Assembly (NCBI RefSeq): GCF_001194135.2
Contig: NC_068982.1
Coordinates: forward strand, 35,598,506 to 35,662,505
Source: Octopus bimaculoides
Lineage: Eukaryota
DNA length: 64,000 nucleotides
Direction: 5' to 3'
Below the pieces are notes generated by a model, which searched no databases, was not told the DNA's origin, and was given only the letters and a program-made list of their open reading frames with translations. This document shows positions 1-64,000 of the stretch, piece by piece (position 1 is the stretch's first letter; the number at the start of each line of letters is the position of its first letter). The translations under genes were made by a program, and so were the position numbers.

Positions 1-409
1 TCCTTGAGGCATTACTTGAAGAAAATCCTGCATTATCAGTTGAAGAATTGGCAATAAAGCTTAGTTCAAACCATACAACTGTTCATCGTCATCTTTAACA
101 ACTTGGAAAGGTTCCTAAATTTGGAAAATGGATGCCTCGTGAATTGTCCAAACTGACATTTCAGAGTTCTTTGCTTTGAAACCAAAAGAGTTTTACATTG
201 ATGGGATTAAAAAGCTTGTAAATAGATGGAAGGAAGTCATAGATAATCAGGGAAAGTACANNNNNNNNNNAAAGCTTGTAAATAGATGGAAGGAAGTCAT
301 AGATAATCAGGGAAAGTACATTGATGATTAAATTTCAATTAAATATAACATTTGATCACTTGTTTTCTTTATTCAATATTCGGAACAGAACTTATGACAT
401 GACCTGATA
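1..409 (+). mobile_element. internally deleted mariner transposon (3' part)
   Basis: LEENPALSVEELAIKL...HRHL*QLGKVPKFGKWMPREL (WVPHEL motif) fused to the C-terminus FYIDGIKKLVNRWKEVIDNQGKYIDD*. Ends in a TIR-like sequence plus TA. Confidence 0.88.
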
Positions 410-581
410 TTTCCCCATGGCCAAACATTTTTTTTTTTCTCAGAATATTGAAAATGAATAGCAATCATTTACAATAATTACATGATGTCAAGACGACTTA
501 AACATACATACGCTCACACACACACTCACACATACACACACATGTACATGCACACATATAATGCGTGTGTACATTTGTATA

Positions 582-906
582 TGAAGGTGCACAGCTCAGT
601 GGTTAAAGCATTAGGCTTACAATCATGAGGTTGTGAGTTAGATTCCCAGAGCAGGCTGTGTGTGTGTTCTTGAGCAAGACCCTTTATTTCATGTTGCTCC
701 AGTTCACTCAGCAGTAGAAATGAGTCACAATGTCATTGGTGCCAAACTATATCAGCCCTTGCCTTTCCTTTGGATAACATGAGTGGCATGGAGAGAGGAG
801 GCTGGTATGCATAGGCAACTGCTGGTCTTCCATAAACAATCTTGCCCAGACTTGTACCTCAGAGGGGTCTTTTTAGGTGCAACCTCATGGTCATTCATGA
901 CCGAAG

Positions 907-910
<4 letters not shown>
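582..910 (+). mobile_element. tRNA-derived SINE family D (related 63645-63870, 48480-48700(-), 50750-51020(-))
   Basis: gctcagtggttaaagc...gagttagattccc...ttcttgagcaagaccctttatttcatgttgctcc. Confidence 0.75.
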
Positions 911-943
<33 letters not shown>

Positions 944-1721
944 NNNNNNNNNNNNNNNNNNNNNNNNNNNNNNNNNNNNNNNNNNNNNNNNNNNNNNNNN
1001 NNNNNNNNNNNNNNNNNNNNNNNNNNNNNNNNNNNNNNNNNNNNNNNNNNNNNNNNNNNNNNNNNNNNNNNNNNNNCATACATACACACAGTGGACTTCT
1101 TTCAGTTTTAATGTACCAGATCTTCCCTCAAGGTTTTGGTTGGTCAAAAGCTGTAGGCAAATACACTTGCTCAAGGTGCTACATAGTGGGGCTGAACTCA
1201 AAATCATGCAAGATTCTAAATCATACAGTTATATCTGCATGTGTTGAAGTAAATGAATTTCATTGTTTTTTTAACTTGACCATTCAGTTGTTTAATTAAT
1301 TAAACAACCTACTTTGATCAACAGACAGGTTTTTTTTACAAACAGAAAAATATTTGTGAAGAGTTTTGGAAAGTAGAAATTTGCATAATTAAAAATAAAA
1401 AAAAAAAGCAGTAGGAAATAAATAACTCGAGTGAGCCAGTGGTATGTCGTTAGATAAATATGAGATGATGTATTGAATGAAATGCAGATAATTCTCGATT
1501 AATTGTAATTTTCTCCTTTGTTGAAGAAAGAAATCTAAAACTTAGCAGTAATTGTTAGTGATGCTAAAGAAAAATGGAAATAATTTCAAGTCTTTGAGAA
1601 TTAATCACACAAAATTTCTGTGTGCCTAGGTGGAAATCTGATCTTTATTTACAGGTGATGTGGTGGTGGTGGGGTGGGGGGAGTCAGTTGTAAACATATT
1701 ACAAATCTTACTGATGCTCAC

Positions 1722-1945
1722 AAGGCAGTGAGCTGGCAGAATTGTTAGCACAACAGGTGAAATGCTTAGCTGCATTTTGTTTGTCTTTGCATTCTGAGTT
1801 CAAATTCCACCAAGGTTGACTTTGCCTTTTATCCTTTCAGAGTCAATAAAATAAGTTCCAGTTGAGCACTGGGGCACTGGGGTCAATCCAATCAACCTAT
1901 CCTTCCCCCCAAAATTGCTGACTTTGTGCTAAAACGTGAAAGCAA
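1722..1945 (+). mobile_element. tRNA-derived SINE family A (about 220 bp, the most abundant repeat here)
   Basis: aaggcagtgagctggcagaattgttagc...ttctgagttcaaattcc...gactttgcctttt...gtaccagttgagcactgggg. About 20 or more copies, e.g. 8600-8780(-), 10245-10445(-), 14925-15137(-), 27620-27840, 39500-39665(-), 40520-40735(-), 55120-55335(-), 56400-56610, 62400-62590(-). Confidence 0.85.
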
Positions 1946-2433
1946 TCTTGCTGGACCTCATCCGAAAAGCATAGTTTACTCAAAGCTGCTTTGATCAACA
2001 AAAGAACATTAAAATTTAGTAGGAGTTGTTTGTAATTCTAGAGGAAGTGGGAGATAAATTCATGCACTGTGCAAGCAGTTCCACTTCTGCCTCAACATCG
2101 TAGTCAAATCTACATCACCAAATTTCACCTGTACCATCTTCAAAATGGGGGATAATGTGTTTTGACACAAGCTGTTTAATTAACTGAACAACTTACTCAT
2201 TGACTTAACATGTAAGTGGCTGAGTATTCCACTGGTATGTGCACCCTTAATGTGATTCTCAGGCAGGACCAAGCATGTGGAAAAGCTCTATCATTAAATT
2301 ATAAGTTCAAAAACTCCTCTAGTTTCCATTTTCCCAGTTTCATTCCTGAGTCAACCTAAGAATGCAAAGCATACTCCTTAACCATTCAAAGTCATTCAGC
2401 ATCCACTTATTTACTGCCCATACATATATATTA

Positions 2434-2850
2434 TTACTTACTTAGCCCTTCACTTCCTCCCTCTGAAGTAAAGGCCATCACCAATTTTTCTCCCCGACAC
2501 TGAGCTGTCTTTTCTGCTTCTCTCCAGTTGAACCCCTGCTTTTTCCGCTCAGCCTCAGTCTGTATCTTGCCTATGTTTCTGTGTTTTCCTGGGGTGTGGC
2601 TTCCTTTTCTCTGGTCCTGTTGGTTTTGAATTGTCATTGATGCTTCTGTAACTTTGTTTTTCTAGATGGAGTTGTTGGCCCTACACAAACCCATTTTTCC
2701 CCAGGGTGAGATTGTCTAATATTAGTTTGGCCTCTAGCTTTTGATTTGTCCAGCATAGGACACTCTACCATAAGATTGCATTTCACTGGCATAGTTTTTA
2801 TTGTCATTGAGGTACACAAGCCACCAGACTACAACAAGGCCTGCATATTG
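2434..2850. mobile_element. RTE-clade LINE remnants (3' coding end on minus strand at about 2434-2640, 5'-UTR-like piece after it)
   Basis: Minus strand ...EAERKKQGFNWREAEKTAQ..., typical of the RTE C-terminus. The identity of 2645-2850 is less certain. Confidence 0.6.
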
Positions 2851-5285
2851 TATATTATGCAAGTTCAAAGGAAGACAACTCTGATTACAATACACACACA
2901 TTGCATTGTGCCTTCAAGCAAGACAACTTTTTTGATGACCTCGGTCTGCCACTCCTCTTCATAGTTCAGTTGTCAAGAAGGTCATTCAACATTCAAATGT
3001 TTAACTTCAACAATTTGAACATGTAAAAATAAAAAGGAGAAATGATATCACAGTTATGCAAGCGTGGGAAAAAGAATTTATAATTGTAATAAAAATGTAC
3101 AGACAAATTTATTCAAAAAGTTACATGGTACATCGAGGTATTAATAAATACACAAACAATATAAATTATTGAAATTCATTTCAAAAGAGGAATGACATGC
3201 ATTACATAAACTTTATAATTTAATTCATGAAACCACATTTTGTCGATCTTGATCCAAGTACTACTGCCTTTCCTTAAAAATGATACATTTCATATGTTTT
3301 TGTGATTGCTTGCATTAATTAGTTCTGCAAGTTTCTACTTGACCAAATCTAAGTGCACAGACGTGATGGTTTTACTTGTAAGTTTACTTTTTTTTTTGTG
3401 TTAAACTTATTTTACCAATTTCAACACTTCATAAACACTATGCAATTCATAGCTTTGTGAATTTCTTGGTGAAAAATTGCTGCGAAGAAATATTTGTTTC
3501 AACAACATATTTGCTTCAAACAACATTTATTCAGTGTATATTACCAAGAGGTAGGTGATACCATGGAAACCTGGAGATATTCAACTGGCTATACAAGTTT
3601 AACACCATCACCTGATACGCATCCCTTCTGTTGTAGGATGTGTTTGAGTCAGGGCTCATCTCTGAAAATAACTTTCTCTTATTCAGCCTTGGAAGCCTTG
3701 ACAAAACTCAAAAACCATATGTACTGCTATTCTTCTAGTTCATGTTACAGTTAGAGGGAGAGAGGGCTGCACAAGTTCTCAATTGGTACTCATCAGATTG
3801 GAGCAACAATGCTTTGCTCAAAGACACAATGCACTAGTCTTGAAATTAAACCCACAATTTTACAATCATGAACCCAACATCCTAACCTGTAAGGTACATA
3901 CTTGCTAAGTACCACTACCAATATCCCTCATTATCTAAGTATCATTGCTGATATCCACAATTAACCTTCATTACTGATATCTACTGTTAATTAAGTTTCA
4001 TTATAGGTATTGCTGACACACATTAGATTCTACACAATATTAATGAGAGCGTTTTTATGGCTATTATTTTCTCAGATATTACTGAGGATTTTCCCCTTAC
4101 ATTGTTAGGTGGGACTGTGCTTGTTCAAGTCATTGTTAGGTTGTTTTTTTTTTACTGCTGAATGCCTTTCCTGTTAAGAACTACTCAACTGTTTAGTGGT
4201 AAAGCCTATTGTGGCAGAGGTGATGGCAGAACAGTTCTTTTTTTTCGTTTTTCTATGTATGCAGGTAAAGAGTTGTTTCATGCCGAGTCAGCCTTGTTCA
4301 AATAGACCTATTATCAAAGAAAGTCTAGACCTGCCTAATCTAGATTTTCAGGCATAAATTACTTCAAACTACATTATCCAAAGAGCACTTTTCTCTTTTT
4401 TTCAAGACAAGAAAGAAGACTACTATGTGAGTGATTTGAGAAAGATTTAGTCATTATTTCATGTAGGTTGAGTGACCACATTGAGGCCCTCTCCTCACTG
4501 GCTAGCATGCTCAAAAGAAACAATACAACAGCTGAAGTAGCAAGGTTTGAACTCCTGACCATGTGGTCAGTAGTCCAATACTTTAGCTCTACAACTATAA
4601 TAATTACAACAGTGATTCCTAATGGTTTAAGTAGATTATATGAATTAACCACTTGAGGATTGATACAGAAAAATACATATTGCAGACAAAAAGTTTGTAA
4701 CCAAATTGATTATTTCAGAGCTTTTCTTTCTATTTTTTTAGTTGTTGTTGGGGTTCTCTCTATGATTTTTGTTGTTTTTTTTTTCAAGGTGGTGGTTATA
4801 AAAAAAACAACATTTGCATCACTTATTTTAAACTTTTGGCTTGGAACCAAAAGTGAAATGTCAGATAAAGTTCTTATGAGGAAAAACTGTATGAATAATC
4901 CTAGACATGATGTTACAGGTTTGGCAGAAGTCAGAAAATATAATTGTCTGAAACAGACATTGAGATTACTTCTATAACAATGTTGTTGTTTGTGTTGTCG
5001 CTGTTGCTACAGTTATTGCTTTTACATTTTTTTAAAAACTTTTATTTCATCAATTAATAAAGATTCTTAAATAGAACATAAGATAGAGGCAAGCAAAGGT
5101 GTATTCCACTAGCTTAATATTCATGAAACACTGGCTAACTAAAACATTTCCCTTCTTTTTAAGCATTAAACTAATACAGCATGTATTAAAATCTGTCTCT
5201 CCAGTGTTGTCTTCTTTTTGTACTCATTGCCTTAATATACAGCATTAATGAAATTGGTCAGCAGACTATTACATATAAGACACTA

Positions 5286-5342
5286 ATCAATCAGTTCTAA
5301 TGCAATCAATCAGTTTTGATGTGATCAATCAGTTTTAATGTG
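5286..5342. repeat. 3 x 19-bp minisatellite atcaatcagttttaatgtg
   Basis: Three imperfect tandem units. Confidence 0.85.
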
Positions 5343-5385
5343 AAGCAGAAACTTCTGGGACTAGCTCATGTAAAGTTTCAAATGC

Positions 5386-5426
5386 TTTTGGCTGATGAGA
5401 TACATCAAAACACTTGTGTCTCAGAA
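5386..5426 (+). ncRNA. type I hammerhead motif with G12A substitution
   Basis: UUUUGG-CUGAUGA-GA uaca UC-[A]AA-ACAC uu GUGU-C-UCAGAA. Stem I is 6 bp with two wobbles; GUC site. Confidence 0.62.
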
Positions 5427-6674
5427 TCTTTTGTGCCAATGAGCCAAGTATGTTATAAAAACAGTCATCATGAAAGAGAGAAGTTCTCCTGTAACATACA
5501 CAACAGCAACTAGCATATTTGCATTTGAATCTCCCTGAAAATATTAATAATAAATATGCAAACCATCATTTCAGATCTCGGTGTATACAGTGCAAATAAC
5601 AATTGTTTAATTAATGCTTGAGATAGTAAAAAAAAAAAAACAACTCTTACTGCCCTATGTTCCTGTATAACTGAGGATGCCAGTGGATTTCTTTTGTTTG
5701 CAATACATTCTAGATAGGATCTCACTGCACCTATTTTGACCCTCTCTCCATTACTCTTTTGTGCAACTCACTGGTACAGGATCCATTTCCTTTTTATTTA
5801 CTGTGTCACCACCCTCATCACTCAACCCCCTCCAGCCCATCTTATTACCTGTATATAGCTACATCAGACCACTCATTTACAGCTCACTCTACCTTCACCC
5901 TGTCCTCCTGTACTGCCTGGCACCATCTCATATCACTCTCTCTACCAACATACTTGTATTTCTTTTCTTTTTACACAGCCTGGATCTCTGTCATCACTCT
6001 GTCTCCTGGGTCACATAGACTTCTGTCACCTCCCTGCCATCTCAGTCATGTTGCCTTGTATATATGTACCTCTCTCAAAATACTGAATACTCTCATCGGT
6101 TCATTCCTTATCCCATATCTCTCTCATCACTATCATTTACGCTTCTGTCACTCAAGTTGTTTATGCTGTAAAGAGGCAAGCAAGACAGCAGAGATGTGAG
6201 GTTCTTTTAGTCATGACAAAAACATGGTTAGCTCTCTAGTGTTGGTGCCACAAAGAAAACACCTAGCATCCTCTGTTAAGTGTTAAGTTGTGAAGGGGGG
6301 CACTTTAGTTTTGTTAAAGATATGACACCTCTCTAGTATTAGTGGGATGGAAAAGCACCCAGTACACTCTTCAAAGTGGGTAGTTTAGGAAAGGCATTCA
6401 ACTGCAGACACCAAACCAAAATATAATACAAACAAAATGCGATACTCTCAATCACTCTAGGTAAACAGACCCTTCCAGTCAATACCAGCATGAACAACAA
6501 ACATAAATGATGAGTAGGAGGATGATGACAACAATGATGACAATGAGGGTGAAAGGATCATTGAAAAGAGAGGAGAGTACTTGGGACCATACCTGCAAAA
6601 TGTGGTTTCAGAAGCTAAGAAATAATGTTTATATAATATGTGACTTTTCTCCTCACATTTGAGATATATTTTAA

Positions 6675-6893
6675 CCCTTTAGCATTCAGATTTCTCTGTA
6701 AAATGTAATGCTTATCTATTCATATTGTTTTGAATTACTCAGACATTATCTTGTAGCTTCAAATTTCGATGATTTGGTTGGTTATTTTTAAAATAACGCT
6801 GTAAAGTAGGTGTGAGAGACCTGATCTGGTCAATTTAAACATAAAGCATGTAGAATAATTGGGCCAGATATGAACAGCTTAAATACTAATGGG
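6675..6893. mobile_element. piggyBac-type MITE family 1 (other copies 9131-9342, 23317-23529, 59917-60136, partial 40747-40930)
   Basis: TTAA|CCCTTTAGCATT...AATACTAATGGG|TTAA: TTAA duplications, CCC termini and a shared 220-bp body. Confidence 0.85.
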
Positions 6894-8212
6894 TTAAACC
6901 ATTTATTATCAACCTTCTGTGTATTTATTTATTTATTTATTAACATTGCCATGAAACTTCAGGAATAAATTTCTTTCTGTATTTTTTAATTACAATTTCA
7001 TGTACATATTTTTTTTCTATGCGTGACTGTGATTTCTTTTTCCTTTTCAAACTTGTTCAAATTGTTGAAGTAAAATATTTTCAATAGTGGACGGTCTTTG
7101 AAATTCTTCTGAACTACTCAACTATGAAGAAGGGTGGTAGACTGAGGCAAAAACAAAGTTGTGTTCCTTGTTTGAAGGCACAGTAAAATCACTATGTATT
7201 TCGTTAGAAATCTGATCAGCTCCAAAGGGTAAAAAATGTAAAGAGTTGTTACATATTGCTGAATATAGACTCATCAAAAGCAACATCATAGGATTTTGCT
7301 ATTTTGCTTGTGAGTGGGAGGTGGGGTGTGGTGTTATTATTCTATTTGACTTCAATACTCAAATAAATATCGATTGATTGATTTGATTATAGAGTTTGTA
7401 TTGTTCTGAAAATTCTAATAGTTTCTATGAATTAACTTAATTAATTTACTTAATAAATTTAAGCTTTTCTTGCAGTCATGACTGTGTGATTAAAAAGTTC
7501 AATTCCTGACTACTTTCTTCCAAGTTTTAGCCCATTGCATAGCTCCTTCACCAAAGGTCACTTGTGCCTGACTGTAGTCTCCAGTTGACCAATGCTTTAT
7601 GAATAGAATTTAATACACAGAACCTATGCAGAAGCTTATAGTGTGTGTATGTGTGTGCATAAAAAGGGCTGAGATGACTAATATTTTACCACATGTTCAT
7701 GTTGACACACATACATGCATGCATGTATATATATATGTACATACATATATATATTATTTAAAACAGTTTGATTTGGTTCCATGTGACTTACAGTTTCACG
7801 GGCTTCTGTTAGAGGCCTGTGAAATTAAGCCACATGGAACTGAATCATTCATAAAACAATAGGTTTATATATAAACCAAGGTTTATAATCATTCAAAGAA
7901 AGTAAGAAAATGGAGATATAACATTTAATAAAAATTTGTTATCTGCAAAAATCAAGCATAGTCCCTTACAGCTGTTTCAATTAAACCTAATAGATTAAAT
8001 TAAAATCATTATTATATGTCAATTATCAAAATCATTAGGGGGAGAATCAGAGGGGGAGAAAATATATAACAAATACATAAACTCTACTTCATCTATTGAG
8101 TACTTTTTTCTCTAGTCTGTACACCTAAACACACACACACTCAAACATATACGTATAAAAGTTTAAAATTTTAGCTCAAGGCAACCAGTTTTATGATGGG
8201 GGAAGGGTTGTT

Positions 8213-8598
8213 GTTGTTAGCACTCCATTGCTTATGATGTCGATGGTTCCAGTTGATCCGATCAACGGAACAGCCTGCTCATGAAATTAACATGCAAGTG
8301 GCTGAGCACTCCACAGACACGTGTACCCTTAACGTAGTTCTAGGGGATATTCAGTGTGACACAGTGTGTGACAAGGCTGGCTCTTTGAATTTCAGGCACA
8401 ACAGAAACAGGAAGTAAGAGTGAGAGAAAATTGTGATGAAAGAGTACAGCAGGGTTCGCCACCATACCCTGCCGGGGCCTCGTGGAGCTTTAGGTGTTTT
8501 CGCTCAATAAACACTCACAACGCCCGGACTGGGAATGGAAACCGCGATCCTATGAGCGCAAGTCCGCTGCCCTAACCACTGGGCCATTGTGCCTCCAC
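8213..8598 (-). mobile_element. full-length tRNA-derived SINE (family C; related copy 58490-58795 +)
   Basis: Head ggcacaatggcccagtggttagggcagcggac...ggtttccattcc, body gtgtctgtggagtgctcagccacttgc, (AAC)n tail. Confidence 0.85.
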
Positions 8599-9047
8599 GG
8601 GGGCAGGGTAAGTCATTACAGTGATTCCACTGCTCAGCTGGTACTTCATTTTATCAATCCCAGAAGGATGAAAGGCAAAGTTGACCTTGGTGAATTTTGA
8701 ACTTAGAACATAAAGAGCTGAAAGAAATGTTACAATGAAGTTTGTCCAACTTGTTAACAATTCTGCTGGCTCACCACCTTTCATTTATATATAGTAATAT
8801 ATAATGATGATATACATGTATGTGTATACCTTTACTATCTCATTTCAATCTTAAATATTTATGTTTCTGTTTTGTTCTTAACTCTTTCGTCTCACCTTTG
8901 CTCTAATTATTCACTCATCCATGAACTAGAATCAAACAGGTAATGTGTGCATGTTTATGATTATTTGCCAACTAAACTGTACAACTTTTTTATTCATCAT
9001 TCATTGAGAAATGCAGGCAAATTCTTGACATTTGTCCTCCTCATACT

Positions 9048-9086
<39 letters not shown>

Positions 9087-9424
9087 CATTGATCATTATT
9101 TTGTAGTCATTGCAAGTTTCTCTTCTTTCACCCTTTAGCATTCAGATTACTCTGTCAAATGTATTGCCTGTTTATTCTCATTGTTTTGAATTAATCATGC
9201 ATTATCTCATTGCTTCGAGATATTATTGTTATTTTTTCAGAATGACATTGTAGGATAGGTGTGAGAGGCCTGATCTGGCCTGTTTGAACAGAAATCAGGC
9301 AGAATATTTTGGCTGGATATGACTGGTTTAAATACTAAAGGGTTAAACCAATATTTCTTTGTTGAATCATAAAAGGAATAATGATTTCTAACACAGGTTC
9401 AAATTTGGATGAGAGTATACTTGA

Positions 9425-10140
9425 TTATGTACAATCTCCACAGTAAGTCAACTGCAGAACCCTCATTCCTCATCGTGTGTAATACATTCTGCAATGTGGA
9501 ATGCTAGACCAATCCAAATGCCTTGTTATAATCAAATACTGCCTTGTATAGTGGAACGGTATATTCCCTGGTTTCCTCCATGAGGATTCTAATTTCTTGG
9601 TACCCATCCTTTCACAAAACACCATTTGCACTTCTAGAAGTTGTTCTTCAATGATTCATTCCATCCTCTTCAACAGAATGCTCAGCATGATCTTACTGGT
9701 GTGGCTGATGAGGTCTATGTTATGGTACCCCAAACAATATGAGAGACTGCACTTTCAGCAAAAGCTTCAAGTTAACACTTCTTAAAAACCTTGGTCTGAT
9801 CACTAGCATTATATACATCTGGAGCATGGGCCCCAAAGGTAGCAGACACCAAGCAACTGAAGGCATTTGCAGTGACATGCTTCAGGCAAGTGCTGTGGAT
9901 GAGGTGGGCAGAAAGTTGGTGATGATGATCAGACAGTGATAACTGCATTATTTTGGCCATATGATCAGAGGCTCACTCTGTGACCACATCTTTGAAGGCT
10001 GGATGGCTGGAAAACATTTTTGTGAGCAACAAATATGTAAATGCAGCAATGATATCAAAGACTAGACCAAGAGAACCTGCAGCATGTGATCACAGGTGAG
10101 GCAGCTGTGTTTGCGGTCCCTGTTCTTCAATCATGAGGAT
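9425..10140 (-). mobile_element. RTE LINE reverse transcriptase fragment, decayed
   Basis: Frameshifted RT motifs resembling ISHTSKIMLSILLKRM...IEEQL...F.KG.GT...MEETREYTVPLY...DYNKAF. Confidence 0.8.
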
Positions 10141-11383
10141 GCATATTCATCATCATCATGCAGAAATACATGAAAATAAAGTATCAGTCAAATACTGGAA
10201 TTTATGTTAATGACTAATTTGAGGCTTTATATCTATATTAATTTCAAGTTTTGGCTTAAGGCCAGCAATTTCGGAGGAGGGCATAAGTTGATTACGTCAA
10301 CCCTAGTGCTCAACTACTACTTGTTGGTACTTATTTTATCAACTCCAAAAGGATGAAAGGTAAAGTTGAACTCAGAACATACAGATAGACGAAATGCCAC
10401 TAAGCATTTTGCCTGGCATGCTAATGATTCTGCCTTGCTTGCCTTTAAGCAAAGAAAATTGGCATAAACTGAAAAGAATGCATGGACTAAGTTATTTTAT
10501 AGCATTTACTTTTGTTTCTATAAATCTTCCATCAAATCTTGCTTTGGCCCATTGTACTTTTTAAACTTCTTGTATTTAAAATATAAACTAGTTGCTGTTT
10601 AGTCTCAATGTACCCTGATTGAAATGATTTATGATTAAAGACATTCACGCTATTACTATCATGTTCTTATTTTCAAGAATAGTGTATCTTGGACAACATC
10701 ATATATAACATAGCACATTAGCTGAGTCATTATCACATCAAATCCACTGCCTTGCAGTAATAATTTCAGTTCTCTGAGCTCTGGGTTCAAATTCCACCAA
10801 GATCGACCTTGCTTTTCATCAACCCCAGTACTTACTCTTTTGGTCAATACTTATTTCATAGACTGCAGAGAGATGAAAGATGTGAACCTAAGCAGGACTT
10901 GAACCCAGTGTGTAAAGAGACACAAAGTACTTTTGTTTAATGTTCCACAAATTCTACCATCCACTCAACAATGTCTACAGAGTCAGTGCGCCTAAAGCTT
11001 TGCTACAATACATTTTACTTGTCAGTAATATAACTGAAATTCTGCTCTTTCTCTCATACATTGCTTTCAACTTCTATAAATCAACACTATAACCATTTTC
11101 ATTATTTTGTTTTTCTTGTTTGATAGCCATATACCAATGTCAATAATTCTTAACAGAAGTCTTTGCCATATTTGCATTCAAATTTTTTGTTTTTCTTGCA
11201 GACTATTCCCCCTATATTTCATTCTTTTATGAGATTCTTCTAAAATATGGGAAATGTTCTTTTAATTCTCTTGTACACACACACATTCACACACTAATAT
11301 TTTTTCAGGAACACTGTTGTATGAAAACATTTGTTATCTGTAAACATAATTTTGCATCTTTATTTTCCTATAGATATATAGCT

Positions 11384-11950
11384 GTGTGTGGTTTGGTCAA
11401 AAATTATTAGGACTGTTGCTACGATAATGGAGCTCAAGTATACACAGTGAAGCTGCATGGCACATATTGACCTTGCACTCTATCGCACATGCACATTAAG
11501 TTATAATGTTCTCCCTCACTTCCATTGTTTGTAGCAGTGCTTGGAAGTAAAGTGTGTTGAGTGTGGTCATCTAGAAAAGAAGATTGGGTTTCAGTTGTAC
11601 GGGATCTCCTTGATTGTGTCAAGGAAGACAAAAACATTTTGAAAACAGCCATAACAGGTGACAAATCATGGGTCTATGGCTATGACCCCAAAGTGAAGGC
11701 TCAGTCTTTGCAGTGGAAGACTCCAACGGGATTTCAAGATGTTGAAGAAATCCAAGAGAATGCAATGAGGCAGCTGCTTGCTGTCCCACGAAAGGAGTTC
11801 CAGGAATGCTTCCGTCAATGGAAAAGACACTGGATAAAATGTGTGGCTTCAGAAGAAGACTAATGCAAAAGAAATTAAATGCTGAATTAATATGTGTTGT
11901 AGTTTTCTTTTTATAGCACCAGTCTCAATACTTTTTGATCAGAACTCATA
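11384..11950 (+). mobile_element. internally deleted mariner transposon
   Basis: ORF 11561-11863 has ITGDKSWVYGYDP (first catalytic D) and FQECFRQWKRHWIKCV. TIRs ggtcaaaaattattaggactg / cagtctcaatactttttgatc. Confidence 0.9.
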
Positions 11951-11959
11951 TAATGGAAA

Positions 11960-12176
11960 TATTTACCCCCATCTTAAAAAACCAAACTTGTTTTACTCAA
12001 CGTAGAAAAATAGTAGTTTTGGCTGCTATTTCTAATTTTCGGTGTGTGGTGAAGCAATGCCTGCTGAACCCTAAATTTTAATTATGTTTATATGAATTTA
12101 CCGATAATTGTTTTAACACACCGAACTACTTGGTAAAATTACTAATAATTAATTAATTATTGATTTTTACCCTATG

Positions 12177-12185
<9 letters not shown>
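11960..12185. mobile_element. unclassified interspersed repeat shared with 60590-60803 (opposite orientation)
   Basis: Shared blocks ccaagtagttc.gt.tg, ttatcggtaa and ttagaaatagcag.caaa.actact. Confidence 0.55.
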
Positions 12186-12211
<26 letters not shown>

Positions 12212-12269
12212 CATTTTCTACCTTTGTTTTCTTTCTTTCCAACTCATTTTCTGTTTCTATATTTTTCAG

Positions 12270-12342
12270 GGTGCTTTGCAAGATGTTAAAATTGTAACAA
12301 AGTCACATGGATATCTCATACAGTGTCCACATCAAGACACAA
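12270..12342 (+). CDS. NELL: NELL-like gene, in-window exon 1 (end of TSPN/LamG domain), phase 0-1
   Basis: tttttcag|GGT...ACA A|gtaaga. Translates GALQDVKIVTKSHGYLIQCPHQDT, matching the NELL G-x-x-Q-D/N-V...G-Y-I-x-Q-C-P segment. Joins in frame to the 21310 exon. Confidence 0.88.
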
Positions 12343-15300
12343 GTAAGAAGCTTTAATATATCCAATCATGTTATAAGCAACAAACCAAACTTAATTTTAT
12401 TGTATTTCATCAATTTTCAAGTAAGAAAATGTCAGGTCAACAGCACCATAATTTCAACATTCAAAGACATTCCAACAATGACTTCCTCTTCTTATTTTCA
12501 GGCAGAGTGCATTCGAACTACATTATCCAATATGTCCTTTTTCTTTGTAAGATGGTATATTATGATTTGAAGAATATTTAGTTGCTATTCCTAACAGGTC
12601 AAGCAACCACATGGAGACTCTTTCATTGATTCATAAAGTTTGAAGTTAATGTCTAAGCCAGTGGGTCTTAACTGCAGTCTTTATAAGATTTGTTGGGTGG
12701 GCATGCAAGCAAATTAATATTTTATGGATCCATGAAAAATGTTTGCTGTAGATGCATTTATTGCAAGAAACAGCTAGGTTTCTTTCTCTAACATTTTACA
12801 TAGTTCAACATGTTTCTGGCCACTGAAGTATGTTCTCTCAGAGAGTAGTGTTATTGCAAACCTGCACATGTGAATGTGTCAAAAACAAAATAGGTATTTT
12901 TTGAAAGAAGTATCTATAAAACTGGATTTTAAATATCAAATGGCTGCAGAGTTCCACCAGAATAAAATAGTAATTAAACCAACCAATAGGTAAGAAAAAA
13001 AAAAACAGTTGAGAAACATTGGTCTTAGCATTGACAGAGAGGGAGGGGCACTTCTAACAAGCTGTTAAACAAAATTAGTCAGTATACATTCACCATTAAT
13101 TTGAACTGAACAAACTACAACCACATACTCTAAAGTGATCAAGAGATTAATTGCGTCTTGTTTTCTTCAAAAAGCACCACTGCTCATCCAGAGCAGGTTA
13201 CAACTTACATTGCTCTCCTCTTGCTCTTGCTCTTGCTTTAAGTTCATCCACACTCTCTGTAGCATTTTGTGGTGTTTAGTACTTAATGTAGATCTCTGTT
13301 ATCAGTGAGCAGTCACTGCTAATCAGGTAAGTAGTAGGATTTTTAATCAATCTACTTAGAAGTTTGCTCTTTGATTTAGGTTGCTAATTAAAGCTTAGTC
13401 TCAGCTAGGTTCTTCCATATATAAGGCTGAAGTTTATTTAGACAATTCAACAACTGAAATACAGTTGTTGAGTGCATTTTTATGCAGTCCACCAATATCT
13501 TCAACTATTGCTTCCTTGACATCATTCTCTAATTAGTGATATTTTTTATTTATTTATTCATTTATTTTGCTGTAACAACTAATTAAGCCATAAATCTAAT
13601 TTAAGTGTTTATTTAATAAGGATTAGTCACACTGTATGTAGGAAGGCTATTAATATCAAATTTCATTGTGATGGTGGTTTTCTAGTTGCAGAGAGGATGG
13701 CAGAAGGGGTGGGATGGGGGAAAGCAGCAGTGATGGTTGTATGAAGAAGATAGTAGCAGTGTTAATGGTTGGTGGTTGTTTGTGATTACCATAGTGAAGA
13801 GGAAATGTTGTTATCATTGTAATGAGGTGTGAATGTTTGTGAGGTTGTGTTGAATCAGGGTGAGGGTGGATAAAGGTGAGTGATTGTGGTGGTGGTGGTG
13901 ATGGTGGGAGAAGTAAGCATTTGTTTATCATTGTAGTTGTGCTGATAATTTAGTAATTAAAACATGCTTGTGTATGTACATACTTATATATAATATACAT
14001 ATATATCTAATATAAATATAATCTATATATCTAAAATAAATATATATAATGTAAATATAATATATATATAAATGTTGTGTGTGTGTGTGTATTATTGTAG
14101 AGTTTACAGTTATAGTCACAACATTGGTGGTAAAAGTTACATACAGATACCAACAGTTGAAAAATATGAATGGTGGTGATGGTGACGATGGTGGGGGTTG
14201 GGGTGGTATTGCTCTAGTAATAATTATAGCAGGAAAAAGAGATACATACTTGTAGGTAAAAGCTATGGTTATCTATAAAAAAAAAAGATTTAAATAATTT
14301 TATTCTGCTATCAATAGTTCTAAATTCTTTTTTTGTAATATAGAACTGGTAATTATTATGATTTATATTTTGCTATAAACAACTAATAAGCCAAACTATT
14401 GCTAGTATTCCAAGGATAAAAGGTATAATATAATACTATAATATAATACTAGTATTCCAAGGATAAAAGGTATATAATCAATCCAGTCATCTATACTGTG
14501 TTATTAGTGTTTATTTTATTAGTGCCTGGAAAAGCTAAGAGCTGAATCAGTCCTAGCAGGATTTTAAACTTACAACAGTGAAGTACCAAGCTAGATGTTG
14601 TAAAGCATTAAATCATGTTTTCTTGTGTCTTAGTTATCTTCCCTGTTTTGTGTTCAAAAGTTCCTTCTATGGTAGTCACAAGACCTGAAATCTTGGAAGG
14701 GTGGGTTAGTCGATTACATCAACACTAGTGCTCAACTGGTACTTATTTTATTGATCCCAAAAGTTGAAAGGTAACGTGAACCTTGGTTAAATTTGAACTC
14801 AGAGCATAAATTTAAAAGAAATGCTGCTGAGCATTTTGCCTTTGGTTTGCATTCAATGATAATTGTTAACCTCTTAGGTGTGTATTTATATATGCATATA
14901 CATGTGTGTGTGTATGAATATTCTTTTCTACTCTAGGCACAAGACCTGAAATTTTGGGAGAGAGGGCCAGTTGATTAGATCGACCCCAGTATGCAACTTG
15001 TACATAATTTATTGACCCCAAAAGGATGAAAAGCAAAATCGACCTCAGCAGAATTTGAACTCAGAACATAAAGACAGACAAAATACCACTAAGCATTTCA
15101 CCCAGCATGCTAACATTTCTGCCAGATCGCCACCCTTGTGTGTATGAACATTGTCTGAGCAGACTGACTGTTTATATTCTCCAGTTAGAAAATTCCTAAA
15201 GTATCAGCAGTTCATCATGTTTGACATGTGATTACAATGCAAGGAGAATACCTTACTCAAAAAACAGATATGGGTTGGTGACAGGAAGACCATCTGGCAA

Positions 15301-17149
15301 TAAATAAAAACTTCCTCAATGAGCTTTGACTGACCCATGCCAACATGGGAAAATGAACATGAAAATAGTGATGATAACAACAATGGCAACAACCTAGCTA
15401 TCATGAAACCTTCTAGACAAAAAGATCCTGAAAGCAATATTTTTACAGCTACTAAACAATAGAGTAATGAATATAATTCCAATTGTAATATATCTCCAAA
15501 TCAATTCTAATTGGTCAAATTTGTTTTATTATCTGCCAAATTGACATTTTTATTGACAGATTGCTTTTACAGTTGTTACTAAACGATGAGTTTATTTGGC
15601 CATTTAAAAGCAAAGTAGCAGGAAAGAGAAAGATAAAAAGGGAAAAAGAAAGAAAAGGAGAAAAAAGTGCAGGGGGAAGTAGCAGGAGAGGGTGATGGGC
15701 CACATATCTCAGAACAAATGGTGTGCTCGGCCATACCCTGCAGTAATGACCGTGATGGCATCGCCACAGAGAATGGCCTGCAGTGCTCACTGCAGCAATC
15801 ATTCTACCTTGTAGGGCTCATTTCTCTGTCAGGCTGCCATTATTCCTGTTTTCCAGAGGAAATCGATAGTTCAGGGTACTAAGACATGTAATCCAATTAT
15901 CTAATATTTTCCTTCTTAAAATGGTAGATATGACATGATAGAGATTTGACTGCTGTTTCTGGCAACTAGCGACCACACAAAGGCTCCCGCTTTAGCTTGA
16001 AGAAAATACGTTATACCTGTCTGTATTGTATTGCTCTTGTCTTTTTTATTTATTTATTAATATTATTGTTGCTTGTGTTTTTGCTGTGGCTTGTTTCGTT
16101 AACTTCCTTCGGGCATTGCTGTAGTATTGATATCATTATGGTATCAGATGTGCCAAAACATTCCAGATTTCCAAATTCCTCTGTGGCATGTTTGAAAAGC
16201 TACTAATATACTTCAAAACTTCACTGCCATTTTATCTTGTATCTTTTGACTTCCTTAATTTCATTGCAAAAACCATTTCTCTCTCTCTCTCTTATTCATT
16301 ATTTATTTATTTATTCCTGTCTGCCTTCTCTGTCAGGAATTGAGAGAATTCTAATTTGATACCATTCTCTATCTATTTTCCTATTATTATCATTATCATT
16401 ATCTCCATCAACATCAGTACCATCATCATCATTATTGTTGTCATAGCCATCATCATCATCTTCGTCACTATCATCATTCTAGTGGCAAGCAATCTACTTT
16501 TAATTCCTAGTCATAGTTAATTCATTTCTGGTGTTTGCTCTTTTCCCAAGGTATAAATTAAGCATATTAGACAAATATATTTCCTATTGGCACAAGTGTG
16601 GCAATGTGGTAAGAAATTTGCTTCCCAACTTCATGGTTTCAGGTTCAGTCCCTCTGCGTGGCACCTTGAGTGTCTTTTGTAGTCCCAGGGCAATGAAAGA
16701 CTTGTGAATTGGGTAAATGAAAAATGAAAGAAGCCTGTCGTGTATGTGTGCGTGTGTGTGTTTATATATATATATATGTATGTATTTATGTGTGTTTGTC
16801 TTTGTGTCTGTGTTTATGTCTCTGTAACTTAGTGGTTTTAAAAAAATGTACTGAGGCTGATTCATTCAACTAAAAGTTTTCCAAGGTGATGCCTCAGCAA
16901 GATAAAAGAGCTATGTGTGTGTGTGAGTGAGTGTTTGTATTGCATGTCTTGACATATCATGTAGTTGTAAACGATTGTCACTGTCATACAAGCAGTGTCA
17001 TTCACTCACAATACTCTGCAAGAAAATACCTGGCCATTGGGAAATGCACCCAGTCATAGAAAATCTCCTTCAATAAATTCCATTTGACCCATGCATGCAT
17101 GGAAAAGTAGATGTTGAAATGAAGTGATGATGATGATATACATGTATGT

Positions 17150-17690
17150 AGGCACAGGAGTGGTTGTGTGGTAAGTAGCTTGCCTACCAACCACATGGTT
17201 CCAGGTTCAGTCCCACTGCATGGCACCTTAGGCAAGTGTCTTCTACAATAGCCTCAGGTCAACCAAAGCCTTGTGAGTGGATCTGGTAGACAAAAACTGA
17301 AAAAAGCCTGTCATATATATATATGTTTGTGTGTCTGTGTTTGTCCTCCCACCATCACTTGACAACCGATGATGGTCTGTTTATGTCCCCGTAACTTAGC
17401 AGTTCGGCAAAAGAGACGGATAGAATTAATTCCCTTTCAATCTTTTCAGTTCAGCAATGTCTTATGTTGTTTTGTAGAATGTTGCATCATTTCACTTAAC
17501 GACACCCGTAATCAATTCAGAGATAGGCTCCTAAGGCTGGTATAGAGTTATACGAAATTTCACTACATGTAGCTAATATTTGAAATATGACCACCTTAAC
17601 CCTTTAGTATTAGGCTTAGAAAGAATAAGTCCTGGGGTCAATTCGTTTGACCCATTCAAGCATGAGAAAAGTGAACATTAAAATGATGAT
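17150..17690 (+). mobile_element. tRNA/CORE-like SINE family B, interrupted by a 190-bp insertion
   Basis: ggttgtgtggtaagtagc...ggttcagtcccactgcatggcaccttaggcaagtgtcttctac, with an internal (TA)n. Other copies at about 16587-16900, 18135-18290(-), 30445-30830, 37480-37610(-), 47248-47620, 52545-52700(-), 53440-53850(-), 56010-56370, 59420-59780. Confidence 0.85.
17424..17611. repeat. inverted local duplicate of 23518-23715
   Basis: About 190 bp, differing only by two small indels and a few substitutions. Confidence 0.92.
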
Positions 17691-19159
17691 ATGAAGGAGT
17701 GACAAAATCAAGAGAGTGCTGGTTTAAATGCATTACAGTATTTACTTATGCCACTTGACAGTCCAAGTTCAAACCCTACCAAAATTAGCTTTGACTGTCT
17801 TGTACTAAGTGGTGGGACTTGCACACACACCTATTTATCATCATCATCATTTTAACATCCACATTTCCATGCTGGCATGAGTGGGCTGGATGGAATTTCT
17901 CGAGGTGGATTTTCTTAAACTGGATGCCTTTCCAGTCACCAACCTTCACATTTCCCCATGGCCATACATGCTTTCACAGAATATTGACAACAAAGGAAAT
18001 CACTAGTATGATGGTGACACTTGCTTGTTATTGTCACATGGTATGAATGGCAAGGAGATAGTAACACACACACATGCATGCACACACACATACACACACA
18101 CACATGCACACATGCATATGTACATGCATGCATGACAGGTTTCTTTCAGTTTCCATCTACGAAATCCACTTAGAAGGCTTTGGTCAACCAAGGGCCATAG
18201 TAGAAGACACTTACCCAAGGTGTCTTCTACTACGTGGGACTGAACCCAGAACCAAGTGGTTGGGAAGCAAACTTCTTACCACACAACGATGCTTGCTCAT
18301 CATTTCATATTTACATCTGGTTATTCATTTAATCCAGTTTTTTCAAGTCATTGCCCCCCCTCCTCCATACCTAAATAAACCATTATTACTGTTACCATCA
18401 TCATTATTTGTACCATATGTTGGTTAATAAGGAAAGAATTCACCTGAAAGCTCTAAGTCCCTTCTGACTTCATTAATGATTTCAGTAAGGCAATGGAGAT
18501 AGATTTATGTAAATATTGTTTAACCCTGAGTCAACCCTGACCCAACAGACCAATGATGAAAAACATTCCAATGCGACCTCTTTGTTGTTGACAGTAGGTT
18601 TGGTGATTTGGGAAAAATATGGCTGCTCTTTCTACCTGGTCAAGTGACCACATCACAACACCCTCGTTGGCTCATAATGGTTAAAGATTTTTAAGAAGCA
18701 AAACTCTCACATCATGTATACTGTCTATATTTTCTGTTTATGTCTGCTTATTGTTGGCGTAGGTTTTGCAAGACTTCTTGAGACAGCACTTTCTGGTGTC
18801 AGCTCTTCTTTCTAATTATGGTGTTCTATTCTATGTCTTGCTACTTTAAACTACTGTTGGTCATTTTGTTTACAGGAGGTGTAAAACCACATCATTGTTG
18901 CCAAAGTAGTGTCAATGGGAAGATACACATCACAAACACACATGATGATGATTTGAGAGAGCTGTTAGAATTTGGGATGTGCCTCACAATAATTCCATAC
19001 CAAGTTCACATACTAAGTGTTGGGAGTTCAAATCTTGGCAAATCAAAAAACATAAAAATAAACAAGCTTTTGACGGTTTTATAGATATTTTGAAATTATA
19101 ATGCTAGGTGTTTCCATTATTTTGTCCAACCCCTATATATATATATATATATATATAAA

Positions 19160-19195
<36 letters not shown>

Positions 19196-19751
19196 GTATA
19201 TATGATTAATCCGCCTTCTCTCCAACCTTCCCACATATCTAATTTAATGTGTGTGTGTGTGTATGCATTACACACAGACACACACATTAATCAGCCATTT
19301 TTTTCAACATTGCCACACATGTATAGTTTAGTCTAATCTATCAAATCTCACCCTGCTTTTCACTTTTATTAGCACAAACATCAGGCAAGTCATCAATTTA
19401 AATGTGCATTGCTGTGGTGATATTGGTGCAGGTGATACTTCTTCTTCTTCTTCTTCTTTTCCTCTTCCTCCTCCTCCTCCTCCTCTTCCTTCTTCTTCTT
19501 CTTCTTCCGTTGTTGTTGTTAAGGCTGTAATCTGGCTGAATCCTTAGTACAGTGGACAAAATGCTTAGCAGCATTTCATCTGTCTTTACATTCTGAGTTC
19601 AAATTCTGCCAAGGTTGACTTTGCCCCTTATTTCTTCCGGGTTGATAAAATAAGTACCAGTTGAGCACTGGGGTTGATGTTATCAATTTATCCCCTCCCC
19701 TAAAATTTCAGGCCTTGTGCCTATAGTAGAAAGGATTATTATTATTATTAT

Positions 19752-20135
19752 GTTGTTTTTTTTTTCTTCTTCAAATTTTCTTCCATTTTTTGATGAGTGT
19801 TTTCCGTACACCTAGGGCAGAGAAACTCATTGTATGCATTCCCAGTTTACACACAAATTCACAGGTAAAATATGTATTTTTAAAAAAATCCATAAATAAA
19901 TAAATTCATGAATGGATGTTGTTTTCACAGCGATAATGCTCTTCTCAGTACATGAGTCGTTCCAGTTAGCACGATTTTTTGCACTTCCTGTAGGAATGGT
20001 AAGCCTCATATCATTTTCAAATAGGTTTCAGTACCTTTTTTTATCATTCCTAGAGATCCTACAATCACTGGTACAGTAGTTGCCTTGAGGTGCCACATTT
20101 TTTCAATTTCTATTAGCAAGTCTTTATATTTACTG
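19752..20135 (-). mobile_element. R4/Dong-clade non-LTR retrotransposon, 3' fragment
   Basis: SKYKDLLIEIEKMWHLKATTVPVIVGSLGMIKK...EVQKIVLTGTTHVLRRALSL*. Flanked by (ATT)n on both sides. Confidence 0.85.
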
Positions 20136-20176
20136 ATTATTATTATTATTATTAACATGGAAAGCGGACGTTAAAC

Positions 20177-20242
<66 letters not shown>

Positions 20243-21309
20243 CTTAATGTCTGTGAGCTGGCAGAAACAGTACTCCGGGCGAAATGCTTAGCAGTATTTC
20301 ATCTGTCTTTACATTCTGAGTTCAAATTCCGCTGAGATCAACTTTGCCTTTCATCCTTTCAGGGTCAATAAATTAAGTACCAGTGAAACACTGGGGTCGA
20401 TGTAATCGACTAGTCCCCTCCCCGAAAGTTTCAGACCTTGTGTCTATAGTAGAAAGAATTATTATTATCATCATCATTATTATTAATATTATTAAGCCGA
20501 AGAGGTGGCAGAATTGTTAGCACGCTGGACGAAATTTCACCTGTTGAGTTCAAATTCCACTGAGGTCGACTTTGCCTTTCATCCTTTCGGGGTCGATAAA
20601 ATAAGTACCATTTGAAAACTGGAGGTTGATGTAATTGACTCATCCCCACCTCTCCCAAACTGCCCTTGTGGCAAAAATTTGAAATAATGATTATTATTAT
20701 CATTATTATAACGATGAGCTCATAGAATCATTAGTATACTGCTTAGAAGCATTTCCTCTAGCTCTTTACATTCGAAGTTCAGACATCACTAATGTTAACT
20801 TTGTCTTTCATCTTTCTGAGATTGAGAAAATAAGTACAAGTTGAGCATTGGGGTCAATGTAATTGGCTTGCTCCTACACCTCAAAATTGCTGGCCTTGTG
20901 CCAAAATTAGAAAGAATTATTCATCATTACCATCATGTTTTCCATTGGCTGAACAGGTGCTTTGACAGGTGCTGACCAAGCAGAGATATGCACCAGGCTC
21001 TATTTTCTGTTTTAGCATGGTTTTGTACAGCTTGGTACCCTTCCTAATGCCAACCACTTTAATAGGCAGTGGATTGCCAGTAAGTGCACTGGAAAAAATG
21101 CCATGTGTATTTCTTCTGACAGTTTATGTTCTCAGATCAAACTGCACTAGAATGAACCTTGTCTTTCATCTCTGTAGGATCAATAAAATATAGAACCTGT
21201 AAAATACTGTGACCAACTTAATTGTCCTCCTTTCAAAATTATTGGCGTTATTCCTAATTTACAGACAGTTATAATATTATTTTCATGGTGATTATTGTAT
21301 CGTTTCCAG

Positions 21310-21392
21310 GTTGCCCGACATGTGCACAGCATCAACATCTGCAGAAAATGTATGAAAAAATGCAGAGCGATATCCAAGATTTGAATAAAAAA
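21310..21392 (+). CDS. NELL: NELL-like exon 2 (CPTC motif and coiled coil), phase 1-0
   Basis: tttccag|GT TGC CCG ACA TGT...AAA AAA|gtaagt. Translates (S)CPTCAQHQHLQKMYEKMQSDIQDLNKK; CPTC followed by a coiled coil is the NELL hallmark. Confidence 0.92.
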
Positions 21393-22295
21393 GTAAGTTT
21401 AACATATGAAGACATTTTGGGATTTTTTTTTTATCACCAGGCCAGCATATGATCAAAGACATCCCAGCCATGACCATCCTGTCTTTATCCTAGAAAATGC
21501 AAAGAGTTTGATATTATCATCATCATCATCATTTAATGTTTGTTGTCTATGCTGGCATGGGTTGGACAGTTTGACCAGGACTGGTAAGCTGAGGGACTGC
21601 ATCAGACTAAGTCTGATTTGGCATCTATATATGTGTGTGTGTATACATATATATTCTTTTATTTTTTTTAAGATGGTAACATGATTTGAAGGAGATTTGG
21701 CTGTTGTTTCTAGCAGACAGCCAGATACGCCTTCATTTGTCGTTCTTCGGATTGTTGCTGCTACTGCTACCATTTATGTTGTTATTCTAATATTAACGGC
21801 TACCTCCACTTGCTACAATATATATGTATTGTGTTGACAGTGACACAGTATTTAATGGTGATTACATCTGTTGTTATTGTTGTCTGACCCTACCCAGGGC
21901 TCTCTTAACAATACTATAGTACACCATGCAAAGTAAAGTGTTGGGACCCTTACATTTATTTATTTTGGTAACATGACAAAGCATACATAGATTATCATTA
22001 GTCCCCTAGACCAGCAGTGATCTCTACCCAACTACCTTGTGTACCCATAGTACCCATGCTTTAGGATAGCACTGACTCTACCCTGGTGCAACTCTGAGCA
22101 GGCTTACAGTCATAGACATTTCAGCTGTAACCATCTTATCTTTTTTGTATATCACAGTTATTACATTATTCAATGTATCCTTCATTTTTAAAGACAAAAG
22201 AGATTTGAAGGAAATTTAACTGCTATTTAGCAAGTCAATTATAGAGATACTAATGTCAATAAAAATAATGGAAACTTGGACAAGATATAGGCACG

Positions 22296-22745
22296 TCATC
22301 ATCGTTTAACGTCCGCTTTCCATGCTAGCATGGGTTGGATGATTTGACTGAGGACTGGTGAAACCAGATGGCTACACCAGGCTCCAATCTGATTTGGCAG
22401 AGTTTCTACAGCTGGATGCCCTTCCTAACACCAACCACTCCGAGAGTGTAGTGGGTGCTTTTACATGCCACCGGCACGAAGGTCAGTCAGCTGGTACTGG
22501 CAACGGCCACGCTCAAAATGGTGTATTTTATGTGCCACCCACACAAGAGCCAGTCCAGGGGCACTGGCAACGATCTCGCTCGAAAGTCTTCGCAAGCTGA
22601 GTTTCGTGTCCAATGAAGGAGACGATGTTGGCATGGGGGCCAGTCGTCGAATTTAGTTCGGTTTCGATTTCACTTGCCTCAACAGGTCTTCGCAAATGGA
22701 GTTTAGTGTCCAATGAAAGAAAGGTACGCATAAGTGGGCTGGCTA
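22296..22745 (-). mobile_element. RTE-tail non-autonomous repeat with (GAT)n tail; near-identical copy at 58970-59270
   Basis: catcatcgtttaacgtc...catgctagcatgggttgga...ctggatgcccttccta..ccaacc. Degenerate relatives at about 17830, 21510, 22940, 25500, 27350, 52300. Confidence 0.75.
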
Positions 22746-24033
22746 CACCCACATAATTTTGTTTTCTGTTCATCATTCAAATTCATTTTTTCAAACTATC
22801 ATGACAGTTTATGTATTTGTCTCATCATTGTTAAAAGTCAAAATTTTTTAGGAAGAATAATTTACAGAACTTCTGATGAGCCCATAAATAAAATTATTTA
22901 TTTCATGCTGGTGTAGCTTACTACAGGAGTTGTATTATCCTCATCATAATTTAACACCCATGTTTCATGCAGGCATGAGTTGGATGGTTTAAGAGTATCT
23001 GATGGGTTCAAGGACTGCATCATGTTCCAGTGTTTGCTTTAGCAGGATTTCTACAGGTGGATGGTCTTCCTAATGCCAACACTTTATGTGTACTGCATGC
23101 TTTTTTATGCCATCTGCACTTATGAGTTCACCGTACAACTTACAAGACTATGAAACCTTGTGGGGTGGAGAATATGGAGGACAGGGAATAGAAAATATCG
23201 TCTCTTTCTTTTAATACTAAGAATTCCTCAAAGATTTTGATTAAAAAATGTCTCTAAAACAGTCAAGATAAATTCTATTTCTCTATGATTTGTGCATAGC
23301 AAGTCATTGTAATTAACCCATTAGCATTTAAACCAGCCATATTCAGCCAAAATATTCTTCCTGTTTTATGTTCAAACTAACCAGATCTGGCTTCTCACAC
23401 CTACCCTACAATGTCATTCTAAAAACAAATAAACAAATCATTGAAAGCTATGAGATAATGTATAATTAATTCAAAACAATGTGAATGAATTAGCATTGCA
23501 TTTGAAAGGGTAATCTGAATGCTAAAAGGTTAAGGTGGTCATATTTCAAATATTAGCTACATGTAGTGAAACCAATTTCGTATAACTCTATACCAGCCTT
23601 AGGAGCCTATCTCTGAATCTGAATTGATCAAGGGTGTGGTTAAGTGAAATGATGCAACATTCTACAAAACAACATAAGACATTGCTGAACTAAATAGATT
23701 GAAAAGGAATTAATTTTTCTAAAGGAAAGGAAGTAAATGTATTATCAAGTTTGTTTTAAAAAAATAACATTTTTCAATATATTGAATGTAAACAGATTTT
23801 GTTTGTTTGATTTTGGCTTATCATTTCGATTTTGGGGGATTTTCTTTTCTGTTTATATCCTATCCATCTTTGTTCACATTTGTATTCAGTATATTCAATA
23901 AGATGAAATTATATAATAATGGAAATGTAGGAAAGAAATGCCAGTACTTTTATTTCTTTTTCTTCTTTTTCCATTCTGTAAACTTTATTACATGTATATG
24001 TTATTGATTAATGAAATTGTTTCCATATTTCAG

Positions 24034-24162
24034 CTTCTGCAGGCAGAAGAAAGATTGTTGAAAGTGGAACAGTCCCCTTGTCATTATTGCATTTATAATG
24101 ATACAATGAAAAAAGAGGGGGAGAGGTGGAGCCCTAACAAGTGTACAGTTTGTATATGCAAG
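24034..24162 (+). CDS. NELL: NELL-like exon 3 (end of coiled coil, start of VWC1), phase 0-0
   Basis: tttcag|CTT...AAG|gttggt. LLQAEERLLKVEQSPCHYCIYNDTMKKEGERWSPNKCTVCICK, with the VWC W...C-x-x-C-x-C pattern. Confidence 0.93.
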
Positions 24163-26349
24163 GTTGGTTGAAAATAACATTTAAATTCTTCAGTAATAAT
24201 CATGGTTTTCTTGACTTGTTGCCAATTGTTGCATTATGTTTAGGATTAGAATTTCCTCTTTATTTAAACCAGCTTGGTTACAAATCAGGCATTTTAGGAT
24301 TTAGAAATTTGTAACCTTTGGATATCTTTTATTGATTATTAAGTGACGTCCCTTTAACATTGTGTCTTATGGGGCACCAGAGAAGCCTTGTCTTTGCTTG
24401 AGGATTTGAAGGGGGATACATAATGGATTTTTTGCCAGGAGGTTGGGGTTTTATGTTTTTTTTTTTTTTATCCTTGGGTTGGTTTGTGCTCAGCAAATTA
24501 ATGAAGTACTTTTTAATTAAAGTGACCTTGCTACCTATAGTAATGAACTGCACTTCCCAACAGTAGCTGTTTTCTGTTAGATAAACAGCCATTGAAAGTT
24601 TAATGTTTAGTGTTAAGGATATAGTGCAGCATGGGTTACAGACATCTTATTGACTCAGCTAGCTTTGGCACTTATCCATGAATAACATACCTTTGTTTTT
24701 GTTCATCTGGGAGGGAATGGATACAACAATATGTTGTGTAGATTTTGCCAAGATAGACAGTTGCATGAAGTTAGTGCAGCTGATATTATATTTAAAGTTA
24801 GTTATTCATAGCATGGAGACTCCACGGAAATTTAATTTTATAACAAGAAAAAAAAGATGATGGAATATTGTCCTAAGGAAAAACTGAGAAGAAAAACATG
24901 ATTCAAGTTTGAGTGAGAAGAAAGAGTTGATGCAATAAATAGCTGTGAACAGAGATAGAATGGAATCTGCCAAAGTAAAAAAGTTTAAAGAAATTACAGA
25001 AATGGTACAAGACTAAGAATACAGAGTACAAACATGTGTATTTGGTGTGAGGTTACAAATAAAGCAGAATGTGTTAAAGTGGATATAATCCAAGGATTTA
25101 TCATAGAAATCAGAGTTTATATTTTTTATTGAGATTAACCATCTCTTAATAAATTGTAATCTTTGGAGTTTTTTTTAGATTGATTTTACTCATTGATAGA
25201 ATTCATTAAAGATAATTTCTAAGGAATAAATTTGTCTTATCAATGCTGTGAATTGGAAGAACTGTAAAAATGTTAAACTGGATGCCTTGTATATTTGTTG
25301 CAGCTCTTTGCATTCTGAGTTCAAATCCTGCCATGGCCTTTTTGTGTGGAGTACATTTAATCCATTAACCAGTTTAATACCACCATTCTGTTACAAGCAT
25401 TCAGGACACATTTCTGATTTGAAAATACCTTCCTACTTCCCATCAGCCTTTGAGAGTCTCTGTTACAGATCGTGAATGCAGCCTTCCTTCCTCCTCCTCC
25501 TCTTCATCACCATTTGATGTCTATTTTCCATGCTGGTACGGGTTGAACTGTTTGACAGGAACTGGCCGGTCAGAGAGCTACACCAGGCTCCAGTCGTCTG
25601 TTGTGGCATGGTTTCTACAGTTGGATGCCCTTCGTAGTGCCAATTACTTTATAGAGTGTACTGGATGCTTTACACATGGCACCAGCACAAGTACTTTATA
25701 CATGGCACCAGCATGGGTGCTTTTTACATGGCATCGGTACAGGTGCATTTTATGTGACATCAGTATGGGTGCTTTTTATATAGCATCAGCATGTAATGAT
25801 TGAAAACAAAAACTATCTTTACATAGCCATTTCAAGAGCTTGTGCCCCTAACTGTATCATGATCATGGTTTGTGATGAATCAAGATCAAACAAAGAAGTA
25901 TACACAAAGAATGTTGAATACCAAGAAGTGCTTTAAGAGCTTGCATCTTTATAAATTTATACGTAATATATATTTTATGATTATTTATTTATTATATATT
26001 ACAATATACATTTTTGAAATAAAGTTAATCAAAATGAAGTTAATCAAAGTTTCATATTGAACAAGGTAATTCAAAATGAATGGTCCACCATTACAGGGTG
26101 CACCTAGTTTGACATGCTGTCCATTTGGTTGTTTGTTACTGCAGTTGAAAGAAGAGATACCTGACATCATTATGCAGCAAGATGAGTCCCACCACATTGG
26201 TATAGACATGTAGGCAATTAGCTCAACTGGCATCTTCCAGAAGGCTGGATTGGCTGTGCTGGGGTGAATGATTTGCCATTGATGGTCTCTCCTCCTTCTT
26301 TCATGTTACTTCTTTATTTTTGCAATACATTCATTACACCACTCACATG

Positions 26350-26577
26350 TACAAGATGGTGGGGTGCTGAAAAGTTTCTGGCTTTGGGTAACAGAAAATA
26401 CAGGAGAATCCATTAATTATGATTTTTTTTCAAAATATTCCCCTCTCAGATTCACACACTTATTGCAGCAGTCCTTCAGTTTTTCTAAGCCCTGTAAAAG
26501 AATTCAGAAGGTTGGGCCTCCAGATAGGCCTTTCACGATACTCTTAGAGCCAAGAACTTTTCAGCACCCAGCTCATA
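26350..26577. mobile_element. mariner-type MITE
   Basis: TIRs gggtgctgaaaagtttctggct / agccaagaacttttcagcaccc, near TA ends. Confidence 0.8.
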
Positions 26578-26861
26578 TGTTTACTTTTTGTACCATTCAT
26601 TTTGACTTACCCAGTATATTTGAGAAGATTAATAAAGTTCACTGATTTGTTATCATTAGTCATGTTCATACAACCTCTTACAAAAAGCAAATCAATTTTA
26701 TGAATGTTTCCCCATCACAGCATAGCAAACAAGCTGGCTAGTTTTAGACTATATGAATTTATTTCTAAACTTTTCAAAAATCCATTTTATATAACAGAGA
26801 TAACAGAGAAGCATCAGTGGAATCTAATATTTTATTTGCCTTTCTTTCTATTTTTCATCAG

Positions 26862-26952
26862 AATACGTCAGTTGTATGTAAACACAGGGATTGCTCAGTA
26901 GTGGATTGCCGGAATCCCGTTTATCGAGATTGTTGTAAACCAGCTTCTGATA
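26862..26952 (+). CDS. NELL: NELL-like exon 4 (second half of VWC1), phase 0-1
   Basis: ttcatcag|AAT...GAT A|gtaagt. NTSVVCKHRDCSVVDCRNPVYRDCCKPASD. Confidence 0.9.
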
Positions 26953-27849
26953 GTAAGTTTCATATCCATATTAACATGTGTTTAAGTAATTGTCTATTAA
27001 TGTATTGATTTCCAATAACTTTTATATTTTTAACACTTCACTGTTATCTTGCCTTCTCAATTAAATCTCCTAAACCTGTCTCTTATGTCTTTTTGAAACT
27101 AGATCAATGTTTTCTTTTTTTTTTTTTTTTTTTTTNNNNNNNNNNTTTCTTTTTTTTTTTTTTTTCTTTTTCTAATTTGGTATAGATCAATTTATACTTG
27201 ACTTTAGATGTGTTTTAGTATAACCATAACTGTAATATTTATATGTTGCTGTCTCAATAGTGAGTAATAACATTCCTTAGCTGTTTCACATAGAGTTCCT
27301 ATAATGTTGAAACTTTACTACTTCAAGTAATATCATCATCATCACCACTACCATCTTCATCATCATTATCAGGATCCAATGGGCCCAAAGACTGCATCAT
27401 GCTCCAACATCTACTACAGCATGCTTCTTATGGCTAAATGCCTTTCCTAACACCAACCACTTTACAGCATGTAGTATGTGCTTTTTTCCATGGTACCAGC
27501 ACTAGTGAAGGTATCATGCTGATTACAAGACTACGAGCCCTAAGAGAGACAATTTTATGGTACAAGATGAAGGGCAAAAGATAGTAGAAAGGATCGTTAT
27601 TATTATTGTTATTACTAATGTGGCAAACTGGCAGAATTGTTAGCACACTAGATGAAATGCTTAGCAGCATTTAGGACGATGCTACTTTCTGAGTTCAAAT
27701 TCCACCAAGGTCTACTTTGCCTTTCATCCTTTCGGGGTCAATGAAATAAGTACCAGTTGAACACTGGAGGTCGATGTAATCAACTCATCGCCTCCCACAA
27801 AATTGCTGCCCTTTTGACAAAATTTGAAACCATTATTATTATTGTTGAT

Positions 27850-28390
27850 TGAGAAAGCAGCGCATGCCATCAAAGTAACACTGGGGTAAAATATATGAAG
27901 TTCAATATACCTATCATGACTACCCATCTGATAAAGGTTCAACAAGCACATGCATCACAACAATATGTGCATGACATGATGATCTCACATCAAGATAAAC
28001 TGCACATGACCTTGCAGGTGGGGCCCTGTTAGAATGTTCTTCTGTTAGAATAGCCCCTCCCACTCAAAGGGTCCCTGAATGAAGATTGTTTAAGGGTATT
28101 GAACAAAACACCCATGTTTCCAGAGGTGAATTATTCAAACACCAAATAATTCCTTTCAACACATGGCTATGATGCTCCTGCACTACTGCTTGTGATCAGA
28201 GATGCACATATTGTCAGCCACCAAAGGACATGCTCAACTGGTTATGGTCAAACAACTGACAATCAAATCTGTGGTATTGAGCAGAATATTTGCTGTAGCC
28301 CATCTTTTTATACCAAGACAAAACATGTACATGATATCACTTCCAATCAGTTAAGATCAGAAGCCATGAGAGCCACTACCTATCCCTAAT
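27850..28390 (-). mobile_element. non-coding interspersed repeat family E (copies 41005-41330 and 57447-57675)
   Basis: Three homologous copies sharing gcatgccatcaaagtgacactggggt...catgaccttgcaggtggg...aaggtccctgaataaggg. One end always abuts an ATT/TAA run. Confidence 0.7.
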
Positions 28391-28517
28391 GTTTGTAATT
28401 TAGTGCTAGAAACAGAAATTAATAGACTTATGACTGGCTTTATTGTTAAGGTGTGTTTGTATATGCTGTATAGTTCACAAGACATTCTATATGTATGTTA
28501 TCTTTTCTCTTGGACAG

Positions 28518-28600
28518 ATTGCTGTATCATGGATAACAATGAATATTATAACCCTGGGGAAAAATTCCAAAAAAGTAACTGTTTCTATTGTGCCTGTGAT
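28518..28600 (+). CDS. NELL: NELL-like exon 5 (first half of VWC2), phase 1-0
   Basis: ttggacag|AT TGC...GAT|gtaagt. (N)CCIMDNNEYYNPGEKFQKSNCFYCACD. Confidence 0.92.
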
Positions 28601-28803
28601 GTAAGTCTTGCTTTATTTTAATTATCATTTTTTTAATGGTGATAATCATATTTATCAATATTTTATTGTCCCTTTGTCAATATATTAGTGTCCCTTTGTC
28701 AATGACAAGCATATTTTGGGTTTTGGGGGTTTTCTCTTTTTTTGCCATTGGACTGCAACCATATTGAAGTACTACCTTGGACGGTTTTATATATCATTTT
28801 GCG

Positions 28804-29373
<570 letters not shown>

Positions 29374-29400
29374 ACTTTCTCTCTTCATTTTTATCTCAAT

Positions 29401-29438
29401 CCTTTCTGTCGAAGAGCATAGGCTCAAAACATAAAGGA
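29401..29438 (+). ncRNA. degenerate hammerhead-like motif in a Penelope-like terminal repeat
   Basis: ccttt-CUGUCGA-A-GAGC auag GCUC-aaaac-ata-aagg. cgaaacgt appears decayed to caaaacat, and position 6 of the core is U. Confidence 0.4.
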
Positions 29439-30849
29439 CTTTTCCATTTTTCCCAAGCATTAAACTAATACACCTACTTGTTGTTCCTACACTTGTTTTC
29501 GTCTTTTGTTTTCTGTAAATTTGAACTATATATATAAATATATATAGATAGATATATATATGTATTTATATATATATATATATACACGTATGTGTGTGTG
29601 TATTTATATATGCATGTGTATATTGGTGTCTCCTTGTTTTGATATCATGTAATAGTTGTAAATGAGTGTCACTGCCATACAAGAGGTGTCAATCATTTTC
29701 AATATGTCTGGCCATGGGGAAATATTATCTTGCTTGGAAACAGGTGAGGGTTAGCGAAAGGAAAAGTATTCAGTTGTAGAAAATCTGCCTCAATAAATTC
29801 TGTCTGTCCTATGCATGCATGGAAGAGTGGATGTTAAAAAAATTACAATGATGATAACTCCATGTTTCATTTAATTCTGAAAATAACCAAGAATTTGGTA
29901 AGATTTAGTAAAATAACTTTCATTATAAATTTGGAATTTAAAAAAAGTGGAAGATTTTAGTTTAACTTTCAACAATTGAAAACTGGCAGAATTTATATAA
30001 AAGACCCCAAGGCAGTTTCAGATATGTCAGTGTCAAAAGGGTTAAGTTCTGTAACAGATTTCTCTCCTCCACCTCTTTTGACTTTTATAGTATTTTTTAA
30101 GACTATAAATGTAGAAAAATAATGAACAAATACTTAGCCATATACAGTAGCAGATTAATTGTTCAAGGTCAAAACTATTGTAGACAAAACATTGTTCTAT
30201 GGAATATTACTCTGACAAGAAACCTCCTCACCACCTCTCTCTCGTTTTCCCCTCTTTCTCTTTCTCACTCTCTCTCACTTCCCCTCTTTCTCTCTCTCTC
30301 ACTGTTTCTTCTTTGTCTCTTTTTTTATTTCTTGTATGTATGTTATATGCTTGAGAAAGAGATATACTTTGAATAAATCCTCTATGGTCCCTTCATTGAT
30401 TTAAAAATAGTTTCCCCACTGATATATCATTAAAATTATCAGATGCAGGCATGGCTGTGTGGTGAGAAGTTTGCTTCCCAACCACATGCGTTTGGTTTCA
30501 GACCTACTGTGTGGTACCGTGGGCAAGTGTCTTCTTCTATCGCCCCAGGTTGATCAAAGTCTTGTGTGTGAATTTGGTTGACAGAAACTGAAAGACGCCC
30601 ATCATATATATGTGTGTGTGTCTTTATTTTGGGGGTCTGTCCACTCACTTCTTGACAAGTAGTGTTGGTTTGTTTACACCCACATAGCTTAGCAGTTCAA
30701 CAAAAGAGACTGATAGATTAAGTGCTATGCTTAAATAAGTACTGGAGTTTCTTTGTTCTGTTTGACCAAAAACTTTTCAAGGCAGTGTTCCTGCATGGCC
30801 AGAGTCCAATGACTAAAGCAAATAAATGGTAAAAGAAAGCAATATTTAT

Positions 30850-31287
30850 AAATTTATCTGCACTTAAACATGGATGTTGTTAGTACAAACTATACTGCAG
30901 TGGATACTATATTAGCTTTTAGTGCAAAAAACACTCTTGTTTATATCACTAAAGGGGAGATGAAACCTTGCCACCTCCAGTGCCAAGATGACCAGATCAC
31001 ATGATTTCGACCTTCCTTGGTCTCATCAATGATGGACACTTGACCACTAGAGGTTGCAGTAACTCATTTCCCTGTCAGCAATATATAGAAAAACAGTGTC
31101 AGAATTAGCCAGTGAACTTGTTAAAAAAATATATATTAGCAACAGAAACAGTATTAATACAGGAGGTAAAATTTATCCCCACTTAAACATAGATGTTCTG
31201 TTAGAACAAACTATACTGTGGTAGTCACCATGAGAGAAAATCTCACATTGGCTCTTGGTGCAAAATGCACTCTTGTTTATATCGCTA
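30850..31287. repeat. diverged direct repeats 30850-30951 and 31169-31287 (period about 319)
   Basis: aaatttatc..cacttaaacat.gatgtt..gttag.acaaactatactg...gtgcaaaa..cactcttgtttatatc.cta occurs twice. Confidence 0.85.
30987..31035 (-). ncRNA. type I hammerhead motif with C3U substitution
   Basis: Minus strand: ccatca-UUGAUGA-GACC aaggaa GGUC-GAA-AUCA ug UGAU-C-ugguc. Stems II and III are perfect, the site is AUC, and stem I is 4 bp. Confidence 0.7.
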
Positions 31288-31369
31288 TAAATTTGTAAAA
31301 CATGAATATTGTTTCTTTTTTTATATAATCTATTTTGTCTTGTTTGCTTTTGGTATTTTACTATTTCAG

Positions 31370-31469
31370 AATGCAAGCATAGTTTGTAACCAGACTTCAT
31401 GCCCTGAACTAAATTGCTCAAAGGACAGTAGAATATATATTGATGGAGAATGCTGCCCAATATGCAATG
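31370..31469 (+). CDS. NELL: NELL-like exon 6 (second half of VWC2), phase 0-1
   Basis: tatttcag|AAT...AAT G|gtaggt. NASIVCNQTSCPELNCSKDSRIYIDGECCPICN, ending in the canonical CC-x-x-C. Confidence 0.93.
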
Positions 31470-32289
31470 GTAGGTATTTTGACAAATTATAATCTCACAC
31501 TAAGTACAAACACCAGTGTACAAATATTGAATACATATACAGTATCAGACCTTTTATCCAGTTTCCAGAAATCCAAGAATACTGTACAATATATTGTACC
31601 CTGAATTGAGTAAATAGACCCTGTTTTTGAAGTTGGTTAATTTGCATATGATGTGTTAAAAATAGTATTGTTCTTTAATTTCTTAAGTGGATTGATAAAG
31701 ATAGTAAACATACCCTACATCAGAAGTGTATTAATTTGTACTTGTATCTTTTAAATAATATCTTCTACTTTATTTTTCTTTGTTAAATTTTCACCCTATA
31801 AACATTGTACTCTATATGTGATGCAGAATGATTTATCTTAAAAATTTTAAGTGGATTAATGGATCTCAAACAAACCCTGCTTTAGAAATGTACTGATATG
31901 AATCTGTTACATATGGCTTAGCTCTTTACTTTTCAGTTAATTTTATATTTTAAGTATATATTTAGGCAGTCTTCAGAAAACTGGAAAGTCCAGAAATCTG
32001 GGTCACTTCAGGCCCCAATTTTGCTGGATAACTGGTCAGGTGCTGTATATGTATATGTGTCATGCTGCATCTCCCTGAGGACTACATTAAGGGTATGTGT
32101 GTCTGTGGAGTGCTCAGCAACTTGCATGTTAATTTTGGATCAAACCCTCATTGTCATAACTGACAGAGTACCAGTTTTATACATATCATCATCATATATA
32201 TATATATATATATATACATATATCCATCCATCTTCTTTGCTTGTTATTCTTGGGAGATTCATGGTAGTAGAGTCCTCAGGCAAAGGGGT

Positions 32290-32700
32290 CTATCAGAAGC
32301 AACCATTATTAGACATTTCAGTTGGTTTCCCAAGTGTGACCAACTGGAACTATGGATATTATCCAGCCATTTCATTCTAGGTCTACCTCTAGGACTCCTG
32401 TTGGTTGGCTCAGCTTGAATACTCTGTCATGCAATTCTTTCCTGCAACATTCTAATCACATGTGCATAGTACCTGAGCTGTACCCTTTCAATGCAAAGAA
32501 GTAACAACTCAACCCGGACAGACTCCATGATCTCTGAGCTATGTACCCTATAAAATAACCTTACTCCAGAGATCCTTTGGAGAAACCTCATTTTGACTGC
32601 TTGTATTTGCAATCACACTCTTTCTGTCTTTACCCAACATTCATGATAAGGATAGGCACATAAACTGAAATAAAGCTTGCAAGTGTGGCTTTTTAACCAA
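32290..32700 (-). mobile_element. RTE/RTEX LINE 3' coding fragment
   Basis: MQIQAVKMRFLQRISGVRLFYRVHSSEIMESVRVELLLLCIERVQLRYYAHVIRMLQERIA, followed by PTGVLEVDLEWNGWII-like (RGRPRMKWLDNI) sequence. Confidence 0.85.
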
Positions 32701-32748
32701 CCTCTCCTCTTGTGATATGTATATTATATTTTTTATGTGTTGGTTATT

Positions 32749-32822
32749 GCTGGTCAGAGAATTACCATTGGTTTCATGTCTATTATTGCTCTTAACAACA
32801 TAGACGATTCATCAAACCTGCT
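32749..32822 (-). ncRNA. degenerate hammerhead motif (C3U, long stem II, poor stem I)
   Basis: Minus strand: UUGAUGA-AU(c)GUCUAU...AUAGAC-AU-GAA-ACC aau GGU-A. Confidence 0.5.
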
Positions 32823-34190
32823 AGTTAGAGGCACATAATCTTTTTACTAATGGAAGGATACAGTCTTGGTCAGCAAGGTTATGAAAAAAATGCCTGAAAT
32901 GAATTTCTTTGAAACAAAAACTCCTTCTGGGCAAGGTAGAGTTACCTTCCTTTGAATGGTTGTCTTCAGAACAGTTGTCTAGTTGCCTTCAAAAGGAGTT
33001 AGTTTTTGTATGATTTCTATTCACTTGACAGCAAGCAGAGAAGCCCAGTAGGTACCCTCATGAGATAAAATTTATGTTGGAGACATGGGCTTCCCTGCTT
33101 TCTGACCAACCATAACGAATGACTACATAAAATATCACTGCTCCAGAACATTTTATAGAGTATGCTTTTTTTGGTCTTATGAACAACTGACTGATTATAT
33201 GCATGTATATGTGTGTGTGAGTATACATATAAATACATATACATACATATATATATNNNNNNNNNNNNNNNNNNNNNNNNNNNNNNNNNNNNNNNNNNNN
33301 NNNNNNNNNNNNNNNNNNNNNNNNNNNNNNNNNNNNNNNNNNNNNNNNNNNNNNNNNNNNNNNNNNNNNNNNNNNNNNNNNNATATATGTGTGTGTGTGT
33401 GTGTGTGTGTGTTATATTTGTATTTGTTTGCATATTCTTAATCTGATGGAATATAGGTCTCCTAGAATTAAGTAACAGAATTAACTTTGCCACATACAAG
33501 ATACATATAAGCCCTAGCTAATACTTTCATCAAGAAATCTGAGGAATTGTAATTTTTCAATAACTAATTCTGCTAAGTTTATAAGACACTGGAAGAAAAA
33601 GGCAATGAAAATTTTTAGCAGAAGCCAGAAATGTTATTATAGATAATGAATAGATATGCTCATTCCAGATCAATATTCACAGGAGATTTCTGTCGTAAAT
33701 ATTTCATTGACATTATCAGGAGAATATCAGATAAAGTTGCTGTCAGTGAGAATTTATATGGGAAACAAGGGATGAAAAATCTACCTTAACCAAAGGATGA
33801 TCTACTGTTTCAGTTGTCTTCCTAGTCTTTGAATGTACTTCATGTTAATCTGTCTAAGTTGCCAGAAAAGGTAGAAAGCTCAGCAAAAAGAACTTTATAT
33901 TTTGTTTCAAACCCTGTTGTTGTTAACTCTGTTTTTCCCTTTTCTCTGACTTATAAAATAATGACATTCAAAGGAATACTTTCTGCTTGAAGATCATGTA
34001 CTTAGGTGGAAGGGGCTAGCATATTTAATTACTTAGCCATTAGAAATTTTACCTATAATGATAAGACAGTCATTAATATTAACAATAATTATTCTTTCAA
34101 GGCAAAGGAGACAACTTCAAAATTCAGATTGATTTAAAATTGTATTGTGGTTTCCTGTAAAGAGTCAGTCTGATCTTTGACCAGTGCAGG

Positions 34191-34227
34191 GACAATGCTA
34201 TGTTTCAGTCTTATTAGACCTCCTCAG
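34191..34227 (-). ncRNA. hammerhead motif with intact core but no adjacent stem I
   Basis: Minus strand: CUGAGGA-GGUCU aaua AGACU-GAA-ACA uagcau UGU-C, giving a GUC site. Confidence 0.62.
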
Positions 34228-34516
34228 TGAAACATACTCTGTACTCTTACATATATTTACCAAACTATAGGATAACTATGTGAAGATAATCAGCATTTTA
34301 GACAAAAACATATTCACTCATTAGGAAGTTAAAATACTTGGGAAATTTTTCTCAGGAATGCCTTCTGTATAAAAAAAAATATATAAGTCAAAATGGGGCT
34401 AACAGACTTTATATAATAAACCAAAGGTGTATGTGTACACACACACACACACACACTTGCATATATATGTGTATGTGTGTGTGTGTAGTTCATAGCTGAG
34501 AGGTTTAAACTTGAGC

Positions 34517-34571
<55 letters not shown>

Positions 34572-35313
34572 CTAATGTATTGGTATTCGCTTCTGTTTAT
34601 TATATATATCCAGAGGTATAATGCTATCCTGTGCATAGTTAGAAGAAATCTGATATCTACAATTGTCTGATTGATTGAATTTTAGTAAGTAGGATTGTTA
34701 TTTCATAAACTGGTTATTTTGCAGTTAGGTGCTGTATAATGAAATAATTAAGAAGGACAAAGTTTCAATATTGCTGTATGGCAACTTAAGCAAATGTCAT
34801 TTTCTATAGCCTTCGGTCAACCCATACTTTATGCGTGAAACTGGATAAATGGATATTATAAGGAAGCCTCCTGGATGGATTTTACCAGTAATTTAATGGT
34901 GCAGCCTTGTAACTCTGAGTCATGCTGATGCCACATGAGAGTTACAATAAGAGTATATGTATATGTGGAATACTCAGCCACCTCCGTGCTAATTCAATGG
35001 GTCTGATAGTTTAGTTGGTTGAACAATTGAACATTCATGGTTGGAAATTCTGACCAAGATCCATCTTCATTTATTTCACTATGGTTTTATCCTGTTTGTT
35101 GCTTTTTATCCTATCACTCCAGCTGTCAGAAACATTTGCTTCAAAGAAGTTTTGGATATTAGATTCATTCTTACCAAGAGTAGGTAAAAATGGCAAATAG
35201 TAGTTTGTACAGCTCAAATATGTCCCAAACATATTCAGACTGATTTAAATGTTTTGTTCACTCTCAGAAACCCTGAGCCATTGTTGACTGATATCATTTT
35301 TTTTTTTTTCCAG

Positions 35314-35433
35314 GAACCAATTTTTGTGCATTAGACCATAATTGTCATGTCAATGCAACTTGTGTGAATCTCACAACAAGATACATCTGCCAGTGTAAGT
35401 CTGGATTCCATGGAAATGGTACTCACTGCAAAG
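35314..35433 (+). CDS. NELL: NELL-like exon 7 (EGF1), phase 1-1
   Basis: tttccag|GA ACC...AAA G|gtaaaa. (G)TNFCALDHNCHVNATCVNLTTRYICQCKSGFHGNGTHCK, a six-Cys EGF domain. Confidence 0.94.
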
Positions 35434-37109
35434 GTAAAATAAACTTTTCATACCCCCATCTTTATAAATTATATACATTTAAAAAAAATACACTAATAAG
35501 ATTGTAGCTTATTTAACTTTGTATTCATGTTTACACATATTAAATATTGTTTTGTAACATGTTCTGTGCACTGTGTTTACCAATCTTACCAATGTGTATG
35601 ATAACCCCTTGTTTTTATGTATGCATGTTTCTGGGGTTTCTTTTCCCGTTTCATATGTTTTTCTCAAATCTTGTACAAAATTTGGAATTTTTGATCTCCC
35701 TCTTTATATGTCATTTGTCAATAAGATTTATCTTTAAAAAAAAAAGAATCATTGAAAAACGTTGTTTTTATAAACAATCTTATTGTTTTGACTTTCTATT
35801 AATACACTACTCTCAGTAGTTCTCTTGCTACATACTAAACGGTCTATAATTGTATGATTGCATTTAATTCTAATATTTCAGTAGGCTATCATTAATGTCC
35901 TGCTCACACACATATATATATACATACTATCACTGACATTTATTGTCAAACATATCTATTCTGCCCTTATAATCAGTAGAGGTTGTTGTACTTGTAGTTC
36001 TAAATGTGTGCATTCATTTTAGTGTGAGAACATATTACTTCATACTCTGCATTGTGTATCTTTAATGATAAGTAATTCTATCCAGGACATTGCTGTTCCT
36101 GCTGCTAACCAGCTTCAGTCAGTTCTGATTGATTAAATACATGACATGGAAATTGTCAATGAAATGCCTTTGCTCTAACACTGAATACATCTGGTTTTTG
36201 CTGTTGCTGTTCTTGTTCTTGTTCCTGGAACAGCTCTTTACATTCTGCTATCAAATGATTGATTGGTTATGGCAAGTGCATTAGGATAATCTGATCAGTT
36301 TGCATCTTGTTTGATTTTGTAAGTTGTGAAGTGTTGGTATGATCTTTCAGAATATTTTGTGCTAACATGGAAGACCAGATATATTAGTTCATATATATAT
36401 ATATATATATATATACAAATCAAATAACACCAATACAGTGGGGAGAAAAATTAAGAAACCTGCTTTCTTTGGTCCTATTAAATAGTTTTGAATCTTTACT
36501 AATAAGAAATGCATTTAAAAGTAATTTTAATTTTGTCAGCATTTTGACTAAGTTTTTCATTCCATACTAATGGGTGTTTTGTTTGTTTTTTTTTTTCATC
36601 TTCTGCTATCTAAATAAACAATTCTGAGGTCAATGCTGAAAATATTGCATATGTGAAATGGCTGTTTTTCTCTGCATGTTGGAATTCCAGTATTCCATTT
36701 TTAACTAACATCTTGTATGATTAGGTATGATTTCTCAACTAACATCTTGACAACTGTCCATTTTTTTTTTCACCATGTTCATCAGAGAAATCTATTTTTA
36801 CTTTTCTCTTAAATATCATCTTCATAATTCATATCTGTTGTAATAATATTAATTAATTAATTAATTAATTAATTAGGGTCCTGATCAAGGATATTCATTT
36901 GTTTCACTTCATTCTCAAAAGCTATTAAATCTACTTCTATGTACAGGCATTTTGTTGGGTTTGAACTAAGATGCATTTCTTAAATTGAAAGAATTGACTT
37001 CCACAGTGAAGCAGTTTGTGTTAGAAACTAAACTGATATGAAAACATTTACTTCAACAATTCAAAACTTAAATATTTAAATATCTGGTTGCATGAGAAAC
37101 ACTCTAGAA

Positions 37110-37480
37110 ACATATGTATATATATGCATGTATGTATTTTTATATATATATATGTATTTTTACATATATATAAACACACACACACACATATATATATATA
37201 TGTACATTTATTATTACGTATATTTATATATATATATTTATCTATATATATATTTATTTATATACATATTTATATATATTTATTTATATATTTATATATA
37301 TTTATTTATATATTTATATATATTTATTCATATATTTATATATATTTATTTATATATATATATTTTCATATACATACATATATATATATATATATACACA
37401 CACATTTATATGTATATATATAAATACTTATATATGTGTGTGTATTTATATGTATATACACACACACACGTATATATAAA
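37110..37480. repeat. compound (TA)/(CA)/AT-rich microsatellite; many others throughout, e.g. (TAA)n 39677-39742 and (ATT)n 45953-46021, 46850-46916, 57403-57436, 61327-61392
   Basis: Directly visible. These runs explain the YIYI and poly-N/Y/L ORFs in the track. Confidence 0.95.
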
Positions 37481-39090
37481 ACAGACTTTCACAGTTTCTT
37501 GGCGCATTGGTTGGCCTGGAGCTGTAGTAGAAGACACTTGCCCAAAGTACCATGCAGAGGAACTGAACCTGAAACCATGTGGCTACACAGTGAGCTCCTT
37601 AACCACATGTCGGTGGTGATAATGAGTATAATAATGATATCTAACTTTGATACAAAGCCATATATTTCTAAGAGAAAGCGGTATATATTTCTAGGCGAAT
37701 AGCTGGTTAAATCCACTCCAGTATGTAACTGGAACTTATTTATATCAACACTCAAAGAAATTCACAATAAAAGTCAACTTTAGTGAGATTTTGAACTCGA
37801 AATATAAAGAATACAGTAAAATAATGTACAGCATTTTATTTAGTACCTACCAGTTCTGCAGTTGTCCCTCCACAATAATACTATTAATAATAGTAATAAT
37901 ATATTTATGGGTATTAACCAAAATTATCTGGAAAGTCCTTGAGGCAAAGTAAAAATAGCTAGAAGGCTTATAACAGAGGAAGGGACAAGAAAATTTCTCA
38001 TTCGAGTTCCTTAAAATGTAGTCTGATAGGAAGCATAATAAAATGGATTATAACAGCAATACCATGTAACAGCCTAATAATAATAATAATAATCCTTTCT
38101 ACAAGAGACACTAGGCCAGAAATTTGGTAGAGGGATTAGTCAGTTACATCAACACCAGCATTTAACTGATACTTATTTCATTGACCCGCCAAAAATAAAA
38201 GGCTAAATCTACTTTTGTGGCGTTTGAACTCAGACCATGAAGCCAGAAGAAGCATGCTAATGACTCTGCCAGTTTATCACTTTAATAATAATATGACTAA
38301 AAGTAATGACGATGATAATAATAATAACAACAACAACAATGATGTTAGTAATGCATAGGCTTAAAGCTATATATAGTGAAGGCAGAATGAGATTATTTTA
38401 TTAGCAACGTAAGTAAAATGAAATGAAGTATAAAATAAAAAAACAGTTTACCACAGACTTCTCTTCTGCTACACACATGCATTTATGTATGTATGTGTGC
38501 ATATGTATTTATATATGAATCTATAAGCATATTATATTCATGTATATGTATATAAATGCACATATGTATATGTCTATATAGGTATTTCTCAATATGTATT
38601 TCAATATATCGCTATGACATAGTCACAGAGTGCATGAGACATAGGAAGAGACCTATAATAATGAAATCAGATATATATGTAAGGATATACATACATCATA
38701 CTCTAGGAAATGTGAATATTAAAATTAAAATTTAATTATTGAAATTAAATATTAATTTTTAGATATTAATATATATGTTTGTATATTTATATGCATGTAT
38801 ATATGTGTATGTGTGTGTGTGTGCATGTATGTCTACACACATACACATACATATGTGTGTGTGTGTATATATTAATGTATGTATATGCATACATTGCATA
38901 TCATCATGATATACAATACATGTATATGTAGGTATATATTATATACATGTATGTGTTATGGAAAGTCACTTCATAATTTCATACAACTCAGCCTAGACAG
39001 CAAAACTGAATTCCTGTATAAATAAATATTGAAATACTCAAAATAGTAAAGTCTCATAATGCTTGCAGACATTCAAATAAGAAGAAGAAG

Positions 39091-39452
39091 AACAGTCAGA
39101 GAGCACAAACCTCCACCAAGGCAACACCAACGTTCTCTCAATGATTAGCAAGAGATGATTTTTAAAATGAGAATATCTGAAATAAACTCAACTGCTCTCA
39201 CAAACGAGAATACTAAAAATGAACCCAACCGCTCTCAAAAATTAAGTAAAAAACAGGAAAAATAATCAAGAATCCTTGTCCGGTATGGGATCAATCCCAA
39301 AACCTAATCAGTTTGTGCCAGTCATGAGGCCAAACATTCTTGAAAGTTTCATCAGAATCTATCCAGTGGTTTTTGAGATATCTTGTCCACAGACAAACAA
39401 ACAAACACAACTGAAAACAATACCTCCGCTTTCACTAAGGTGGAGGTAATAA
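39091..39452 (+). mobile_element. Helentron/DINE-1-like non-autonomous element
   Basis: 5' subterminal acctccacc (39109), internal (CAAA)n, and a 3' hairpin acctccgc...gtggaggt (39422-39447) containing the inverted partner. Confidence 0.6.
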
Positions 39453-39674
39453 TGACTTTGTAATTTAGTCTGAAAGCCTGCAATTTTACGAAACAGAGTA
39501 AGTGCATTGCATCAAACTCACTGCTCAACTGGTATTTATTTCATCGACCTGGAAAGGAGGAAAAACAAAGTCAACCTTGATGGAATTTGAACTCAGAATG
39601 TAAAGAGCTGCAAGAAATGCCATTGAGCATTTTGTCCTGCACAGCATTGATTCTCCCAGTTTGCTGTCTTTATA

Positions 39675-39742
<68 letters not shown>

Positions 39743-39744
<2 letters not shown>

Positions 39745-40064
39745 AGTTCTATATTTAAGAGATGAGGAATTATGTACATTATTTACATTTGACGGATATT
39801 TGTCCTCATCTTGTTTGTTGTTAACACGTTTCATTTGATATACCCTCCGGCTTTTATTAGGTGTCTTGGGGAAATTTCGAACCTGGGTTCTCATTCCTAA
39901 GGTATTTTTCGATGTTATTATTATCATTATTATTCAGGTCACTGCCTGGAATCGAACTCGGAATCTTGGGGTTAGTAGATTCTTAACCACTATGCCATAT
40001 GCCTGTGGGCAATTATGGAATGAATTTTAGGGCTTATAAATCTAATATTTTCCTATCCTTCCTT
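39743..40064 (-). mobile_element. second, longer copy of the same element (left arm); hammerhead decayed
   Basis: Reverse complement aligns with 40065-40335. The core reads CUAAUAA. The 3' end abuts a (TTA)n run. Confidence 0.8.
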
Positions 40065-40335
40065 AATATTAGATTTATAAGCCCTAAAATCCACTCTATA
40101 ATTGCCCACAGGCATATGGCGTAGTGGTTAAGAGTGCGGGCTACTAACCCCAAGTTTCCAAGTTCAATTCCAGGCAGTGACCTGAATAATAATAACATCG
40201 AAAAATACCTTAGGAATGAGAACCCAGGTTCGAAATTTCCCCAAGACACCTGATGAAGGCTGGAGGGTATATCAGCTGAAACGTTGTGTTAACAACAAAC
40301 AAGATAAGGACAAGTATCTGTCAAATGTAAATAAT
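40065..40335 (+). mobile_element. tRNA-headed SINE/retrozyme-like element carrying a hammerhead (right arm of inverted pair)
   Basis: A box TGGCGTAGTGG 40117-40127, B box AGTTCAATTCC 40161-40171, hammerhead 40245-40290. Confidence 0.8.
40245..40290 (+). ncRNA. minimal type I hammerhead ribozyme motif (Penelope type)
   Basis: Stem I GACAC/GUGUU, core CUGAUGA plus an extra A, stem II GGCUG/CAGCU, then GAAAC, palindromic ACGU stem III and a GUU site. Confidence 0.8.
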
Positions 40336-40960
40336 AAAAATAATACTTGAAACCTTTGGTGATTTGTTATTGCCTGCTTTCAAGTAAAGAATAACCAGTA
40401 ATTAAGAACTATCCAAGAGTCTTTCATAATAATAATAATAGTAATGGTTTCTGATTTAGACACAAGGTAATTTGAAAGGAGGAGTGGGTCAATAACATCA
40501 ACCTCAGTAATATTAACAATGGTTTCAAATTTTGGTGTAAGACCAGCAATTTTAGGGGAAGGAGTAAGTCAATATGATCAATCCCAGTGCCCAACTGGTA
40601 AGTGTTTTATCAATCTCGAAAGGATGAAATGCAAAGTCAACCACAGCAGCATTTGAACTCAGAAAGTTAACACAGACAAAATGCCACTAAGAATTTTGCC
40701 CACTGTGTTAATGATTCTAACAGCTAGTCACCTTCGCAATATTAAGCCTTTAGTGTTTAAACCTACCATATCTGGCCAAAATATTCCAGCAGTTTTATGT
40801 TCAAAATTGCAAGATCCAGCCTTCTACACCTATTCTACGTTATTCTAAAAATAAATAATCACATCATCAAAATCTCAAAGTTACAAGATAATGCATGATA
40901 GATCCAAAGCAATAATAATAAATAAGCATCACATTTGACAGGGTTATCTAAATACAAATG

Positions 40961-40998
<38 letters not shown>

Positions 40999-41399
40999 TG
41001 ATAATAATATAGCCATGTGTTGAGGTGAATTCTTTGGGGTTTGAATAATTCACCTCTGGAAACATGGGTGTTTCATTCATCATCCTTAAACGACCCTTAT
41101 TCAGGGACCTTTTGAGTGGGATGGGCTACTCAACTACAAAAAAATTGTAACAGGGCCCCACCCACAAGGTCATGCACTGTTTATCTTGATATGATATCAC
41201 CATACCATGCACATATAGTTGTGATGCATGTACCTGGTGTATTCTTATGGGTAGTCATGATGGGTATATTGGGTTTCATATATTTGTACCCCAGTGTCAC
41301 TTTGATGGTATGTGCTGCTTTCTCACTCAATAATAACAATAATAATAATAAACCACTATCTGGAAAAACAGGCAAATGCACATGAGAGATGTTAGTAAT

Positions 41400-42145
41400 T
41401 TTGTTTTCACACAAAGAAAACTAATCATGTAGAATAAGATAAAAAGTATCAGTGCTGCACAGATAAGCTTCTAAAGGAAATTGCAAAACTAAGACAAGAC
41501 CTATCAACAGCTTAGCAGACAAGGTAAAAGGCAAAGACTTTTTAGTATTTTCTACTATGGCACATGACTTTATTGTTATGAAATTATGAATCAGTTTGCT
41601 TCAATACTAAGATGGCTCATATGTGAATGACCCTTCTGTTGTTGCCAGCTAGTTAATGAGCAGTTTTAAATGCATATTTTTTCAACCAAGAAAACAGAAT
41701 CATATTGTATACCTTGATATATTCTACTAGACAACTCACAGCAACCTGGTTTATAATCCTACCAGAACAGGACATAATAGAATCAATAAGCTATTATGAT
41801 ATTAATCATCTCAATAACCAGAAGGCTTTCTACTCCTAAACTCCTGTAAAGTTAATCTAGCTAGGCCCCTGCAAATAGCCTATCAGAGTTACCTGAAAGA
41901 AGCTATGACTCAGATTCATAAAGATAGCAGTAGAACACAGACAAACTATTACAGACCTATATCATTTATGCTCCACCCTTGAAAAGTGCTGGAGAGAATC
42001 ATATGCGGAGATCAATAAACTATTTAGACCAGCACAAACTGTTTAACACTTTGCATAATGGCTTGTACCCCATGAAGAAAAGTCAGCTATGGTTTCTACA
42101 ACACTTTCAAACTCTAAAGAATCAGCTGTTAGAATCAAAGGTTGC
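41400..42145 (+). mobile_element. CR1/L2-type LINE RT fragment
   Basis: NYRPISF...KVLERII...INYLDQHKLFNTLHNG...SQLWFLQHF, with frameshifts. Confidence 0.75.
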
Positions 42146-42334
42146 CTGTGTTCAAAACTTTTAATATGTCTATACACACAATTATATATATGAATAAGCT
42201 TGCACGTGTGTGTGTGAATAAATATATGCACATACACATATACATATATGGGCAGAAATATGTATATATGTATGTGTGCATATATATATATGTATATATA
42301 TGCACATATATACATATATATATATATATATATA

Positions 42335-42678
42335 NNNNNNNNNNNNNNNNNNNNNNNNNNNNNNNNNNNNNNNNNNNNNNNNNNNNNNNNNNNNNNNNNN
42401 NNNNNNNNNNNNNNNNNNNNNNNNNNNNNNNNNNNNNNNNNNNNNNNNNNNNNNNNNNNNNNNNNNNNNNNNNNNNNNNNNNNNNNNNNNNNNNNNNNNN
42501 NNNNNNNNNNNNNNNNNNNNNNNNNNNNNNNNNNNNNNNNNNNNNNNNNNNNNNNNNNNNNNNNNNNNNNNNNNNNNNNNNNNNNNNNNNNNNNNNNNNN
42601 NNNNNNNNNNNNNNNNNNNNNNNNNNNNNNNNNNNNNNNNNNNNNNNNNNNNNNNNNNNNNNNNNNNNNNNNNNNNNN
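42335..42678. other. assembly gap; other gaps at 261-270, 944-1076, 27136-27145, 33257-33382, 44398-44669, 60307-60316
   Basis: N runs, mostly flanked by (TA)n. Confidence 1.
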
Positions 42679-43617
42679 TATATATATATATATATATATA
42701 TTGAAATAGATAGCATGCTTGAATAGTCAGTAATAGATGCATGATTAGATTTATATCTAGAAAGACTATTTGTTTTCTCTTGACATATAAATATTTACAA
42801 ATGTATAACAGTACACACACACACGATAACATCTTAATGAAAGTAAATGTACAATATGGTGAAATAACAAAAGGACCATATTTTTTTTTTGTTTAATTAA
42901 TGGGTGTTTTTTTCCCCCTTTGTTCCTGATAGTTTATCTTTCACATTTTCATTACCTCCAGCTCTTGGCTCCCTTTAATGGAGTTCACTTTGTTGCAAGT
43001 ATTTCTACCTGGTTTTCTGGCTGAGGCTAATCCATTCATTCATATCATTAGCATCAGGTTTTTTTCCATGCTAGCATTGCTTACATGAGAAGAAACTGAG
43101 GCAGGATCTTTTTTACGGCTGAATGCACTTCCTGTTGCTGACCTTTACCTGTTTTTGAAGTAAAGGTTTATTTTTGTCTTGTTTTGTTCTTTTTAATCCA
43201 GAGGAATTAGAAAGTGCAGAGCCAGTGGATAATTTGTTGACTAGATATGTCACCAAAAACATCACCAATTGTAGTCCAACTACAAATGGTGACATTAACC
43301 TTACTTTTACTTTATTGGTCTTGACTATCCTGTTAAAAGATCATGGCTGTTGCCCTTTCTTTCTCTCAATGACCCCCAAAACAACAGTGAAACAACAGTT
43401 AAAATTTAATTTTCTAAATTCAGAGGAATTTTTTCAAAGGAATTTTATGCTATTTCCTTCTTTGTTTTGATGCTTCTTCCTAACATTTTTTTTTTGTATT
43501 TCTATATTTCAGATCAGTAACAATAATTAGTGGTAGACATTGATAAAATTCCTATAGTTTAATTTTTTTTTTCATTTTTTTTTTATTCCTGTTTTTCATT
43601 TATGATTTTCATTGTAG

Positions 43618-43844
43618 ACATTGATGAATGTGTGTCTGTTGGTGGGAAACATGGACACCACTGCAACGGAAATACAGTCTGTGTAAACACCATTGGATCA
43701 TACCGGTGCCAATGTGCGAACAAGATGGGTGACTATGGTGAGGATGACAGCAGTGGCTCCTGTGAAGGTAGCAGCCTCTCGTCAAAATTGTCAAAATCTG
43801 TGATCTTGCTAAGTCTGTGCCTTAAGTTATGGCTAATGCTGTAA
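43618..43844 (+). CDS. NELL: NELL-like exon 8 (calcium-binding EGF2, then read-through hydrophobic C-terminal tail to TAA)
   Basis: ttcattgtag|AC ATT GAT GAA TGT. (D)IDECVSVGGKHGHHCNGNTVCVNTIGSYRCQCANKMGDYGEDDSSGSCE then GSSLSSKLSKSVILLSLCLKLWLML*. The EGF part is certain. The 3' end is less so, because a weak phase-1 donor G|gtagca exists at 43767. Confidence 0.85.
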
Positions 43845-44082
43845 ATATTGCTATCTCAATCTAATTTATACTAATGTCTTTATTTAAGTGTACATTATTA
43901 AAAAAATACAAAACAAACAAACACAAATCAAAAAATACAAACTGTAGCATATTTATTTTCAACATAAAAATTAACTCACTTATTACAAAGAAAAAAAAAT
44001 CAAATACACAAAAAAAAAAGTAAGCAAACAAAGAACTTTTTCAGTTTTCTACCTCTGGAAATTCAACTGTAGTCTTACAGAG

Positions 44083-44088
44083 AATAAA
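44083..44088 (+). promoter_or_regulatory. candidate polyadenylation signal AATAAA
   Basis: AATAAA about 240 nt after the 43844 stop. The hexamer is common in AT-rich DNA, so support is weak. Confidence 0.25.
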
Positions 44089-44345
44089 CCCCATTTCTTA
44101 TTTGTCTGAGTTTGTGTCATTACAAGTTTAAAAAAAAACTACTTCACCCATTCAACCTCAAATATATTTATTGTTTTTTTTTTTCCTTTCCCTTTTCATT
44201 CTTTTATTTAAATCTCTCAGAATGAATTAAATGTTCCAAATTTAAGGTAATTTAATATTATAATTATTATTATTATAATTATCATCATCATCACCTTTAT
44301 TATTCTTATTCTACTTATCATTACTACTACTTTTATTATTACTTC

Positions 44346-44397
<52 letters not shown>

Positions 44398-45951
44398 NNN
44401 NNNNNNNNNNNNNNNNNNNNNNNNNNNNNNNNNNNNNNNNNNNNNNNNNNNNNNNNNNNNNNNNNNNNNNNNNNNNNNNNNNNNNNNNNNNNNNNNNNNN
44501 NNNNNNNNNNNNNNNNNNNNNNNNNNNNNNNNNNNNNNNNNNNNNNNNNNNNNNNNNNNNNNNNNNNNNNNNNNNNNNNNNNNNNNNNNNNNNNNNNNNN
44601 NNNNNNNNNNNNNNNNNNNNNNNNNNNNNNNNNNNNNNNNNNNNNNNNNNNNNNNNNNNNNNNNNNNNNATATATATTCTTTAAATGACTTTAGTTTTGT
44701 TTGATTATCCAGCATTTTTCTATATTAAATCAGGTGCGGTCTTGGATATCCTCAACTCTTTCGTTTCTTTATCAAGAATAACAGTTTTTGTTCTCTCTTA
44801 TTTTTGGTTTTTTTATTTATTTATTTTTTTAATTTTTTGCTTGTGGGTAACAAGGACAGGACAGACAGAAATTGCTTTGCTGATTTCTTGTGGCAAATGC
44901 TGTTAAATCTCTTTCTTTGTGCATATTTAGCTTTAGTAACAACATGTAGTTTAACATTATTCTAACCATCTTTCTAAGAATTATGTATGTAAGAGTATAT
45001 ATAGATTGCTGAAATAATTTACGTTCCTTTCATAGATGTTACTTCAGTAATTCATACAAGTTGATAACCATTTCATAATTACATTAAGCTTTGATATCAG
45101 TTTTGATGTAGAGTCTTCTGTTAGCAGTTTCCATAGCATAAAGCTTTGTTTTTATTTAATTATTTAATACATACTTTAGCATGATAAGCTGAAAGCATTC
45201 ATTGATTTGATTTATTTATCCTAGCAGTTGATCGTTCAATATTCATTCTTGCGTTTCCCAAGAATATTGAAAGAATAATTAAAGAGAAATAGGAATTTAC
45301 TCACTGCAAGGATACACATATGCATAAATAAATAAAATCATTCATATAACTGTTTTATATGTGTTTTTAAAGCTAGAGCAATGCAAGTTATAAAAAATTA
45401 ATAATACAGGTCGATGGTTAGTTCTATAACTTAGTATTTCAATATTAAAAAGTTAGGGCGCCAACTTCAGGAAATTTATGAAGGAAAGGTGTTGATAGCT
45501 GATACAGAGCAGAGACATAAATTTCCTGAATAAGGGGTTCCAACCATAAAATATTGAAGTACAAGGAAATAGTACTAATGATTGATCTATATTATTAATT
45601 TTTTATAACTTGCTTTGCTTTGGCTTAAAAAGAATTATAACAATGCTTCATGAAAGCTATATTAAATACATTCATGCATATACACTTAAATACATTATAC
45701 CTTACATATATGCATGCATGCATATACACACAGAAACACATACACATATGCATGCATATACACACAGAAACACATGCATATATAAAGATACCTTTATAAA
45801 TAAATATGAACCAGTTTAAATTTATGGAACTTTTTCATAAAATTTTCAGAAATTTTGATAAATTTGGTATGCTTCTTTCATATTTCTTGTGATGATGTGT
45901 ATTATAGATAGTATAGTATCTCTTCAATTAATCCTTAAAAGTATCTGTATA

Positions 45952-46023
<72 letters not shown>

Positions 46024-46024
46024 T

Positions 46025-46505
46025 TTTTGTAATCTCAGACAATTAAATGCTAAACAGTCCAAACATTTCGGTTAGGGATCAGTGAATAAGTTGACAAAGG
46101 TCCCTTACTGCTTCCTCTCATGTGCCTTACATAGACAAGATTTACCTTAAAATCCTAGCTGTACCAAGAAGTGCTGTCTTCTGCATGACCTGTAACTTTA
46201 CATCAATTCCAATTCTCTTTACACAGTCCTCAAAACTGTCTGATATGCATCCCAGTGCTCCAATCACCACTGGAATCACTGAAACCTTCATCCCCACAAC
46301 TTTCCAGTCTCCTCCTTCAGTGGCTCATACTTCTCTGTCTTCTCATGATCTTTCACTCTGTTGTCTCCTGGGTAGTGATATCGATCATCTGTGTCTTTTT
46401 TCTTTCTTGTTGACAACTGCAGTGTCTGGCATTCTTGCCTCAATCATTCTATTACATTGAATGGTGAAGTCCCACAAAAGCTTAAATTTGTCATTCTCTA
46501 ACACC
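46025..46505 (-). mobile_element. R4/Dong-clade 3' fragment (restriction-like endonuclease)
   Basis: GVLENDKFKLLWDFTIQCNRMIEARMPDTAVV...VIPVVIGALGCI...MQKTALLGTARILR. Confidence 0.85.
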
Positions 46506-46846
46506 CCTTGTGTTTTCTTCTTTTTCTTGTTGCAGTTGTTGTTGTTATTATTAGTATTATTATCATTATTATTAATCGCACCACTTCAAAATAAACTGAA
46601 TGATAAATAGAATAAACTTTCAGTTAATTTCCTGATAATTGTGATTCTTTGGTTAATTGTATTTGTTTAAATTTGCTGTCAGTTGTAATAGTTGTATTAC
46701 AGTCCACTATAGTTGTATTCTGTTCTTTCATAGATTAAATACATACTTATTCACTGTATTAGTCTAAATCAGTAACATCATTAATTATCTTAAAGTGTAA
46801 ACATATATTTTAGCTGGTCATTATATCTTAACCATGTAATCAGTGA

Positions 46847-46916
<70 letters not shown>

Positions 46917-47918
46917 CATCATCATCATTGCCATTATTATACTTATTTATTTATTGTATCAGTGATGTTCTTTTCTTAGTAGAGAGTATTTTTGTTTTTT
47001 AAATCATAGCTCTGTTGGTTTTATTTGAGTGTATAGGTTTAAATATATACTTGATTAGTTGTATTAGTGTTATATACACAGACTGGTACTGGTTTAATAT
47101 ACTCTACTTCTTTTTTTTTTACATCTATTTGGATATACATATGAATGTGTATGCCTATGTGCATGTGTGAGTGATCATAAACTTACTTGCGATGTATCTA
47201 CTTCAGTTATCAATGCACATATAAAAGATGAAATACATACTACATAGGCACAGGTATGGCTGTGTGGTAAGAAGCTTACTTCCCAACCACATGGTTCTGG
47301 GTTCATTCACATTGTGTGGTACCTTGGGCAAGTGTCTTCTATTATAGCTTCCAGCTGACAAAAGCCTTGTGAGTGGATTTGGTAGATGGAAACTGAAAGA
47401 AACTGATCTTATATATATATATATATATATATTTGTGTCTGTGTTTGTCCCCTACCAATACTGCTTGACAACCAGTGTTGGTGTGTTTGCAATTCAGCAA
47501 AAGAGACCGATAGAATACACACAAGGCTTAAAAAATAAGTACTGGGGTTGATTCATTTGACTAAAAATTCAAGGCGGTGTGCTAGTATAGCCACAGTCTA
47601 ATGACTGGAACAAGTAAAAGAAAAGAGAATATAATTTATTTCATATTTATATCTTATTTTTTGGTGGCACTATACAATTATGTGGAACTGTATTCCATTA
47701 TAATTTCCCATTTAGATCTTTGCTGTCATAATGCTTTCGTATTTTGATTTCATTATTACCCAGGATTCTCTGTTATTATTAATCTATGAAGCATAGATTA
47801 CATCATAAGAAAATAATGCAAGATTTATATCAGGAATTCATATAAAACCAGAAGCAAAATAATTGTGTAAATTTCTGGACTACCAGCTTATGGTTCATGA
47901 ATTCATACCTGCTCTAGA

Positions 47919-50355
47919 CAGGGTTTCTCAATTCCCCAGAATTCTTTATTCTCAGGAAATCAGAAGTATAAAAGAAATAATTTCAAGTTCCTGGGAATAG
48001 AAACTAAATTTTATTTTTCGTTTCCCAACTCTCTTATTCCATGATTTAGAGTTTTGGACATTAGAAAGCAAGAATCAGGAACATGAGAAAAATTATTTCA
48101 TCAAAATCAATAACTGTATTTATATAGAAAACAACAAATTATAGAAAATTTGAAAATTTTTCCTGAATTCTAAAAATTATTTCTGTCAGATTGATACTAT
48201 TATCACAAGAAGTATATGTTGTCAGTGTTGACACTCAAATTTGATCATAATTTTGTAACAAAGAGCCTTCTTCAAAAAAAAAAAAGAAGGATTATCTTTG
48301 CTTCAATGGAAGTTGGAGCAATAGGAATAACAGCAAGACACAGTTTCTGCAAATTAATGGTCCTATGTCCAGTAATTTCAAACATTCCAATTTCTTTGAC
48401 AATGTTTTTTTTTTCCTTTTGTATCAAGATTATTGAGTCCTCTCTTGATTGTCTTCAACAGTTTTTGTTAATTGGTTAATCCACATTACTCCATTAAGGA
48501 CATAGGGCTGGTTTCCTAGTTTCTCTGGCATATATATTCCTCCTTGGATGAGATGCCAATCTTGCAGGATTACTTATTTTTACCAGCTGGGTATACTAAA
48601 GCAACATGAAGTGTTTTGCTCAAGAACACAATGCATGACCCAGTCCAGGAATAGAAACCAAAATCTTACAATCATGAGTTCTACACCCTAACACTAAGCT
48701 ATGTGCCACCACTGTTTTTGTTTTGTTTTTCTGTTAATGGCAACATTTAATCTCTCTAGTAGGAACATTTCTTTTGATGGAAAATGTGCCTCAGTTATCA
48801 AGAGCTCAGATTTCAAATGGGAAATAAAGGATTCTTCAGACAAAGTGAGGGTCGTTTCTTTCAACAACAATATTTTGCAGTGAAGTAAGTTTCTGTTGGC
48901 AAAATTAGAAACTAATCAAGTGCATCCAAAATTAAAAGAGGATTATTTGAATACTTCATTAATCTTATCACATTATTTTATTCCTTCAATGTTTGATTAT
49001 TTTCTTAACACATTCTCTCAGCAAGGAACTCGTTGGAGTATTTTTTCATTTCAGTTCTAGAATTGTAATGAATAGGCCTTCTGCAGAAACTAAGATTAAA
49101 TTCCATCGATCTAGTTTTTCAATGTTAATGTTAATTGATTCCAATAACACCTCAACTGCATGTACAGCATTAAATTTGTCTGAAAAGTCAAGTTATTGTG
49201 CTACACCAATCATAACTTTCGCAATACACCCTTTAAGGAAGAATCATTCTACTGTTGTAATAGTCTCACTGATTAATTGCTATTTATCATCATGTTTCTC
49301 TTCAACATACTTGTCTGTAGGTTTTTATCTTTTGTTGAAGGCCTACAAAATGAACTGACATAATAACATTGCCAATTCTTAAATTTTCTTTATCAGAAAG
49401 AGTTTTCTGCTTTTAGACCTATTTCATTAAGTTGATTTAGTTGTAGATCAATATAATTGTTAAGTGTATTCATAATTGTAAAATCTGATTTGATCATGTC
49501 CTCAAATGTACTTTCAAACTCATCACCATCATCAATGCAAGGATTATTAGCTAAAGTAGTTTCATCACTATACAATTCAGTTTTCTTCTAAAGAACATCA
49601 CAAACAATATAATTTTCATGAACATAACACAATTAATGGTCCCAATTAATATCCTCATCAAATTTAGCCAGGACATTTACTCCATCAGATATGTCTGCAA
49701 CTATATACTTTTTCTCTAAATTAAGGTTGAATTTAGAAATATTTGTTTCTAAAAGATCAGTAATTTTTTAGTATCCATAAATTCTGATAATTCCTAAGTC
49801 ACATAATTTAAATATTTGCAATTATGCAAGAATGTATATGTTCATCTGAAGAAATAGTCAGTTTCTCTTTCTTTTAGTTATTTCACTTATCACAATTTTT
49901 TAAAACTCTATGGACACTAAATCATCTGCATTAAATAAGAACCATTCTTAGATAAAACCAAAATATTATCTGCAATATCTTTCCTAATAAGTACATGTTA
50001 AACTCTCGCTTTTATAGAAAATCTATCAATAGCAATTAACATAGATTCTATTTCTTCTATAGTTTTGGTATTTATCCATAATGAAGATTATTTTCTGTTG
50101 GCCAATTCTTTTCAAAAAGATCTATCTATTTCAATTGTACTAGTTTCTGAAAAGATGTCTGTTAACAATCTTTAAATGGCATAAAAGATTACTTGTTGAA
50201 TCGTTCAAGTTCTTAAAGACAGTCTTGCAATCTATAACTAACTTTTAATTAACACAGCTGAGAATTCCTGAGAAACAGAATGCAGTCCTGAGAATTCCTG
50301 ATTACATGTTTAGCCAAATTTCCTGGGAATTTTGGATTCTGGGTGAGAAGCTCTA
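47919..50355 (-). mobile_element. decayed hAT-superfamily DNA transposon, with a nested SINE at about 48480-48700
   Basis: Minus strand GMFEITGHRTINLQKL...IAPTSIEA...GLFVTKL*SNLS resembles the hAT dimerisation domain. Imperfect TIRs cagggtttctca..cccagaat / tagagcttctcacccagaat. Subterminal ctgagaattcctga occurs twice. No TSD recognised. Confidence 0.75.
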
Positions 50356-51489
50356 ATTGCAGGTGTCTATCTCATTGGCATTGTGACGCAAACAGAATGT
50401 AATTCTTGATGCTCCTTAAACAGGGATGAGCAGCAGATTCTTGGAGATATTACTTGTAGCAGACTCATATGTATTGAGAAGGGGGCGGTATTTATTTACT
50501 TAGCATTGTTGAATCAAGAGTTAAGTTTTGAGTTTCAATTCTTTTACTTGTTTCAGTCATTATACCACAATCATACTAGGATACTATCTTAATGGGTTTG
50601 GTTAAGCAAATTTTCCCTCAGTACATATTATTAAACCTGGTACTTATGCTATCGGTCTCTTTTTGCTAAGCTGCAGAGAACATAAATGAGTGTTGGTTGT
50701 CAAGCAGTGAGACACAAAAGTTTCTAATGAGCTTACAGGCTCTTTGGGCTGAAGCTTATTCCAGCTACCATAGCATACTAGTGACTGAGGTTGTAAGCTT
50801 CCCCATCTCAAACAAGATTCCAGTCACAGGGTACTAGCAAAAGCTAATACCATCACAGGGTACTAGCTTTTGCTAGTACTTATTTTAAGCTGAGTAGACT
50901 GGAGTAAGACAAAATTAAGTATTTTGCTCAGGGACATTATGTATCACTTGATCCAGGAATTGAAACCATGACCTTATGATCATGAATGCAATACTCTAAC
51001 CATTAGGCCACATGCTTTTACTGCCTTTATGTAGTCCTTTTCATAACAGCATAGTTTATACATCAGTGATTCTCATGATAGAAAATTAAAGAATGCTCCT
51101 TTGTCTGTGCATGATTCAAAGTAATTTCATTGCATATATTTAGGAAAGACAAAATCCTCAATGTGCTATGTCTTATAAATCCTTTGAAGCTTCATGTTTG
51201 TGAGTTCAGCTTTGGCCAATAGATTGGCAAGAAAGGGCTGGGCATTAACCAAGGTGACTTTTCCTATGACAACTAATATTAATTATTGACTAATATTATT
51301 TTATTCTCTCCATATATTTATTTATAATTAGCTATTTAGTGTTACTTGCTTTATATATGTCACACTATAGTAGCCTAAGTGATCAATAATACTGTTTGAA
51401 AAATTGTTATACTATCTTCTCTCTTTCTATCTCTCTCTCCCCTCTCCTTTCTGCTTGGCTTTGCAAACAAAGATTTACAGAGCGGGGGT

Positions 51490-51850
51490 GTCCACATTTG
51501 TTGCAGGCTTGTTGATGGTCATCAAGTCCAATTTAGGACAGGCAAGCATCACTGCAAAGACTGCATAGGAAGATGAACTGGTCAGGGTTTGTCACTGTCC
51601 TGGTTTTTCCTCTTTTTTTCTCTTGCCTGCAAGGTTGGTCCTGTGAATGTCTTCAAAGGAGGCTATTGCCCAGAGGACAGTCAGATGACAGGCTTTGCAG
51701 TCAGCAGCAAGAACAGACCACTTGGTGTTGGTCAATGTAACAAGTACTGAGGAACTTCTTTCAAGAGTCCTTGTCCTTCTTCTTTGGTACTCCTCTATCA
51801 CAATCACCAGAGGATAATTTGCCATACAGTGTTTTCGTACATACTACCAT
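51490..51850 (-). mobile_element. RTE LINE 3' end fragment
   Basis: Frameshifted LYG.L..GDCDRGVPKKKDKDSWKKF...NTKWSVLAADCKAC...AIASFEDIHRTNLAGKRKK, as in the RTE-BovB C-terminus. Confidence 0.7.
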
Positions 51851-54800
51851 TATTTTGGCATTGTGTGTTTGATAATGCAACTGCGATTTTGGTGAAAAGT
51901 GTTTAGTTATTATAGACTCAGTTTTGATTGAGGCAAAGTTTTGCCTGACTGCTTATTCAGTTGGTAGTGAAAAATTTTCTTTTTAATGTTTATTTAGGAA
52001 AATTTTCATTATAAGTAAAAATGGGTTAAGGAGTAAATTACAATTATAGGAAGAATCCTATAAGAGAAAAAGAATGTGTTTTATTATTTAGGAGTGAAAT
52101 TCTTAAATATTAAATATAAAATTAGGGAATGGAGAGTGAATGGATGAAGAAAGAAATTATATTTAAAGTGTGTGAAGGTTAAAAAATGGTTGAGTTATGT
52201 AGAGAGGAATTGTGAGTGTAACATTTCTTTTAAATTTTTCAAGGTCAAAGAGAATATTTTTTAAACTGACCGAGTTATTACATGTATATATATACATATA
52301 TATTACCATCATCATCATCATCATTATTTAACATCCATTTTTCCATGGTTGCATGGGTCAGACAGAATTTGTTGAGGCAGATTTTCTACCACCTGATACC
52401 CTTCCTGAGCAAGGTAATATTTCCCCATGGCCAGACATTTTCACAGAATATTGGAAATGAACAACCTTGCTTTTATGATGATGATGCTCATTTACAGTCA
52501 TCATGTGATGTCTAGACAAGATACTCATACACGCATACATATAGAATGGGCTTTTTCAGTTTCCATCTACAAAATACACTTGCAAGGCTTTGGTTAGCCC
52601 AGAGCTAGAGAAGACACTTGCTCAAAGTGCCATGCAGTGGAACTGAACCCCAAAACATATGGTGGGAAGCAAGCTTCTTACCAAACGGCCATGCCTCATA
52701 TTGTAAAATGATTGGTGTTATGTAAATGAGCCTTGACATCATAGGTTTGAGAAGATCCTTCAGTTTGTCAACCTCTCTAATGCTGATGCCATGATCAAAT
52801 GCTCCCAACACACTCTATGGAAAGGTTATAAAGAGCATCCAGTTATAGCAACTCTGCTAATATGAAACATGCAAGACGTGCCCCACTAACCATATCTAGG
52901 AAAACAGTAACTCCAAATAAGAACCCATTGTATCTCTTACAGCATGGATGGCAGACATAAAAGGACAATGATGATATTCCCAGAGGCTTATTAAAGCTTC
53001 CAGGTTTATTACAATGAGTTAACAAACTAGTTATTCAATACGCTACTGTTAGTTAAGAGTATATAGTATATTAGTATATTCTCTCCATGCTGCATATTGA
53101 TACTTGGATGGAATGAACTATGTACTTAAGCTAACTTTGTTGACAGAGTACAAATTGTTACCCCATCTTCATCTAGCAGAACTCTACCATGGTTCTTTGG
53201 ATTATCAGAAATCATACTTAATTTAACCATTTGTCATCCATTTTTTTTCCATTGTAATGGAATACAATTATGTGTTTTAGCCAGAATTGTAGTAGCAGAT
53301 TAGCTAATCTATGACAACGGTGTTTTGCAGATGTATTTATGTCTATGTCAAGAGCACCAGTGTGTGTGCACAAAATGGAAACATAACCTTATTAGCATGA
53401 TTATCCTTCCTAGCATACAACCATTTCTACATATCTTTTTATCTTGTTTCAGTCATTGGACTGCAGCCATTCTCAGACACTGCCTTGAAGGGTTTTAGTC
53501 AAACAAACAGTACTTATTTTTTGTTTGAATCTGGTACTTATTCTATTGATCTCTTTTACTGAACTGCCAAGTTACATTGACATAAACAAACCAACAGCAG
53601 TTGTCAAGTGGTGAGTGGTGGGGTGGTGGGGCACAACCATAGATACAAAGACACACATACACAAGTACACTCATATAATATACATATGTGTGTATGATGG
53701 GCTTCCACACAGTTTCCAAGTACCAATTTCTCTCACAAGGCATTGGTCAGCCCAAGGCTATAGTAGAGGACACTTGTCAACCAAGGTACCAGACAGTGGG
53801 ACTGAACTCAAAACTAAGTAGTTACAAAGCACACTTCTTTACCACACAGTTATGCCTGTTTCTATATTCTGTTACCATTATATATTTGATACAAATTGCA
53901 ATACATGGGCAGAATCGGTAGAGTGTCAGACAAAATGTCTTGTAGTATTAATTGCAGCTCTTTACATTTTGGGCTCAAATTCTACCAAGGTCAACTTTGC
54001 TGCTCTAAGTTGGATAAATTAAAGTATTCATTAAATACTGGAGTTGATTTTACTGACTATACGAGTCATGAAAAATCTGTGGCCTTCAAGATTTTCTGAA
54101 TGGTATGCCAAACAGAAAATTACCTTGAATTTTTTTAGTAGTGCTGCCTGTATCTTGAAAAAGGTGCCCTACCACCACCACCACCACTCAAAACAGAAAA
54201 CTTGGTTATGTGATGATGTAAGAAATCAATATGTAAATGTATTCTTTCCTCAATCTTAATAACAAATGATTATTTAATTTTCACCATCATGAAGCTACAG
54301 CAGTAAAATAAATCTGCTTCTGATACAAAACCAATTGTTAGTGAAGCCTATGTGTGTATGTACGCGCCACAGTGTACGCATGTGTGTGTGTAGTTGATCT
54401 GTATGTGATAGTCATATATGTGAGAGTTTTTGTGTATGTTTTGAGTCAATGCTTATGGATGTATTTATGATTGCTCTTGGGTGTTATGTGCTGCATAGAA
54501 GTTTCCACATGTGAATATAATGTATGTCTTTGTGAAGGTCGACTTTGCCTTTCATCGTTTTTATGGGAGGTCAATAAAATAAGTACCAGTTGAGCACTGG
54601 AGGTCAATGTAATCGACTTACTCCCTCCCTTGAAAACACTGGCCTTGTGCCAAAATTTGAAACCAATATTATGTATGTCTCCTTTAGTGTGTGCATGTGT
54701 ATGTGTGTGTACGTGTGTGTATATTGTTGTGTATATCATTTTACACACTATCAAGCTATAGAATTAGCTGAACATTCACAGCTCTCTCTCCACTCCCCCA

Positions 54801-55077
54801 AATAATAAACACAACATCAATAAGTAGTACAACAGAATGAACTTCATTCTATGTACAAATACCCAATCAATGTTTAGGAATACCTAATAAATTGATGATA
54901 CTCGGATATGCTGTATATAATTTGGCCAACTGCATATAATTAAACTAGCTCAGAAATTAGTATCAAAGCTGCTCACTTAAGATTTAAGATTAATAAAATG
55001 TGATAAAGTTTCATTTGATCTGCTAGAAACAATCACTGCATCTCCTTCAAATCACATCCAATGCCTTTAATAATGAC

Positions 55078-55112
<35 letters not shown>

Positions 55113-55564
55113 CAATAATCCTTTCTGCTAAAAGCTCAAGGCTTGACATTTGGAGGGAGTGGGGCTAGTCAATTACATCAACCCCAGTTCTTGACTGGTA
55201 CGTATTTTATCAACCCCAAAAGGATGGCAGGAAAAGTCGATCTCAGCGGAATTTTAACTCAGAACATGAAGACGGACGAAATGCCACTAAGCATTTTGCC
55301 TGGCATGCTAACAACGCTGCCAATTCACCGCCTTAGTAATTAATAATAACAATAATAATTATAACAGCAACAAGGATATCAGTAATAATGATATTAGACA
55401 GTGTAATCCTTGATATATAAATGACAAGATGGTCATGACTGGAATGCCTCCAATCATAGGTCTGCTGGTTTACAACTGGCCAGGAGCTAAATAACAACAT
55501 CATAATCTTGAACATTCAATTTTTAGACACCACAATTTACATAACAATTTCTAGTTCACTTTAA

Positions 55565-55770
55565 CACTTTTGATACCAATCCAGCTGAAACTGCCTCTGG
55601 TTCTGTTTTCAAAAGTTCTGAATTAAAATCTTCCACCAAACCTTAGTCACAATTTATGTTCCTAACACTACCCTAATAATAACTAATTTATTTTACTAAA
55701 TTCTTTGTTATATCTAAAATTAATTGAAAGAAACACAGAGCATCTCAACAGAAATATGGTAACAAAAGGG
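55565..55770. mobile_element. piggyBac-type MITE family 2 (partials 59283-59390 and about 29860-30041)
   Basis: TTAA|CACTTTTGATACC...GGTAACAAAAGGG|TTAA. Confidence 0.75.
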
Positions 55771-56169
55771 TTAAGCTCTGTTTATCTTGTGACTACTTGC
55801 TAAAAATGAAACAAAAAATATATTTAATTAATACTTAATTCATGTCATTACATAGAATATGATTAAACTTTATCTCTTCTTCTATTTAGCCTGAAAGCTA
55901 ATTTATTTTAATTTCAGTAAATCCATAATGAATTTTCCAAACATTTTATTATCTCTAGTGGCTTACATATTTCAATATATAAATTATTTGTTAAACTTCC
56001 ACAAACAAGCACAGGCATTGCTGTGTGGTTAAAGGATGCTCACATTGAAACTATGTGGTTTCAGGTTCAGTCCCTTTGCACAGCATCTTGAGAAAATTCT
56101 ACTATAGCCCCAGGGAAACCTATGCCTTGTGAATAAATTTCATACATGAAAACTGTGTAGAAGCCTATG

Positions 56170-56200
<31 letters not shown>

Positions 56201-56659
56201 TATGTGAGTGTATGTGTTTATGTTTGTTTACATTCTTATAACTTAGCAGTTCAGCAACAGATGCTGATAGAATATGTACCAGGTTTAAAGATATGTTGGG
56301 GTCAGTTTGTTCAACTAAACTTTCCAAGGTAATACCCATAGTTCAATAACTGAAACAAATAAAAAAACTAAAAGATAAATTGTCATTTTGCTTTAGCTGG
56401 GGGTGGTGAATTGGCAGAACCGTTAGAGCATTGCGCAAAATACCTTGTATTTATTTCAACTCTTTACATTCTGATTTCAAATCCTACCATGGTCAACTTT
56501 CCTTTTCATCTTTCCAGAATCAATAGATCATAGTAGCAGTTAATTACTTGGGACAGTATAATCAATTGTTCCCTCCTTGAAAATTTGTGACTGTGCCTAA
56601 ATCTAAAACCATCATCATCATCATCATTATGAATATTATCATGATTATTATTATTCATA

Positions 56660-57003
56660 CATTCACAACAGATTAGACAGTTGAAAGTAAAAATTTCTAA
56701 CATCAGGCTACAACAAGTAAGCTTAGATGCCAAGAGCCCTCCTAAGTATCCTAGCTGTTCCTAATAATACTGTTTTCTGGAGCTGTACTAAACCGGGTTT
56801 TATGTCTATTTCCCCTATCCATCTGTTCAGCTCTTTAGGGATAGTTCCTAATGCACCTATAATTACTGAGATACATTTTACCCATACTTTCCATAGTCTC
56901 TGTAATTCAATGGCTACTTTGATATTTTTTCTATACCTCTCATTGATTTTTTTCATCATTTGGGACTGTAAAGTCAATTATCTGGCGCTTTCTATTCTCT
57001 GAT
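56660..57003 (-). mobile_element. R4/Dong-clade 3' fragment
   Basis: ORF 56723-56977: VAIELQRLWKVWVKCISVIIGALGTIPKEL...LQKTVLLGTARILRRALGI*. Confidence 0.85.
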
Positions 57004-57019
57004 CATTATTATTATTCCT

Positions 57020-57388
57020 TTGTAACACAGTGTAGGTAAAAAAAAATGCACCGGTGTCTTTAGTCATCTGTCAACTCACAACAAGGACCTCAGACAGATA
57101 ATAGTTTCCTTAAGATGTGTGCTGTGCCCAATAAGGCTGCTTCTTTGCAAGACATCAGTCTTGCATGGAATTTCCAGTTACCTTAAGAAGTCTTGAAGTT
57201 TCAATGGGATTCAGCCCAATGCTCCGATCACCACTGCTATCACTTTTACGTTACCCTCTCACATTCCATACAGTCTTGCCATTTCCACTTTCAATTTGGA
57301 GTACTTGGTGATTTTTGCAACCTCTTTACTCACAACATTCATGTCATTTGGTATGGCTACATCAATGATCTGACAGTACTTGTCTCAT
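57020..57388 (-). mobile_element. R4/Dong-clade 3' fragment, different subfamily, in tandem with the previous one
   Basis: DKYCQIIDVAIPNDMNVVSKEVAKITKYSKLKVEMARL...VIAVVIGALG...KAALLGTAHILRKLLSV*. Confidence 0.85.
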
Positions 57389-57395
57389 TCAATTA

Positions 57396-57438
<43 letters not shown>

Positions 57439-60400
57439 TTAATATCATGAGTGAGAGAGCAGTGCATGCCATCAAAGTGACACTGGGGTGAAATATACAA
57501 GCCCAGTATACCCATCATGACTACCTGTCTGATAAGGGTACACCAGGCACATGCATCACAACCATGGTGATCTTATATCAAGATAAACAGTGCATGACCT
57601 TGCAGGTGGGTTAGAATTTTCGTCAGATTGAGTAGCCCATCCTGCTCAAAAGGTCCCTGAATAAGGGTTGTTTAAGTGAAATACTGGAGTCAATGTAATC
57701 AACTCATCCCCTCCCCCAAAATGGTTGCCCTTCTGGCAAGATTTGAAACCATTATTATTATTATTATTAAGTTGGCAAGCTGGTTGAATCATTAGCATGC
57801 CAGGTGAAATGATTAGTGGTATTTCACCCATCACTATTTTCTGAGTTCAAATTCCGCTGAGGTCAACTTTGCCTTTCGTCCTTTCGGAGTTGATTAAATA
57901 AGTACCAGTTATGCACTGGGATCAATGTAATTGACTTAATCCCTTCCTCCAAATTTAAGGCCTTGTGCTTCCAGTAGAAAGAATTATTATTATTATTATT
58001 AAGGTGGAAAGCTGGCAGAAACATCAGCATGCTGGACAAAATGCAGAGCAGCATTTTGTCTGTCTTTACATTCTGAGTTCGAATTCCATCAAGGTTGAAT
58101 TTGCCTTTCATCCTTTCAGGGTTGCTTAAATAAGTACCAGTTGAGCACTGGAGTCGATGCAATCGATTTATCCCTCCCCTAAGATGGCTGCCCTTGTGGA
58201 AAAATTTGAAACCATTGTTATTATTATTATTATGGTGATGAGTCAGCCAAATCATTAGCACATTGGACAAAATACTTCGGTGCATTTCTTCTGGCTCTTT
58301 ACATTTCAAGTTCAAATCTCACCAATCTCAACTTTAACTTTCATATTTTGGGGATTGATGAAATAAAGTATCAGTCAAGTACTGGGTGTCAATGTAATCA
58401 AAATTGCTAGCCTTGTGCTAAAATCAGGAAGAATTATTGCTGTTATTATTATTATTATTATTATTATCATCATCATCAATAGCGAAGGCACATAGCTTTG
58501 TGATTAGGTATTTAGCTCACAATCGTAAGGTCATGAGTTCAATTCCCAGTAGTGCATTGAGTAAGACACTTTATTTCACATTGCTCCTGTCTACTCAGCT
58601 GGCAAAAAGGAGTAGTACCTGTAATTTAAAGGGCCAGCCTTTTCACATTCTGTGTCATGGTGAATCTGCCTGAGAACTACATTGAGGGTATGTGTCTCTA
58701 TGGAGTGCTCAGCCACTTGCACATTAATTTCACAAGGCTGTTCCGTTGATCAGATCAACTGGAACACTCTTCATAGTAACCAATGGAGTGCCAGGCAATC
58801 ATCAATAATCATTGTTGCTGGATCATCTCTATTAGCTATAATTAATTAAAGCTTGTGTAAACTGAGAAACTAATTAATATTTTTCCATAACCACATTGGA
58901 TGAGATTATTTTATTCAGTTACATTTGGTATTCAAGGTTATATTGCTTATTATATGTAGTATCATCATCATCGTCATCATCATCATCGTTTAACGTCTAC
59001 TTTCCATGCTAGCATGGGTTGGACGATTTGACTGAGGACTGGTGAACCAGTTGGCTACACCAGGCTCCAATCTGATTTGGCAGAGTTTCTACAGCTGGAT
59101 GCCCTTCCTAATACCAACCACTCCGAGAGTGTAGTGGGTGCTTTTACGTGCCACCGGCACGAAGGCCAGTCAGGCGGGACTGGCAACGGCCAGACTCAAA
59201 ATGGTGTATTTTACGTGCCATCTGCATAGGAGCCAATCCAGCGGCACTGGCAAGGATCTCGCTCGAATGACTCGAATGTACTTAACACTAGCTTAATGAT
59301 AACTAAGTTATTTTACTAAATTATTTGTTATATTTAAAATTAATTGAAAGAAATACAGAGCATCTCAACAGAAATATGGTAACAAAAGGGTTAAAGTGAC
59401 TTTTTGTAAGATTAACATATGGCTATGTTGTTAAGACAAAGTGCTTCATAATGACATGGTTCTAGGTTTGATTCCACTGCATAGCACCTTTAGCAAATGT
59501 GCTCTACTATAGACTAATATTTTTTGAGTAACATTAGTAAATAGAAACTGAAAATCCATTGTGTATGTGTTTATCTGTAGCTGTATATGTGCTTACACTG
59601 ATCTAAAGATCAGTGTTGTTGTTTGTGTTTTGTCCCTTTATATCCTATAACTTGCCAGTGCAACAAATAGAGAAGGATAAAAAAAATATGATACTGAAAT
59701 AAATACTGGAGGACAATATGATCAATTAAAAAGCAACCCTTGAAAGTAGTGCCTCAACATGGCCACACTCCATTGACTAAAGCCAGTATAGATCAAATAA
59801 TTAAATATAAAAAATAAAAAGAATTATTAACTGCTAACTTTGATAATCTAATTCCAAATGTTTATTTGGTAATTTCATATTAGAAATATAATTCTTTGAA
59901 ATAATAAAAAGTTTAACCCTTTAGCATTCAGATTACTTTATCAAATGTAATACTTATTTATTCACATTATTTTCAGTTAATCATGCATTATCCCATATCT
60001 TTAAGATTTCAATGATGTAATTGTATATTTTTAGATTCACATTGTAGGGTAAGTGTGAAGGGCTAGACCTGGTCAGTTTGAACATAAAACTGATAGAATA
60101 TTCAGGCTTCATGTGACCAGTTTGAATGCTAAAGAGTTAATACTTTTGTTTGTTTTTTTTTAATGAAAATACTAAAGAAGATAACAAATTTTCTTTGTCG
60201 TTATGTAAATATAGCTTTCATTTTCTTTCATATCATTGTTTCTCTACAGTTTTCATTCATATAGATCAATAGGTAGATAGATAGATATACAGACAGACGT
60301 GTATATNNNNNNNNNNATGTATGTATGTATGTACACATATATATGTTCAAAGTTAATGACTGGCTCCATTGCTACTCTGTATGCATACTTGTTGAGGTGA

Positions 60401-60703
60401 CAATATTATGCAGACTTTGTTGCCTGAATGAATGCACTCAAGCAAGAAACAAAGAATAACCATAGACTGCATCATCATCGTCTTCAAGCACAAAGTTTAA
60501 TACATAAAATGTATTCAAAATACATAAAATGTGTTCCTATCCTTTTCACCTATTATATCTGTACATATCTATCTATCTATGTGTGTATAAATATACAAGA
60601 ATAAGGGCAGAGAATCGTCAATTAATAATAGAATTAATAATTAACAATTCTGCCAAGTAGTTCAGTATGAAAAAAACCTTTATCGGTAAGACTATTTATC
60701 ATT

Positions 60704-60904
60704 ATAAATATACAGGGATTAGCAATTGAGTTGCTTCTCCAACATACTGAAAATTTAGAAATAGCAGTCAAAGAACTACTGATTCCAAACTACAAATTTT
60801 CTAGAGAAAATTTGTAGTTTGGAATCAGTAGTTCTTTGACTGCTATTTCTAAATTTTCAGTATGTTGGAGAAGCAACTCAATTGCTAATCCCTGTATATT
60901 TATC
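60704..60904. repeat. near-perfect 200-bp palindrome
   Basis: Arms 60704-60803 and 60806-60904 are identical except for one extra T; 2-nt loop (AG). Confidence 0.95.
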
Positions 60905-60955
<51 letters not shown>

Positions 60956-61324
60956 CTTATTCATTCTCATCATTCTTTATATTTCTCAAGGAATTCTTTT
61001 CTTCCAATTTTTATTATTACAAGACCCAGAATGCAATTTGCATGCTCTCAATCATAAAGAAACAGCCTAGTTTAACTAACAATGCTTGATTACTAAAATG
61101 AATTACTGACATTAGAACTTACATTTTGTTTGATTGGATGAATTGACTCCCTAAGTGCTGACTTGTCAGGCCAAATGGTATTCTTGTTTTGTTTTACATG
61201 CATGCATACATACATGCATGTGTTTTTGTTTTTTTTTTGCATATGCTTGGATGAAATTTTAACTTCACCAAAATATAATAGCATATACCTGAAGGATCTT
61301 GAAAAAAAATCATTCAAACTTTTA

Positions 61325-61394
<70 letters not shown>

Positions 61395-63938
61395 TGCAGC
61401 AGCAAAACTGGGTGTTGGGATCTGTTTGGGTGATATTCCCAGTAATTAATAAAATGATAATTTTTTGGATGATTAACTGCATCTTTAGTAATGAAGAATT
61501 CTTTTTTTATACTTTTTGCATCTACTCTATGATTCTGTCTTTTTGATTTTCAGTCTTTATCATCAAGTGTCTTAATTCTTAATTGGATAGATAGTTTAGC
61601 AACTGTATGCATATTCTTTTACTTATTTCAATCATTAAATCATGGCCGTGCTCTCCCCACCCCACAGCTGGAAGGGTTTTAGGCAGTCATATCCAACCTC
61701 GTGTTTATTTTTAAGTTCTGTACTTAACTTTGTGATCTGTGTTTGTTGCACCATTCAGTTGTGGGACATTAACACAGGACACTGTTTTTTTCAAACAGTT
61801 TCTTTGTAGTCTGAATAAATGCACTCAAGTAAGAAACTTGAAATATCAGTTGAGTGCATCATCTTCAAACACATAAAGTCTGCTACATGAATCATGTACT
61901 TTTCCTCTCATCACCTGCCCCAAACATTGTATATATAAACCTTTTTTCTTTTTGCTTTACAAGCTGCATGGCAACCTCATTACTGCTGGTGACATGTAAG
62001 AAAGTACCCTATACATGTTATGAAGTGGTTAGCATTAGGAAGGGTATCCAGCCATAGAAACCATGCCAAAGCAGATATAGTAGCTTGATGCGGTTCTTAG
62101 GACCATCAGATTCAGTCTATGCCAGTATGAAACAGTGATGTCAAACGATGATGATGATGTCAACGTAAAGACAAATACAGAGACAGGCACAAACACACAC
62201 TCACACATGTGTGTGTGTGTTTTTATGTACTTGTCTTTCTCCACAGTTTCCATCTCCCAATTTCACTCACAAGGCATCGATTAGCCTGGGGCTATAGGAA
62301 AAGTCATCCACAATGAGACCAGTTCAGGTATAGTTGTTTTAACCAAACAGAAATGCCTGAAATTAGGTTAATAAATTCTCAATAAGTTTGGTAGAAAGCC
62401 CACAGTTTTGTGGGGAGAGGTGAATCAGCTACATCAAGTCTAGTACTTGATTGGTACTTATTTTATTGACCTCATAAGGATGAAAGGCGAAATTAACCTC
62501 GATAGAATTTGTACTGAGAAGTTAAAGAGCCAGGAGAAACACTGCTAAACATTTTCTCAGACATGCTAATAATTCTATTAGTTCACTGCCTTCACTTAGA
62601 ATAAATACATAGAATATGTAAAGGTCACTCGTGTGAATCCAGCCTGAAACTATGTGCACATCCCAAGAATAAGATACCTTATGCTGATTGCAGGTCAAAC
62701 TTACCAAAATATAATGTAGATGTAAATATTGTTAAAAAATGTTTTATCTATAAAAATGAGATTAATAGTCAAATAATAAATAAAATTCATATTAACAACC
62801 CATTTGAGACATATAGACATTTACATTCTATTAAATTCACCAAATCCTTTTTTAGCTGGGTTTTTAAATCATCTAAAGTAAAACAGGAACTTTCTAATTG
62901 TTAACTAGGGCATCTCTAGGCAGCTGGTTAATCTGCTAGAAATAGCAACCAAATTTCCCTCAAATCAAGTTATACCATACCCTCTTATAAAAAAAAAGGG
63001 AACATTTGTTAACGTAGTCCTAGAAATATTATACCCAAAATTAAGATGGGATGGTCATGGAAGGGATGCTTTTAATCGCAGATTTGTTCAGTTAGAGCTG
63101 ACCCAAGTCTAAACAGCACCTGGAGCTTTTCCATTTCTGCTTTTTTAACTTTTTTTTAGAGTGCAAAAAAGATTTGTTACTGAGCAGTATCAACCACCTC
63201 AGTTGCTCAAATAAAATATTTAACCAAATAAAAATAATCTGATCAATCCCAATTTAGCTAACTTGTATCGTTTGCTATGTCCAAAGGGCTGTTGCTGTTG
63301 AATTGACTGAAATAGTAGTATAGAGCACATCCTTCTGCATTCAAGTTCTTGAGAATGAGAATAGAAATGCTAAGATAACTATTAGTAGTAATAGTGGAAC
63401 TGTAGCTCCTACTCCTTAAAAATCTTGCTCTTGTTGCCAAAGTAAAAATCAATAAATTATAAGACAGTATCCTAAATGTACATATATATATATATATATA
63501 TATACATGTATAAAGTAGAAATTGATATGCTCAGTGCACAACAATTTTCCATTCAGGTTTCAGCTGTTATTGATGATCATATTATGTATGTATGCTCACA
63601 CACACACACATACACACACGTGTGTGTATGTATATATATGTGAAGTGCATGACTTAGAGGTTAGGGTGCTGTGCTCATGATCATAAGATTGTGGCTTCAG
63701 TTCCTGGATTGGACAATGTGTTGTGTTCTTAAACAAGAAAACTTAATTTCATATTGCTCTTGTACTAGAAATGAGTATTCCTGCAACAGACCTGTGTCCT
63801 GTCCAGGTGGGCAATACATGCACCACAGAATCTGGGAACCCAGCCTTATAAGTATATGGCCCTAGAAGAATCTTTTATCCTTTTGTTATATGATATAGAT
63901 ATGTATATATACACACACACACATGTATGTATGTATAT

Positions 63939-63992
<54 letters not shown>

Positions 63993-64000
63993 GCATATTT

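What the first reader, a model, noticed from the sequence alone, without database searches (positions are those of the whole stretch)
43768..43844. NELL-like protein may end after EGF2 in a GPI-anchor signal
Seen: after EGF2 the frame continues as GSS-LSSKLSKS-VILLSLCLKLWLML*, i.e. small residues, a polar spacer and a terminal hydrophobic run. The donor at this point is weak (G|gtagca) and I found no EGF/VWC exon in the next 20 kb. Established: vertebrate NELL1/2 are secreted, with six EGF and three more VWC domains, and NELL2 is a ligand for Robo3 and ROS1. Inference: this gene, or one isoform, encodes a short membrane-tethered NELL that would act by contact rather than diffusion.
Basis: partly seen in the sequence, partly recalled or inferred. 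Interest (0 to 1): 0.7.

Follow-up and report, generated by a model that had tools for sequence, protein, structure and literature searches.

The report
Alternative membrane-tethered end of octopus NELL
The octopus NELL gene does splice on from this point to make the ordinary long secreted protein. The 25-codon hydrophobic tail just past the splice site, and a poly(A) signal about 240 bases further on, are conserved across molluscs, so a second, short, probably lipid-anchored NELL isoform is likely.

Summary
After the EGF2 exon (43618-43767) the frame reads GSSLSSKLSKSVILLSLCLKLWLML, with the stop at 43842-43844. The donor AAG|GTAGCA is the weakest of the eight in the window, and no further NELL exon lies in the last 20 kb.

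The idea that the gene may simply end here is wrong. The window matches O. bimaculoides NELL1 isoform X1 (XP_052832185.1, 833 aa) exactly over residues 210-485. That model and its O. sinensis counterpart splice at 43767 into EGF3-6 and three more VWC domains. The gene spans 477 kb in O. sinensis, so 20 kb without an exon means nothing.

The "one isoform" version is supported by comparison. The same in-frame hydrophobic tail follows EGF2 in every mollusc gene or transcript I could examine: gastropods and bivalves, including species annotated only with the long form. In Gigantopelta, oysters, Dreissena and Mya the short protein is the RefSeq model. A Tegillarca RNA contig reads through the intact donor.

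A roughly 50-nt module (CTACCTCT...CTGTAG...AATAAA.CCCATTTC, window 44049-44099) is conserved in the five genomes that keep the donor.

Best reading: splicing competes with intronic polyadenylation, giving secreted or tethered NELL. No octopus transcript was seen, and GPI anchoring is inferred.

The parts
12270..12342 (+). NELL exon encoding the end of the TSPN/laminin-G domain (GALQDVKIVTKSHGYLIQCPHQDT)
   Evidence: The exon chain translates exactly to P0188 residues 210-485. tblastn hits.
21310..21392 (+). NELL exon encoding CPTCAQHQHLQKMYEKMQSDIQDLNKK (coiled-coil region)
24034..24162 (+). NELL exon, first half of VWC1
26862..26952 (+). NELL exon, second half of VWC1 (ends CCKPASD rather than the usual CCPxC)
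28518..28600 (+). NELL exon, first half of VWC2
31370..31469 (+). NELL exon, second half of VWC2
35314..35433 (+). NELL exon EGF1, phase 1-1
43618..43767 (+). NELL exon EGF2 (calcium-binding), phase 1-1. Its 3' end is the donor used by the long isoform X1.
   Evidence: The best solved-structure matches are NELL2 6pog, NEL 9oz6 and NELL1 6pol.
43735..43743 (+). Alternative upstream donor ATG|GTGAGG (cut at 43737|43738). It is used by O. bimaculoides isoform X2 and removes EDDSSGSCEG, including the sixth Cys of EGF2.
   Evidence: P0185 reads ...CANKMGDYG|VTVDC...; sequence.
43765..43773 (+). Weak donor AAG|GTAGCA (cut at 43767|43768). The sequence TGTGAAGGTAGC is identical in Patella and Gigantopelta.
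43768..43844 (+). Read-through extension of the EGF2 exon. It encodes (G)SSLSSKLSKSVILLSLCLKLWLML plus the TAA stop: small residues, a polar spacer and a 14-residue hydrophobic end. This is the candidate GPI or membrane-anchor signal of a short isoform.
43818..43824 (+). TGCCTTA (the Cys-Leu codons of the tail). It is identical at the nucleotide level in octopus, Patella, Gigantopelta, Mizuhopecten, Tegillarca and transcript L003. The reason for this nucleotide-level constraint is unexplained.
   Evidence: the hairpin test was inconclusive
43845..44105 (+). Predicted 3' UTR of the short isoform, about 260 nt
   Evidence: Inferred from the stop codon and the conserved poly(A) module
44049..44099 (+). 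Conserved non-coding module CTACCTCTGGAAATTCAACTGTAG..TTACAGAGAATAAACCCCATTTCTT. It contains CTACCTC (a let-7 seed match, 44049-44055), TGTA (44068-44071) and AATAAA (44083-44088).
   Evidence: 24/25 and 22/23 nt identical to Tegillarca and Gigantopelta. Five-species alignment A3 has invariant blocks. Unique in the window, none expected by chance. No Rfam family.
44100..44119 (+). GT-rich stretch atttgtctgagtttgtgtca just after the AATAAA module, as expected of a downstream element of a cleavage site
   Evidence: Sequence reading; the function is inferred

Best explanation
The EGF2 exon of the octopus NELL gene is a composite exon with two fates.

(1) Long form. If the weak donor at 43767|43768 is used, the transcript runs on through a very long intron to EGF3-6 and three more VWC domains. 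This gives the ordinary long secreted NELL, which is the annotated product.

(2) Short form. If the donor is not used, translation continues for 25 codons to the TAA at 43842. The RNA is then cleaved and polyadenylated about 260 nt further on, at the conserved AATAAA module (44083-44088). The result is a protein of about 510 aa: signal peptide, TSPN, coiled coil, two VWC domains, two EGF domains and a C-terminal hydrophobic tail. The tail most likely acts as a GPI-attachment signal, with the attachment (omega) site at the Gly or Ser right after EGF2. This would tether a trimeric NELL to the cell surface. A very short transmembrane anchor is the alternative.

The logic is the same splice-versus-intronic-poly(A) competition that switches IgM between its secreted and membrane forms. 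Here the outcomes are reversed: read-through gives the tethered form.

Shown here:
- splicing at 43767 in annotated octopus models;
- conservation of the tail and of the poly(A) module;
- short-form proteins and transcripts in other molluscs.

Inferred:
- that octopus makes the short mRNA;
- that the module is the cleavage site;
- that the anchor is GPI.
For: - The window CDS equals O. bimaculoides XP_052832185.1 residues 210-485, and that model splices at 43767.
- The same in-frame tail follows EGF2 in genomic DNA of Patella and Mizuhopecten (annotated long form only), Gigantopelta, Tegillarca, Dreissena and Magallana.
- The tail alignment shows a shared xV(I/L)L..LCL core and a near-invariant Cys.
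- The octopus tail scores higher against 7 orthologous tails than 99.7% of 1277 pseudo-tails from the same window.
- Short proteins ending in this tail are RefSeq or GenBank models in Gigantopelta, Magallana, Crassostrea, Dreissena, Mya, Elysia and Solemya.
- Uninterrupted mRNA-like Logan contigs carry the tail: L003, with a 514-aa ORF and an 846-nt 3' UTR, and a 169-member oyster cluster.
- Tegillarca contig L008 is spliced EGF1 to EGF2 and reads through an intact G|GTA donor into the tail. It is 100% identical to the genome.
- The AATAAA module is conserved in all five donor-keeping species and was not found within 1.5 kb of the stop in Dreissena, Magallana or transcript L003 (only about 0.85 kb of sequence is held for L003).
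- The EGF2 exon is already a hub of alternative processing in octopus: an alternative donor in X2 and exon skipping in X3.
- 11 of 13 mollusc tails pass a rule-of-thumb GPI test. The octopus hydrophobic run is 14 residues, and its best 19-residue Kyte-Doolittle mean is 1.5, which is short for a membrane span.
- The full-length octopus protein starts with a hydrophobic signal-like N-terminus.
Against: - None of the octopod models found is short (O. bimaculoides X1-X3, O. sinensis X1-X2, O. vulgaris, Argonauta).
- An exact look-up of the predicted 510-aa octopus short form found nothing, and so did a look-up of the window's own 80-aa ORF.
- No cephalopod DNA other than the window could be fetched, so conservation inside cephalopods is untested.
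- No species in hand is annotated with both forms from one gene.
- The Tegillarca read-through contig could come from partly processed pre-mRNA, and it is chimeric upstream.
- No real GPI predictor was available. My rule passes 10% of random tails of similar length.
- Some tails look more like a membrane span plus a short basic stub (Mya ends KNIQLRMR; Dreissena and Elysia fail the rule).
- A conserved Cys and the conserved TGCCTTA nucleotides are unusual for a GPI signal that is cut off and discarded.
Confidence: 0.66

Rival explanations
1. The tail region and the downstream AATAAA module are conserved as RNA-level regulators. Candidates are a decoy or premature poly(A) site, or splicing-control elements that tune how much long NELL is made. 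On this view, in octopus the truncated protein is a by-product without a function of its own.
For: Conservation at the nucleotide level exceeds what coding needs. TGCCTTA is identical in six sequences. The tail block is 28/34 nt identical between octopus and Tegillarca, against 69% for the EGF2 coding part. The module is found only where the donor is kept. In octopus the donor is predicted to pair with TGCCTT. No short octopus isoform is annotated.
Against: The open frame, its length, its hydrophobic end, an in-frame 3-nt indel and a near-invariant Cys are all kept across three classes. In several species the tail is the only C-terminus of an abundantly transcribed protein. The donor-motif pairing is not predicted in Gigantopelta or Mizuhopecten, and the folding energies do not stand out.
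Confidence: 0.13
2. The short isoform is real, but its tail is a single-pass membrane anchor with almost no cytoplasmic part, possibly palmitoylated on the conserved Cys. It is not a cleaved GPI signal.
For: There is a near-invariant Cys and a conserved core, which a discarded signal peptide would not need. Mya has 21 hydrophobic residues followed by KNIQLRMR. Gigantopelta, Tegillarca, Solemya and Magallana have 19-residue hydropathy means of 2.0 or more.
Against: The octopus, Patella and Mizuhopecten hydrophobic runs are only 11-15 residues, with 19-residue means of about 1.5. Small residues (GSS, GSA, SSS) sit 8-11 residues upstream, as in GPI signals. Several tails end with no polar stub at all.
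Confidence: 0.17
3. This is ordinary intron. The 25-codon open frame with a hydrophobic end is a chance product of AT-rich sequence, and only the long secreted NELL is made.
For: 23.5% of pseudo read-throughs in this window stay open for 25 codons or more, and 2.65% look GPI-like by the same rule. The EGF1 donor also reads through for 25 codons. All annotated octopod models are long.
Against: Chance cannot explain the same tail at the same exon end in every mollusc gene or transcript examined. Nor can it explain a 24/25-nt identical element 200 nt downstream.
Confidence: 0.04

Closest known systems
Vertebrate NELL1/NELL2 (and chick NEL)
   Same: The domain order is the same: TSPN/laminin-G, coiled coil, two VWC, EGF repeats, C-terminal VWCs. 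The best solved-structure matches of the window's EGF1-2 are NELL2 (6pog), NEL (9oz6) and NELL1 (6pol). The long octopus isoform has six EGF-like and five VWC-like modules, like the vertebrate proteins.
   Different: Vertebrate NELLs are described only as secreted proteins, plus a cytoplasmic variant. I found no report of a membrane-tethered form. The short mollusc form stops after EGF2, so it lacks EGF3, which together with EGF2 forms the Robo3-binding site (PMC7083938). [quoted passage not shown]
IgM heavy-chain secreted/membrane switch (composite terminal exon: weak 5' splice site against an intronic poly(A) site)
   Same: A weak donor at or within an exon competes with a poly(A) site a few hundred bases into the following intron. 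One outcome adds a membrane anchor and the other gives a soluble protein. This comparison rests on textbook knowledge, not on a test here.
   Different: The outcomes are reversed: here read-through plus polyadenylation gives the tethered form. The regulators are unknown. The competition itself has not been demonstrated in octopus.
Secreted cue families with lipid-anchored relatives or isoforms (netrin versus netrin-G, acetylcholinesterase H versus T forms, NCAM-120)
   Same: The same extracellular module is delivered either as a diffusible or as a GPI-tethered protein. In AChE and NCAM this happens through alternative 3' exons. This rests on general knowledge.
   Different: Netrin-G genes are separate genes, not isoforms. 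GPI anchoring of the NELL tail is only predicted.
RefSeq 'NELL1-like' short models of other molluscs (Gigantopelta XP_041352529/30, Magallana XP_034318043/44, Dreissena XP_052244318, Mya XP_052810970)
   Same: They have the same architecture and a homologous tail. These are the orthologous short forms.
   Different: They are automatic models with no annotation of the tail or of membrane anchoring. In Dreissena and Magallana the splice donor is lost, so the short form looks constitutive. In octopus the donor is kept and used.

Membership tests
NELL family | N-terminal TSPN/laminin-G domain | tested here: met
   Pfam Laminin_G_3 matches the full-length octopus protein P0188. Only its last exon (12270-12342) lies in the window.
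NELL family | Two VWC domains before the EGF repeats | tested here: met
   Pfam VWC; four half-domain exons in the window. VWC1 is atypical, ending CCKPASD.
NELL family | Six EGF-like repeats followed by further VWC domains | tested here: met
   Met by the long isoform X1 (P0188 sequence; Pfam). Those exons lie outside the window. The short isoform discussed here would have only two EGF domains and no C-terminal VWC.
NELL family | Closest sequence relatives are NELL proteins | tested here: met
   The top solved-structure hits are NELL2, NEL and NELL1. The orthologues are named NELL1/2-like.
GPI-anchored proteins | N-terminal ER signal peptide | tested here: inconclusive
   P0188 begins MSAVFTGMGPANNNGLILFLIVICIRYATS..., which looks signal-like by eye. 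No signal-peptide predictor was run, and the exon is outside the window.
GPI-anchored proteins | C-terminal signal: small residues at the attachment (omega) site and two residues after it, a polar spacer of 5-11 residues, then a hydrophobic run to the C-terminus with no cytoplasmic domain | tested here: met
   The octopus tail has GSS, an 8-residue spacer and a 14-residue core with mean hydropathy 2.44. 11 of 13 mollusc tails pass. This is my own rule of thumb; 10% of random tails of similar length also pass.
GPI-anchored proteins | Positive call by a trained predictor (NetGPI, PredGPI, big-PI) | not testable with these tools
   No such predictor was available.
GPI-anchored proteins | Release by PI-PLC, or chemical proof of the anchor | not testable with these tools
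   This is an experiment.
Composite terminal exon / intronic polyadenylation isoform | Suboptimal 5' splice site at the exon end | tested here: met
   AAG|GTAGCA matches 4 of 7 consensus positions, the lowest of 8 donors. The same sequence is conserved in Patella and Gigantopelta.
Composite terminal exon / intronic polyadenylation isoform | In-frame stop, and a poly(A) signal with flanking elements shortly downstream in the intron | tested here: met
   The stop is at 43842-43844. AATAAA at 44083-44088 has an upstream TGTA and a GT-rich stretch after it. It is conserved in five species.
Composite terminal exon / intronic polyadenylation isoform | Transcripts in this species that end at the intronic site | not testable with these tools
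   No octopus RNA data could be reached. No short isoform was found among the octopod models, and exact look-ups were negative.
Composite terminal exon / intronic polyadenylation isoform | Such transcripts in related species that keep the donor | tested here: met
   Tegillarca contig L008 is spliced upstream and reads through the donor. The Gigantopelta RefSeq models X1 and X2 are short.

The most novel reading that the evidence does not exclude
Molluscs, octopus included, carry an ancient regulated switch in a single NELL gene. A conserved weak donor competes with an ultraconserved poly(A) module, which also holds a let-7 seed match. The choice decides between a diffusible six-EGF NELL and a trimeric, GPI-tethered two-EGF NELL that acts by cell contact and cannot use the vertebrate EGF2-EGF3 mode of Robo binding. 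This would be the first membrane-bound form of this guidance and differentiation cue, with developmental timing control built into its 3' end.
Probability: 0.35. Interest if true: 0.72.

Novelty: new variant of a known kind. Interest (0 to 1): 0.58.

Why it matters
NELL proteins are treated as secreted cues: NELL2 signals through Robo3 and ROS1, and NELL1 acts in bone. Invertebrate NELLs are essentially unstudied (PMC10084454).

A conserved, tethered, truncated isoform would mean the ancestral lophotrochozoan gene delivered NELL in two ways, by diffusion and by contact. It would also give a simple handle for testing what the N-terminal half (TSPN, coiled coil, VWC, EGF1-2) does on its own.

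The locus also offers a compact, deeply conserved example of splice-versus-poly(A) competition outside vertebrates, with a roughly 50-nt element conserved across three molluscan classes.

In practical terms, octopus annotations probably miss an isoform. Short "NELL1-like" models in other molluscs should not be dismissed as truncated predictions.

Tried and rejected
- First protein search with the joined window exons returned only three distant hits and missed the octopus protein itself. The word-indexed search was lossy, so its silence was not taken as absence.
It was replaced by tblastn and by inspection of Cys-containing segments. Nothing was found.
- I looked for long-form exons within 10 kb downstream of the short-form genes of Tegillarca, Dreissena, Gigantopelta and Magallana. 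None were found. This is uninformative, because the corresponding intron is about 11 kb in Patella and Mizuhopecten.
- DNA for the O. sinensis and Argonauta loci could not be fetched because the genes are too long.
- Exact look-ups of the predicted 510-aa octopus short form and of the window's 80-aa ORF were negative.
- Hairpin idea: donor AAGGUA pairing with the conserved UGCCUU. It is predicted in octopus (pair probability about 0.9), partly in Tegillarca and Patella, and not in Gigantopelta or Mizuhopecten. Folding energies are not unusual. Left as unproven.
- The Rfam scan of 43500-44397 found no family, so the conserved module is not a known RNA gene.
- Literature searches for a GPI or membrane form of NELL, or for mollusc NELL studies, found none.
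- P0001, in which EGF2 joins directly to a C-terminal VWC, comes from an unidentified organism and was not pursued.

Full report
**What is in the window.** The window is AT-rich animal DNA with assembly gaps. On the + strand it carries eight exons of a NELL gene: 12270-12342, 21310-21392, 24034-24162, 26862-26952, 28518-28600, 31370-31469, 35314-35433 (EGF1) and 43618-43767 (EGF2). Joined, they translate exactly to residues 210-485 of Octopus bimaculoides NELL1 isoform X1, XP_052832185.1, 833 aa. O. sinensis differs by one residue in this stretch. The exons for residues 1-209 and 486-833 are not in the window.

**The observation.** It is accurate. Past the donor at 43767|43768 the frame reads GSSLSSKLSKSVILLSLCLKLWLML and stops at 43842-43844. 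The donor AAG|GTAGCA matches 4 of 7 variable consensus positions, the lowest of the eight donors. No EGF or VWC exon is detectable in 43845-64000.

Taken alone, this is weak evidence. In this window 23.5% of pseudo-donor read-throughs stay open for 25 codons or more. 2.65% also pass the rule-of-thumb GPI test that I applied. The EGF1 donor also reads through for 25 codons.

**The gene does not end here.** O. bimaculoides X1 and O. sinensis X1 read ...DDSSGSCEG|VTVDCSPNK..., followed by four more EGF-like and three more VWC modules. So the donor at 43767 is used. The gene spans 477 kb in O. sinensis and 183 kb in Argonauta, so a 20-kb stretch without an exon is ordinary.

The EGF2 exon is also alternatively processed. 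Isoform X2 uses a stronger donor 30 nt upstream (ATG|GTGAGG, 43737|43738) and loses the sixth Cys of EGF2. Isoform X3 skips the exon altogether.

**The tail is nevertheless real sequence under constraint.** A bivalve orthologue, Tegillarca, reads on from the same G|GT into GTNDTTPNKSNLHQSEAVILIMCLCLTLSHMITYFSL*. It shares a 28/34-nt block with octopus, with an in-frame 3-nt indel.

A search of protein cluster representatives, followed by a profile search, found full-length mollusc proteins that end after EGF2 in a homologous tail:
- Elysia, Dreissena, Mya, Gigantopelta (…SCEGSALFSLARTVLLVCLCLIFFHNAV*), Magallana and Crassostrea, and Solemya;
- mRNA-like contigs from public read sets: L003, with a 514-aa ORF and an 846-nt 3' UTR, and a 169-member oyster cluster.

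Patella and Mizuhopecten are annotated only with the long protein. Their genomic DNA still reads through into the same kind of tail: …SCEGSKTYTLETLFTLWLCLILYHIL* and …KCEGIHTSSSPTILNMSLSSLAVAFLLHQCLIYYHLHVS*.

Patella and Gigantopelta share with octopus the exact donor context TGTGAAGGTAGC. The aligned tails share a V(I/L)L..LCL core and a near-invariant Cys. The octopus tail scores higher against seven orthologous tails than 99.7% of 1277 pseudo-tails drawn from the same window.

A Tegillarca contig (L008) is spliced EGF1 to EGF2 and continues through the intact donor into the tail and 60 nt beyond. It is 100% identical to the genome.

**A conserved poly(A) module.** About 205-255 nt after the octopus stop lies CTACCTCTGGAAATTCAACTGTAG..TTACAGAGAATAAACCCCATTTCTT (44049-44099). 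It is 24/25 and 22/23 nt identical to Tegillarca and Gigantopelta. It is also present in Patella and Mizuhopecten.

The five-species alignment has invariant blocks CTACCTCT, CTGTAG, AATAAA and CCCATTTC. The module is unique in the window and matches no Rfam family.

The module was found in all five genomes that keep the G|GTA donor. It was not found within 1.5 kb of the stop in Dreissena or Magallana, or in the roughly 0.85 kb held after the stop of transcript L003. In these three the donor is gone.

It combines a TGTA, an AATAAA and, in octopus, a GT-rich stretch just downstream. From general knowledge, that is the layout of a cleavage and polyadenylation site. CTACCTC is also the seed match of let-7. 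I read the module as the 3' end of the short mRNA. That reading is inference.

**Mechanism proposed.** A weak donor competes with a nearby intronic poly(A) site. Splicing gives the long secreted NELL. Read-through gives a protein of about 510 aa: TSPN, coiled coil, two VWC, two EGF (Pfam) and the tail.

The tail has small residues (GSS), an 8-residue polar spacer and a 14-residue hydrophobic end with no cytoplasmic part. 11 of 13 mollusc tails fit the same pattern. That is the form of a GPI-attachment signal. The octopus, Patella and Mizuhopecten hydrophobic runs look too short for a stable membrane span.

A short transmembrane anchor remains possible. Mya's tail looks like one, and the conserved Cys is not what a discarded signal needs.

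**What is not shown.** I saw no octopus transcript of the short form. None of the octopod models found is short, and exact look-ups were negative. No second cephalopod sequence could be fetched.

The extra nucleotide-level conservation of TGCCTTA inside the tail is unexplained. Pairing with the donor is predicted in octopus but not consistently elsewhere.

**Comparison and novelty.** By domain content and nearest relatives the gene is a NELL. Reviews describe NELLs as secreted and say that invertebrate NELLs are unstudied. Vertebrate Robo3 binding needs EGF2 and EGF3 together, and the short form lacks EGF3.

Short mollusc models exist in RefSeq, but I found no paper that discusses them. The octopus short form is unannotated. 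I rate this a new variant of a known kind, of moderate interest.

Noticed in passing
window 44049-44099; L001 ~29353-29405; L006 ~106430-106480; L004 ~50950-51000; L005 ~86420-86480: A roughly 50-nt non-coding module (CTACCTCT..CTGTAG..AATAAA.CCCATTTC) is conserved across a cephalopod, gastropods and bivalves. It carries a let-7 seed match next to a poly(A) signal. It was found only in the species that keep the EGF2 donor.
   Followed up: yes
window 43818-43824: TGCCTTA (the Cys-Leu codons of the tail) is identical at the nucleotide level in six mollusc sequences, which is more than coding requires. It is complementary to the donor AAGGTA with one G-U pair, but the predicted pairing is not consistent across species.
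   Followed up: partly
window 43737|43738 and the whole exon 43618-43767: Octopus RefSeq isoforms show an alternative donor 30 nt upstream that deletes the sixth Cys of EGF2 (X2, 823 aa). They also show skipping of the EGF2 exon (X3, 783 aa; also O. sinensis X2 and the O. vulgaris model).
   Followed up: partly
window 26862-26952 and 24034-24162: Octopus VWC1 is atypical. It starts EQSPCHYC instead of EQCEC..C and ends CCKPASD instead of CCPxC, so some of the usual cysteines are missing. Argonauta has the same C-terminal pattern (CCKPESD).
   Followed up: no
window 1103-1203, 17165-17288, 18086-18285, 47244-47448, 53641-53960, 56011-56193, 62242-62297: A dispersed repeat of about 200 bp is present in seven diverged copies (69-82% identity) on both strands. 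It is probably a SINE-like element.
   Followed up: partly
L002 79386-79634; L007 47023-47274; L003: In Dreissena, Magallana and the unidentified bivalve transcript L003, the GT donor after EGF2 is lost (CCCAGTTCT, ACCGAGTCT, GACACTATG). The poly(A) module was not found either. In these lineages the short form appears to have become the only product of this gene.
   Followed up: partly
L004 (Patella), protein P0160 versus P0208: Patella isoform X1 has 11 extra residues (roughly ELMFGDGPSL) between EGF2 and EGF3 that X2 lacks. This is probably a micro-exon or an alternative splice site in the same region.
   Followed up: no
L008 1-1138: The Tegillarca read-set contig that carries the read-through NELL fragment is joined upstream to an unrelated 378-aa ORF. 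This is probably an assembly chimera, so only its last 370 nt were used.
   Followed up: partly
P0001 (MetaClust UPI0005AE9BA1): A NELL-like fragment from an unidentified organism joins EGF2 directly to the C-terminal VWC domains (…YECTD|CVDKG…). It appears to lack EGF3-6, either through a different isoform or through an incomplete model.
   Followed up: no
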